Origin: Lama glama
Lineage: Eukaryota
Direction: 5' to 3'
DNA: 64,000 nucleotides
Assembly: GCA_028534125.1 (NCBI GenBank)
Contig: CM052816.1
Coordinates: 29,886,001 to 29,950,000, forward strand
A program made the translations under genes and the position numbers. The notes below the pieces were generated by a model, which was given only the letters and a program-made list of their open reading frames with translations, was not told the origin of the DNA and did not search any database. Positions within the stretch are counted from its first letter, which is position 1; each line of letters starts with the position of its first letter. Shown here piece by piece: positions 1 through 64,000 of this stretch.

Positions 1-556
1 TAGCCAAATTTGAAAGTAATGGTACACCTTACCTTTTCATGACTGAACAATAGGCGCTTCATAATTGTCTGCTAGGCACCCAAGGCTGGGCTCCCACAGA
101 TGTGGTGGGGGCCGTGCGCTTACTGCTTGCAGTACATCAATTTGACACATTGGTTATTTGCTTCCTCCACTCTGCTAACCACAGTGGATCTCAGCCTTTA
201 TATGTGAAACCAAGAGAAGTGACTGGAGATGAAAATGAATATTAATAATCTATTGCAAAGGTGGCCGCTGGCTGTAATTCATTCTGAGTAATGCTGGTAA
301 GGACTCTGAACACATGGCTGAGAGTCTTCAGACATATGAATGATCCTCTCACACAGAAGCAGCTGGGTGCATCTGTACCCCCTGCAAGCTTCACTGTGTG
401 TGTGTCTACATCTTCTATAGACATCATTTTCTTATAAGCATCCTATCAATTGGGACTAGATCATAGTTCTGTCATAGAGACAGATTTTTGTGTGCGGTGG
501 TATCACTCATGTACCACGGATGGCAGTATGTTTTAAATAAAGGCCTGCTAATTCTT

Positions 557-666
557 TAATATATTTTTATTGGAGTATAGTCAGTTTACAATGTTGTGTC
601 AATTTATGGTGTACAGCACCATGCTTCAGTTATATAGGAACATACATATATTCGTTTTTATATTCT
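557..666 (-). mobile_element. Severely 5'-truncated L1 3' end (~110 bp) with perfect 17-bp TSD
   Basis: 'ttttattggagtatagtcagtttacaatgttgtgtcaattt...ggtgtacagca' is the reverse complement of an L1 3' terminus. It is flanked by identical aaggcctgctaattctt at 540-556 and 667-683. Confidence 0.9.
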
Positions 667-1307
667 AAGGCCTGCTAATTCTTGACATTATCCTTATTTT
701 GTAGGTAAGTTGGAAGTTGTGTGGAAATAGTGCAGATCATTATTTTATATATATATTTACATATACACCCAACTTGCATGCTTGGGGAAAAAAGCACTAG
801 CTTCTTTTTTTCTGAGGTTGCATCCAGAGATCAGGAAAGAAAAGTAGAAATGTGCTCAGGTTATTAGCAAAGACATAGATGCAGTGGCAGTGGGAATTTA
901 ATTGGGGAAGAGGACTGTAGGATGCGTTGGGACGGTCAGCTGTCAGAAGATCTGGATGGGATGTAGGCAGAGAGAGGACTGTCCTCGCAGTGTCTCACGG
1001 CCCCGGGGAAGTCATGTACCCTCCTGTCTCTTTTGTGCAGAGTTGGCAATTGTTTTTCTTCAACGCAAGAGGGAAACGTGTGGAACAGAAAGATGGAGCC
1101 ATGCAGGTACAAGCAAGAGGGAGAAATCTGAAAGCAAATCTTTGCAGGTTTTTAAAGGCCCAAGAAAACTCTGCTGAAGGGCTGGTCCTGAGTTTGTGTG
1201 GTAGACAGCTCGAGGCCCTAAGGAAATTCCCATCCTCGGCCAGAGAGCAGGTAACAGTAATGATAAAAATGACAAAGATAGTGGCAGCCACAGTGATTGT
1301 ACGGACA

Positions 1308-1481
1308 GCCTGCATTTACAGAGCAGTTTCTAGGTGTAGGTTACTGTGCTGAGCATTTGACATGCATGATCTTATTTAATACAGTAGTCACAGAAAGATT
1401 GTATTATCACACCCATTTTACAAATGAGGAAGTCAAAGTCAACAGAGGTTAAATCACTTGCTTAAGGTCATACAACTAGTA
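1308..1481 (-). mobile_element. MIR SINE
   Basis: MIR core in reverse: 'cccattttacaaatgaggaa...agaggttaaatcacttgcttaaggtcatacaactagt'. Confidence 0.85.
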
Positions 1482-1584
1482 TTAAAAGTAAGTTAAATAT
1501 AATCAAAAGGGGAACCGTATTGCTCTTAGGTGTTTGTAGCTCTGAAGTTTTTTTCTTTTTTTTCTGGAGGAGTAAAATTATGAT

Positions 1585-1748
1585 TCTCATTCTTGGCTAT
1601 GCTTTGGAATCACTGAGGAGCTTTCAAAACTGGTGCCTGATCCTACCTCCCGGACATATTGTTCCATTGATCTGAGGTGTGACTTGGGAGTTTCACAAGC
1701 TCCCTAGGAGATTCTGATATGGTGACTAGTTTTGAAAATCCTGGCTCT
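1585..1748. mobile_element. MER5-like hAT-Charlie MITE
   Basis: 'ttggaatcactgaggagctttcaaaa...tttcacaagctccctaggagattctgat...tttgaaaatcctg' resembles the MER5A consensus. Confidence 0.7.
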
Positions 1749-2415
1749 CAAGTAGATTCTCTTCTGTTTTCTCCAGACTTTCATCTGAGTTCATCATTTA
1801 ATTTAGCCATAATTTGTGAGCGTTTTATTTATTATCTGACACCTTGTTTTGTCTGCCCTCCTTGCAGAACATAGCTCTGTAAAGGCACAAACCATGTCCA
1901 TCTTATCCACCCCTGAATCTTCAGAGTCTGTGCTGGATAAATAAAAATGAATATGTACCATCTCTCTGTAAAAATAGTTAATCACCAATCAGAAAGTATC
2001 CATGCTTCGGTTTTTAAAGCAGTGTTTAGCACTTTTATTGAAATAGTAATTTACTTAAGGTGTGAGGGCTGCTGGCAATTTCTCCTTATAAGTGACCACA
2101 GAATACAGGCAGGTGGAGGAGGAAGTGAGGAGGAAAAGAAAGAACAAGAGTCCAGTGGGGTCAGTGGTGTGGAACTGTGCTTCTAAGAGGAATATTCTTC
2201 ACACAAGGATTTTGCAGGATGAGAAGTGAGCTTTTCTTTTGTTTAAAATGACATTTTAAACTTCAGTCTAAGTTTTGGTTCAAACTGTCTAAATTAATGT
2301 AACCTTGGAACCTTGATGGAGACTGCAGGATGGAGAAGATAACCCGGATAGGGAACCTTTGGTTTACCCAGTGCTGCAGGAAAGGAATCTGCTTTTGCAA
2401 GGTGCAGGCTGGCGT

Positions 2416-2442
2416 GGGCTGGGCTGGGCTGGGCTGGGCTGG
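2416..2442 (+). repeat. (GGGCT)n pentanucleotide repeat
   Basis: tgggctgggctgggctgggctgggctgg. Confidence 0.9.
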
Positions 2443-2921
2443 ACTCTGCAGGGGATCATCAGAAGCAAGGCTCCGTGTGTACTTTAGCTCTGGGCTATAA
2501 GATTAATACAACCAAAAGGCATCCTTCAACCTGGAGAATAATTCAGGCCCCAACAGCTCATCAATCTGCTATTGCTTTGCAGAGCAAAAATTTAATACAT
2601 AATAAATAATTTTTCGCTGCCTCAGAAGGAATGAAAATTTCTTTGTAAAAGTATTTCCTATTTTAAGGTTAAACATCATCCCACCGTTAATGCTTGATCA
2701 TACACTTAATTTGAAATCCACATACTGAAGATTTAAACTGAAATTTTACCCATAAAATTAAATGATTAACTTGGTAAGTTGTGGCCTCTGCATGTAGTTC
2801 TAATATTTACAAAGATGCAAGGATGTGGGGGAGAAGTTGGAAGTAAAGTTGAGTGGGAACACATTGAGTCAGGGTATGTGTTTATATCATTAGTGTCATG
2901 GACTATGCTAAATTTTATTTA

Positions 2922-3125
2922 ATAGGCATTTTCATAATACTTAGTATATACTAGACACTGTTATGAGCACATTACAAATATTAACTCATTAAATCATCAT
3001 ATTCCATCTAGGAAGTCGATATACTATTGTTATCATCTCTATTGCAAACAAGGAACCAAGGCACAGAGAGGTTAAGTAACTTTTTGAAGATCACACAGCC
3101 CATAAGTGATAGAGCCAGGATAGAC
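2922..3125 (-). mobile_element. MIR SINE
   Basis: 'attaactcattaaatcatcat...ggaaccaaggcacagagaggttaagtaact...gatcacacagc'. Confidence 0.85.
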
Positions 3126-4170
3126 ACCCAGCAATAGGAAGGTGAAGTGTATCTGGTGGGTTTCCATCACCAGCTGTAAGGGCTAGTGATGACCGAGCAG
3201 ATGGAGGCTGAAACAGTATGGGAGAAAGGGGTGCATACAGTATGCGTGTGTTACACCGGCAGTGCCCAGTGAGCACCTGCAATAGTGGGAGAACCAAGAT
3301 GCATGATCCTAATGCCAGGTGGCATTGCTATTTGAGGCACATATACTTGTGGGGACTGTGAACCCTGGATGGGCCTTATTGTGACAACTTGCCGGTTGGA
3401 AATGTCCACAGGTAGTAATCTATGCCTATCCCAGCTGACAGACATTTTTGCATTATATACATGTCTTTAGGTCTAATAGAAGCGTCAGATGTCATAAATT
3501 AAAATACATATGATTAAGTAGTTTTTTAAGCTGTGGTTAATCAGATCATGACAGAGTTAAATGAACAGATTTTAAACCCTTATTAATGTTTCTAATGCTA
3601 AGCATTTACTGTTAAAAATCAATATTTTTCCCAAAGTAATGACTCAAGATGCTGGATTATATCATTTAAGCATGAAACTTTCTGTGATAAATATGCTTTG
3701 GGAAATGATCTCACATCTAACGTTCCTTTTAGGGAAAGTGGAAAATTTAAAGCATTTGGACAAAACCACATATAACTTATTTTATCTAGAAATAATTTTT
3801 TCAATAATAAATATGCATTTAAAACATTGTAAAAGTATAAATTCTGTAATACTGTACAAATTCTAAGAAGGCAAGAAAATAATTGTTAATCAACTGTTGG
3901 ATTAATGTTTATTATAACTAGTAGTTTGTATTTAGAATTGTCAAAATTGTGATAGAGCTGTGCATTTTATACACTGTAGTACTTTCGGGTTTTCTCATAT
4001 AAGTAATATATCAGCATTAATGGGAATGTCCTTTTAATATGGAACTTAACAATTTTGTTGTTCTTTCCATTCTTTGTTTCCTTAACAAGGTCTAAAGTAT
4101 GAATTCTTCCTGCCTTCGAGGAAGGGTGACCTTGGAAAGTTTGCTTAGTTGTAAGAATGAAGAGTATTGT

Positions 4171-4315
4171 GGGGGAGGGTATAGCTCAGTGGTACAGTGT
4201 GCGCTTAGCATGCACGGTGTCCGGAGCTCAATCCCCAGGACCTCCATTTAAATAAATAAATAAATAAACAAACCGAATTACCTCCCCCAAATTCCTCTCC
4301 CTCAAAAAAAAAAAA
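4171..4315 (+). mobile_element. Camelid-type tRNA-derived SINE
   Basis: tRNA-like head 'gggggagggtatagctcagtggtacagtg...tcaatcccc' with A/B-box-like motifs, (TAAA)n spacer, 'aattacctccccc' and polyA tail. A second copy lies at 25546-25672. Confidence 0.9.
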
Positions 4316-4324
4316 TGATGGGTC

Positions 4325-4570
4325 TGAGAATTAAGAGTGTGAACTCTAGAGACAGACTCATATGAATTCAAATCCTGACTCTAGCACTTAGCTGCTTGGT
4401 CTTGGGCAAATAATTTCATTTTTGCGTGCCACGGTTTCCTAATCTATAAAAGGGGACTGAGCATTATACCAACCTCCAGTAGACATGGGAATTAAATGAG
4501 TTAACATATACAGCAATTAGGACAATGCACACATACAGTAAATGTTCAGTTAACATTGGATATTATCATT
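4325..4570 (+). mobile_element. MIR SINE
   Basis: 'ttcaaatcctgactctagcacttagct...cttgggcaaa...gtttcctaatctataaaa...attaaatgagttaac'. Confidence 0.85.
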
Positions 4571-5002
4571 AGTCAAAAGCCAATGACTACTAATAACTTT
4601 TGACCTATGATTGTATCTCAAGTTATTTGACTCAAGATCTTTGAATGATGTGCTTTCCAGGCCCACTGCCAAAGGCTAGAGAGGGAGAATTATAACAGCT
4701 CCCGCTTGTTGAGTGTTTACTGTGCGTCAGGCTCTTTTCCAGGCACTTTACATGTACTCTTTTAGTATGTCAAGAAGAAAGAAGAAAAAGGAATTAATAT
4801 CTAATGTCTTAGATAACATGATGGAGAAGAAGGCTGCTTATGTCTCCAAGATCCCCTGAGCTGGTGTGAGAAACCGCTGGTCCTGGTCAGGGAATGGCCT
4901 TGGGTCTGGCTTTCTAGCAGCACAGCCCTGAGTGGAATGGTTCATTGGTGCGTCTGTGCCCGTGAGGGCATAGACACTTTTGTAAAAGGTTCCTGATGGA
5001 AA

Positions 5003-6132
5003 ATAAAAGCAAGAATAAACATATGGGACCTAATTAAACTTACAAGCTTCTGCAAAGCAAAGGAAACCATAAGTAAAACAAAATGACAACCTACGGAATG
5101 GGAAAAAATTTTTGCAAATAAAACCGACAAAGGCTTGATCTCCAGAATATATAAGCAGCTCATACGACTTAATAAGAAACAACCAAACAACCTAATCCAA
5201 AAATGGGCAAAAGACCTAAACGAGCAATTCTCCAAGGAGGAAATACAAATGATCAATAGGCACATGAAAATATACTCAATATCACTAATTATCAGAGAAA
5301 TGCAAATCAAAACTGCAATGAGGTATCAACCTCACACCAGTCAGAATGGCCATCATTCAAAAGTCCACAAATGACAAATGCTGGAGAGGCTGTGTAGAAA
5401 AAGCAACCCTCCAACACGGCTGGTGGGAATGCAGTTTGGTGCAGCCACTGTGGAAAACAGTATGGAGATTCCTCAAGAGACTAGGAATAGACTTATACCA
5501 TATGACTCAGAAATCCCACTTCTGGGCATATATCCAGAAGGAACCCTACTTCAAAATGACACCTGCACCTCAATGTTCCTAACAGCACTATTTACAATAG
5601 CCAAGACATAGAAACAGCCTAAATGTCCATCAGCAGATGACTGGATGAAGAAGATGTGGTATATTTATACAATGGAATACTACTCAGCCATAAAAACCAA
5701 CAACATAACGCCATTTGCAGCAACATGGGTGTTCCTGGAGAATGTCATTCTAAGTGACATAAGCCAGAAAGAGAAAGAAAAATACCATATGAGATCGCTC
5801 ATGTGAAATCTAAAAACAACAAACAAACAAACAAAAAACCCATAAATATAAAACAGAAACACTCATAGACATGGAATACAAACTTGTGGTTGCTAAGGGG
5901 GCGAGGGGTGGAAAGGGACAGACTGGGATTTCAAAATGTAGAATAGATAAACAAGATTATACTGTATAGCACAGGGAAATATATACAAGATTTTATGGTA
6001 GCTTACAACAAAAAAAAAAGTGACAATAAATATATATATGTTCACGTATAACTGAAAAATTGTGCTCTGCACTGGAATTTGACACAATATTGTAAAATGA
6101 CTACAACTCAATAAAAAATGTTTTTAAAAAAA
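5003..6132 (+). mobile_element. 5'-truncated young L1 (ORF2 C-terminus remnants plus 3' UTR)
   Basis: Track ORFs give frameshifted L1 ORF2 C-terminal motifs ([45 protein letters not shown]). The L1 AATAAA is at 6110-6115, followed by an A-rich tail. Confidence 0.95.
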
Positions 6133-6411
6133 GGAAAAAGTGAGATGAAAATTCTAGCTACAGTGAGACTGAAAATGGCTACAAACCTCAAGCTACAGTT
6201 TGTCAAAAATGCCTATCAAATACTATGCCAACTGGATTAAATCAAGGTAGACCCGAAAACTGAGTACAATGTTTCACAGTTCAAATATCATGTGTATTTC
6301 CCTAAAAGATATGTATAGGACTTTGAGCACCTAATTTTTAATCCTTTTCTTGGAAAAATTAGGTGGAGGATGGGATAGGAAAACCAATAAAATAGTTGAC
6401 AATTAAAAAAG
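6133..6411 (+). other. Putative L1 3'-transduced segment
   Basis: Non-L1 DNA between the L1 tail and a second AATAAA (6386-6391) plus A-tail. It is enclosed by TSD aaaagRttcctgatggaaa at 4984-5002 and 6412-6430. Confidence 0.8.
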
Positions 6412-8064
6412 AAAAGATTCCTGATGGAAAGATTTCCATCATGGAATTATCAAAGGGCGGTCAAAGTAAGGTCCCTTTTCCAACTTGAGCCTTGCCCTGC
6501 AGGTTGGACGGCTGTCACTAGAGGGTGCACTGCCCACGCTGGCACGTGAGGACTAGGCAAGCTCTCCTTTCCATGGACAACTCCGCAAGCTTTCACTTTG
6601 AAATCTAGAGCAGCCCTTCCATGAGGAGGTATCTCCCCAGCACAGACTCCCCATATGTGCATCCGCCCTCCTCTCACAGCCCTCCAGCAGGCACACCTCT
6701 GAGATCAGGAACGGTGGTGGGGCCGTGATCATGCAGACGGGTGAGAGGGCCTTACTGTGGCGCTGAACCGAAGCCTCCTAAAACTTCCTGAGCTCTAACA
6801 GTGATTAATGATCCCTACATCGCATTAATATTTGGTATATATCGTGCTTATTTCAGAGATTTTTAAAAGGAATGCTTTATCCTGTAGCAAGACAGAAGAG
6901 GTATAGTTTCTACGTATATTTCCCTAAATCTGTATGAACTTAGGCAAGCCATTTACTGTTACCCATTTTTCATCATGCTTGGATTTTAAGATGATGTAAA
7001 AAATTTCTGCCAGTTACGACTTAGAACTCATTTTGATGACTTTGAATGCTTACAGAAGATCATGCTTCCAGAAGATCTTTGAAGCAAGATTATAATATCG
7101 GGCTCTGCCTTGCAGATTGACAGGAATGAGGGCTGATAAAAGGAGAGAAGCTCTTGGAGCAGACTTTGGGGACAAGGGTGACAAGTTTGTCAAAGAAAGA
7201 AAAACAGTAAGATGGAGAGGAGAGACAAGATGGTGACTGGTGGAGAAAGTAATTACTCTGTGGTGATGTCAGGTGGGGGTTTGGAAATCTTCGTGTTTGG
7301 GGTACATTTGCAGGCTGACTTTTTGTGGACTAAATATCTGACAGCTTATTTCTGATTTCCTTAGGTTATTTTATCTTCTTAACCCCGAGGACTTAAAGAA
7401 GAATAGAAACTATGCATTAGGTTCCTGGGCCAAAGGGAAAAGACAGAAGGAGTTGCAGCAAGTTTCTTAGCCTCCTGGTCCCCAGTGCTGGGCTCCAGGA
7501 TGTAGTAGTTCAGAAATCCAGGCGTACTTTCTTTAGGGAGGATTGTGGCTTAGAGTGAGGAGATGTTAATCACTCCTTGTGGACCCTGGTTATAGCTGTA
7601 TGAGTGGCACGTACAATTGTGACCTTGAAGAGAACTGAGGAGCAGAACTGGGTCTTGGGGGACAGAGACACACGAGCTGCAGCAGTTGTGAGTCTCCCTG
7701 CTTCTGTGCCGCAGAGTGAACCATCTTCTCCCTGGTTTCTCTTCCTTACAGCATCAAAAGTGGGAAATGACCTATCATTGGCTTATTTCTTCCTCAGACT
7801 CATAAAATGGAGAATGTATCTAATTACTTTCTCTTGCATAGGGATACAATTTTTAATACATTTAAAAAGTACTTTTTTTTTTGGTTTGGTTTCAGTGCAT
7901 CACACTAGAAAGTTATCTTTTGATATATTCTCATTTTTTTAGATTTTTCACGTTGTCAAAGAACTTTTTTTTTTTTTAAAGGAGGAAATAAAAAAAATCT
8001 GTAGAGGGATGTTTTCTTGCCTAGGCTGAAATCTCTTATATTTTCTTACTCTAAACTTCTGAGA

Positions 8065-8592
8065 CAGTTTTTCAAACGTGTCAGGTCATGGTGACCTTAG
8101 TGTTCCAGTGCATTTCTTATGGCACACCTTGGCCAAAGAAATACCGAGCAGTTCTGTTTATTAATTAGTTAGGTTCAGACATCTTGAGTATTTATACGCA
8201 ACAGCTTAATGGACATCTGAAAAAGTAATACACATGAACTGAATTTTTTAAAAAATTCTTAAATAACCACAATTACTTATTAATGGGATGTGTGTCTCTG
8301 TTGGGCACTTCCCAGTTTCCCAGACTTTGGAGTCAGATTGAACCTCCTGCACTTCCTGTTCCATATTTGTTTTCTGAAATACTTGCTTTTTATCACAGCA
8401 GCCACCCCAAACTTAGCTTTGCAGAGATGTGACCATCATTGAAAGGAATATGGTGTGATCTAATGTTGAAACTATCTCTAGCCAGGAGTTTGTGCTGTCT
8501 CAAATAAGTCAAATATTGTATTTTTTTTCCTCAAAACTTTAAAACAACTGAGAACACTGTAGTGTCTTGGTGCACAGCTTGGGAACTGACTC
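8065..8592 (-). mobile_element. hAT-Charlie non-autonomous element (MER119-like)
   Basis: TIR-like ends 'cagtttttcaaac' and 'gcacagcttgggaactg'. Internal 'ctttgcagagatgtgaccatcattgaaaggaatatggtgtgatctaatgttgaaact' matches my recall of Charlie-derived MITEs. Confidence 0.6.
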
Positions 8593-9130
8593 TAAGATTA
8601 GGTAATGGAACTTAATGATTGGATTTTAAGAAATTCCACCATAGCAGAGGGTTAAGCTGCTAACAATGTCTTCATTGCCTGTCGCTATCCAGTTGGTGGG
8701 AAGAGAAATTGCGATCTGAGCCACCAGGAAGGCAGGTGTGGAACTAGCAGGGGAAAATGTTGATGGCTACCTTGAAAAGGAGCTGAGAGAAAATTCTTGG
8801 CTTATTCTGACTCAGGGAATCCCCTGAAAGTCCTAGGAAGACAGAGCCAAGTTCACTCCAAGGTGTCCAGCCTCTGAGGCTGCTGGTGAGGTGCATGGGT
8901 TTCATACAAGTAAAGGGCCTGGATAATCTCCGTGCGTATAGAGCTTCACCATGTAATGCTTGGTATGTGCGTTATGCAAAATTTCATGTTACGTAAACTC
9001 ACTGAAGTCTGTGTTTGGTTCTCTCCCCCGCATTTCATAAAAACTCAAGTGTAGACAAAGGGGGCAATATGCTGTCAGCGCTCCTTCTGGAATTCAGGTG
9101 TTATATTTATTAATACTTGCTGTTTTAAGA

Positions 9131-9395
9131 CAGCATTTTCCGAAGTGTATTCCATGGGAGTTAACTGATGCTCCTTGAAATGATGTTCTGTAGTTTATGT
9201 TTGGTGAATATTGCATTAAAACAAGTTAAGCAGGACTTCGTAGAGCCTTTAAATGATAGTGGCCTTTCTCAAGCTTCAAGAGGAGAAATAACAGCAGTAA
9301 ATGTTCCCCAAGATTAGTTGTTCAAGGAAACTTCTGTAGTTAAAGAAACATCTTATGATACTCATATTTCATAGAATATCCTTGGGGGAAAGTAG
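9131..9395. mobile_element. Degenerate hAT-Charlie MITE
   Basis: Starts 'cagcattttccgaagtgtattccatgg' and ends 'catagaatatccttgggggaaa', giving imperfect terminal inverted repeats. Confidence 0.45.
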
Positions 9396-10849
9396 CTCCA
9401 AAGGATCTATTTAACCTGCATTTTACAAAACTAATATTGGAATAGACATGTGTTGGTCTGGTCTCTGATCAATCTGATCATGCCTCCTAGGTAGGCTTAC
9501 ACTGGCAGCTGTGACATTGTGTCTATGGGAGCGTGCAGCGTGTTCCAGGGCTGTTTTCTCATGCTGGCTGTCTATAATGCACGATGGTTAAAGTCTGGAT
9601 CATCTGTAGAGTACTATTGGGTTTTCAATATACAGCTAATGCTGAGTGATGTTTGTAGCACAATCCAGAATTTATTGACAATCTCCTTACAGGTGAACGC
9701 TTTTCTAGTTATTAGGGTGTAACAATGCATGTTTATTTCCAGGAATCTGTTAACTTAACCATTCAGTTCAAGTTAGCATTAGAATGGGGCAGGCCTTTCC
9801 CCGCAGGGATAGTTCTGCACACTTGGTGCCATGGGGTGGGGTGGGGGGTATAGGAAAATGTGTGCCCTGCTCAGAGGAAGCCCGTTCTACAGAAGACAGA
9901 TAGGGCTGAGCCTCGCACGCTTCCGTGCTCCCCCAGTTCACCTGCTGCTAGGAGCAGTGTGGGTCTGGGGTCAGGGGTTACACTGATTCACACCCTTAGG
10001 AGGAGGGAAACGTCAGGAGGAGGGAAAAAATATGTCCAGTAACATCTGAGCGTTAGTGGGACAGACACAGGGAGTCCCTGTTTGATGCTGAGACCATCAT
10101 GTTACTGTTAAAAAAAACTTCCTATTCATGATCCAATGTATTTTCAAGCATTATGTTTTGAAAGCTTGCTTTCTCAATTCCAGACTTAGAGAAAGCTGTT
10201 GTGTATTTACTCTTTCATTTATGATAGAGAGTGAAGACCTACTCAGTCTAAGTCAGAAAAAGAACAAGCTCTTGCTGCAAACAACTGAGATGAAAGGGAG
10301 TGAAAGGATTGCCTTGTACTTATAAAATGCTATCATGAGATTTCATGTTAACGATGATCAGGTCATACTGTTTGGCTTCTGTGTTCCTCTTTCCCATGGA
10401 AAGGATGTCCAGCCTCGTGTTGACAGAAGATCTGGTGCAGAGCACAGTACTCTACTAACACAGGGTTAGAAACAGTGTTTGTTACTAGCTGCCAAGACTT
10501 AGTAACAAAACTAAAAGTCGTCCACATATTTGTATTTCTTTATATCTTGTTTTAATTGGATATCTTTAAAAATATAGAGAGACTAAGAATACTGCTCAGA
10601 ATAAATTTTAGTGGGTTTAATATTGAGGCTCTTATTATTATTTTTTAGGTAAAAAGGACTATTGAGTAGCAAAAGCACCCCTTCTCCTTTTTCTTCAGTT
10701 CACTATACTTAGGGCTGTACTGAGGATATAAATTTTGATGCTGTAACCATGCACTCTTCCTCTTTCTGAGGGTTGCATATTCAAATAATGGACAAAATAT
10801 CTAAGAAAAAATAGGTATCTTCTTGAGGGCAGGGTTTTCTGTCTCAAAC

Positions 10850-11045
10850 ATGTATAATTAAAAATTATATATAAAAGAAAACATATGTCTGTATAATGGG
10901 AGTATCAGTTTAAAGAAATTAAAATATATATACAAATATATAAATGTGTTTATATATGTAATATATATAAATATAGCCATGATTTTATTTCTGGATATAT
11001 CTAGATTTATATAAATCTAGGGATTTCTTAAATATTTTATTTAAA
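10850..11045. repeat. AT-rich low-complexity / (TA)n-like tract
   Basis: Runs of tatatata and ataaat. Confidence 0.7.
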
Positions 11046-12883
11046 AAGTCTTACTTAAGGTAACAGACATGAGGGTCAGCAGTTAGGACTTGGGAGAGTC
11101 CATTTCTGTGGAAGTGAATTCTCCAAGAGTAGGGTTGCTGTAAGAAGGAAGAACTGTAAGTTTTTGCTACCTAGGTTTAAATATGGCAGCAGTTAATTGT
11201 GGAAAGTGAAGGGCACTGTCTGAAGCAGCGCTTGACCCATAGAGAGGAAGCTGGGGAAAAGTTGGGAGGAACAGAAGCTGCACCCAGCACCGCTGAAAGG
11301 ACTTCAGCTCTCCTACACACTGGTCAGGGACACACAAAATTGAGCATGAAAACAGGAAGAGTGGTTTTGAAGCTCAGGCAGTCCAAGCCACCCACGACCG
11401 CTTTGAAAAACTTCCAGCATTCACCTCAGGAAATGACCCTTCCCATTGCTTGTGCACATTCTGGCTGGCAGCCCAGAAGCAAGGGATCAAGGAAGATGAT
11501 TATAAAACTCAGAATTTGCTTAAGTAAGGCCAGATGAGTTTGCGGGTTCGGTGGGTTTGGTGGAGGTGAGGGGGGTGGAGGTGATGGGGAGGGGTGGGAA
11601 GGAGAGTTGTCATGATGGTGATGGTTTTTGTTCTTAAGAATAGTGCTTAGAAAGTATTACACAAAATTTTTAAGAATTTGTTTTAACCAACTGAAAAAAT
11701 TGTAAAATGTTTTAACTTTGTTCAATTTATGACTTGATTTGGGGTAGGCATGATGGAAATGTTAAATCTCTGGGTGTCGGGGGCTCCAGTGGCTGTCTGA
11801 GTCACAGAAAATTAACTTTGGATAAACTTTATGCACCACCCAGTCCAATGAACATACTTTGCAGTTGGGGAAATTGTCTTAGGGAAGTTTAATTTCCCCA
11901 AACTTTGCCATGACTTTATAGAACAACCAAGACTAGCATCTGAGCTATTCGTCTTGGCATCTGGTGCTGCCCATGTTCTAAAAGGCCTAAAACAATGGTG
12001 CTGTAACACTGCATTCCAGGCTGAGACATGGACTCCAAGCAGAGAGCCACAGAGATTGCTCTCTTGCTGAATTTACATGAATTTGATGACAAGGTCCCCA
12101 AGTCCCTGTGGGTCTCAAGGTGGTACTTTAGGTAATAGCATTTCTTTGGATACGTTTTTAAAAAGTATTAATTGAGACCACTTTCCCCAAAGTTAAGTAG
12201 GAAATAATTTATCAATGAGTCGAACAGGTTACCTGGAATAGTGACATCTTATCAAAGGAGACAGCATTTCTGCCAAACCTAATTAGCTGACCTTGAGCCC
12301 TGAGTGTCTTGGCTGAAAGTGATAACTAGAAGCACTTCTGTGAGCTTGTCAGGAGCTCACTGGGGTGTTGGTTTGTGCAGATGCCTACATCTGTCAGTAA
12401 ATGTGTCTTAAATCATAGCTGTGGGTTTGGCCGGGCAGCCCTAACAACCCTGGCTTTCACGTGGGGTCAGGATATAGGCTCTGTGCAAACGGGAAGCACC
12501 CTCATTCTGGCCTCATTCAGTGGACTCACGAATCCCTTCCTTTCAGGAATCTGACCAAACAACCAAACTGCAGGTTTCCTTGAAGTGAGATTCCAGCCAA
12601 TTCATAATAGCTTCTGGTACTTTTTACTCCGCTCTAAGAATTTTGGTTTTAGTGCCTGTGAACTGCAAGACGGTTGTTATGGGCGAGTAGCATAGGAAGA
12701 GGGAGCTTGGGGCTGGCATAGAAAGGGATGGTGAAGGTTGTATTAAAGTCAACTGAAGGCTTTCGGCAGTGACGCCTCAGGAGAGATGGTGAGCTGAGGG
12801 ACAGTGGAGGAGGACAAGGAAGAGGCAGTGGAGTGGTGTGGGGGCCGAGATTGGGAGGGGAGTGAGTAGAAAGAGACAGTAAT

Positions 12884-13257
12884 TGTAGTAACTAGAGTCC
12901 TGTTCTCTGTGCATTTCTAGCTCTCCTTGCCTGTCCAAATGGACAGTTACACACCCCCGTTCCTGATGTTAGTCATGGCTGGTGGCTTCCTTGGCTACTA
13001 TACCCCGAGTGGAGGTGGTGTGTGCCACTTCCAGGCAGACACATAAAGAATACAGCTCTCCATGTTTCCTGCTTTCTGCTGTCATCTCAGAAGTGCCTGA
13101 TGAGATGAAGCCCTGTCAGCTTGATCCTTGAGTGGTAGTAACGAGCAGAGTCCCCCTGCCAACTTGCACTGGGCATGTGTGAGCCAGGAAATAAACCTTT
13201 GTTAAGGCCCTGAGATTTTGCTCCCATAGCATAAGCTAATGTATCCCATCTAACACA
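12884..13257 (+). mobile_element. MaLR LTR (MLT1I/J-like)
   Basis: 'gtgtgccacttccaggcaga...gagcagagtccccctgccaac...gaaataaacctttgttaaggccctgagattt...ctaacaca', with TG...CA ends. Confidence 0.8.
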
Positions 13258-14670
13258 GCAATTAGGACCTTGAAGGAGGGAACTGGTATAACAAAACTAT
13301 CGAATAGGTGGCATTGGCCTCACTGCTGAGTGAGGGGCTGGAAAGACCATGATCTATATTATGAAGAGGGCAGACATTTGGTAAAAGTGTTGCTTGCAGT
13401 AACCTTGAAGGCAGATCACTTACTTAATAAATTTGTAAGAGATTGGAGAACAGAATCTTAGTGTGTGTTGGTTGCTATTGACTGTGCTTAGCAAGCTCAG
13501 AAAAACACTGGCCAGTGCAAGCAGGAGTGAAAGCGAAGAGGGGGAGTCCAGAAACCTGGGGACTTGTGGGCTTGGAAGGGACAAATGTTTTCAAGCCTAA
13601 CTGGTAAAAGACAACACTGGGCAAAGGCTGATTAAAATTCATCCTCATGATAAATAGCAAATCATGAGTATGGTTGGCATCAGCTGCTAAAACATTTGGA
13701 TGGATTAAAGCATCTTGGAATAAGTTCCAACTAATGAGATGGTACCCAAAAAGTCCTCTCAGTGGGACAAAATGGCTCAAGGAAAAGAAACTAAATGTGT
13801 GGCTATGGCTCTGTAGTCTGATGGACCTACAGTCCCTGCAATTAAAATGAAAGAGAGACAGAGGGAGACAGAGAGGCAGAGAGAGAGAAGGAAAGGGAGG
13901 CGTGGGGGTGAGACAGCAAAGAAATCACAGCAGGTCTAAGAAGCCTGTCAGAAAGAGAACCACGGGCATGGCTGTTGGTACAAGGCGCGAGCAGGCCTCA
14001 AATAGTAAAAGTTAAGTTTTCAGGAGGCCCTTGAATCCTTTCCATCCAAGAATCTGACCAAGCAACCAAACCAAACTGCATGTTTTAACCTCTGGTACTT
14101 TTTACTCGATGCTGAGACTATTGGTTGTAGTGTCTGTGAGTTGCAGGACTATTGTTACCAGGGAGTAGCATAAGAAGAGGGAGCTTGCAGTTGTATTAGT
14201 AAAAGAACCGCTAGCCTAAATGTTTGTTTGTTTGTTTTAAAAACCTGATTATTGAAGACCTAAAATGACTTTTGGGTAGAAGTGGACAGAGAACGCTGCT
14301 CCACCCTCATTGAAGGCAAGTTCCTCAGTACCTATACTATTGATCTCCAAGGATGATACTGGAAAAGGAAAAAGCTACCAGGGGGTGAGAGCCAACAGCC
14401 ACGGAGAACAGTGGCTGGAGATCTCCTCCCACAGAGCGTACCTGGGGCCTATGTGTGGGGTATCCTCCACCTGTGCCCGCCCAAAGATATTTCTGAATCT
14501 TTGCAGACCAGTGACTGCTACAGGTCTTCCACTCTTCCATTCATTTCATCTTTGTCTTTTGGTGGGTGTCGGGCCTACAACTTAACATCTTTTTGGCTCC
14601 TAGGTTTCTAGATCAAGAGGAGTTACGGCTACATCTTTTACAGGAACCCTCATGTATTGCTCAGAAATTC
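13258..14670 (+). mobile_element. MaLR internal region (MLT1-int), interrupted at ~14027-14187
   Basis: Directly follows the LTR. 'ataggtggcattggcct...ggctggaaaga...catttggtaaaagtgttgcttgcagtaaccttgaaggcaga' is typical of MLT1-int. Confidence 0.7.
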
Positions 14671-14689
14671 TAGCCATGCTTAAGCATGG

Positions 14690-14850
14690 AGAAAATATCA
14701 TAAACTAAGTGAAAGACCTAAGACCAACTAAGGAAAAATGATTGCAACACATGACAGAAAAGGGCTAAGTCACTGTAATATCAGGAACGCTGATAAATCA
14801 GTAAAGGGAAATCCAACAGAATACTAAGATGTGCAAAGGATATGAACAGG
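14690..14850 (+). mobile_element. Old L1 (L1M) fragment
   Basis: 'ggaaaaatgattgcaacacatgacagaaaagggctaa...atgtgcaaaggatatgaacagg' is degenerate ORF2 3' region. Confidence 0.6.
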
Positions 14851-14851
14851 G

Positions 14852-15175
14852 TGTTAGTCCGGGTCCTCCAAGAAGTAGATGCCAAGATGGGATGAAATGC
14901 ACAAGAGGAGATGCGGGAGGCGCTAGGAGAGGCCGAGACAGTTCTCAGACCAAAAGGTGAGTCTGGTGCTAAGTGCAGAAGAAAAGACAGGAAGTTTGAG
15001 AAGAAGTGTCCTAAACCACCACGCAGTCTAAGGAAACTTCTGCAAGGTTGCTGGGGAGGCCTACACCCAAAGTCACCATCCGAGAAGGCCCCAGAATGGG
15101 CCAGTTGGAGTGCCCCTGCCATCCTCAGCTGCTGGCTGGGAGCCTTGGTCAGCTGCAGGCCCTGTAGTTGGAGGT
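14852..15175 (-). mobile_element. ERVL LTR (LTR16-like) nested in old L1
   Basis: 'tgttagtccgggtcctccaagaagtagatgccaagatggga...ctcagctgctggctgggagc' matches my recall of the LTR16 family. Confidence 0.65.
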
Positions 15176-15269
15176 CTGCAAGACACATTTTTCTGGTCAC
15201 CACTGTTAACTTAAAGATGTTCAACATGGGACGAGATGAGCAACCTCCCTCACAATAGATGGATTTCAA

Positions 15270-16030
15270 GATGGCACAATGACAAGAAATTTTTTTTCAT
15301 CCCTCATATGGTAAAACATTAAACTGTTTGATAATTCACTATGTTGACAGAGATGGTTCTCCCCATCCTTCAGTTATGAGAATGGAAGCTGGTTTAACCT
15401 TCCTAGAGATAATTACCTACATCTCTCAGAGTCATAAATGTGTGTGCCTCTGCCCCAGAAAGCAGCTCTATTTTTCTAATGTGTATCAGACACAGTCACA
15501 CCCGGCCAGAGTAGTACATTCCAGGATATTTATTTAAGCAATGACTGTAATAGCAAAAGATTGGAGGCAACATAAATGCCCATCAATAAGGGACCAATTA
15601 TGTAAAGTATGTCTATCCATAAAATTAAATGTATGCCTTTAAAACAATGAGACATGTAATGATAAGGCACAGTATCCAAGATATAAGTTTAAGTTAAAAA
15701 AGAAGATGCAAAACAATGGTAAAATATGCTAACATCTGTATTTTAAAAAGGGAAGGAGTCCCATACATACGTGTCATTTGTATCTCTGGAAGATCGCATA
15801 AGAAACCAATGACAGTGGCTGCCCCTGGGGACATACCCAGTGGAGGGATATTTGGGGACAGGCGTAGGAAGGAGACTTGACTTTTCAGTGTTTCTTTTAG
15901 CATTTTCATGTTTCATATGTTTCAGTGTTTCCTTTAGCATTATCTGTATGTTTAGCATATCTATATGTTTATGAGTGCATGTGAATAATAAAAAATTAAC
16001 AATTAAAAGATAAATTATACAGTAAAAAAA
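15270..16030 (+). mobile_element. Old L1 (L1ME-like) 3' end
   Basis: 'taatagcaaaagattggaggcaacataaatgcccatcaataaggga...taagaaaccaatgacagtggctgcccctgggga' followed by an A-rich end. Confidence 0.75.
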
Positions 16031-16599
16031 AATTTCTTTCCCTTCCGCCACCACAGCTACTATGCGCCAAATTCATTTCTTGCCATCCTGCTATATGGTC
16101 CTGTAGAACCGTCCTTGGCTGGCATTAGTACACATTATTAAATTGAAAAGGAAAAGATCTGAAATGTTATTTCAGCTACACTGGAGTCTTGTGCTAGGAC
16201 AATTTTTTTGCTGTATTAGGAAGACTTGCCTTTTACCAGACTCTGCTCTGTAATGAACAGTGCTGCAACAGTCCAGGGAGTAACCAGAGTATAGGGTTAC
16301 AAATCAAGCTTTGGGACATGATTTTAAGCTTCCATTTATCATGTTGCAAAAGATATTTTTGAAAACAAAAACCCACTCTACATTTTTCTATAAAGTCACA
16401 CATTAGTATGAAGCAGGGGAAGCTATTAATGAAGAACACAATGTGACATACTTCCACTGCTTTCAAGGAGACTCAGAATAAAAGACTATAGTCTTTAAAA
16501 AGGGATGGCCATTTTTTGCATCCATGACTTTGAACATATATTCTAGTCTCCCATCTGCATCTTTGCAATATGGTATTCCAGCATCACAAACTATCTGTT

Positions 16600-16668
16600 T
16601 TTTCCCTCTCATTTTATAGATGAGAAAAAAACTGGGCCCAGAGAAATGGAATTTCCCCAAAGTCAAAA
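16600..16668 (-). mobile_element. MIR core fragment
   Basis: 'ctcattttatagatgagaaaaaaactgggcccagaga...cccaaagtca'. Confidence 0.6.
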
Positions 16669-19419
16669 TTTCCTACTTTGATCATCAGAACACTTCCAGT
16701 TAGCATGACCCCATCTTTACAAATGCAGTGCCCACTTCTGACCACACTGCCCAGAGGCTCAGGAAATCCTTAGGTGGGCTTCCTATGTGTACTTTCTTTC
16801 CTACCATGTGCTTCAGCCTCCCCAGAAAGACTGCCTGTTGATACACGTTTGCTGGTGAGCTGGAGAGCAAGGTTGGCATGAAGAAATGACACTGTTCATT
16901 CTTCTCCATTTCAAAATTTATCTTGAGCCTTCTCTTCTCACAATTACCATATGGGTATTGATTTTAATTAGTTCTGTCTATTAAGAGTCCCCCTGGGTTC
17001 AGAAGCCAGCCTTGTAATTAACTGATACGCTTTCCTCTTGCGGGAAGTATTGTTAGGTGAGTTACTGCCACTCCAGGCCACCAAATGCGATCAGTGTTTC
17101 TCTACGGATCTGACCTTCAGAGGCCACACTCAGATGGAGCTCCCATCTCAGGTGGTTTTCCCTATCTTGCTACAGACACGAGCACAGGAAAAGGAGGCTC
17201 TCAGATCGTATGACTATCCATTACAGCAGATACATTTGTCCCAGACCCTCCAAATGGTGTGCATACTGTTGGCCAGTATTTTGTGATGTCCAGATGGATG
17301 TTTTGAAGCTTGCCTGATACCAAAACTGGTGATGGCATGATGTCAAACTGTGTTCCTTTGTATTTCCTGGTACCTTTGTTGGGTGAAATAGGGCTTGAAA
17401 CAAAGTTTACGGTCAGTATTTTCTTTTGCTTGCATTTCATCCTGAATTCTGGGAAAGGTAAAGAATGCTTCTCGGTCATTTACTGGATATATGAAATCCC
17501 GTCTCCCAGGAGATGAATGTGATGTTTAGAGTTTCAGAATAAAATTTTGGAGACTCCACTCTCAAGTGTATATTTTGTATATTTAAAGATTTTACTGACT
17601 AAGTTTGTGTTTGAGTTTGTAGTTACCGTGTAACAGGTGTTTGGGGAGATGAGGGTAACGCCGGGCTTTGTTTGTAAATAATCAGTTAATAACTGGGCAA
17701 GAGCCGTGAGACAACAGTGCTTTTAGATTAAATCAAAATCCCTGCCATTTCCTGGGTCCTGTTATTGAGTGCAATCCATTATTTTTAATGAAACAGCTGA
17801 AGAGTTTAATGTACCCTTTGTGATGTTCAGAAGCTCTGGGTTTACTGATGAGACCACAGAATTCTCTGCGTTTGCTTGAACAAATAGCGAAGATGGAGAG
17901 TGTCCAGGGCCATCTGTTCCTTGTGTGCCAAGTGCCCTTCCGCTACGACTGCCCTTCCCTCCTACAGTGTCCCGTCTGCCTCACAGACTCTCTCTTGGGG
18001 ACTTTGAAACCTCTGCAGTCAGAGCTTATTTCCTCAGGTTGGTAGCCAGACTGTCAGTCAATGCTGAGAATTTAGTTGCCTTGTGATTTGGGGTTCTTGC
18101 CTGGGGAGTCTGGGAGAGTTTGACTTGAATGGGAGCTGAACTCACATCTTGAGGGCCAAAGCTGGAAAAACCGGGTCAGAGAACTCATGGGAGTCTTTAT
18201 AAAAAAAATTTATAGAATCAGATGACTGTCTTCTCTCATTTGCTCCTGGGTCATATTTTTAAGCAACAGTCACATGGCAGGCTGAAATGAAGCACTCTGT
18301 GCCTCCTGTCTTATGTTTAGCAAAAAACCACTGAACAAGAAAAACATAGGGATGCACTGAAGCATAAAACAGATTGACAACATTGTCATGAACTCCTAAG
18401 AATAAATGATAGATTATTGACCCATTGTTGGTATAGTTAAACAGTTCACTCCATCATTAGTTATTGAATGCATAGTATTTGCATAACAACATATGAGATA
18501 TATAAGGTAAGTGACGGGTTTCCTGCCCTCAAGGAGAATATACCTAGAAGTGATTTAGTCTAACCAAAGACAGTGCTGACTGCGAAGCCAGTGAACTGAA
18601 GTGGGAACAGTGGCAGCGCCTGTGAGCAGCTGTCACACAAACGAGCCAGAGGAGAGGGTATTCATGTACTCAGCTCAGAAAAGACTTGGGTCACATGTAA
18701 CTACGTGTAGGAACACGACTCACAGCTGGATTTTAAGGGCAATTATGCAGCTATGACAACACTAAGCAAGATCTGATTTCCCTTTAGACTCGAGCCCTGC
18801 AAAATAGGAATGCGTTCTCTATCGCCTTTCGCAGCAATGCTTAATGATGTGTCTGTGCAACAACAGAACAATCCTTTAAGGGAGAAAGTGAGTGACAGTC
18901 ATTGACAAAATTTGCTGGGAATTAATTTTCTGCAGTTCCCCAGTGAGCACATGCATTTTATATTTCAAACTCATTGTTGCAGGTGAAAGAAATGTAGGAT
19001 CAAATGGGGCTATGTTCAATACATGTTAAACATAATACATTATACTTCCAGGGGAAAAAATGTTCATATTTGTTCCAGGGAAGGTTATATAGAGACTGAA
19101 GTTTCTGGTAATGAAACATTAAATGTCTGAGTACTAACCCACCTTGAGATTGTTTAATAGTGTTACATTCTTCACCCTGATTGCTTCAGGTGTCTGATGT
19201 ATGGTTATTTCCAGTGTTCCTCTTCTAGAAGATGGTGCTCCTGGGAAGAATAAACAGGACTTTTTTTTTTTTAAAGCAGTTATTGTAAAGTTACTCACAG
19301 TTCATCCTCTGAAAGGACTGCTTTAGAGGAATAAACAGGATGCTAGATAGGGTCGAAATGCAAGTTTGGTATTACTAAATTACCCCCAAATAAGAAAGTA
19401 AGTAGATAAAAGCATACTT

Positions 19420-19548
19420 CTGGAAACAGACTTCAGGATTGGCTTTGAATCTTGGCTCAGACATGACTAGCTGTGTGATCCTGGCCAAGTTACTTAACCT
19501 CTCTGTGACTTAAAGAGTCTACCTCATAAAGTTGTTGTGAGTTAAATG
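19420..19548 (+). mobile_element. MIR SINE
   Basis: 'tttgaatcttggctc...actagctgtgtgatcctggccaagttacttaacctctctgtg...ctacctcataaagttgttgtgag'. Confidence 0.85.
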
Positions 19549-20936
19549 TCAGTGGTAACTCAAGTTGTATATCCAGTACATGTTTAACATGTGTTGGAAA
19601 TAGCCCCAAGTATGCCTGTCTTAGAGCAGGTGTTCAAAAAGTGCTTGTGGTTGTGACTGTCATTATTTCAGACCCGGGTCATTTGCTGATGTACAGACCA
19701 CCAAATGTCATGTCTATCAGTGGCTACTCAACTTTGTACCCCTGAAACATTTTTTAGTGGCCATGGAATGATTACGGTTCCTTACATGAAGGCCTAGGCT
19801 TATTCCCAAGGCCTCTGCTTCTTTTCTCTGCTACACATTGGATAAATTTCCCTTTATTTACTTTGTATATATTTTATTCCCTATTTCCAAGAAGGATTCA
19901 AAGTGTTGATTAGAGGTCTAAGTCTTCCAGCAGCTTTGGCATTTCCTGCGGGGGTCGTCTCACAGATATGTACAGAGACCTCATTGTTCTCTGTTACCAC
20001 TTGGCTGCACAAATGTGACACAATCATGTTCTTGTTGGAGGCAAATCTGTGGGTTTGCTGAGTATGGAATTTCTGTTGAAAAATCTAATACAGGGTCTAC
20101 AGGATCATCTTTGGCTCCACGTAGAGAGTAACTGAACTGATGTCAAAGTGAGAGCTACCTCCCATCCCACCAGGACTGTCAATATTTCCCTAGCACCTGC
20201 TATGTGCAAGGGAGAAAAATACTCATTTACCTTCAGAATATTTATTTCCAAATCAGAAAGCATTACATGCCAAATGTTCTCCATGTCAGGCACCAGAATA
20301 GATCCAATGGGAACTTTCTGAGTGCTATACTGGAAAACAAAACAAAACAAAACAAAATTTAAAACAATGGATTTCTCTCAGTTTCACCTACTAAGAAAAT
20401 ATCCAACTGTGTCAGAGCACCCAGACTGGGCAGCCTAAGCAAAGGGAAAAGAACATGGTGCCCAGGCTGCATTCTTTTGTATGGAGACAAACAATAGGCC
20501 TGTCCTCCACCCTTTTCCCTGTGCTTTGTGGTTTCTGTCAGCTTTACCCTCACTGGGAGGAAACTGGGGGTTCAGACTCTGCTCACCATTCCCTGTGTCT
20601 CCACCTCAGTTCTTGGGGAATCCAGTGTTTTCAGACTCCTTCTTCTCCAACCAATCTAAACCTTATTAGGCTGTATCCTTCTCCTGTCTTCATTCTCTGA
20701 TAGTCACCAGAGAAATAAGCAGTGTTACTCACACTGGCTACCTCAAGGTCACTTTAATTCCAGGATAGGCATGTATACATACATTTGTATGAGTCAGGAG
20801 AGGTAGGGATCAATATGCATTTAGGAAAGAATGTAACTCTTATGCTGCTTCTAATAAGTCTAGGCACCTTAGCTATTAGGGGTGTGTGTGGTGGTGGTTG
20901 CTGCTCTGAATAAGCTAGGACAGTAGATGTTGACTG

Positions 20937-20972
20937 GATATATATATGTGTGTGTGTGTGTGTGCACGCGCA
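20937..20972. repeat. (TA)n(TG)n microsatellite
   Basis: gatatatatatgtgtgtgtgtgtgtgtgcacgcgca. Confidence 0.9.
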
Positions 20973-22113
20973 CATACATACCATTTTTTAAATGATAAAA
21001 CACAGCTTATCCATTATTTTACTGATGGGCCAATTTGATTGTTTCCAGTAAGAAGTATTTAAAGAGATGTGCAGATGAAATAAAAGTATATAAACAAGCA
21101 TGGGTTAGAACAAATCATCGCCAGAATATGGAAACAGGAAGGAAATGGAGAACTGTATCTTTTTTTTAAGCTTTCTAAATTATTGCATTGTGTAGGTGTT
21201 AGTTATCTTGACAAAGGAAAATAAATGTACACCAGCAGTGTGTGGGGACATGTTCCGAATCTCAGTGCTTACCCTCTTTGGAAGCCACGAAGTCCTGGCT
21301 CCTGGGGATGTTCTGTACCATCTCTTCCTCCTGGTCAAGATGAGATTTTATCGTCATCTGAGTCTCTCAGGTTCAGCCTCTTGACCGTCAAATTCTATGA
21401 GGCCCAGTGTCAAGGATCTTCTAGCTTTCACTTCTTTGGCAAGGAATTCAAGGGAAGTGTCATCCTGTGTGATTTAAAACCAGAACTGTCCTAGGGAATC
21501 CAGGTCACAGAAAGCAGGATGTGTTGGAGAGTACTGTACTGGATTACCGCCAGCCACCGCAGTTGGGGTGGGGAGGAGGGGTCCCAGGCCTGTGCCTTCT
21601 CCGCGTTGGGTCCTCTCCTGGCAGTGCTTCACTCACTGTGCGCTGACCGCTCCACGTGGCGTGGTCTTCTGGTGCCAGCAGCCTCTTCGCTCACTCGCTC
21701 ATTCTGCTCTAATAGTCGGCTTGTGGTACGGATATTACTTTGTACAGGTACATTATCTCTTGTTGTTTAGAGCTAACAGAGCTACTCATTTCGTTGCAAA
21801 CCATGTTTAGTCTTGTGATTAAACGGAGAGGGACAGAATGCAAACAGGAAGCAACAAAAATGTATGTGAGCAGGATTGAGGGAGAAATAAAGGGAAGAGT
21901 GCTGGACTAGGAATCCCAAGGTGTGGGTTTGAGTTCTGCTGTCCAGGTTCCCATCTGCTGAGGCTGGTCCAGGCATATCTGACGCTCTGTTCACCGCTTG
22001 GTTCATTCTGTGAAATCCCCATGTCTTTGCTCTATTCTTTTGTCAGGCCATGTGATTTCTGTCTTCTTTCGATTCCTTATAATTTTTCCAAGCCAGGGGG
22101 CAGGTTCAAATCC

Positions 22114-22156
22114 ACCTACCTACCTACCTACCTTCCTTCCTTCCTTCCTTCCTTCT
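22114..22156. repeat. (CCTA)n(CCTT)n compound tetranucleotide repeat
   Basis: acctacctacctacctaccttccttccttccttccttccttc. Confidence 0.9.
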
Positions 22157-22209
22157 TTTTGTTCTTATTATTCTTTCTCAAGGCTCCCAAACAGGGATGA
22201 GGAAGTGAA

Positions 22210-22390
22210 TCAGCATTTATTGAGGGTCTTCTGTTTGCCAGGAATTTGACTTATGTCACTGAATCCTCGAAACAATGCTGAGCAATGGGACTGATTATTT
22301 TCATATTTTTATTGTTTTACTTTAAGAAGGAGGAAACTGAACATCAGAGGTGAGAAATACCTGGGCCAAAATCATATGGTTAATATTGGC
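22210..22390 (-). mobile_element. MIR SINE (degenerate)
   Basis: 'catttattgagggtcttctgtttgccagg...gaatcctcgaaacaat...gaggaaactgaacatcagagg'. Confidence 0.65.
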
Positions 22391-22627
22391 AAACCTACAT
22401 TTGTCTACGTCTAAAAGTCTGTGATTTTCTGTTTGCAGAGCACCACCCCCTGGAGAGTGAACCATTGCTTTGAAGAGTGGACCATGTTCCAGCTTCGAGG
22501 AGTAGGCTCTTGGTGCCTCACACAGGGCTTTCTGCCTTCACTATTCCTAACTCCACATTAAGGCACAGTCCCAGCTTTCTTTTCAGCTTCTCCAGAGTAA
22601 GTGTGAGCTCACTTCATCTCTAGAGAT

Positions 22628-22786
22628 TAGGATTCTTAAACTTTTACAGTTCACGGAGGTAGAAAATCTGATGAAAGTTTTCCTCGTGAATTTAAACACA
22701 CACCCACACTTCACACTTTTGCATAATAATTACAGGGGATTCAGAGGCCCCCCTGAGGCCTAACTCTGGATCCTTGTTAAAAGCTA
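22628..22786 (-). mobile_element. MER103C-like hAT MITE
   Basis: 'ttcttaaactttt...aaaatctgatgaaagtt...cttttgcataataattacaggggattcagaggcccc...gttaaaa'. Confidence 0.65.
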
Positions 22787-24809
22787 TTCAATCAGGAAGA
22801 TTACTTTTCACAGGTCAGAGCCTGGGAAGATGTCCAATTTTCCCTATCCTGGGTGGGCAAATTCATATTCTCAGCACCCTGTGAGGGCACAGAGTCCATG
22901 CCTTATCGCAGGTGAAGTTTTTCCTAGATAAATGTTTGCAGATGTGTGCCTGGCTTCCTTGGACTGGGTGCTCAGTGGGGCGATTAACTAGAGATGATCA
23001 GTATGGCTGAGGTCTGTACCTGCCTCACTCTCTCCACCTGAAATACTGGCATGATTCCTATTTTCTCTGCTTCTCAGACTGAAGGTAAAAGGGGATAAGG
23101 TGTGAGAGCCCTTTGAAAGAGAAGCTACATGCCCGAGTGTCTCTGAGGAAAATCCTTTGGGCTTGGCCAGTTGGTACATAGCCTGACATTCCAAGTCTTC
23201 CTCTGGAATCATCTTGCTTCCGAACAGCTGTATCTGACATTCCTCAGACTTTCAGAAGGAAAGGAAAGTTTGGTCTTCCACCCGAGGCGTAGCTGGAGAC
23301 CAGCCGCCTGCTGGTGGACTGCCCAGCCGCTCAGGCCCTTCATTCTAAATGCATTCTGAGGCTTAAACTGGACAGACCCTTCTAGTCCGCATTTTTCTCT
23401 GAGAGATACACCCAGTGCTGCTGGCAAATTTATAGCTGGCTGGTTTGGTTAAGCAGAAGAAAGTCTGATGCTTGACGATTATGTAAGTCTTTGAGCACTG
23501 TAAAGTGAGCACCGATCAAGTTTCACAATCAACCCAGGGAAACATGACACCTGTCCTTAAGGTGCCTGACATGGTCATTTTATGTTATGGACTTGAGGTT
23601 TGGGATGTGTCATGGTAGTTTCCATGCTGTTCATTTACGTGCAGACACAGTGGTACTCAAGCCGTAATGTGGTCTTATTAGAGACATGATGCTGGTGTCT
23701 TCAACAGAGTGAGCAATTCTGGTTCATTTTCCAGTTGTGATGCAAAAAATTCCTGCAACTTTAAAGCTGTCTTTGCTGCCTTTTGGAGCCCTTTTTAGGA
23801 CTAATCATTTGACTTTGCACTAATGAGATTATACCCAGCAGGGGCAGATATTTTCCTTTTTAATTTTCATTCCTGTTATTTAATTGGCATTACACACACA
23901 TAATGAGACCAGAAAAAAAATACCCTGTAGCAATCTGTTCAATACAAATAACTCAGGCAGATGCAACCAGATGTATCCATGGTGACCTCCCTGACTCTCT
24001 CACTACCCACACATTAGGAGAGATGGCCTGGAACACTTAACTCTCTGTTTGCCGAATGTGTCAGAGATGTGCTTTCTCCCTTCTCCCACAAGAAAGAGCA
24101 TTTACCCAAATCTATGTGTCTCTCACCTTGAGAGTTGTCTGCTAAGCAGCTGAGTAGGTGATGTAGCCTGGGGTTCTGAGTAGATGCTGGTCCCTGGTGT
24201 TAGTGATGGCTGATTGTCCCGTAGCCCCAAAGTTGTAGACAAATTCATTCTCCATCTGCCCCAGGGCTCTTCTTACAATAACCTTTACTGAAGAGAAATA
24301 CCGAACTACACGAATGGCCATCAGAGCTGGTAACAAACATAAAAACTTCCTTCTTGTGTATGACGTTTCTATATTAAAGCCAGCCTTCTCTTCTGAGAAA
24401 AGATATAATCTTTTAGGGTCATTAGGAGTTTCAGGAGATCCTCTCTGATGAGTCACAGCGGTTTTAATCTTTCAGCACCTTTCCCCGGGATCCCAGGATC
24501 CACTGGGATGCGACAGAGTGCTGTCATACAGTGAGGACCACGGGGCTCGCTTCAATACATAAATACGTCCTTTCTTCCAAACAGGTCAAGTATCCATCAT
24601 TTAAAATTCCACATCCCATGGAACACACTGGGTGATTCTACAACATATCCTGTAACTTTCCTTTGTTTATACAGCATGCGGAACATGGAAGTTTCCACAC
24701 CTGAAATATTCAGGACATTATCATGAATATTGTTCATTTTGCCACTGAAAGAAAAGTGCAAAGGAAATGTCACTCTACCTCATTTACGCTGTGTCCTCTC
24801 TTGTGCTTT

Positions 24810-25850
24810 TGTTTCACCCCCAAAGCTGGTTCTTTCCCAGTGTTTTCTATCACAGTGCAATGCACCAGCGTCCTGTTAATACAGAAACCTAGGAGAGCTC
24901 TTTGAAACTCTCTTCTTGCCAAGGCGTTTACTTGTTTTCATGTCCACTGCTGCCACCATGACTAAACGACCATCTGTAATACAGATCAGGAGAGTAACCG
25001 CCCAATCGTCCTTCCTTTGCAGTTCTTGCCCTTTGTCTCCTCCTTCCAGCAACTGGATTGCTGTTGTGGAAACACCCGTACAAGTCAGTTCATTTCATTC
25101 TTATATTTACAAGCTTTCAGTTGCACTTTAGCAAAACAAACAAACAAACAAAAAAACAAAACAACTAAGCCAAACCAAAACCAAAACCAAAATCAAAATT
25201 CATTAAATCCTTACCATGGCCTGCAGGAGTCTGTGTGATCTGGGATCTGGGATCTGGTCATCGCCTGTGAAGATGCCAGCGTCTCTCCTGTTTGGATTAC
25301 GGGAACAGCCACCTCTTTATTTGGCTTCTTCTCACTGTTAGATGAAAACAATGTGGTTAGCATCCCTCCCTGGCTTTTCGCTGTGTGTCCTTTGCTTCTC
25401 CAGCCACATCTTGCTCTACATTTCCCTGTGTTCCCTCTGCTCCAGCCAGTCTTTTTTCGGTACTGGGTCCTGCCCCCAGAATTCTGTATCTGCTTCTAAC
25501 TTGATCTGGAACATCCTTTCTCCCCTTAACTAACTCCCTCTTTATTATTTTATTTGTATTCATTTACTTGGGGGGGGGAGTAATTAGGTTTCTTTCTTTA
25601 TTTTTAATGGAGGTACTGGGGATTGAACCCAGGACCTCGTGCATGCTAAGCACACACTCTACCACTTCCTCCCTCCCTCTTTATCTTGACAGCAGATTAT
25701 AAAGAGTGTTTCTGCAGAGCAGTCTTCCTGGCTCTCGAGGTCACATCATGTGCTTTGTTACACGGGCTTTTACGAATGTGGCCCCCTCCTACTTACCGCT
25801 TACTGTAAACATCCATCTGTAAAGTGACCTTAGCTGTCTCTTTTCTCCGT
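24810..25850 (+). mobile_element. L2 LINE 3' fragments (interrupted by SINE)
   Basis: 'cccaaagctggttctttcccagtgttttctatcacagtg...cagaaacctaggagag', 'aaatccttaccatggcctgcagg' and 'ctctgctccagcca' are degenerate L2 motifs. Confidence 0.65.
25546..25672 (-). mobile_element. Camelid-type tRNA-derived SINE, 5' end partly lost, 12-bp TSD
   Basis: 'gagtaattaggttt...atggaggtactggggattgaacccaggacctcgtgcatgctaagcacacactctaccact', with TSD ctccctctttat at 25534-25545 and 25673-25684. Confidence 0.92.
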
Positions 25851-25870
25851 GAGAAGATCTAGAATGTTTT

Positions 25871-27564
25871 GTCGGGGCAGGGCGGGGCGCCTCGTGAAGA
25901 GGGTGGCGCGTGGCGTGTGGCTCTCGCGCTCGTCTGCCCGAGTCTCAGCTCAGCGCACTGGCCGGGGCGCGCTGGTCTGGGGCCCCGCCCCCTTCTCCAC
26001 CCCCCTCGCCCCTCCCCCCCACGCCGCCGTATACCCGACATGCCCCGCCCCCCGCAGAGGAGGCCAGCGCCGCGGAGCAGGTTTCCGGAGCAGCGCCCAG
26101 GCGGACTCAGGCTTCAGCGAGGCCCGCAGGCAGCACCAGTGAATGCCTCGGCCTTGTTAGCGCCGCAGCAGAGGAAAGCCCTGGGGGGGATGCCGTGGGT
26201 GAGCAGGGTCAGCAGGAAGACCTTGAGGAGAAGTTAGTTGAAGGAGTATGTGGCCTGCCTCACAGACGAGCGTGCGGAGTGCTCTGGGGAGCCTGCGCCT
26301 GGCCCCTGGAGGCCCACCTCCTCCCCGCTCTTGCTGGAGCGCCGCCTCACACTGGCCCATGCCTTGGAAAAATGCCTTAAGAAAGGGAAGGGCGAGGAAC
26401 AGGCCCTGGCCGCTGCCATTCTAGGCCTGCTGTGTATGCAGCTGGGCCCTGAGCCCAAGGGCGAGGAGCTGTCCCACAGCCTGCACCCGCCGCTGGTCTC
26501 TGTGCTCCGTGATGGCACAGCTGGTCCTGCCGCCTGGCTCCACTGCGCTTCCGCTCTTGGCGTGGGCTGCTACAGGGCTGCTACTGGTGTACAGGACTTG
26601 GTCTTTGGCCCACCTGCTTGGATGTTATTTCCAGCCGGTTCTGTGGTGTGGGTGGCTCCACAGCCTGCTCTGTGCCGCCCTGCAGGCCTGGGCAGTGCGC
26701 CTCACCATCCGCCCCAGCACGCACATGAGCCACGTCCTGAGCAGGCGGCTGCTGCGGCTGCCCCGGCTCTTGTCCAGTCAAAGTGTGAACCTGCGGATCG
26801 CTGCCAGCGAGACCATTGCACTGCCCTTGGAGCTCGCCGGGGGCCTAGACGACTTTATTTACCACGAGGTGCTCTACGTGGACAGCTGGGCCCGGCGCAG
26901 GATCTAGGGATCTACACCGTCTTCAAGGACGTGCCGGGTTCCGGCCTGCACCATCACCTCCAGAACAACGAGCTACTACTCCGTGATATCTTTGGCCTGG
27001 GTCCTGTGCTGGTGCTGAATGCCACTGCCCTGAAGGCCTGCAAGATTCCACCTTTTAAGAAGCACCCGTACAACGCTCCCGTTTTAAAAGCCCAGACCGA
27101 GGCACGCAGCCGTGTGCAGGACAAGCGGGTTGACATCCTGTGAGGCGGGACCAGCTCAGGAGGAGACTGTCCATATCCTCGCCCATATTTTTAACAGATG
27201 ACAGTGCAACCCCTGGATCTTGCCAGGAATTGTCACTTTATTTTTTTTAATAACAAAACAACAAACATACATGTGAGTGGGTGACTGGAAGCCAGGCCAC
27301 TTGGGACCCTGGTGCTTTGCCCCTGCACTCAGCCCTGTGGCCTCTTCCTGCCCTGTTTCAGGCCTGTGGGGCAAAAAGAAAAGAGCTGTTTATTCCTTTC
27401 TCAGGTCTTGATCCCTCGGGATGAACCACTTCCTTAGAGGGGATAGTATTTGGACAGATGCCACTACAGCAGGTGAGAGGAATGGGTATATGTGCTAATT
27501 TTTTTTTTAAGATTATTGGAGATAATTAAACAGAATGCTCAGCCTTCAAAAAAATTAAAAAAAA
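25871..27564 (+). pseudogene. IFRD2: Processed pseudogene of interferon-related developmental regulator 2
   Basis: Intronless. Peptide blocks GGQRRG..RSSAQADSG, EQGQQEDLEEKLKEYV, LLERRLTLA.ALEKCLKKGKGEEQALAAA, LLSSQSVNLRIAA, HHHLQNNELL.RDIFGLGPVL and ARSRVQDKRVDIL* are spread over three frames. The former ATG is at 26040 and the stop TGA at 27141-27143. The 3' UTR ends with ATTAAA at 27525-27530 and an A-tail at 27548-27564. Confidence 0.96.
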
Positions 27565-30500
27565 CTTTTTTCAAACATGGATCGGTGAATGTTAAGAGGT
27601 CTAGATGAAACATTCAAGAGTCTAGTTATTACGTTTAATTTCAGTGTACTACATGTTTAAAATCACGTTCTATAAGATGCATAAGACAATGTGATTTTAG
27701 AGATATGCTTTCTCCTGCTTTCATTTTTTCCATGCTCTTCACATTCTTCTTTGACATCGTGTCTTCATCATCACTAAGGCCACTTTTTGAATTCTCTAAT
27801 GCAGTTATGTGAGGCTTGTCACCTTCACTTTTATCTAAGTTGTTTGAGATATAGCACTTTTTGAATCATGCATGATGCTGTCACTGGAAATTTATCCCAA
27901 GCCACTAGAACCCATTTGTGTAACATTAGAACAAGTTTTTTTTTTTTTTGTCCCTTGAGTATGTATTTATTATTGCCACAGTCCAACCACTCACTGTCTT
28001 CCTTTAAAAGTGATCTTTAAGAGTCTTGTTTACAATGACATCCAACATTTGCAATTGTTAGGCCATCCCTCAGGGACAATTACTAAATCTTCATTAAATT
28101 CTGTTCCTTCTTTATTACCAATTATGTCCGTTCTAGGTTAATTTGCTAAAAGACAATTCAGTGAACAACCAATTTGCTTAATTTACCTGTTTCTTTTCAC
28201 TGTTTAATTTTAGTCGACAGATTTTTATTTTGCCTTCCTAGCAGCACTTAAGGAACATTAAACTGGTGTGCTGCCTTAGTTCCTTACTCCTTGAACTGGA
28301 CACTGTTTGCCAGCTCAGCTTCCATCCTCCGCTGTCTGACACTGTGTCTTTCCTAATAGAAACTCCATTTTTTTTTTTTAAGATGTCTGCCCTCCTCACA
28401 GCGATGAGACCTGGGAAGACTGACCCCATCTCTGTCTTAACCGTATTTCCTTGGATGAGGTAAGGTGAGACCAAATGTAGACCCTAAAAGAGAAACCAGA
28501 GTTTCACAGTTTTGTTCAAATTGCAGTTCCCTGGGGAGAACACAGCACACCACACGGGGACCATCAGGGAAAGCACTGAGGTCTTCAGGGGACAGAGAGA
28601 GGGGGCAGAGCTCTGGTTTCCATGGGAAGGAATGGGAAAGGCAGGGGCAGGGAGGCGATCTCAGGATTGGCCACCTAAAATTGAAAGTGGTCCTCTGAGA
28701 TTCATGTTCTCTGTGATTGTTAAAGTGTGTTGTCTGGGGCCATCTAAAGTTTCCCATGTTTTGGGGGGAGCCAGGGTCTGTTTGGGAGCAGCTAGTAGGC
28801 CTTGTGTAGGTGTTAAAGCATTGATTTACAGAAGTTAAAAGGATGGTTAATAAAGTCCTCACTTCAAGTGTAAGTCCTGTTGAGTCTAGGCCACATATGA
28901 CATTCCCCTGGTGGTGTATTATACAAGTTTGCTCAGTTCCACCTTAGACTGAGAAGGACTCAGGAAGAGTGACCTGGCCATCTGAGGCCATGGCAGGACT
29001 GCAGACTTCACACATGGAATGTGGAGACGCAGATGAGGCAAATTACATCTCAGCAGAGATCAGTGTGGGCAGAGAATTTTTGCGGACGAGGTGTCCCGTT
29101 CCTCCTGATGCCAGTAGACCATACATGGACCATAGAGCACCTCCAGGGAGAAAGGAAAGAGAAGGCGAGGTGTGAGGGGGTACAGATGGCATGTTTATCC
29201 AAATAAGTCTGAGTGTGGAGAGCAGGGGGAATACACCTCTGGGACTGGCCTTGTGTACTTGAACTGCCGTGCTCAGATTTCCACCATAGGGCTCTGAGAG
29301 CTTAGCTGAGATGTTCGGACATAAACAAAGCGAGACTGTCAGTTTCATCTCTGCTCAGTAGCAAATATTCTATCTTGACATATTTCTATTTCACTTCTTG
29401 TGCTGAAGTGTATTCTAACATAATATATCATTATGTTTCAAAGTCTTTAACCTCATCATACTTTTCTAGAACAGAAATAACTATAAATTTAAATTTAAAA
29501 AATTTCTATGACCTTATGGCTCCAAAGTATGAATATTTGTCTTCTAGATTGAGTTATCATTACAATTATTATTCATATATTATGGAGCAAAAACAATATG
29601 TAATTATTAAAAAATACAGTCAATTATTATGCACAAAAATATGATTTTTTTATTGGGAATACATCCCATAATGTAATGGATTGGGGTAGATTGTTAAAAC
29701 GCTTTGCTTAAAAGAGCATTCATCTTGTTCCTCTGCTGTGCCAAGGTAAGATTTGCTGTGTATACTTTTCTATTGTTAAGTAACAAAAGGTATATTGCGA
29801 AAGAGGTGAGGACCAGTATGACCTCAGGCACCGTCTCAAGAAAATCAGTTTTAGGAACATATTCATGGAGAGGCTGAGGATCTGCAGATCAGCCTCACAC
29901 TCCTTAGAATGTCTTTGTGTTACATTGAGGGGTGTCCATTACTCTACTTTGAAGACCACTGTCATTCAACGTGGGAAATTTGGCAGGGATAGATTTCAGC
30001 AAATTATCACCCCGCTTTCAGGCTCACACTCGGAAAACAGGGGTGCTAGAGCATGCTGTTGTCTCCTCTGCAGTCTGGGGATGCTTACTGTGGCCATTAG
30101 GTACCTGAAGTAAAATGACGAGTCTACCATGGCTGAGAAACTAAACTCATATATCTTTCACATAGAAAATACCTGAAAAGCAAGTTAAACATGATAGATG
30201 ACCATTTTTTTTTTTTTTTGGAGAACAACCAAAATTCTCAGGTGCTAGGGAATTAGCATAACTCAGTGAATGCTAAGCTGAACTTATTTTTAGAAATCTA
30301 CAGAGATCTGTTCTGATACAAAGCAACTGCATTATTATGAAGGGTAGAATGACCCCAGAAATCACAAAATATTCTGAGGCCCAAGTGAACACAATATCAG
30401 AGCAGATATCAAAGGGAAATCTGAAACGATTTATTATAGAAGGCAGGAATACCTTCGGGGAAGGTTTCTTCCCCCCAGGTTAGCTAATGTACAAGCCAAG

Positions 30501-33479
30501 TGGATATGTCAAATGTAAGACAAATAATGGTCTTAATATAATTGTACAACTGAACTACTTTGATGGAATTGGATCAAGGGAACATAGGAGAGGGAACACA
30601 TTTTTACAGGGTGAAGTATTGTCTTGGAATGCAGTGTCTCATGAAATTTGGCTTTCAAAATGAGCTCAGTTTAATTTTGAGAATAGCCATTTGAATTGAA
30701 AATAAGCCTTGAGAACCTGAAGAGGAATAATAATAGCGCTCAGCAGAGCTGCACATAATCTGGGGCTTTGTTGAGGTTTGATGGCCAACGTGATTTGACC
30801 TGCCCTTTTCTAGTTTCCTGGGTGGGTTTGGTGTCCTGACTTGCGACTGGACGCGTGCACATGCGGGACCATCAGGCCAGACAGCCTCTGCCTGGTCCCA
30901 CTCGCAGGATCCACTTCTTGATAACGTTGCTGCCTGGCAAACAATTACACAATAGCAAAGATCGCCAGTGACTTTCTGCTTTCACCTTGGTCTTCTGGCA
31001 GGTGTGATATACTATTTTAATAAAGAAAGTGTTATAGAGTGGTGAGGTTCTGGACACTTCAGCAGGAGTTTTTGAGGGCATGTGCAAGGGTTTCCCCCTG
31101 GCTTTTATTTATGCTCTGGCTTCCTGATGATACACCTATATTGAAGAGATGCAAATATCTCTGATTCTGTTCATTTATTTTCTGGTATCTCTGGTGGTGG
31201 TAATTTTTTTTTTCTTTTTTGCTTTTGCCTCTAAGGAAGATAATTATTTTGAGACTGTTGTTTTCTATCCTTGGGGGTCTCTGGTAATTGCAAATGATGT
31301 CATTAAGGATTGAAAGGAGAAATGGTCATTACTCATATTTAAAGGGATATACTTGTTAAAATATAGTAATTATATGTAATAATTCTATGCAGTTTTAACA
31401 TTTGAACCAATGAAAATGGTTTAAAATTCAGAAGTTAACAAATAAGGGAAAATAGGTTATATTTTCCTAATGTATTTTGCAGAAAATCAGCAGCCCCCCT
31501 TTTTTTTGTCAAGGCCATAAATATTAGATGAAAATATCATTGATCCAAATATATTTATTGTTTAATTCCATGAATATTCTAGCTACATGCATGACAAATA
31601 TGTAGTGTCATCATATTTATATTCAAAGTAATTACAAGAGTCATAGATAGAGGACCTGAATTATTCACCTCAAAATTTTGCATGTTCATGCTAACAAATC
31701 ACTCTGAGCAATAGTAATTAGAACATTTCCATTGCTCTTGTTATGGGTACAGATCACAGTGGTGAGGTACACTGAGGAAACATAAAGGGAATGAGGAAAA
31801 GGGTGGCGAGGATGGGAGAGCTTAATATTTAGCAAAATGCTTACTTGAGATTAAATGACCTTTTCCATAAATCAGGAGGAAGGTTGTCAGCTGGGTGCTT
31901 TCTCATTTGCAGCATGTGTAAGCAGCAGGAAAATGAGGCAAAGCATCCTTTGAAGCAAAACATTACATACGATGCAGTTCATTCCCACCGTAGTCTCTCT
32001 TTTCAGAGAAGCTATTACTGAAGGTAAATCAGGTGAGGCCCTGTCCAGTCGGCTCCTCCACAGGCAGTTCCTATTAGTAGCATCTTTATTTCCCCACCTG
32101 AAGCACTCTTGCCCTTCCAAGTGACAGGATTCAGATGAGTTTAGTGTATGCCAAGTTAACTCCCTCTGTAAGAAAAGAAATGCCTTGCAGTATTCAAAAC
32201 AAAGAATGCTGGAGACACATCATTCCAGAGGATGGTTGTGAGATAGTTTCAGATTTCTCTGAATCCACTGCAGAGTAATCGTGCTCTGCTGATCCTGGAA
32301 ATTCTGTGTATTGCTCTGGTGTCGTGGGAGCATTCCCAGCGCATTCAGGAAGTCACACCAGTCCTGGCCATCTTTTTGGAGTCTTAGAAAAATGTGAGCA
32401 ATCCCAACGACCACAGGAGAACTGCCCAAGATGTCAGACTGACTGACTTTGAAAAAGAATTGTTACAATTTACTGCTTGTTTTCTTCTGGCTCCCCCTCT
32501 CTGTCCCAGCTTATTTCTCCTGTCACCAAACTTGTTTCTCGGCCACCAGTCAGGTCGTCCTCCTTTCTGGGTGGTTCCCTTGTCATGCTCTTCCCTACTG
32601 TAGCCTCTGCTCATACTTCCCTTCCTGCCCCCGAGCCCCTCAGTTGTCCAGCATTCGTGGCCCCTGCCCATTGAAGGCCAGTACCCAGGGTTGGCATTTT
32701 CCCTCCAACCCATGGACTCATTGATGCTCACTGACCTCCCCAGTGTAACTCAGATCAGGACGTCAAGGGAGAAGATGCTCTGCAGAGTGTGGGTAAATCT
32801 TACCACAAGGGGGCCAGTAATGGGCTGTCATGGTAACGGCCAAATTTAGATTTTTCACTTATCCCCCTCTGGTGCCCATTCTGTCTTGGCAATCATGTCC
32901 TTAAATCCTGGTCGTCCTGTTTTGGTGATCTATCAGTAGAAAGAGCATTGAATGACATACTCCTTCTAATGACTCTTAATAGCTAGGACAGTCATCTTGT
33001 TTGTATTGTTCTAGTCCTAACTTTGGGATAGTATTTAGTAAGAGTATTTATGTCCTGAGCTCAGCAACACAAGAAAATTAAGCACTCGTCTTGCTTCCTA
33101 CGGACTCTCTCATCCCAGTCCCATGGTTATATGGTTTGTGGTTGGGCAAAATAAGAGAGTGTCGTCACGGACCCTGACTGTGGTCTGGATGGCGCATGGA
33201 GGCCTGGGTGCTGTGCTCAGCATATGGGGGTGGGTGGGCATCAGGACAGCACAGTTGCTCTGCTACAGGTAGGAAACCTCAGTCTCTCTCCGGGTTCAGC
33301 TGCTGGTGGCAGGGCCTCGGTGATTTCATACACTCTTTAGTTCACTGTATCCATGGACAGGCCCATAGGTCTCACGTTTTGAACCATGTGTTTTGGTAGA
33401 GGATTATATTAATTGTGAATCCCTTCTGAATGGGAATTGACCCAATCTTTTATTAAGGTGGAGTTGAAAGTATATCATA

Positions 33480-33670
33480 GCTAGCTAACATTTGTCGTGT
33501 GCTTATGGTGTACTGGCATTTGTTTGCATTATCCATATAATGTTCATGATGACAGAAGAGAAAGATGAGGCACAGAGAGGTTTAGTGACTTGCACAAGGT
33601 CACTGAGCCTTTGAGAAGTACGACTGGGCTCTTTCCCTGTCAGCCTAACCTCAGAGCCCATGCTCTCACC
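33480..33670 (-). mobile_element. MIR SINE
   Basis: 'tagctaacatttgtcgtgtgcttatgg...tgaggcacagagaggtttagtgacttgcacaaggtcac'. Confidence 0.8.
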
Positions 33671-34059
33671 CACAGAATTAGTTTAGTGACAGAGACGTGT
33701 CCGGGCCGATACCTCTGCCGGTCTCCCGAGCTTTCCCTCCAAGGTGGCTTCTGTAGTTTGAGCTATCACATTCTACCTTCAAGACGAGGATCAAGCAGGA
33801 AGGCTGCTCATGTGAGATTTTCCAGGCTACAGCTGCCTCGTGACTCTCCCTGGCTGCAGAAGAAGCTGGCATAGTGAAGGTTTAGCTTTGTAACCTTTAT
33901 CCCTGAACAGGCAGAAGAGCAGTGGTTTGGGCTTGGTTGTGGGGTGAAGCCACCAGCAGTGTCTTCTACAATTCTGGATTTTCTGAGGGTCTCACTGAAT
34001 TGGCTTTGGGGCAAGTGCCAGGAAAAGGAGGTTCTCTTCCCAGGAACACAGTTATACCT

Positions 34060-34540
34060 TGTAGAAGGCTGAATAATGTCCCCACAGATTCTCAAGTCCT
34101 AATCCAGGAGCCTGGCCTTGGATCCTTATAGCCCTAATATGGCAGAAAAGACTTTGAAGATGTGATTAAATTAAGGATCCTGAGGTGGGGAGAGCACCTG
34201 GATTATCCACGTGGGACCTAAATGTAATCACAAATGTTCCTCTAAGGGGGAGCAGAGGAAGATTGGACCAGAGAGACAGAGGTAGTGTGATGACTGAAGC
34301 AAGGTAGTATGTTTCTGGTCTGGAAGATAGAAGAAGGGGCCAGAAACCAAGGGATGCAGCTCTTGAAGCTAGAAAAGGCAGGAAGCAGAATGCCTCCTGC
34401 CTCAAAAGGGGTGCAGCCTTACTGACACTTTGATTTTGTCCCAGTGAAAATGGCATTGGTCTTCTGACCTCCAGAACTGTAAGAGAGTAAATGTGTGTGT
34501 TTGGAGGTACCAAGTTTGTGGAAGTTGTTTTGGCAACTTC
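34060..34540 (+). mobile_element. MaLR solo LTR (MLT1C/D-like)
   Basis: 'ggctgaataatgtcccc...gactttgaagatgtgattaaattaaggatcctgag...taaatgtaatcacaa...ttctgacctccagaactgtaagaga...ccaagtttgtgg'. Confidence 0.9.
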
Positions 34541-37149
34541 TCTGTATGTAAGTGTTTGTGTGTATGTGACAGAGAGACAGAGAGAGGTGAGGCAAGGTGA
34601 CATGGGACTGGCCATATCTGTCAGAAGTTCTGTGCACTGAGAACACGGGCTACTTGGTGCTTTTGTTCACAGCTCTGGTCCTTAATAATTAAAGCTGGAG
34701 AAACAGGGAAAAAATCCCATTAAATTCCATTAGGCACTCAGTGCTACACTGTGGCATCGGAAATGGTAAAGTCTAAAATAATAGGTCTTGGAACCCTTTC
34801 AAAGTCAAGAACTTTCACGTGTAAGTAGAAGGGATTGGTTATGTGAGTAAGATTTCTGCTTTCCTTGCCCCCTTGGCTCAAGTAAAGGACCCATTGACAT
34901 CAGGGCAGGACCATGACTGTGTAATCAGTTGTCAGATGGGATTTTTTTTTCCCACTCAGTTTTGCTGAGAACAAAATAATAGAACCCACACTTCAAAGTG
35001 AGTACCAGCCCTGCCCTGCAGGACTTCATAGGAAGTGGCCCCAGATCAGTTCAGTATCTTTACCTGGAGGGTACCGGAGAGCCTGGGGCGGTGAGGAGAG
35101 AACATCTTAGGAAAAAGATTGTCAGAGAGCTGCGTCTTCCTCTCCCCTATCCCGTGCTGCCTTCATCTCAAGCTGAGAGAGAGGGGTTCTAGAAAGTCCA
35201 TTTGCAGAATTTCCAGCTCTCCTGTGGAGTTTGTAGGGACGTAAGGAACAGCTGTCTGTACCTTTCTGAGGAGGTGGCTAGAGCTGTGTGCCTGGTCGCA
35301 ATGACACACACACAAAGCTACACTGGAAGCCATTTCTCCCTCCTACCATAGCAGGACAGAAAAGGCTTGAGTTTTCCTGTGGGCGTGTGGCTCTAGAATG
35401 ATGGTGGTGGAGTGGACCTGGCCGGGGCTCAGCCCAGGAAGCCCACGTGGATGTAACAACACAGGGGAGTCTATATGGGGAGCCTGGGGGAGTCCAGGAG
35501 CTGAGAGGGTCGGACTGGGCCTGCTGGAGGAGACATCACCCACATCCAGGGAGCTGTGGTTAAAGGTCACCAGGAGGGGGTCTCCATGTTCCCCTCTAAG
35601 GGCCTTGTGACCCCAGGTGCTAGGTCAGCATTTGGAAAATGTCAGATCACAAAATAACCAGCCATGCTAACTAAGATTGTCCTCTCCTCTACTGCCTGCC
35701 TTCCTTGGGCCCAGTTCTGGAGGGGCAAACACCTTGGCTGTGGCTGAGGGGGGAGGACTAGGGGGACAAAGCTGGGGAAAAGAGATGGAGCCCGTCAGGC
35801 CTGCTCCCCAGACCTCCCCCATCCCCGACTTCCAGGCCTAAAGCAGTAGTATGCTGGAGAAGCACAGGGGCTTGGAGCTTGGGGGCGTTGATTTTCATAT
35901 TTGACTGGCAATTATTTCCAAAATGAAACTGTTCTTGTGCCTAAAATAAACAGGAAAAATATGAAGGGATCTGTCAGAGATTTCATTCAAGAGACAGGGT
36001 CTGCAGATGAGGTTTGGATGGACAGTAAATGAGAGATTTCGTTGTTTTCTGCTTGCATCCATAACGTGTGGCTTGTTCCATTCAGCAGCTACAGCAGTCA
36101 CTGTCCATTCCCGGTGTACAGTGCAGAGTGGCTGGGTTGCTTTAGAGAGAGCCCTAGGCAATCTTTTAAAATGTTCTTGGCCAGTCTTCGGAAAGGCGAA
36201 ACTTCCATGCACGCTAGGGGTGCTTCCGCGGCACCCCTCCCCGTGATGACGCCGTGTTAGAGTGGACAGGGCATGATGCGGGGACCTTCTGACCTGCCTC
36301 CCTCACCCATGTCTGGCCTTTCTTCCTTGTTTAGTGGAATGCAGGCTCAAGGGGTGCTTTGCTCTGATTCCGTTAGCATTTTCAAGGCCAAACTTCTGTT
36401 CTGCCTTACAGTTTAACCCCATTTTCCTGTCCTCACTCTCAAATCTCTCTTCCAGCCATGGCCTGAAGGGTTCTTTGCTACACCAGTGAGAATTGGCCGT
36501 GGGTCAGGGGTCATGTTCAAAGCCGCAGCCCGGGTGGATGATGAATCTCCCCTCCCACTGCTGTTCTGGGCGCTGTTGCTGAAATAAAGAAGGGGCAGTG
36601 TGGGGTGAAACGGAGAAGGTGGTCTGTACAAAAGGGAGACTCGTTTTTGGCTCAGACTGTGGGCACATTTCAGAAAAAGACTCTCTCTTCTGTTACCAGG
36701 CTGCACTTTTTAGAGGAAGAGAGATGGACTTAGGGAGTCACGTCTGAAATCCACTGAAACCTGCATTTGTAGGCTCAGAACTGTGCGATGGATTGATCCC
36801 GACTTAATGCAGTTCAGCGGTGCTTGTTGAAGCAATCACAGTTAAAAGGATACGCTGGCAACGCTGTGAAAAGCTGAGGGTTGAGTAGGTTTCCACTTTC
36901 CTCAGCACCGAGCCAGAAAGCCCTCATTTGTTTTCCTTTTCTGGGAGTCACCTCATGCTATTCAGACAGGGTGACAACCATGCCTGAAGGAGCTCTGTTA
37001 AGCCAGTTTACCTCAGGCGTGTGGCTGCAGATTTTAGAGGAAAGCTTTGAGTGATGAGAGATTGTTTTCCCAGCTCGACAGAGCTTTCCAGTGACCAAAT
37101 AACCGAGCTGTTCTCTCAGAAGAGTCACCAGGTTAACCTAGTGACTCCA

Positions 37150-37240
37150 GTTCCCTCCTACCACTCAAGGCTGTGTGACCTTGGAAATCGCTGGACCTCA
37201 CAGGCTTTGGCTGCTTCGCTTATAAATTATAAATGCTGGA
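37150..37240 (+). mobile_element. MIR fragment
   Basis: 'ctctaccact...gctgtgtgaccttggaaatcgctggacctc' region resembles the MIR core. Confidence 0.55.
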
Positions 37241-38359
37241 AGGCAGGCTAAGGCTGGAGGGCCACACGAGCTGTAATTCTGCCTTCTTTTCTCTTGGGCA
37301 GTCAATGTGGATCTGCGGCTGATTTTAGTCTCGTTCTGGGTCTGGCTCTGTGATGGCAGAAGCAAGCCTGGGTGCTCGGACCAGCAGGGTCTGGCCTTGG
37401 CATCTGAAGACACTGAGGTTTCAGCGCTTTTGCTATCCTGCCTCTCACAGGTGCTAAATGACCCAGAACTGTATACAGATTCCTTATCCAAAGAAAGAAT
37501 GAAAAATGCTTTCTTTTGGAGTTAAAAGAAATAGATCCTGGACTTCTTGTTTCTATGCATTGAATATTTCAATATGATATTATAATATTTCTATTAATTT
37601 TTATTAAGAATTATATAATCCGAGTTAACTCATTACTCCTAGATAAGCTATCAAGGCTACGTGTGTAATTGGCTTTGTTTAATGTGCCTTTTGTTGTTCT
37701 CAAACATTATTTGGGTTGGAGGTGGATAAGGGGGACTATTTGCCTCCTTTCCCGTGCTGGGTTTTATGACATGTGGTGAGAGAGGTAAAACATGACTCCT
37801 GTCCTGCAAGAGAGATGAGAGTTGGAGAGAAGACATAGGAAGGAGAAAGAGATGATACGGAGAGGGGACTCCCAGGTGAGCAGGTGGAGATGTTCTTTAG
37901 AACCTGTCTTATTACATAAGGCAGAGGATTTGTCTTCAAAGCTGTGGTTTCCTCTGCCACTCTGCCCACTGGGAGCATCTTGGTCTGTTGGCTCAGTTCA
38001 GTCTTTGAGTCTCTGCATTTTGATTCTCCGTGAGGGTCTCTGGATGAGATGAGGGGCCCTTTTCATGTGCTCCACATCACTGAGGGGAGTTGTTATATCC
38101 CTGACTCCTTATTCAGTTATCTCTTCCTTACTTACTGTAAGCTCTGTCTTGCTTACTGTTGTTTTCCCAATGGCTGGCGTTTATTGATCGAAGTACTTAC
38201 TGGTTGAAAAGAAATTATTGATAATTAAATTAATAGCCTGCTGCTCTTGAAAGACTGACGTTTCCAGTATAGGTTTAATGATTCTCTTCTACTTGGCCTC
38301 TATGTAGTCGTATTCCACTTCTCCCATGGTAGATTGAACATAGTAGATGTTATTTATTA

Positions 38360-38858
38360 ATTCAATAGAAAGTGATTTTGCATCATCATGTCTATGTATC
38401 AGGATTGCTTCTGGGTTCACAGTTTAAAGGGATGAACAAGATAGGCAAGGTCCTTGCTGTCCTGGAGAGCAAGAGGAGAGAGGCAGAAACTGAGAAACAA
38501 AGAAGTAAACAAGGACATTTTAGATGATGCCATGTGCACAATGTCCTAGAGGGTGACAGGGTGGGTGGTGAGGGGAGGCCTGAGGAGGGAACATTTAAGC
38601 CCTCCTGAAAGATGGGAAGGCTCCCAGCCAAGTAGAGGGTGGTGGTGTTCATGGGGGAGTTTAGGCAAAGACAAAGATCCAGAGGGACAGACAGGCTTGG
38701 AGTGTTTGAGGACCAGAGAGAAGGCCTGAGTGGCTTGGGGCGGGGAGGGAGGAGGTGAAGGGGTAGGGAGGGAGGGGAGAAAGTGAGTGAGGGTGAGTTT
38801 AATAACATGAAGCTGGAGTGGGAGGCAGAGGTGAGGTCATTTAGGGTATTAAAGGCTG
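38360..38858 (-). mobile_element. L2 LINE
   Basis: 'gatgaacaagataggcaaggtccttgctgtcctggag...ggcctgaggagggaacatttaagc...gtgtttgaggaccagagagaaggcctgagtggct'. Confidence 0.8.
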
Positions 38859-38860
38859 TA

Positions 38861-39210
38861 TGTATCAGCCAGAGTTCTGGTAAGAAACCAAAGGCATAAT
38901 TAAATTGGATTATTTGGAGAGACTTTGATGTGGGCAGGGTTTAGGAAAAGCAACAGGGTTAATGCAGCGCCCCAGGGCTGGCGAAGGGAGGTGGGCAAGG
39001 GGCGAGGGCAGCTTCGGACTCTGAAGGGGTGCATCCAGGTCACCATGGCCCAGCAGCAAGAGAGGAAGCTGGGGGAAGCTGTCCCCTCATTCCCCTCCAT
39101 GTTCCAGAGTTCCCACAGGTGCCTCCACTGGCCAACCCAGCCAGAAGCAGGAGGTTAGGAGAGCCCACTGGGCCTAAGGGCATGGAAAAGACTCCAGCTC
39201 ACCCTCCTGA
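38861..39210 (-). mobile_element. Old MaLR LTR (MLT1-like) nested in L2
   Basis: 'tgtatcagccagagttctggtaagaaac...tgtgggcagggtttagg...gtgcctccactggccaacccagccagaagc...tgaca', with TG...CA ends. L2 resumes afterwards. Confidence 0.65.
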
Positions 39211-39214
39211 CAGA

Positions 39215-39380
39215 TTTGGATTTGAATTCTGTGCATGATGGAGAGCCGTTGGGGGATTTTGACAAGGGAAGTGATGTGGTCTGATGTCTGCTTTGAGGAG
39301 ATCGCTCAGGTGGAGACTTGACTCTAAGAGGCAGAGGTGGAGGCAGGCTGCCGTTAGGAGACCCATTGCCATGGCCCATG
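39215..39380 (-). mobile_element. L2 LINE continuation
   Basis: 'tggatttgaattctgtgcatgatggagagccgttgggggattttgacaagggaagtgatgtggtctga'. Confidence 0.75.
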
Positions 39381-40081
39381 GCTCCCCCCAGCCTCTGCCC
39401 AGTAGGATTCGGTCACTGTATACGGGCTCCTGGCCCTCCCTGATGTGGTAAAGCTGGCTGATCAGTTGTCCGGGACCACACTTAAATGTTCCATGCTGGG
39501 GTGTTGTTTGAGGTTCCTAGTGTGGCGTGTGGTGCAGGTGGCAGTCTTACAGCTTTGTTGGACACTGACCATGGCACTATTTCTAGCTCTCAGTGGGGTC
39601 GGAAAGTTGCCACTCGGTGACTAGCTAAGGATGGTCCTCCTCACCCAAAAATGCCCCCTGGCTGTGTGTGGCTCAGTGAGGAGAGGTCTGTGGAAGTGCT
39701 CACAGAAGCACCGAGGAGGAGTTCACTCCTGTATCTGTTTTATGGTGTCACGATCATCCCGGCCATTCCTGGGGGCTGATCTCTCTAATTTGGGCTGCAG
39801 TGAGGGAATACTGGACCTGAAAGACATTTTTTGAGAAAGCTTCACACATAGTAGGTTGCTCATCCTGGGAAGAAAGCACACATTTGTGTGTGTACACCTG
39901 TGTGGGTTTGTGGGCAGTGGGGCGAGGAAAGGAGGGAGGATGACAGAGGAAGAAGAGAAGAAGTGAGGGGATGTGACAGTGTTTTGATGAGTTCAGTTTA
40001 TCTTCAGGAATGCTTTATAGACGATGTTCTAAGGTGTGCCCTGCACAAGCTGAGGATGAGGGTGAAATTCCAGAAAATTAA

Positions 40082-40104
40082 ACACACACACACACACACA
40101 CACA
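40082..40104. repeat. (CA)n microsatellite
   Basis: acacacacacacacacacacaca. Confidence 0.95.
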
Positions 40105-40865
40105 ACTTTCCTCCCTTTTGTGTCCCAAGTGTTGGACTCAGCATCTGAGACACTGAGATGTTATGTATAATTTTTGATGCTAACTATAATTGTGACTTTA
40201 AGTGAGGGTCACCCTAAAAATCTGTAGAAAGGGTGTTGTGGAGTCAAAAACTAACTTAACTTTTGATTCCACCTTAAGTCTAGGGCTGCATGATGTGATT
40301 GGGTACTTGAGGTCTGCATAGTATATTTCAATTAGAATTTTGATAACATAGTAAGAGATAGAAAAGAAGGGCTTTAGTTTTCCAGTAGTGTTAAGACGAT
40401 ATTTTTTAAAACAGGTTATAGTTTTCCAGATTGCAGTTGTTAACAAATAAATCAAATGCTAATGATGAAAAATATTTAATACTCTGTTAAAGGAATATTG
40501 CTCTAAATTGTTCAAGAATCTTTGAATCATTTAGTATTCAAGGGACAGCTATCATGTAATGAGATGGCTTTTAACAAACTCGTTAAAACTCATTCAATTG
40601 GCAAAAAATAAATTGAATGTGGACTATTTGTAAGGCAAGTGAGAGAAACCAAAATGCAGAAGACATCGTCTCTGCCCCCAAGAAGCTTATGTATTGTAAT
40701 AATTTTGTACTTCACTCTAATCACCTTGGGACGCTGTTCTCTTTTTTCAGTGAGATCACTCCTGCGGAACTGTTTTCAGAGCCAGTTTAACACATTGACA
40801 CGTGTATGTGTGGCCCCCACATACGCACACACAGGCGTGTTCATTGTCACTTTTATTTCTGTAGA

Positions 40866-41195
40866 CCGGGGTCAGCAAAACATGGCCAGCAGGTCAAATC
40901 CAGCCTGCTGCCTGTTTGGCCTGGCCCCAGAGCTAAGAATGGTTTTTACGTTTCTCAATGGTTGAAAAAAAAATCAAAAGAAGAATAATATGTTGTGACA
41001 CATGAAACTTATATGAAATTCAAATTTCAGTGTTCATGAAGAACGTTTTATTGGAACACGGCAATGTTTATCCATTTACGTCCTGTTGGTGGCTGCTTTC
41101 ATGCTACAAGGGCAGAGTTGAGTGGTTCTGACAGAGACCATATGGCCCTCAAAGCTGAGAATATTTACTGTCTGGTCCTTTACAGAACTGTATCT
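40866..41195 (+). mobile_element. MER58B-like hAT-Charlie MITE
   Basis: 'ggggtcagcaaa...aaatccagcctgctgcctgttt...gagctaagaatggtttttac...tgaaattcaaatttcagtg...aatatttactgtctggtcctttacagaa'. Confidence 0.9.
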
Positions 41196-44100
41196 TTAGG
41201 ATCATGTCTAATTTTTTTTCATAGTCTTCAGGTAGATCCTCTGTTTTCTTCCACAGATCTGACTCCACTTTGTTCTAATTTTCGAAACTCAGACTTGTCT
41301 TCTGAGATAAAATATTTCATTTCACGTTATTGGTGTTCAAGGAAATCTTTTTCAGGCTTTGAAGTAATCCCCGAAGTGTTCTCCAATACTGTGAGCAGTG
41401 GTCATGTTGTTACTCCACTGAAGGGGCAGGGGGTGGGGTGGTTAGGATATAAGGAATAGGGAGAAGGAAAATCCATCTCAGTTGCCCCGCAAGAAGCCCT
41501 CAGAGAGAAGTGGAGCAGCGTTCAGGTACGACAGAAACACTGGAGTTTATGCTCTTTGCCTGAGTGTCTTTCCTTTGTGTCCCTGCCTCTCTGCTGCGTT
41601 CACTGTGACTCTCACCTTCTGTGGCTATTGACTGCCGTCTCTCTTCTAATATTCCCCACCCCACAGCTTCCTGTACTGGTGGCTAACATGGTCTCGTTGC
41701 TTCTGCTGCTGCTCCGCGGCTCTTGGTGTCTCACATTCAGACCTCTTAAGAGGGAGGATGATACTGAGTCAGTCACTACCAAGAGAAACTCGCCTTTGAT
41801 GTGCTGAGGGCTTGACCCAGGTCCCCTCACCATTAGATGACTGTGAGGGCAGGAAGACCCCTATTTGGGAAGTGTTTGCATCTGTTGATCTCATGGACCC
41901 TAAACGTGTACTGGGATATAGATGTCCGGGCAGCAGGGATACGTCTGTGACCACAGGTGTCCTCCCCTTGACTGAGGTGAGCAGCCAAACGGTATCAACA
42001 TGGTAGATCAATATGATGAAGAAATGCCAGCGGTGGGATCTGACAGTAAAATTTTACGTAAGGAAAAGAAATGCAGGTATCATTGGACATTATCCAGATA
42101 AACTGGAAGGAGGAGAGAAGTCATGCTGAGGCAATATTTGAAATACTCAATATGGTCAACCTTAATGATTACATTGACCCTTTAACTGGGAGGCCAGAAC
42201 AGTTTAGCCCAGACCTACTTACAAACCTGCAATTTTAGGTCTCTGCGAATAAAATTTGATTTTTAGTAAGTTCATTGACATAGGCAGAGGTCCTAATTTG
42301 GTATCAATAAAGTTTTACCTTTAAAAGAAACTACCTGTTTCAAAGCTCCAGACCTGCTTACTGTCTCCTGAACCCCTCCCTCTCTCCATGTGTTGTCGTT
42401 ACTTGCACCTGTTCTCCCACGACTTTACACATTTTAAAAAGAGTCAGAGAAAACCAGAGGATAATAGAACACTTGATCTAGAGCTTGGCAGGGGTCTAGG
42501 ACACACAGAAACCGAAGTGTCCTCAACCCCTGGAGACCCAGCCCAACGGTGCCACATGGGTAGGAATCCCTCATTACTTACTTCTCCGTGACAGTGAGGG
42601 CTCCCGCCTTACTTAAACATCTAGGGCCTTCCTTTGTGGTGTAAATGGGAGTCTGGAGAATTTAGCTCTTTTAATGCCAGATTGACTTGGTCTCCTAAAA
42701 CGTGAGTTTCTAGCTCTGGGCGAAGGAGGTGGGGGCAGTGGCTATGAACACCTTGACCTTGGCACTGTCTCGCGACAAAGTGGTTAATGACTGGGCAATT
42801 TGGGTAATATTAAAGGTGTACGTCCACCAGGATCACTTGCATATTAAGACTTAAGAATTAAAATGCTTCTTAGGGTTGTAGAGATGGATATGTGTGTTTT
42901 GGGAAGCATGAGGAAAGAGGTCCTTTATAGATTCTTTTATGAGATACTTGATTATTTTTTATGTACTTGTTATTATCTCCCCTTTTACTGCCCTCCCTTT
43001 AACTGACTTTGCCTTTGCCATCAAATATCTGTGTTACCTCAAACCGTACGTGTGGACTTGGAGGGGCTGCCACCTCCTACCCCACCAGTTGGTTACCACT
43101 CGGTTTCTCCTCTTTATGAGAGAATAAAATAGAGAAACATAAACCTGTCCCCTTGGCCATATGTATTTGTATCTGCAGGGACAAGATGGAAGGCAGGCCG
43201 TGGTAAAGCTCGATGCCTGGCTTGCAGCGCTGCTTAACAGCAAGATGGGGGAAGCTAATTAACCCGTCCAGATAAGAGTCAGAAGCAAGAAGCACATTTC
43301 AGAGCTCCAGACAGTTTTGAGCATCAAGATAATTTTAGAAAGAAGATATTTTGAAATTATACAGTGATCTCTATTACAGTGGCAACAGCTGGTACCAACT
43401 TGACAAATCAAGGAATTTTCTAAGAAAGATAAACTGCACACTTCTCCTGTGAAACCCAGCCAGACCAATATCATCAGGGCTTACAGCAAAAGCACTTACT
43501 GCTGTCAAGTCAACACACAGCCTAGTTGACCTTTTACAAATGGAGGAAAATAAGTTTAGCAAAACCCAGTGAGAGATATTGAAAGATAGGCTGGAGGTGA
43601 ATGGTAGGAGGGCTGAGCAATTTCGCTACCCCAGCCAATTGGCTATAACTGGTAAAGTGCCTTCTCCCCCGCGAGTCTAGGGACAGGCACGGCCGCCCAC
43701 TGGTGAGTCGGCTCATTGCTTGGCGGGCACTTTATTGACTGCATTTGCTGCCTTTGGAGCGTATTTCTCCCACGAGCTTTAGCAGTCACAGCCATGCATC
43801 TGAACCTCGTGACTGGTAGCTGTTCTCCGGCCTGGACAGCAAGTGCTCCAGCTTGGCTTCACTGTTTGTTTTCTGCCAAAGCCGTGGTCTGGAGGCCTTG
43901 CACTATCTGTCTTGCGGCCCAAGGCCGTTATCTGGGCAGCACATTTCCATTTCCTTGGACATTATCTCTTTCAAATATTCCTCACTGAAAGTGAGCCATT
44001 TTGAGAAGATTACACTACAGTCAACATCTTTCAGTGGGAACTCTGTGCAATTCTGTATTTTTGGTTATTTTCCTTTCCTACATCAGGGACACAGACCAGG

Positions 44101-44955
44101 ACGGCCCTTCACCAGTACTTGAATATAATTCTTTAATTAGTGATCACTTTTCCTCTCCCCACTCCCAACCCCAAATAATCATGTAATTAGGTCCGGTGGT
44201 ATGAAATGTATTTCTCAGATGTGAGCCACAGCCTGTCCTTCAGCCGTCCTTCAGAGCTCAGAGAATGCCCTGCGCCACCCCTGGGAGACTGAGCTCCAAG
44301 GGCAGTGGAGCCAAGCTCTCCAGGTGAAACAGGGCACAGACGATGGCCCTGTCTCTCTCTGTGGCTCCAGAGCGAGAGCCGGTATTTACTGGCCCTGTTT
44401 GCATGCTGACTCTGTTCGTTTTTTTCTTTTCAGTGTGGGTCTTGGCCCCATCATGCCCGTCTCATGCAGCGCGTGCCATTATGATTTCAGAATAATGGAA
44501 AGAGCGCCAGGGCACTGCTCGTGGGTGATATGACTCTCAAACTGTCTACAGATTGCCGAGTCAGTGAAATGTTTTGACAGAGAGAAATATGTGTTGTCAA
44601 CATTGCTTTACCCACTGTCAGGAAGGGAAACTGAAACTGCACTTCGGCAGGGCCCACATGTTGACGACTGGAATGAGCTCCTCGCAACAAATGACTACGG
44701 CTCATTTTGTTTTCCTTTATGCCACATTCTTCTCTAATGTAATGCCCAATTAAAAGCATAGCTCAGGTGCTTTTAAAAAAGAAAGGCTTAGAAAGGATTC
44801 TGGGAAGGAGCGGTGACAGGAGCGATCCCTCATCATGGAGAGAGTCATCGCGCCCTGGCAAGGAAACGGTCTGCCCGGTGACCCCCGGCATCCTGTGCGG
44901 AGAGTTTAAAGGAGACTCAAATGTAACCTTTTAAAGATAGAAAGCTATGTGTATA

Positions 44956-44957
<2 letters not shown>

Positions 44958-45024
<67 letters not shown>

Positions 45025-45049
45025 TGGAGGGAGGAAGAGAAAGAGAGAG
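44958..45049. repeat. Compound (TG)n(GA)n microsatellite
   Basis: ~15 TG units followed by a long GA-rich tract. Confidence 0.95.
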
Positions 45050-46064
45050 ATGAATTATTAGTGATACATCAAACAGCAGGCACTGTAGAGTCTGTATCCC
45101 TGGTGGAGGCATACATTTAGGACAACTTGTGAATTCATCTCTGGGATTAAGTGGAGACTGGAACTCTGCAGCTGTGTGTTGTCTCCTAACAAAACGAGGT
45201 TCGCTCTGTTGCCATGGCAGGTATGTTCCTGACAAGAGCTTGTTTCGAGTGGGAACACAGGTAGCTCCCGGAGCCCTACTGACCATCTTCACATTTAGTT
45301 CTACACTGTAGAAGCTGCTTTTTTTTCCTTCTTCTTCTTTTTCTTTCTTTATATTTTTTATTTTTTTGCTTAGAGAACATCCTTGATAAGAGAAATTGTT
45401 GACAACTTTGCCTTTCTTGAGAATCACTAAGGAAATATTTCTTCTTGTCAATCTCCTTTAACCTACCATGTGCAGGAATATTTTATTTGCCACTCATTAC
45501 AGGTCATATAAAAATGAATGAAGCTAAGTTCCTGTCCTTATGTAGCTTGGCACTTTCTCATTTAAAAAATTGTCTAATTGGGAAGGCTATAAAAGGAATA
45601 CTGGATAATAAGGAAAGCTGTATGGGCACACAAAGACTGGGCAAGACTGGGGGCTATGGAGGACAGTTCACCCAGCGTGCAGGCAGTGAGAAGGTGCCTT
45701 GTTTATAGGAAATTTAAAAATAATAGAACTACTGAAGATACAGTCTGTTTTTTTATTATCACCGCAATTGAGCGATTCTAAACAATGTTAGGGACAAAAT
45801 ACTCCTCCTTTCCCACTCCCACTCTCCCCCTTTGTTATGCAACTATTCAAAAAGCAATTACAAAGAGGACTTTTCAAAACTTTTGAACAATAGAAATGCG
45901 ATTGGAATGTGTTGCCCCCCATTATGGTGTTTTGAAAGAGAGAACATTCATTTAGAATATTTATTTAAAAGGAAAAAGGGAAGTCATTCTACTTTATAGA
46001 TCTCCTTTGTATATTAATTTGGATCTTGGCTTATGAATTTATAACTAGTCATATGTGTGTTTGT

Positions 46065-46172
46065 CTAAATCCTCCCTAGATTAAGATCCAGGAAGGCACG
46101 GTTGACCCTTGTTCATTAATAAAGGTTCTGACCAGCACTGTATACACATTTAGGCCCCAGTATATGATGGAT
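46065..46172 (+). mobile_element. L2 3' terminus (degenerate)
   Basis: 'cctccctagattaagatccaggaaggcacgg...cttgttcatt...cagcactg'. Confidence 0.5.
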
Positions 46173-47649
46173 GACTCAGGTTAGCAGCAAAATAGTATTT
46201 TGCTTGTGTTTTTTATCAGTCATGTGTATGAGAATCAGGGGAAGGCTCTGTCCTCTGCTTTGAAGGGTCTTCCTGCTGCTCATGCTGTCTGGAGAGAGAG
46301 ATACTCTCCAGCCGCTGGTGTTTACAAAGAGCTGAGGCTTATACACACATGACGTGGTGCCCACACCCACCAGCATTAAGGAAAATGGGGAGGGGATGCC
46401 TCCCTCTGTGTCCAAACATGTATCCTGGGTTGCTTGGCAATGTGTATCACTGTACTTTGATGTTCTTTCCACACCCTGTTATTTGCCTGCGGTGAAGATC
46501 AAGGAGGATGGGGGAGAAGAGAAGAACAAAATTTGATTTGTCTCAGGAACCACACTCCTAAGTGAGAGTCCTCACTGCAGGTAGGGGATAAGAAGGGAAA
46601 CGGGGTGGGGAGGCTGGAGAACAGCTTGGACATTGACTAACTCTTCCGTATTGGAAAATAGGAATGAATAAAACACTTGTAAAGGTAGATGTTGGGATCG
46701 GCCCACATCAGTCAATAATCCTGGGCAGTTTCTGAATATCAGGTCAAAGTGAGCTTGGCCTCGGGGGAAAAGTCACTCTCCTGAACTTCAGTGCTAATGT
46801 TACTGCTGAATGTTTTATGGAAAAGTTATGATGGTCGGAGGGAGGGGTTAGGGCAAGCTGGGGTGTCAAGAGTCTTTCTTCTACCATTTTGAGTGCCACC
46901 ATGCTGTTTCCTGGATGAGGGTCTAAGACTGAAGGGAGCATGTGTAGCCTCTGGCATGCGTAGCATCTATCTCATCTTCCAAGAAACCTTCCAGATGGAG
47001 AGTGGCCTTGGGTCAGTGTTCAGCTTGTGAACTGAAGCAGGTCTCCAGGGCTGGAGGGATGTCGTCTGGAACTTGAAGATGTGGCCTAGGTTCTGGGATA
47101 ATGAGGTGGGGAAAGGCAAACAGCCCAGGGCTTTCCATTTCTGTCCTATCCAGGGAAGTGTAGGGTCATTTTTTAGCTCCTGGGATGAGATGGTAGAGTG
47201 CAGAGAGGCTGGAAAACAAGTACCTTTCTCTGCCGCAAGCTCTGTCTATTGGGGTTTGCCAGTAAGGATTTAATTAAAACTTGTAGACTTCACATGAGAT
47301 CCAAAAGAAAAAGATGCCCCTTTGTTGCTCCCTGAGAAGAACTCTTGGACTTTTTCACTATCCTTCCTGGAAAGAACAACTGAGTGGACAGCCCTAAAGT
47401 GATACTGAATAAGGCAAGTGTACCTGGTAGGATGTCTGAGTTTTAAAAAATAATTCTTCCTTAGGAAACGTTGTGTGTATATGTTTCTTGGATTTCTGAT
47501 AATAATCTTTGCCAGATAAGTGAATTTCAGAACCATAATTATCACCGTTTTCCTTATAGGAAGTCTTTGGGTAAATTGTAGGGTGATCTCTTTTGTTCTT
47601 GTCCACTTGCCATTTGTTATTTGGAGAATAAAAGAATACAGTTCCAAGC

Positions 47650-47740
47650 ATGATCTTGGGCAAGTCACTTAACAATTGTAAGCCTGTCATCTATGAAACA
47701 TTAGGGTTGGACCCAGTGACTTCTGAGGTCCCTGCCAGCA
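47650..47740 (+). mobile_element. MIR3-like fragment
   Basis: 'tgatcttgggcaagtcacttaac...catctatgaaa...gggttggacccagtgacttctgaggtccctgccagc'. Confidence 0.7.
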
Positions 47741-48849
47741 CTAGCAGTGTCTGATCCAGATGCAGGAAGATGGAGGTGAAGCTATCTGTACACCCCCTGA
47801 CGTGGTCTGTGTTTCCTTAGTGGTGGTGAAATACTATTTCATAGATGCAGGCCTTCCAGTAATGTTTTCTCTTTTCACTCTAAAGCAAGATTTTCGACTT
47901 TGCCAAAAACATTCTGGATAAAACTGAACAATTAAAAACATTATTGAAACATTATTTTTAGGTCTGCACATTATTTCACAAACCCATTCTTTTTGTCTCT
48001 TCTTTGTCAAAGGACTTAGGCAGCTTGTTTCTCTGGCTTACATCAAGTATCTTTTTTTCCTTCCTGTTCAGAATAGGCTGTTTCTCTTTTTCTGGCAAGA
48101 TGAGAGTCTGTGTATTCTACTCTTCCTGATGTCAACCCAGCGATGGGTTCTCGTCACTCCAGATTGTTAGTTTCAAAGGCTAGTTTGGAGACGGAGGGAT
48201 GAAAAACAAGCTTTAATTTTCCTCTTCAGATCTCTCCAGTACACGCTGTCTGTGTATTATTTCAGGAAACCCATTCAGAAGTAGACCGTTTCCTTCCCTG
48301 ACTCGGCACCAGATCAAGAAGTGGCACATAATGTATCGTTGTGTTTATTATGCATCATTTTGCTCCTGACACTGAGGCCATCCAATATTGGTAAATTTAC
48401 AGCCAGGGAGGTCCAGCCATCATGCCCGAAGTGAAGGACAGAGTATTCTGTTATTCATGGCCAGCTCTGGCCCTTTATGATCAGACAGTGAGCAATATAC
48501 TTATCAAAGTCAAAATAACCTTCACTTTAGGAAGCACACTTGTCCTTAATTGCCTGAATAAGAATGCATAAGCAGCTTCTCTCTTGATAATGGAATGGAG
48601 GCTGAGTTGATGTAAGTTTTGAGGATTTTGTAATTTGCCGAAAGTGCTGTCCTCAATTAAATTTTAGTTCACAAATGATGTATCTATTATACTGGAGAGG
48701 TGGACAGACTTTTGCAGTTTAAAAATATTTATATGATCTAAATATGTATATCATACTTAATGATAAACATACACATACTTATGATATTTTTTCTTTTGGG
48801 TCAAAGCTAAGGCCAATAGTTCTATTTCTGTGTCCTATTCAGAAGGATG

Positions 48850-49040
48850 TGAGTTTGAATCTCTGACTACCTCTGTGATGTTGGCATATGCCTTCCTTTA
48901 CTCTCTGTAACATGGTAATAATAATCGTACCCATCTCAGAGGTGTTTCAAGGATTAAATAAGATTGCATATATGGAAAAATACTCAGTATGTTGCCTGGT
49001 ACATTGTAAGAACTTGAGGGAAATTTGCTTTTATTATTAC
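48850..49040 (+). mobile_element. MIR SINE
   Basis: 'gagtttgaatc...tctgtaacatggtaataataatcgtacccatctcagaggtgtttcaaggattaaataaga...tgcctggtacattgtaag'. Confidence 0.75.
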
Positions 49041-49061
49041 CACTCCATCTCCTTCTATTAT

Positions 49062-49095
<34 letters not shown>

Positions 49096-49097
49096 TA
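49062..49097. repeat. (TG)n microsatellite
   Basis: tgtgtgtgtgtgtgtgtgtgtgtgtgtatgtgtg. Confidence 0.95.
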
Positions 49098-52000
49098 CAC
49101 ACATGCATATGTATGTTAAGGCATGAGGTGGTCCTTGGAAGGTGTATAGTTTTGAGAACATGATTGAGAGGACTCAGAAAGCACAGGAAAGCAGTAAAAA
49201 CAATTCTTAGTTGATAAGACATTGTTTACTGTGCTTACCCCAGGTGGCACCTGTCCTCTTTAATGTTCCTGTTAGAGTTAGTTTAATCTACATAGTGGCC
49301 ATCTGATCATTTTAAGGTAGGGATGTTTATTTGAAAACAGGCAGATTCTGGAAGGTAGCAACCCTTGTATCTATGAGCTGCAGTTTGGTCAAATGTAAAC
49401 AACAAAACACAATTAGAAAATGAACTTCAACACTCTTCTGGGAAAGACAGGGAGAACCTATGGAAGGTGGTCATTCTTCCTAGCTGAGACCTGGAGGTGA
49501 CATTGATTGACAAACATCCTCTGATCAGTAAAGTCAGAGTGATAACATTTGCTTACTTGGGTGGTCAGAATTCCTTTGTGATGATGGTAGGTGAGTTGTT
49601 AGAGGGTGCATTGGAGAAACGGACTGGAGAAATAAAATGGGAAATAAAATGACTGGCCATTTTATTTGCAGAACAGTTGGCCTGAGATTTTGTTGTTGTT
49701 TTGGCTGTTTTTCTGTTATGTCTGTAGGCTGAAGTTTAGGCAAATTAAGTGTTAATGGGCTGTAATTTCAGACCAATAGTCTATTAAACCCCACAAGACA
49801 AGCAATAGAGGACTCTGAAATGAAAATTATAGTTTGAACATTTTTCTCTCTTCTTTTTCCCTCTTTCTTCAGACTAAGTAAAATGCACAGGTAGAACTAT
49901 TAGAATCTGTACATGATTCATCACACACATACACACATGTACACACACTCCAAAAACACGAAACAAAAATCTTATTCAAATCCACTGAAAAGTTCCCATT
50001 CAAGCAACATGTGTATTACATAAAAATTGCTTGGCGTTCACAGGAACCACTGTTCCGAGAAGAGGAACCATAATGTATATTAATAGGTGAAGAAAGCTTT
50101 CTTGGGAAGGACCATAAAACCTTGGAGGCCATAAACTCTGGAAATGGATTCCAGAAGGAAAGTGCTATGAAAGCCCAGAGCCCAGGCTAAGTGTGTGTGG
50201 GGCCGAGTAAACATAGTTTTCTGCCCTGAATTGCAAAGTACAATCGCTGAGTTGTCTTCTTGGGGCCTCCACCCCTACCTCTTCCTCCTCCTTTTAGCCC
50301 ACTTGTTGCTTTCTGAGTGGGACCCCACAGTTAATGCAGCATAGACAATTTAACGAAATGGTAGGCTTTTGGCTGGATAATTTTTTGTAGGGTTTCATTA
50401 CACATTTTAATGAGATGTCTTGGCTAGCGTTTTGGACTGAACAAGAAGCTTTCATCAAATTAGTGTGTTCCCCTTCGGAGACTCCAGAAGGTTATGCCTT
50501 GTGGACACAGCTGCCCCTTGGGGCCCTGGAAAGCCCAGCTCTGGCTTGTCCTGGGTCCACTCTGGAAGCCGAGGAACGATTCCGTGTGCGAGTCAGCTGT
50601 CCAAATGGCCTTCCTCTTTCTTGACATCGCGGTCTTAAAAGTGCCTGTGTTTTCACAATCTTTGCAAGACCACTAAGAGTGTTTGTTACCAAATTTACAG
50701 CTCTGATCTGTGTACATCCACCCTGGGTCCCCACTAGAGTTTCTGCCAAGCTCTGGGGGCCCCACCGCCGCCTCCCACAGTGCGGCCGCAGCACATATGT
50801 TTTCTGAGCAAACGGTGCTGCTGTCTGTGTGCACGTTTTCAGTCTATAAATCACCCCTATGCCGGGGCCTGTTCTGTAGGCCTCCAGCCAGTGCTACCTC
50901 GCTCATGAGAATGCCACATTTCCCAAGAGAGCTAGGCCCCGCCGCCTGGACCGTGTGGATAAACCTCCAGGTGCCGAGCAGGAGCGGCTCTTGCTCATAC
51001 AGTGCTCTCCTTTGACCCGTGTCCCGGGGCAGCGGTCAGGCGCTCTGTGTATGGATGCCTTCAGCTGCCTCCGACGGTGGGCTCTGTGACCTGCTGTGCT
51101 TTAACTGTGAAAGGTGGCAATGTGTTCATTTTGCTTCAGGTTTAATTGAGTCACAGACACTTTTTTTTTTCATTCCAGCAGGATGAATGGGCTTCCCAAG
51201 TTTGGCAGCAACAGCAGTGAAACCATCTCCTGTAGAAAGTCAAGGCATGGCTTTAATAGAGTTGATGATTGTGGATGAGTCCTTAGTGACAGGAGAGTGC
51301 AGTGTCACATGAATTAGCTTTAATCACATGATTCATGTTTCCACTGGAATTTTAACAAGTGTAACATCTTTGCGTTTAAAATTCTGAAAGGAAAGAGGCC
51401 AGTGGGGAAGCTGGGGTGGAGAGGAAGAAACAGAGCAAGGCTGAATGTAGTCTAGGCAGTGGTAATGGATCATGTCGTAAATACTGGGACAGGGAAGTTG
51501 GGGGAGGTCAGGGGAGGGTACCAGAAAGGGGAAAAGGAGACATCTCTGCTTTGGATTGCTCACTTGAGGATGGAGATGGGATGTGGCAAGCTTGGGAGGG
51601 GAAGAAGAGGGTGGAAGGGAAAGGGTATCTAGGACAGATTCTGGAATCGCAAACAGAATGCTTGTTCCTCCTGAGCAAGACCATGGATCTCCTCCCTCCT
51701 TCATTCAGCACATCTTTACAGGTTGCTTACTCTTGCCAGGGATTGTGCCCTGGGGATACTAGCTTGTCATCATTAGTCACATCCACATCTTTATTAAATG
51801 TTTTCTTCAATCCATGCTTGCTAGGTGCTCCAGGGGAGTTAACTGGACTCAGCAGAGGTTTCCCTGAATTCTGTAGGAAGGATAAGATGCAGGTGATTCT
51901 TCTATTACAGTGCAATGTTTGGAGATAAACAGTCATGCATTGTTATGCAAACACCAAGGTAATAGAATGTGTACAAATTATAGTAAGTGCAATTACTCAT

Positions 52001-53204
52001 GGGAAAATTTGTTGGTGCTTAGTTATGTTATTGTGTTCACTGCAGATTATAGCTTGTTACTTTCTGTTCCTCTCATATACTTTATCCACTTTAGTTTCAA
52101 AATAGAAATGAAATGCTGGTGTATCATCATTTTACAAGAAAGATATATATGTTTCTTCTATTGCATTAGACAGGTTAATATGTTTCTGTATTTTATAACA
52201 GGGAACTTTATTAGCATGATGAAATTAATGAATGCAGGGCAGTATCTTCCCAGCCAGTTGTTACCAGTAGATAAAGTCTGATGTGGTAATTGCTGACTGA
52301 ATATTAGATCAGGGTTATTGCTGAAGTAAAATCATTCACTGTGGGATGATCAGAGCTACAATATTGTGAATGATAAAAGAGCTGCCTTCACTCCCTAGTT
52401 TTAATTAGCTGTTAAAGAGGTGCCTTGGGTGATTCTGAAAGGCCCATCTTATCAATATTGTTATTTAGAAATGATTTACAATATTGTTACAGAGTCTGCT
52501 AATGTTTCTATCATTAAAGGTCTACCATTGTTTCCATTATGAATTCTATTGTTTGAAGGATTTGCAGACATGGCTTGAATATTCCTTTCAAAGCTCTGTG
52601 TGTATCTTTCTTTAAAACATATTCGAAGTTCTTAAAACCACCAGAGCTACTGTTTATGGATGGACCATTATTGATTTTTTTTATTCATATGACAGTGCCC
52701 AGCTTCAGTCCTTTAAAAACATGGAAGCCTCATTTTATAGGAGGAAATGACATCTCACCTTTATCCATTGATTGATTGGGTTTGGAAGTGAAAGTCTGGT
52801 CACCCTGGAAATCTGTAATTTGATATAATATATCTTCTGCCTTTTAATTACCTACTAGGCTTTTCTATTATTAATGCTTTGAAACATGAATAAAGTTTCC
52901 AAAATTATCTAATTTGTGATTTGAGGTGGTCCTGATTAAAATTTCCATATTGATCAATTCCTTAATAAATGTAAGTAGAAACATTTTTGAAGAATAAGTT
53001 TTCTAAAGGGTTAGAGCTCACATTACTATGACTATATTCCTGAAAAATCTGTTTGCAAAATCACAGTTCTGTAGGTTAAATCATATTTCCATTCCCTACA
53101 TTTGTACCATTACATCATTTTCCAGGTGCAACTGAAGGACTGTGGCCATTGGGTTCTTGGTTGTGCAATCCTTGGATATTTTTTTTTAATGTCATTTACC
53201 TATT

Positions 53205-54615
53205 CAATTTTATTTTTTTACCGAAGTATAGTCGATTTACAATTTTGTGTTAGTTTTGGGTGTACATTACAGTGATTCAGTATTTTTGCAGATTATATTC
53301 CGGTATAGGTTATTATGAGATAATAGATATAATTCCCTGTGCTATGCAATATGTCCATGTTGCTTAATTACTTTTAGATAGTAGTTTGTATCTGTTAATC
53401 CCAAACTCCAAATTTGTCCTTCCCTCTTTCCCTCTCCCATTTGGTAACCACAAGTTTGTTTTCTATATCTGTGAATCTTTTTCTGTTTTTTTATATACAT
53501 TCATTTGTATTATTTTTATATTCCACATATAAGTGATATCATATAGTATTTGTCTTTCTCTGTCTGACTTATTTCACTAAAATAATGTTGTCTAGGTCCA
53601 TCCATGTAGCTGCAAATGACAGAATTTCATTCTTTTTTATGGCTGAGTAATATTTCATTGTATATGCACACCACATCTTTATCCATTCATCTGTTGTCAG
53701 GCACTTGTGTTGCTTCCACGTCTTGGCTATTGTAAATAGTGCTGCTGTGAACATTGGGGGTGAATGTATCTTTTCAAATTACTGTTTTTTAATTCTTCCA
53801 GATATATATCCAGGAGTGGAATTTGTGAATCATATGGTAGTTCAATTCTTAGTTTTTTAAGGCACCTCCATACTGTTTTCCATAGTTACTGTACCAATTT
53901 ACATTATCACCAACAGTATATGAGGGTTCTCCTTTCTTCATATCCTCTCCAACATTTGTTATTTGTAGAATTTTGATGGTAGCCATTCTGACAGGTGTAA
54001 GGTGACACCTCATTGTGGTTTTGATTTGCATTTCTCTAATTGGTGATGCTGAGCATCTTTTCATGTTCCTATTAACCATCTGTATGTCTTTTTTGGAAGA
54101 ATGACTATTCAACTCTTCTGCCCATTTTTTGACTGGGTTGTTTGTTTTTGATATTGAATTGTATGAGCTGTTTGAATATTTTGGATATTAACCCCTTGTT
54201 GGTTGCATCATTTGCAAACATTTTCTCCCATTCTATAGGCTTTTTCATTTTGTTGATGATTTCCTTTGCTGTGCAAAAGCTTTTGAGTCATTTGGTCCCA
54301 TTTGTTTATTTTTGCTTCTATTTATTTTGCCTTAGGAGACTGATCTAAGAAAATATTGCTGTGATTTATGTCAGAGAATGTTTTGCCTGTGCTCTCTTCT
54401 AGTAGTTTTATGGTTTTATATCTTAAATTTAACTCTTTAAACCATTTTGAGCTTATTTTTGTATGTGGTATGAGGGAATGTTGTAATCCCATTGCTTAAC
54501 ATGTGGCTGTCCAGTTTTCCCAGCACCACTTATTGAAGAGACTGTCTTTTCTCCATTGTATATTCTTGCCTCCCTTGTCATGGATTAGTTGATTGTAGGT
54601 GTGTGCGTTCCCGGA
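53205..54615 (-). mobile_element. 5'-truncated L1 (ORF2 C-terminus plus 3' UTR)
   Basis: Minus-strand ORFs MFTAALFTIAKTWKQ..YYSAIKKNEILSFAATWMDL and [19 protein letters not shown], with a T-rich tail at the left end. Confidence 0.95.
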
Positions 54616-55599
54616 CTTTCATGTCTCCCATGTACCCATCCTCCCATAGCTCACAAAGGTCATTTCTAGGGGAGTGATAAACTTTCATAGAAGTTTTGCT
54701 TTGAAACTGAAGGGACCGAAGAAATTACCTACTCTTATCTATGGCTTAAATTGCAAAAAATGAGATACAAAGAGATTATTTAACTAGAGTCAGTATCTGT
54801 TTAGTTAAGAGACCCTGTATGAGAATCTAGCCCCACCTAGCAGTGCTTCTTTCTGCTAACTGCCCATCTTACATTTTCATTGGGTAACTATATATTTGGA
54901 GAGAGTAATAAAGTGAATTAGATAGTAAGTCACTCTCTTACTCTAAGATCAAAGTTTTACACCTTCATTATTTAGTTATGGAATTTGAACAGACTGTGAC
55001 TCCCAGTTTATTTGACTTTCAATGGGATAAGCTGGTAGGCTTCAGGGATGGTGGTTTTCTGACCTTGGACGCTTACCCAGGCACAGGATGTTTGAGTTGC
55101 TGCTTTTCCTAGGCTGGGGTTCCAATTTCTGGTGATCCCTTCCAAGCATGATGCTGGAATATCTTGGGCTAGGCAACGTGGGTATGCAACTAAAAGGCTT
55201 TCTACCCAGCAATGACTTGGACCCAAGTCAACTGGAGGTGTGACAGTTCAGCAGTCAGCCACTCACAGCTCTTCTCCCTAATGTAAGTCACCATTTCCAC
55301 TCACTACAACATTCTTTATGGCGAAGCACCCCTCTCAGATCCCTCTGGAACCTTTTCCCAAGGAGGAGCTCACTAGACCAAATATACTTCCATCCCTCAT
55401 TACTGTTTTTCTTATTTCAGGTTGTTTTTTCTCTTTATAATAATACAACACAAAGCAGTGGTTTTCAAGGTGTACTTCCCTGGGCTTGCATAATCAATGT
55501 CACCAGGAATTTAAACTTTAAAAAATGTTTACTATTAAATATCATGTCTTTCTTTCCTTTATAATACTCTCAGTCAACAATTTGTAGGCTCATCGTAAC

Positions 55600-55775
55600 T
55601 GAAGTGCACATAGCTCTTACGTTCTGTTGAGCACCCTTCTAAGTGTTTTCTAAATATTATCTCATTTGATCTTTATGATCACATTATGAAGTAGGTGCTT
55701 TCATTTCCCTATTTTCCAGGGAAGGAAACTGGACATAGAGAGGATTAGAAACTCGCCCAAGGTCATACAACTATA
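55600..55775 (-). mobile_element. MIR SINE
   Basis: 'atattatctcatttgatc...tatgaagtaggt...aggaaactggacatagagagg...ctcgcccaaggtcatacaact'. Confidence 0.8.
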
Positions 55776-57949
55776 AAAAATGTTCATAGGAAAAATACTG
55801 GGAGCAAATATCAAATGTAATCAGTGGTTATTTCTGGGTGTAGGAACTACAGATAGCTTTAAATTTCTTCTGTATTTTCCAAAACAAATATGTAGCCCAT
55901 TTGCTATCAGAAAGAAAAAGTCAAAATACTGAAAAGAACTAAAGCAGAAGTCTCAAAGAAGACCTAGAGTAAGGGTGAGCAGGACAGGAGAGAGGAGTTG
56001 TGATTTATTAAACACCTCTCCCTCAGTCCAGGTCTTCCAGGGTCCTGGCAGCTACTGAGCAATTGAAGAAACAGAGCCCCGCGTGTGGGCGCTGTGAGCA
56101 TCAGAACTGTAAACCCAGGAAGGGCACGACATTGAGCAATCTGATCTTTCCAATATCTGAACAGGTTTCAAAACTTATTATATTTGTGGGTAGGCAGTGG
56201 TAAAGTGCATTTTATCACAATATGTTCAGGAGACATTCGATGGCGTAAAACCCAGCTCTCTGCATCAACGGTACAAGGAAGTTTGGCTATGAAATAATGC
56301 CCTGACTCATCATTAATTAAGTGTGCAATATGGGAAAGGAGTTAGTGTCTTCCAATGAATGGGAGGTATGGAGAAACAGCTATAAGTTTTCAAAATAGCC
56401 CATTATTAGCAATCTGCACCCAATCGATTGGTACCCACAGTTCAGTCAGCCCTTAAACAAGCTGGACAACAGCTGAAGTAATTATTTGGGGTAAATTATT
56501 GCCACTGTAAAATGTAATCAATGTTTTATTACAGCAAAAAGAGATTTTTTTTTTCTTAATTCTCTCTTCCCTCTACCTCTCCTCAACCAGATCTCCTTGC
56601 CAGAGCTCTAGAAGAAAGATTTTTTTTCCTCCCCTACATTGGCAGGAGAGTCTCAGGCATCCGAATGCAGCAAGACAGGACACATCTTGTAAAGGTTTTG
56701 CATTTTAATATCCCTTAATGACCAGTAATGAATTCTTTATAGTTAATCTGCTGTTCTCATAAAAACAATCTAGATGGTTTTAAAAAATCAATCATTAATG
56801 AGCAGTGAATGACAGCTCCCCAACAACACAGCTGTATTTTTGTAAAAGTGATTAAACATTGTCTGCATTCATAATTGCATGGTTAATAAGAATGTTGAGC
56901 ACTAAGTCAAGCATTGTTGCTAATGATGACGGATTACAATGCTACAAATGCTTTGGAGTTAACGGGGCTAAATTTTCAAAAGCAGTCCCTGGAATGGAAT
57001 GCACACAGACCCACCAAGTATTCAGTTTGCATGGACCATTAACAGGTTTGTGCTTGGCATTTGGGAGCTTTGCAGTTGAGCCTTTTTTGCAGTTGAGCCT
57101 AATCTGGCCCATTATGACAGAAAGCATCTGTAATTAACAGTAGCTGGTCTCCCTCTGCCCAGTCTTGGTGAATGGTGTAAAATGCTCTGTGTGTGGTTTG
57201 ATGGAGCCCAAAGCCCCTTTGATGAAGAGTCCTGAAGGCTGAAAGTAAGGCAAAAAGAGCCTCTAGGCACCTAGTTCAGCCTTACAGGTAGGTGTGAATA
57301 CCAAGAGTTTGGCAAGGAGGTGGGAGTGGGCAAGTCTTTAGAAGGGGACTTGGTAATACCTTCGCTGAGGTATACACCCTCTCGTTTTGGCCTTAAACAT
57401 ACTAAGCCTTGGGAATTCCTGGATTATCATTCACAGACAACTGTTTACAGTCTGAGAGTGTCCTGTGGTCCACTGGGGATTGATAACTGTGCTGAGAGAT
57501 GAATTTCAGTCTGTAAGGAGCCATGGGCAGAGTGAGTCGTCCAGTGACTGGGCACGCCTCTTCTCCTGCCCGGTCTGTCTGTGCTCTGACCAGGGGTGAG
57601 GCCATTCTACCTGTGCAGCCATGTGTAGTCACAACTGATGAGGAAGACTGCTGGCTAACAGGGAACTTACGAGTTCGGGGATTCTTGGAAGTGTCTTGTA
57701 TCTCTCTGGGATGTTGAGGGTCTGATGGATAGTTTGGTAGCCTTGTCTCATGCTGTTATTTACTCGTTCCAGTTCGTGTGGGTATCTTCTCTTGCCAGTA
57801 CCTTTGCCTAGAGAACAGGGACCACGTGTATTATTCCTTTGACTTCACCAGAGCACCCCACTCAGTGCTGTTTTTTCTGCATCAGCTAACCCTTGTCTGA
57901 GCAGAGGGTTACAGAGCCTCACAGTCTGCAAGACAGACTGGGGTTATGA

Positions 57950-58165
57950 GCATGGTTTTAAGATGCCTGGGTTTGAAATGCTACTCTGCCACTCATTAGT
58001 GACATTTTACACCTCGTGGAGCCTCACTTTTGCTTATCAGCAGAGTAGGAGGGATATTAGTAGATATGTGCTAGGGTTATTGTGAGGATTCGGTGAGATA
58101 AATGTTTGAAACTCTTAGTAGATTGACGAGGATTTAGTATGTGCTTGATAAGAGTTAGTTGTCTC
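57950..58165 (+). mobile_element. MIR SINE
   Basis: 'cctgggtttgaaatgctactctgccactcattag...gagcctcactttt...tagggttattgtgaggattcggtgagataa'. Confidence 0.8.
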
Positions 58166-58689
58166 TGTCTTTATCATTGCTAAGGCCACAGGTCTAGGTC
58201 CTGAATGAGTAAGGACTACCTGTGAGGCTGGAATCTCTTTAGCAAATCTGGGCCAATCTTTGTAGATCTGAGAGTGATGAGATGCTGCCCTTAGTCCATG
58301 TGTTCCATGGCTGTGGCTGGTGAGCAGCTACTTTTATATCATGGGCTGAAACATGTTCCTCCTACACCTAAGAAGGTACATGCATATTGCAGAGAGGGGC
58401 GAGGACACCAGCTCAGCCAGACAAGCGCACAGGCATGGCAGCTGTCACAGTCAGAGGGTCCCACAACTCTAGTCCCAGCATCCAAAATCATGCCCATACC
58501 TGCTGCAGGGCCACATTCAGGACTGGGGTAGAAACATTAATGGGGCAGAGCCTTCTGGAGCCTGTGATGGCGACAGAGAGATCTGAGATGAGGCTTGCTC
58601 TGACTTCTGCCAGGGACTTCTGCTGTCTTAAGAAGCCCTCCTATTTCCAGCTCAAGCTTCTGGTGCCCTGTGGGCAGGGGACCCCTCCC

Positions 58690-58990
58690 CCACCTCCTGC
58701 AACTTATAACCAATTTTATTATTATTGCTTATTGTTTAAAATATGAGGCAATAAGTATACGTACATGTGCTCTCCACCTCTTCTTGTCACATAAATGTGG
58801 TATTCTGTGCAGTTTTCCACTTTGCTTTTGTTTACTTAACAATATTGCCTGATGATGTCTTGTGGAGGCATATGTCAGTCTTCCCCATTTCTTTTTACCA
58901 TATGTTCCTTTGAGTGGATGTACCATGGCCTGGTCAACTAGTCCTCCAATTGATGGGCATTTGGGAGGGGAGCCTTTTTTGATTAAACAG
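58690..58990 (-). mobile_element. Old L1 (L1ME-like) fragment
   Basis: 'ttttccactttgcttttgtttacttaacaatatt...tggatgtaccat...ccaattgatgggcatttggg'. Confidence 0.65.
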
Positions 58991-59984
58991 CAGAGCCTGG
59001 ATAGCTATTTAAACATCCTACAGGCTCCAGTACTTTTCCCCACACCCTTTCTCTTCCTTGGGTTGTTTGCCTTCTAACAAATTAGTAGGCCTGCATCACA
59101 GGACAGTCAAAAAATATATGCCAAATGGAGCTGAACCATGAAGGAAGAACGGGCTTGCTCTCGGTATTAGTTCTCACTTCTATTCCATTCCCCTTTGGAT
59201 TCTTTATCTGCAACTGCAGAAACCTTGAAAATATGACCGAGAATTAAAACCAAAGGCAGAACTGCATGGTATTATAAAATTTTAAAGAATCGCATGAGTG
59301 CTCAACATTTTAAAATGATTTTAAAAAGATGAAGTAGTGGGGGAGTTTTTGTGGCTCCAGGGATTTAATGAAAAACTTGAAATTATAACTCTAATACCCA
59401 TCTTTACTTTAATACCCAATGTCTTCATTTGGCAAATGAAAATCATACTGGTTGTCACCCATTTCTCTTTTTGGATGGAGAGTAGTACCACTATATTACT
59501 GGCAAATATTTTATAAACATGAAATGTTAAACCATAATAGTAATTTTGCATGGTAATGACCAGGAACCAGGTCTTTATATCCCATTGCCATAAGTGGTTA
59601 ACAAGAAGATAGTCTGTGTTTGGGAGGCTTTATAGAGACTGGCAAATGTCCTTTTTCTCTGATAAAGTAAAGTCACCTCAGACTGTGTGTTGTTACACAT
59701 GGACATTATTCCCCAGGATAGAACTTATGATTTGCTGCAACCCAGTAGCAGCTCTCCTCTCTGAGTAGTCCAGGCAATGCTCCCTGACCTCCAGCCTCTG
59801 CCACTGCCCTTCTTATTTATCCTGATCATTCCTACTTGTTGTCTTTATTGATGTTGTCCCCAAGCTAAAATTGACTCTTTGTTGCACGCAGTCATAGCAA
59901 ACCCTACACAGAGACCCCGCTTTCAAACCCAGGTCAGTCTAGTGCTATATCCTCTAGTGGCATTGAGACTGGCATAACTGCAGT

Positions 59985-60112
59985 GGTCAGTTTCTTAACC
60001 TCTGTGGGGTTCATCTTCAAGATCTGTAAAAGGTGAAGTGTGATATTTACTGCTCAGGATTATTATGAGGATTAAATGAGATAATGTGAGCAATTAATGG
60101 TCAGTAAATTTC
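59985..60112 (+). mobile_element. MIR fragment
   Basis: 'cttaacctctgtg...atctgtaaaa...aggattattatgaggattaaatgagataatg'. Confidence 0.75.
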
Positions 60113-60401
60113 AGTCTACTTGAAGGTGGACTCTTCGACTATTCTGCCTTTCAACATCACCTGCCTTGTTAGAATTCTTGTTACATTTACGAGACTTCAG
60201 TCTGTGACACACACCTTGATGCTTGAATAAGAATGATTTTGCATTGTCCACTTACGTTGTTTGTACAAAAAATCCGCATCCTGTGTTTTTCAGGTTGCCT
60301 TTGGAGAGAAGGTAAATTTTAATTGTGCATTTACTGAGGGTCTAAATAAAGCTCAGAATCAGATTTTTAGAGCTTGAAGGGAGTATAAGGATGGGTCATG
60401 T

Positions 60402-60951
60402 TGTATTTTTCAGGACGGTCGCCACAGCACTCTCATCCTTTATGCTCTTCTACAGTGTGGACTTGCAGTTCCCCTCTTCAGAGAGGTGAAGTCGAGTTCT
60501 TCCCCTTTGAATCTAAGCAAGCGTGTAACTACTTCAACTAGTAGAATACAGGGAAAGAGACACTATGTGATGTCCAAGATTAGGTCAGACAATGCCATGC
60601 ATCTTCTGTCTGGTTGAGCAGGACCATCACATTTTGGAGTTCCCAGTCTTCTGTAAGAAATTCAACTTTACTGAGGCCGCCATGCTGTGAGGAAGTCCAA
60701 GCCACATGGAAAGGCAACCAGACATGGAAATGAAGAGGCCACTTTGCAAGTAGATCTTCCAGACCCCACCATTCTAGCCCGTCATTTAGGTCTCTTCATA
60801 GAAGCTCTAGACATCATGGGGTAAAGAAGAGCTGTCCCACTATGTTCTTTCCAAACCCCTGACCCACAGAACCCATAAGCACAGCGAATGGTGGTTGTTT
60901 CATGCTGCTGAATTTAGGGTAGTTCGTTATGCAGCAAAGATAATTGGAACA
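60402..60951 (+). mobile_element. MaLR solo LTR (MLT1F/G/H-like)
   Basis: 'tcccctttgaatct...ctgaggccgccatgctgtgaggaagtccaagccacatgga...cctgacccacagaa...gggtagttcgttatgcagcaaagataattggaaca'. Confidence 0.85.
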
Positions 60952-62384
60952 AGGGATTCCAATTTGACTGTCATATTTTGGAGATTACGTAGGTCCAGAG
61001 AGTGCAAATAAATCATTTTATTTATAAAAGGACTTAGTGGTAGACTCATTCTTAAGCACAGGGCTCCGGGCCTGAAGCTCTGTGCACTGTTTATTACATC
61101 GTGGACCCTCCTAGTTCTTGATGTCAGCCTTGCCTGTTTGTGTAGTCAAACCTTGGCTTCAGGCCTCTGTTCTTAGATTGTACACATTCTACTTAGAACA
61201 TGTGGCTCATGTTGCAAGCCATGAGCAGATGAATTACACAAGCCTGGCAGACAGGATTTTGTTGCAGACTTTAGGTAGGGAGAGACATTGGGAGCTCCTG
61301 GAGGAGGAATAAAGATGAAGAAATGGAAATGGAGAGCAGGTGAGACAGTCTGCTGAGGCTGGAGCCTGGCAGGGGAGGAAGTGGGAAGTGGCACAGCAGG
61401 ATAAAAATCATGAGACTCTGGTGGAGAAAGAAGGTTGAAATTGCTTCAACTCTATTGAGGCAAACAACTGTGTGCTGACGAGAAGAAGGTTGATGAGCAT
61501 CTCTAGCCAGTCTCTTACTGTCTACAGCTCAAGGAGAAGTGAGGGGGGTGGCAGATGGAACAAGAAGGAGCAGAGGGGCTCAGCATGAGAGGGGAGAGAA
61601 AGCTGTGAGATGGAGGGGAGAAATCTGGGAAGTCTATGGACACAGCAGGGTGAGCTCTACTGGGGAGAGAGATGGGGAACTCAAGCCAAGAAGCCAGGGA
61701 ACAGTTGGCCCTAAGTGTCCAAAAAAAGAAAGGAAAAATTGGAGACAGTGGGAGATGATGAAGGGAATAAAATAAAAGCACAAACAAAAAGTTCAAAGAG
61801 AACATTTGGGATAGAAGTTAAAGCAGTAAAGAGCATCTGAAAGAGGTAGGGAAAATGGAGATTGAAATACATTTTGAATAAAAATAGTAGTAATTTTCAT
61901 TAAAAGAAAATAGTTTGGATGAGAGTTTAAGTGGCATGACATGTTTTGATTTTACCTGCTTACAAAGAAGTCCATATTATAACTAAGATGTTCCCAAAAG
62001 TGAAGCCTAAGATACCATTTTATTAAAAGAAAAATTGTACATATATAAATTTTTTTAAAAAGGATATGCTGGGAATTGGATTTTCTTGGGTTACTAGGGG
62101 AAAGAAATAGCATTAAGGAGTAAAATCCTGTAATTGTAACAAAGCAATTGAAATTCAATAAGAATGTTCATTGTTTAACCAATACCTGTATTTGAAACCG
62201 AAGAAGACCAGAAATATAAGAAGGTAATTTATCTAGCTCATACTCTGGAGTTCTTTCTGATATCTAGAGACCTTTTTGCCCTTATATTTTGACTTACTAG
62301 TACCTTAAGACTGAAATCTTGATGAAAAAGAAGATGATGATAAGTATGACATTGATGATGGTGGTGGTGGTGGTGGTAAGGATG

Positions 62385-62520
62385 ATGCTGCTTCCTGTAT
62401 GCTGGGTGCTATTCTAAGCGCTTTACATATATTAACTAATTTAATCTCCCAACAATAATTTGGGGTTAGTTAAATGTCTTCGGTTATGTCCATTTTATGG
62501 ATGAAGCTACTGAGGCACAC
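62385..62520 (-). mobile_element. MIR SINE
   Basis: 'ttctaagcgctttacatatattaactaatttaatc...ccattttatggatgaagctactgaggcac'. Confidence 0.8.
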
Positions 62521-62869
62521 TTCTCTTTCTTTTTCTTCCCCATTTCCATGTCTATTTTTGTCTAAGTACTTAGGAAGGATTAGAAAGAAAACCTAAAGCA
62601 TGATAATCAAGTAATAAAAAGCAGCCATTTGCAAGGTCCTGATCATACTCAGAATCTCCTCACCCCTACTCATTGAGGCTCTGCTCAAGAGTGAACCTCA
62701 CATCTCCATGTCCCACATTGTTAGAGTATTTGCTTATTAATGGAATGATTAATATGCCTAGTGGAGTGGCTATTATTTCTGATTATGGGAGAACAGCCAT
62801 TATAATGCCACCTGAGGGTAGGGTTTATCCTTTAGTGGTTGTGTGATGTAAAGGAAAGAAGAGGTTGAA

Positions 62870-63050
62870 GTTGGAGAGGACTTTGAATTTGAATCTTGGC
62901 TTCTTACTATTCATTTGACTTTGGACAATTTATTTACTGTTGTTCTATTCACTTGTAAAATGGGGATAATACCATCCACGTTGCAGGGTGATAGTGAAGA
63001 TTAAGTGAAATGAGAGATTTAAAGTGCCTAGGAAGATGCTTAAGAGTTAG
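62870..63050 (+). mobile_element. MIR SINE
   Basis: 'tttgaatcttggctt...tgactttggacaa...tgtaaaatggggataataccatccacgttgcagggt...aaagtgcctag'. Confidence 0.8.
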
Positions 63051-63317
63051 CTGAGGTTCAAAATGTGTTACTTTTTTTTTTAATAGAACTGATAATTGGT
63101 GACTGCAGGTATTTGATAATAATCAAATCAAATGCTGATATGGACTTTATAGATGAGGCTGAAAACTTTGTTGTTTCATGTGCACTTGGATTATATATCT
63201 CCATTATAAAATGATCACAGAATGAAAAGTTGGAAAATAATTATGAGATTTAGGCAAATGAGAAAAAAATGCCTGAAAGAAAACACTGTAACTGTCTTTT
63301 AATTTCAAGGACTCATC

Positions 63318-63765
63318 TGTGTTAGACAGAATAATGACTCCCCAAATGTGTCCACATCATAATCCCTGGACTCTGTCAATATGTTATCTTACATGCTAAA
63401 AGCAACTTTGCAAATGGGATTAAGTTAAAGCCTTTCAGATGGGAAATTACCCTGGACTATCTGAGTGGTACAATCTAATCACATAGGTCCTGAAAAAATC
63501 AGAGAATCTTTCAGACTGTGGTCATAGAAAGAGATGTGATGGTAGACAGTGATCAGAGAGATGCCATATTGATGGCTCTGAAGATGGAAGAAGGAGCTAT
63601 GAGCTAAAGCATGTGGGTAATCCCTAGAAGATGGAAAAGGCAAGGAAATATATTCTCCCCTTGAGTCTCCAGAAGGGAACACAACCCTGCTGACCCTTGA
63701 TTTTAGCCCACTAAGACCCATGTTGGGCTTTTGATCTACAGAATTGTATGGTAATAATAAGTTTG
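63318..63765 (+). mobile_element. MaLR solo LTR (MLT1D-like)
   Basis: 'agacagaataatgactccccaaatgtgtccacatcataatccctgga...ggattaagttaa...ggaaaaggcaaggaaatatattctcccc...cctgctgacccttgattttagccca'. Confidence 0.9.
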
Positions 63766-64000
63766 CGTATGTAGTAGTGGTATAGCTTCCTTTGTTCTCA
63801 AGATTCCTATTGGGAATAGTCTTAATTTCTTAGCCTTTATGGTAAGACCCTCCCTCTTAATAGAGTCCTTTTGAAGATATGCTATGTTAGCTTCCCTTTG
63901 GAGTGTCTTAAAATTGACCTCATTTTTCTCTGGCCTGCCCCCTTTTGACTCACAAATGGACCACTCACAGTCTTGTTTGCACCATAGGGTTGCCCACTTG

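Follow-up and report, generated by a model that had tools for sequence, protein, structure and literature searches.

The window, meaning the whole 64,000-nt stretch of DNA analysed here, contains an insertion made up of a 5′-truncated L1 element (5003 to about 6130) followed by non-L1 DNA that has an AATAAA signal and A-tail separate from those of the L1. One direct repeat, identical at 18 of 19 positions, encloses both. The best reading of this structure, to which we assign a probability of roughly 0.83, is a 3′ transduction that arose when transcription ran past the end of a source L1 no longer present today. The insertion has the features of a 3′ transduction, has no identifiable parent and fits the definition of a "parentless" transduction. 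Its parent L1 is probably extinct, since the copy is 6-7.5% diverged and present in all four of the public runs compared (three organism labels). The inserted L1 copy is itself dead, and no function is implied. The coordinates of its parts are collected in Table 1.

Table 1. Parts of the insertion, in window coordinates (TSD, target-site duplication)
Feature	Position	Strand	Remarks
TSD, 5′ copy, 19 nt	4984..5002	+	preceded by GT; endonuclease-like site GT/AAAA
L1, 5′-truncated, C-terminal end of ORF2 (presumed), with stops and frameshifts	5003..5830	+	923-nt match (74.5% identity) with the L1 at 53430-54321
L1 3′ UTR, with AATAAA at 6110-6115 and a remnant of the source element's A-tail	5831..6130	+	high-copy sequence
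Transduced segment, 274 nt	6131..6404	+	two copies per run; purine-rich start; AATAAA at 6386-6391
Second, short A-tail	6405..6411	+	no match in the donor
TSD, 3′ copy	6412..6430	+	doubles as an arm of the local inverted repeat 6417-6447

Direct reading of the sequence bore out the repeat reported in the initial annotation, at both coordinates and with 18 of 19 letters identical. The nick site proposed there, GT/AAAA, was likewise read at 4982-4987, one base off the L1 endonuclease consensus TT/AAAA as quoted in PMC13141329 and PMC13174262, and is thus an L1 endonuclease-like insertion site. The same annotation placed the repeat beyond the L1's own tail, and rightly so: that tail has no TSD, because, with one mismatch permitted, the only repeats of more than 10 nt between 4940-5011 and 6105-6499 are the TSD and its sub-strings. 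To estimate the chance level, all 60,981 19-mers of the window were considered, of which 13 have an 18/19 partner 200-3000 nt downstream. One of these is the TSD. The other twelve fall at 12547-12691, within or next to sequence for which self-BLAST finds a duplicate at about 14.1 kb. A chance repeat was therefore rejected, the remaining 12 of the 13 comparable 19-mers all belonging in or beside one local duplication.

A near-perfect inverted repeat, including the right TSD copy, spans 6417-6447 and has a DNA hairpin energy of -9.9 kcal/mol (z -4.0; 0 of 200 shuffles). Since the right TSD copy forms an arm of this repeat, the target adjoined, before the insertion, a sequence with the potential to form a hairpin. 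Because the A at 6416 in the right copy is paired by the downstream arm, it seems to be the left copy that acquired the one TSD mismatch. The comparison with other genomes covered the right junction only. There, the contig over 6340-7220 was unbroken in 4/4 runs, so all four carry the insertion, and no empty target allele was seen at this junction in any of them.

Concerning the L1 part, the translation of 5003-5830 belongs to what we take to be ORF2, and this ORF2-like fragment passed no Pfam cut-off. A microhomology of about two A's lies between the L1 start and the TSD end, the BLAST match to the second L1 copy starting at 5001. The L1's own tail ends in an A-run at 6126-6132. Its 3′-end motif had 0 matches in metagenome contigs. 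Within the window, self-BLAST matched 5003-5907 to an older minus-strand L1 (53430-54321, 74.5%) and 6029-6117 to a short L1 3′ end at 564-652. The older element, extending over about 53200-54600 on the minus strand, is 74.5% identical to 5003-5907 in ORF2, has a different 3′ UTR, and shows no continuation into the transduced segment. The shorter one is an L1 3′ end of about 110 nt on the minus strand (about 557-666) between perfect 17-nt TSD copies (540-556/667-683), a short truncated insertion. Used as an in-window control, it represents the ordinary case, in which the TSD follows immediately after the element's own polyA signal.

Contigs of four public runs (X9, X11, X19 and X20) were aligned to 6021-7220 at 80% likeness. 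These four were taken from 20 runs, carrying three organism labels, that contain 91-98% of the words of 6133-7400, among 24 listed; 14 are flagged as possible sources of this DNA, and of the four compared X9 and X11 have this flag, X19 and X20 do not. Runs X21-X24 contain next to none of these words and are uninformative. The number of records aligned per run ranged from 6,019 to 8,888. Summed contig depth was 0.3-4 million over the L1 end (6021-6140). Past 6140, a depth of about 1e6 gave way to two contigs; over 6181-6300 the depth was about twice that of the flank, and it was flat from 6421 on. At 6118-6132, the loose ends that belong to other copies of the L1 continue into poly(A). The collapse of depth after 6140, together with the poly(A) of the other copies, indicates that the segment lies outside the subfamily 3′ UTR. 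The alternative that it belongs to this UTR, which the initial annotation had itself raised against its proposal, was rejected, given thousands of records on the high-copy L1 end versus two contigs on the low-copy segment in 4/4 runs.

The segment had been annotated as 6133-6404, and is indeed non-L1 DNA with its own AATAAA, its donor match starting at 6131 and not at 6133. The second A-tail, read in the annotation as aaaaaagaaaa, holds in its first part, an A-run at 6405-6410 after the AATAAA; G6411 and the TSD copy follow, and the last four A's belong to the TSD repeat. The cleavage point lies 13 nt 3′ of the AATAAA at 6386-6391. No second copy of the segment was found within the 64-kb window (best E 0.049). 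A 20-mer of the segment matched three loci, which were all discarded as chance matches of 20-24 nt without further similarity.

Analysis of the contigs over the segment revealed two per run in 4/4 runs, one from this locus (6106-6354, 0 differences) and one from another (6131-6354), in line with the earlier inference that this DNA came from elsewhere in the genome. The donor match begins on a purine-rich A-tract, and the donor contig over 6131-6354 carries 15-18 substitutions in 204 letters and two gaps, one of 14 nt at 6148 and one of 6 nt at 6319. The contigs of both loci are interrupted where the copies are identical, in the stretch 6325-6369. The donor match restarts at 6340 in another contig, with one substitution at 6370 and no difference listed within the AATAAA at 6386-6391; from the break pattern, we infer that the left and right donor contigs represent one locus. 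In the bin 6381-6420, depth arithmetic gave a donor coverage of 23.9-24.0 of 40 letters in 4/4 runs, which points to an end of the donor match at 6404, the base before the A-tail. As the match stops at 6404, before the A's, the second copy is the genomic template and the A-tail is non-templated; this end point likewise argues that the segment was copied through polyadenylated RNA. The second copy was also considered as a sibling or orphan transduction, and this was rejected because such a copy would match into the A-tail, but the match ends at 6404. A segmental duplication was rejected as well, the match being confined to 6131-6404 and the right flank being single.

Two further observations concern the alignment of the copies. 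The stretch 6325-6369, common to both, has 1.75-2.6 times the single-copy depth (above 2.3 in three of the four runs), reflecting either noise or a short third match. The 14 nt absent from the donor (6148-6161) resemble the region 6183-6199 (repeat 14/17 identical; 6183-6196), and the difference arose either by loss of these letters from the donor or by a local duplication in this copy.

Upstream of 6131, the donor contigs extend by 4783 (X9), 532 (X11), 5512 (X19) and 5513 (X20) nt. Over these 532-5513 nt, no same-family L1 3′ end aligned at 80% likeness in 4/4 runs, and no joint between a donor contig and an L1 appeared among the matches listed. The contig of the insertion described here stops at 6106, as soon as the L1 is reached, and the alignment still caught L1 ends from elsewhere that differed at as many as 19 in 100 letters. 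Unbroken donor contigs without an L1 match, combined with the alignment of such divergent L1 ends elsewhere, thus indicate that no same-family L1 adjoins the donor in these four genomes. Sibling copies of the segment were not seen in the four runs either, a single other contig covering 6131-6354. The initial annotation had hoped that the segment would identify the progenitor L1, that a longer L1 of the same subfamily would lie directly upstream of the matching DNA, and that sibling copies might exist; the donor locus was found, and in 4/4 runs it had no L1 3′ end upstream, no such longer element and no siblings. What stands of its proposal is the mechanism, 3′ transduction, as the best explanation of a segment copied via polyadenylated RNA from a second locus, without a source L1 in sight.

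Under this mechanism, a full-length L1 would once have been located at the donor, ending directly 5′ of the base that corresponds to 6131; the purine-rich tract beginning there may be the source element's own target site or TSD. The transcript of this L1 would have read through the L1 AATAAA and A-tail into 274 nt of flank, and the donor comparison shows that the RNA was cleaved and polyadenylated 13 nt after the genomic AATAAA. Following established L1 enzymology, ORF2p would then have nicked GT/AAAA, with target-primed reverse transcription starting from the new tail. Copying would have stopped after about 1.4 kb, inside ORF2, leaving the 19-nt duplication, and the observed structure is consistent with a single event. 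The daughter copy would have spread, and the haplotype bearing the source L1 was presumably not fixed, or the element was later removed. We favour a lost parent because L1-free donor loci are the majority outcome in dogs and non-human primates. In a dog comparison, Halo et al. 2021 reported that 17 of 18 transduced sequences were not beside an L1 (PMC7980453), and a later dog study counted 24 parentless transductions out of 27, the other three lying beside an L1 (PMC13141329). Source loci in non-human primates are described as almost never having a full-length donor L1 (PMC4862182). For dogs and primates, parentless transductions are explained in these reports by a failure of the source L1s to reach fixation, and one dog case was settled when the L1 turned up on another haplotype (PMC13103737).

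To place the event in time, the divergence of the donor copy was determined, with 16-19 substitutions in 254 aligned letters, that is 6.3-7.5%, or 3.1-3.7% per copy (uncorrected). Taking the rate of 2.5e-8 per 5-year generation quoted in PMC8605555, the insertion would be about 6-7.5 million years old. In the L1 end (about 100 nt), three listed sites differ from more than 90% of the family depth. Half the donor distance (3.1-3.7%), the TSD mismatch (1/19) and these three sites agree with one event. A typical mammalian rate would make the insertion two to three times older.

The lost-parent reading has points against it: the source L1, its siblings and the empty target allele are unseen, and the published parentless cases are young and polymorphic, whereas this one is old. 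The missing parent and siblings would be accounted for directly if no L1 had ever been at the donor and the insertion were a template-switch (or RNA-ligation) chimera of reversed polarity, made of a host RNA and an L1 RNA. Reverse transcription would start on the poly(A) of a host RNA ending at the donor AATAAA, and the T-rich end of the cDNA would jump to the poly(A) of the L1 RNA; the purine-rich junction is what annealing to poly(A) needs, and L1 chimeras with many RNAs are known (PMC13174262). However, the chimeras described in that source place the other RNA 5′ of the L1 and not 3′ of an intact tail, independent transcription of the donor would be required, and a lost parent is both common and sufficient. 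We consider this origin, together with the route it would take, unlikely. The source L1 could also still be at the donor, hidden by the contigs or by the alignment, in which case the 3′ transduction would have a living parent. Contigs drop rare variants, some records were filtered out, four of the 20 runs were compared, and the absence of a donor-L1 joint refers to the matches listed. Against this, three of the four runs have donor contigs that continue upstream for 4.8-5.5 kb without interruption, whereas the contig of the insertion itself stops at 6106. L1 ends as divergent as 19 differences per 100 letters were aligned, with no donor joint among those listed. A living parent therefore has only a slim chance in our estimation.

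We also weighed two separate insertions, a 5′-truncated retrocopy of a host RNA followed by a later L1 at its junction with a 5-6-nt duplication. The motif GGAAA, through which the retrocopy would have been joined to the target, is common to 4998-5002 and 6133-6137, a coincidence with a frequency of about 0.6% for random pairs. At a purine-rich junction this match is nevertheless unremarkable, because 21% of 107 purine-only, A-rich sites of the window carry GGAAA at offset 0-3. Two insertions would further need a second hit within a few bases, a non-consensus site and an unusually short TSD, and the divergences show no sign of two ages, which makes this history very improbable. We thus retain the 3′ transduction from a lost source L1 as the origin of the insertion.

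Other features were observed in the window. At about 26200-27143 lies an intronless, frameshifted and GC-rich copy of an IFRD-family gene, whose IFRD and IFRD_C domains pass in Pfam; it is probably an IFRD2 retrocopy, and no exact TSD of at least 11 nt was detected for it in the ranges tried. Positions 12547-12709 and about 14091-14187 form a local direct duplication, about 1.5 kb apart and 80% identical over 97 nt, which could be an LTR-like end pair or a tandem copy. Two tRNA-derived SINE copies, at about 4170-4320 (+) and 25574-25676 (-), are 80% alike, the second scoring as a tRNA in Rfam; like the L1 3′ UTR, they resemble camelid repeats. Finally, an open frame of 120 codons at 14896-15258 resembles a protein fragment, with no Pfam family and no Atlas hit.

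On the best reading, the insertion would be a clean fossil tag, recording the former place of an active L1 that has since disappeared; it would also date and place one polyadenylation event, and matters little by itself. Genome-wide, such tags would measure the number of source L1s that were never fixed in the lineage. If the chimera of host and L1 RNAs were true instead, its products would look exactly like transductions whose parent has been lost. The counting of parentless cases would then change, as a share of the "parentless transductions" would not count lost source elements.

The insertion is an ordinary example of a known process, probably in a camelid; a literature search outside subscription journals and supplements found no report of an L1 transduction in camelids. 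Partnered L1 3′ transduction was reportedly described by Moran in 1999 and, in 2000, by Goodier and by Pickeral. About 10% of reference L1s are reported to carry 3′ transductions (PMC4862182). The human and primate cases (Halabian and Makalowski 2022, PMC9311842; Tica et al. 2016, PMC4862182) are described with the same anatomy, including a polyA signal shortly before the cleavage site, and our 274-nt segment falls within the range of 8-997 nt (mean 206) given for human L1 transductions in PMC9311842. In contrast to those partnered examples, no source element is placed here, and the host is not a primate. The chimeric L1 insertions with U6, Alu or mRNA presented in PMC13174262 likewise join two RNA-derived parts that share one orientation and lie inside a single TSD, but their non-L1 part is 5′ of the L1, whereas here it follows, on the 3′ side, the polyA signal and tail of the L1 itself. 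The parentless transductions described in dogs (PMC7980453, PMC13141329, PMC13103737) likewise combine an L1, a unique 3′ segment and a new poly(A) within the TSD, and their segment likewise maps to one other locus without an adjacent L1. Those dog cases are young and dimorphic, and their parent may still segregate, whereas the present copy is 6-7.5% diverged and found in 4/4 runs.
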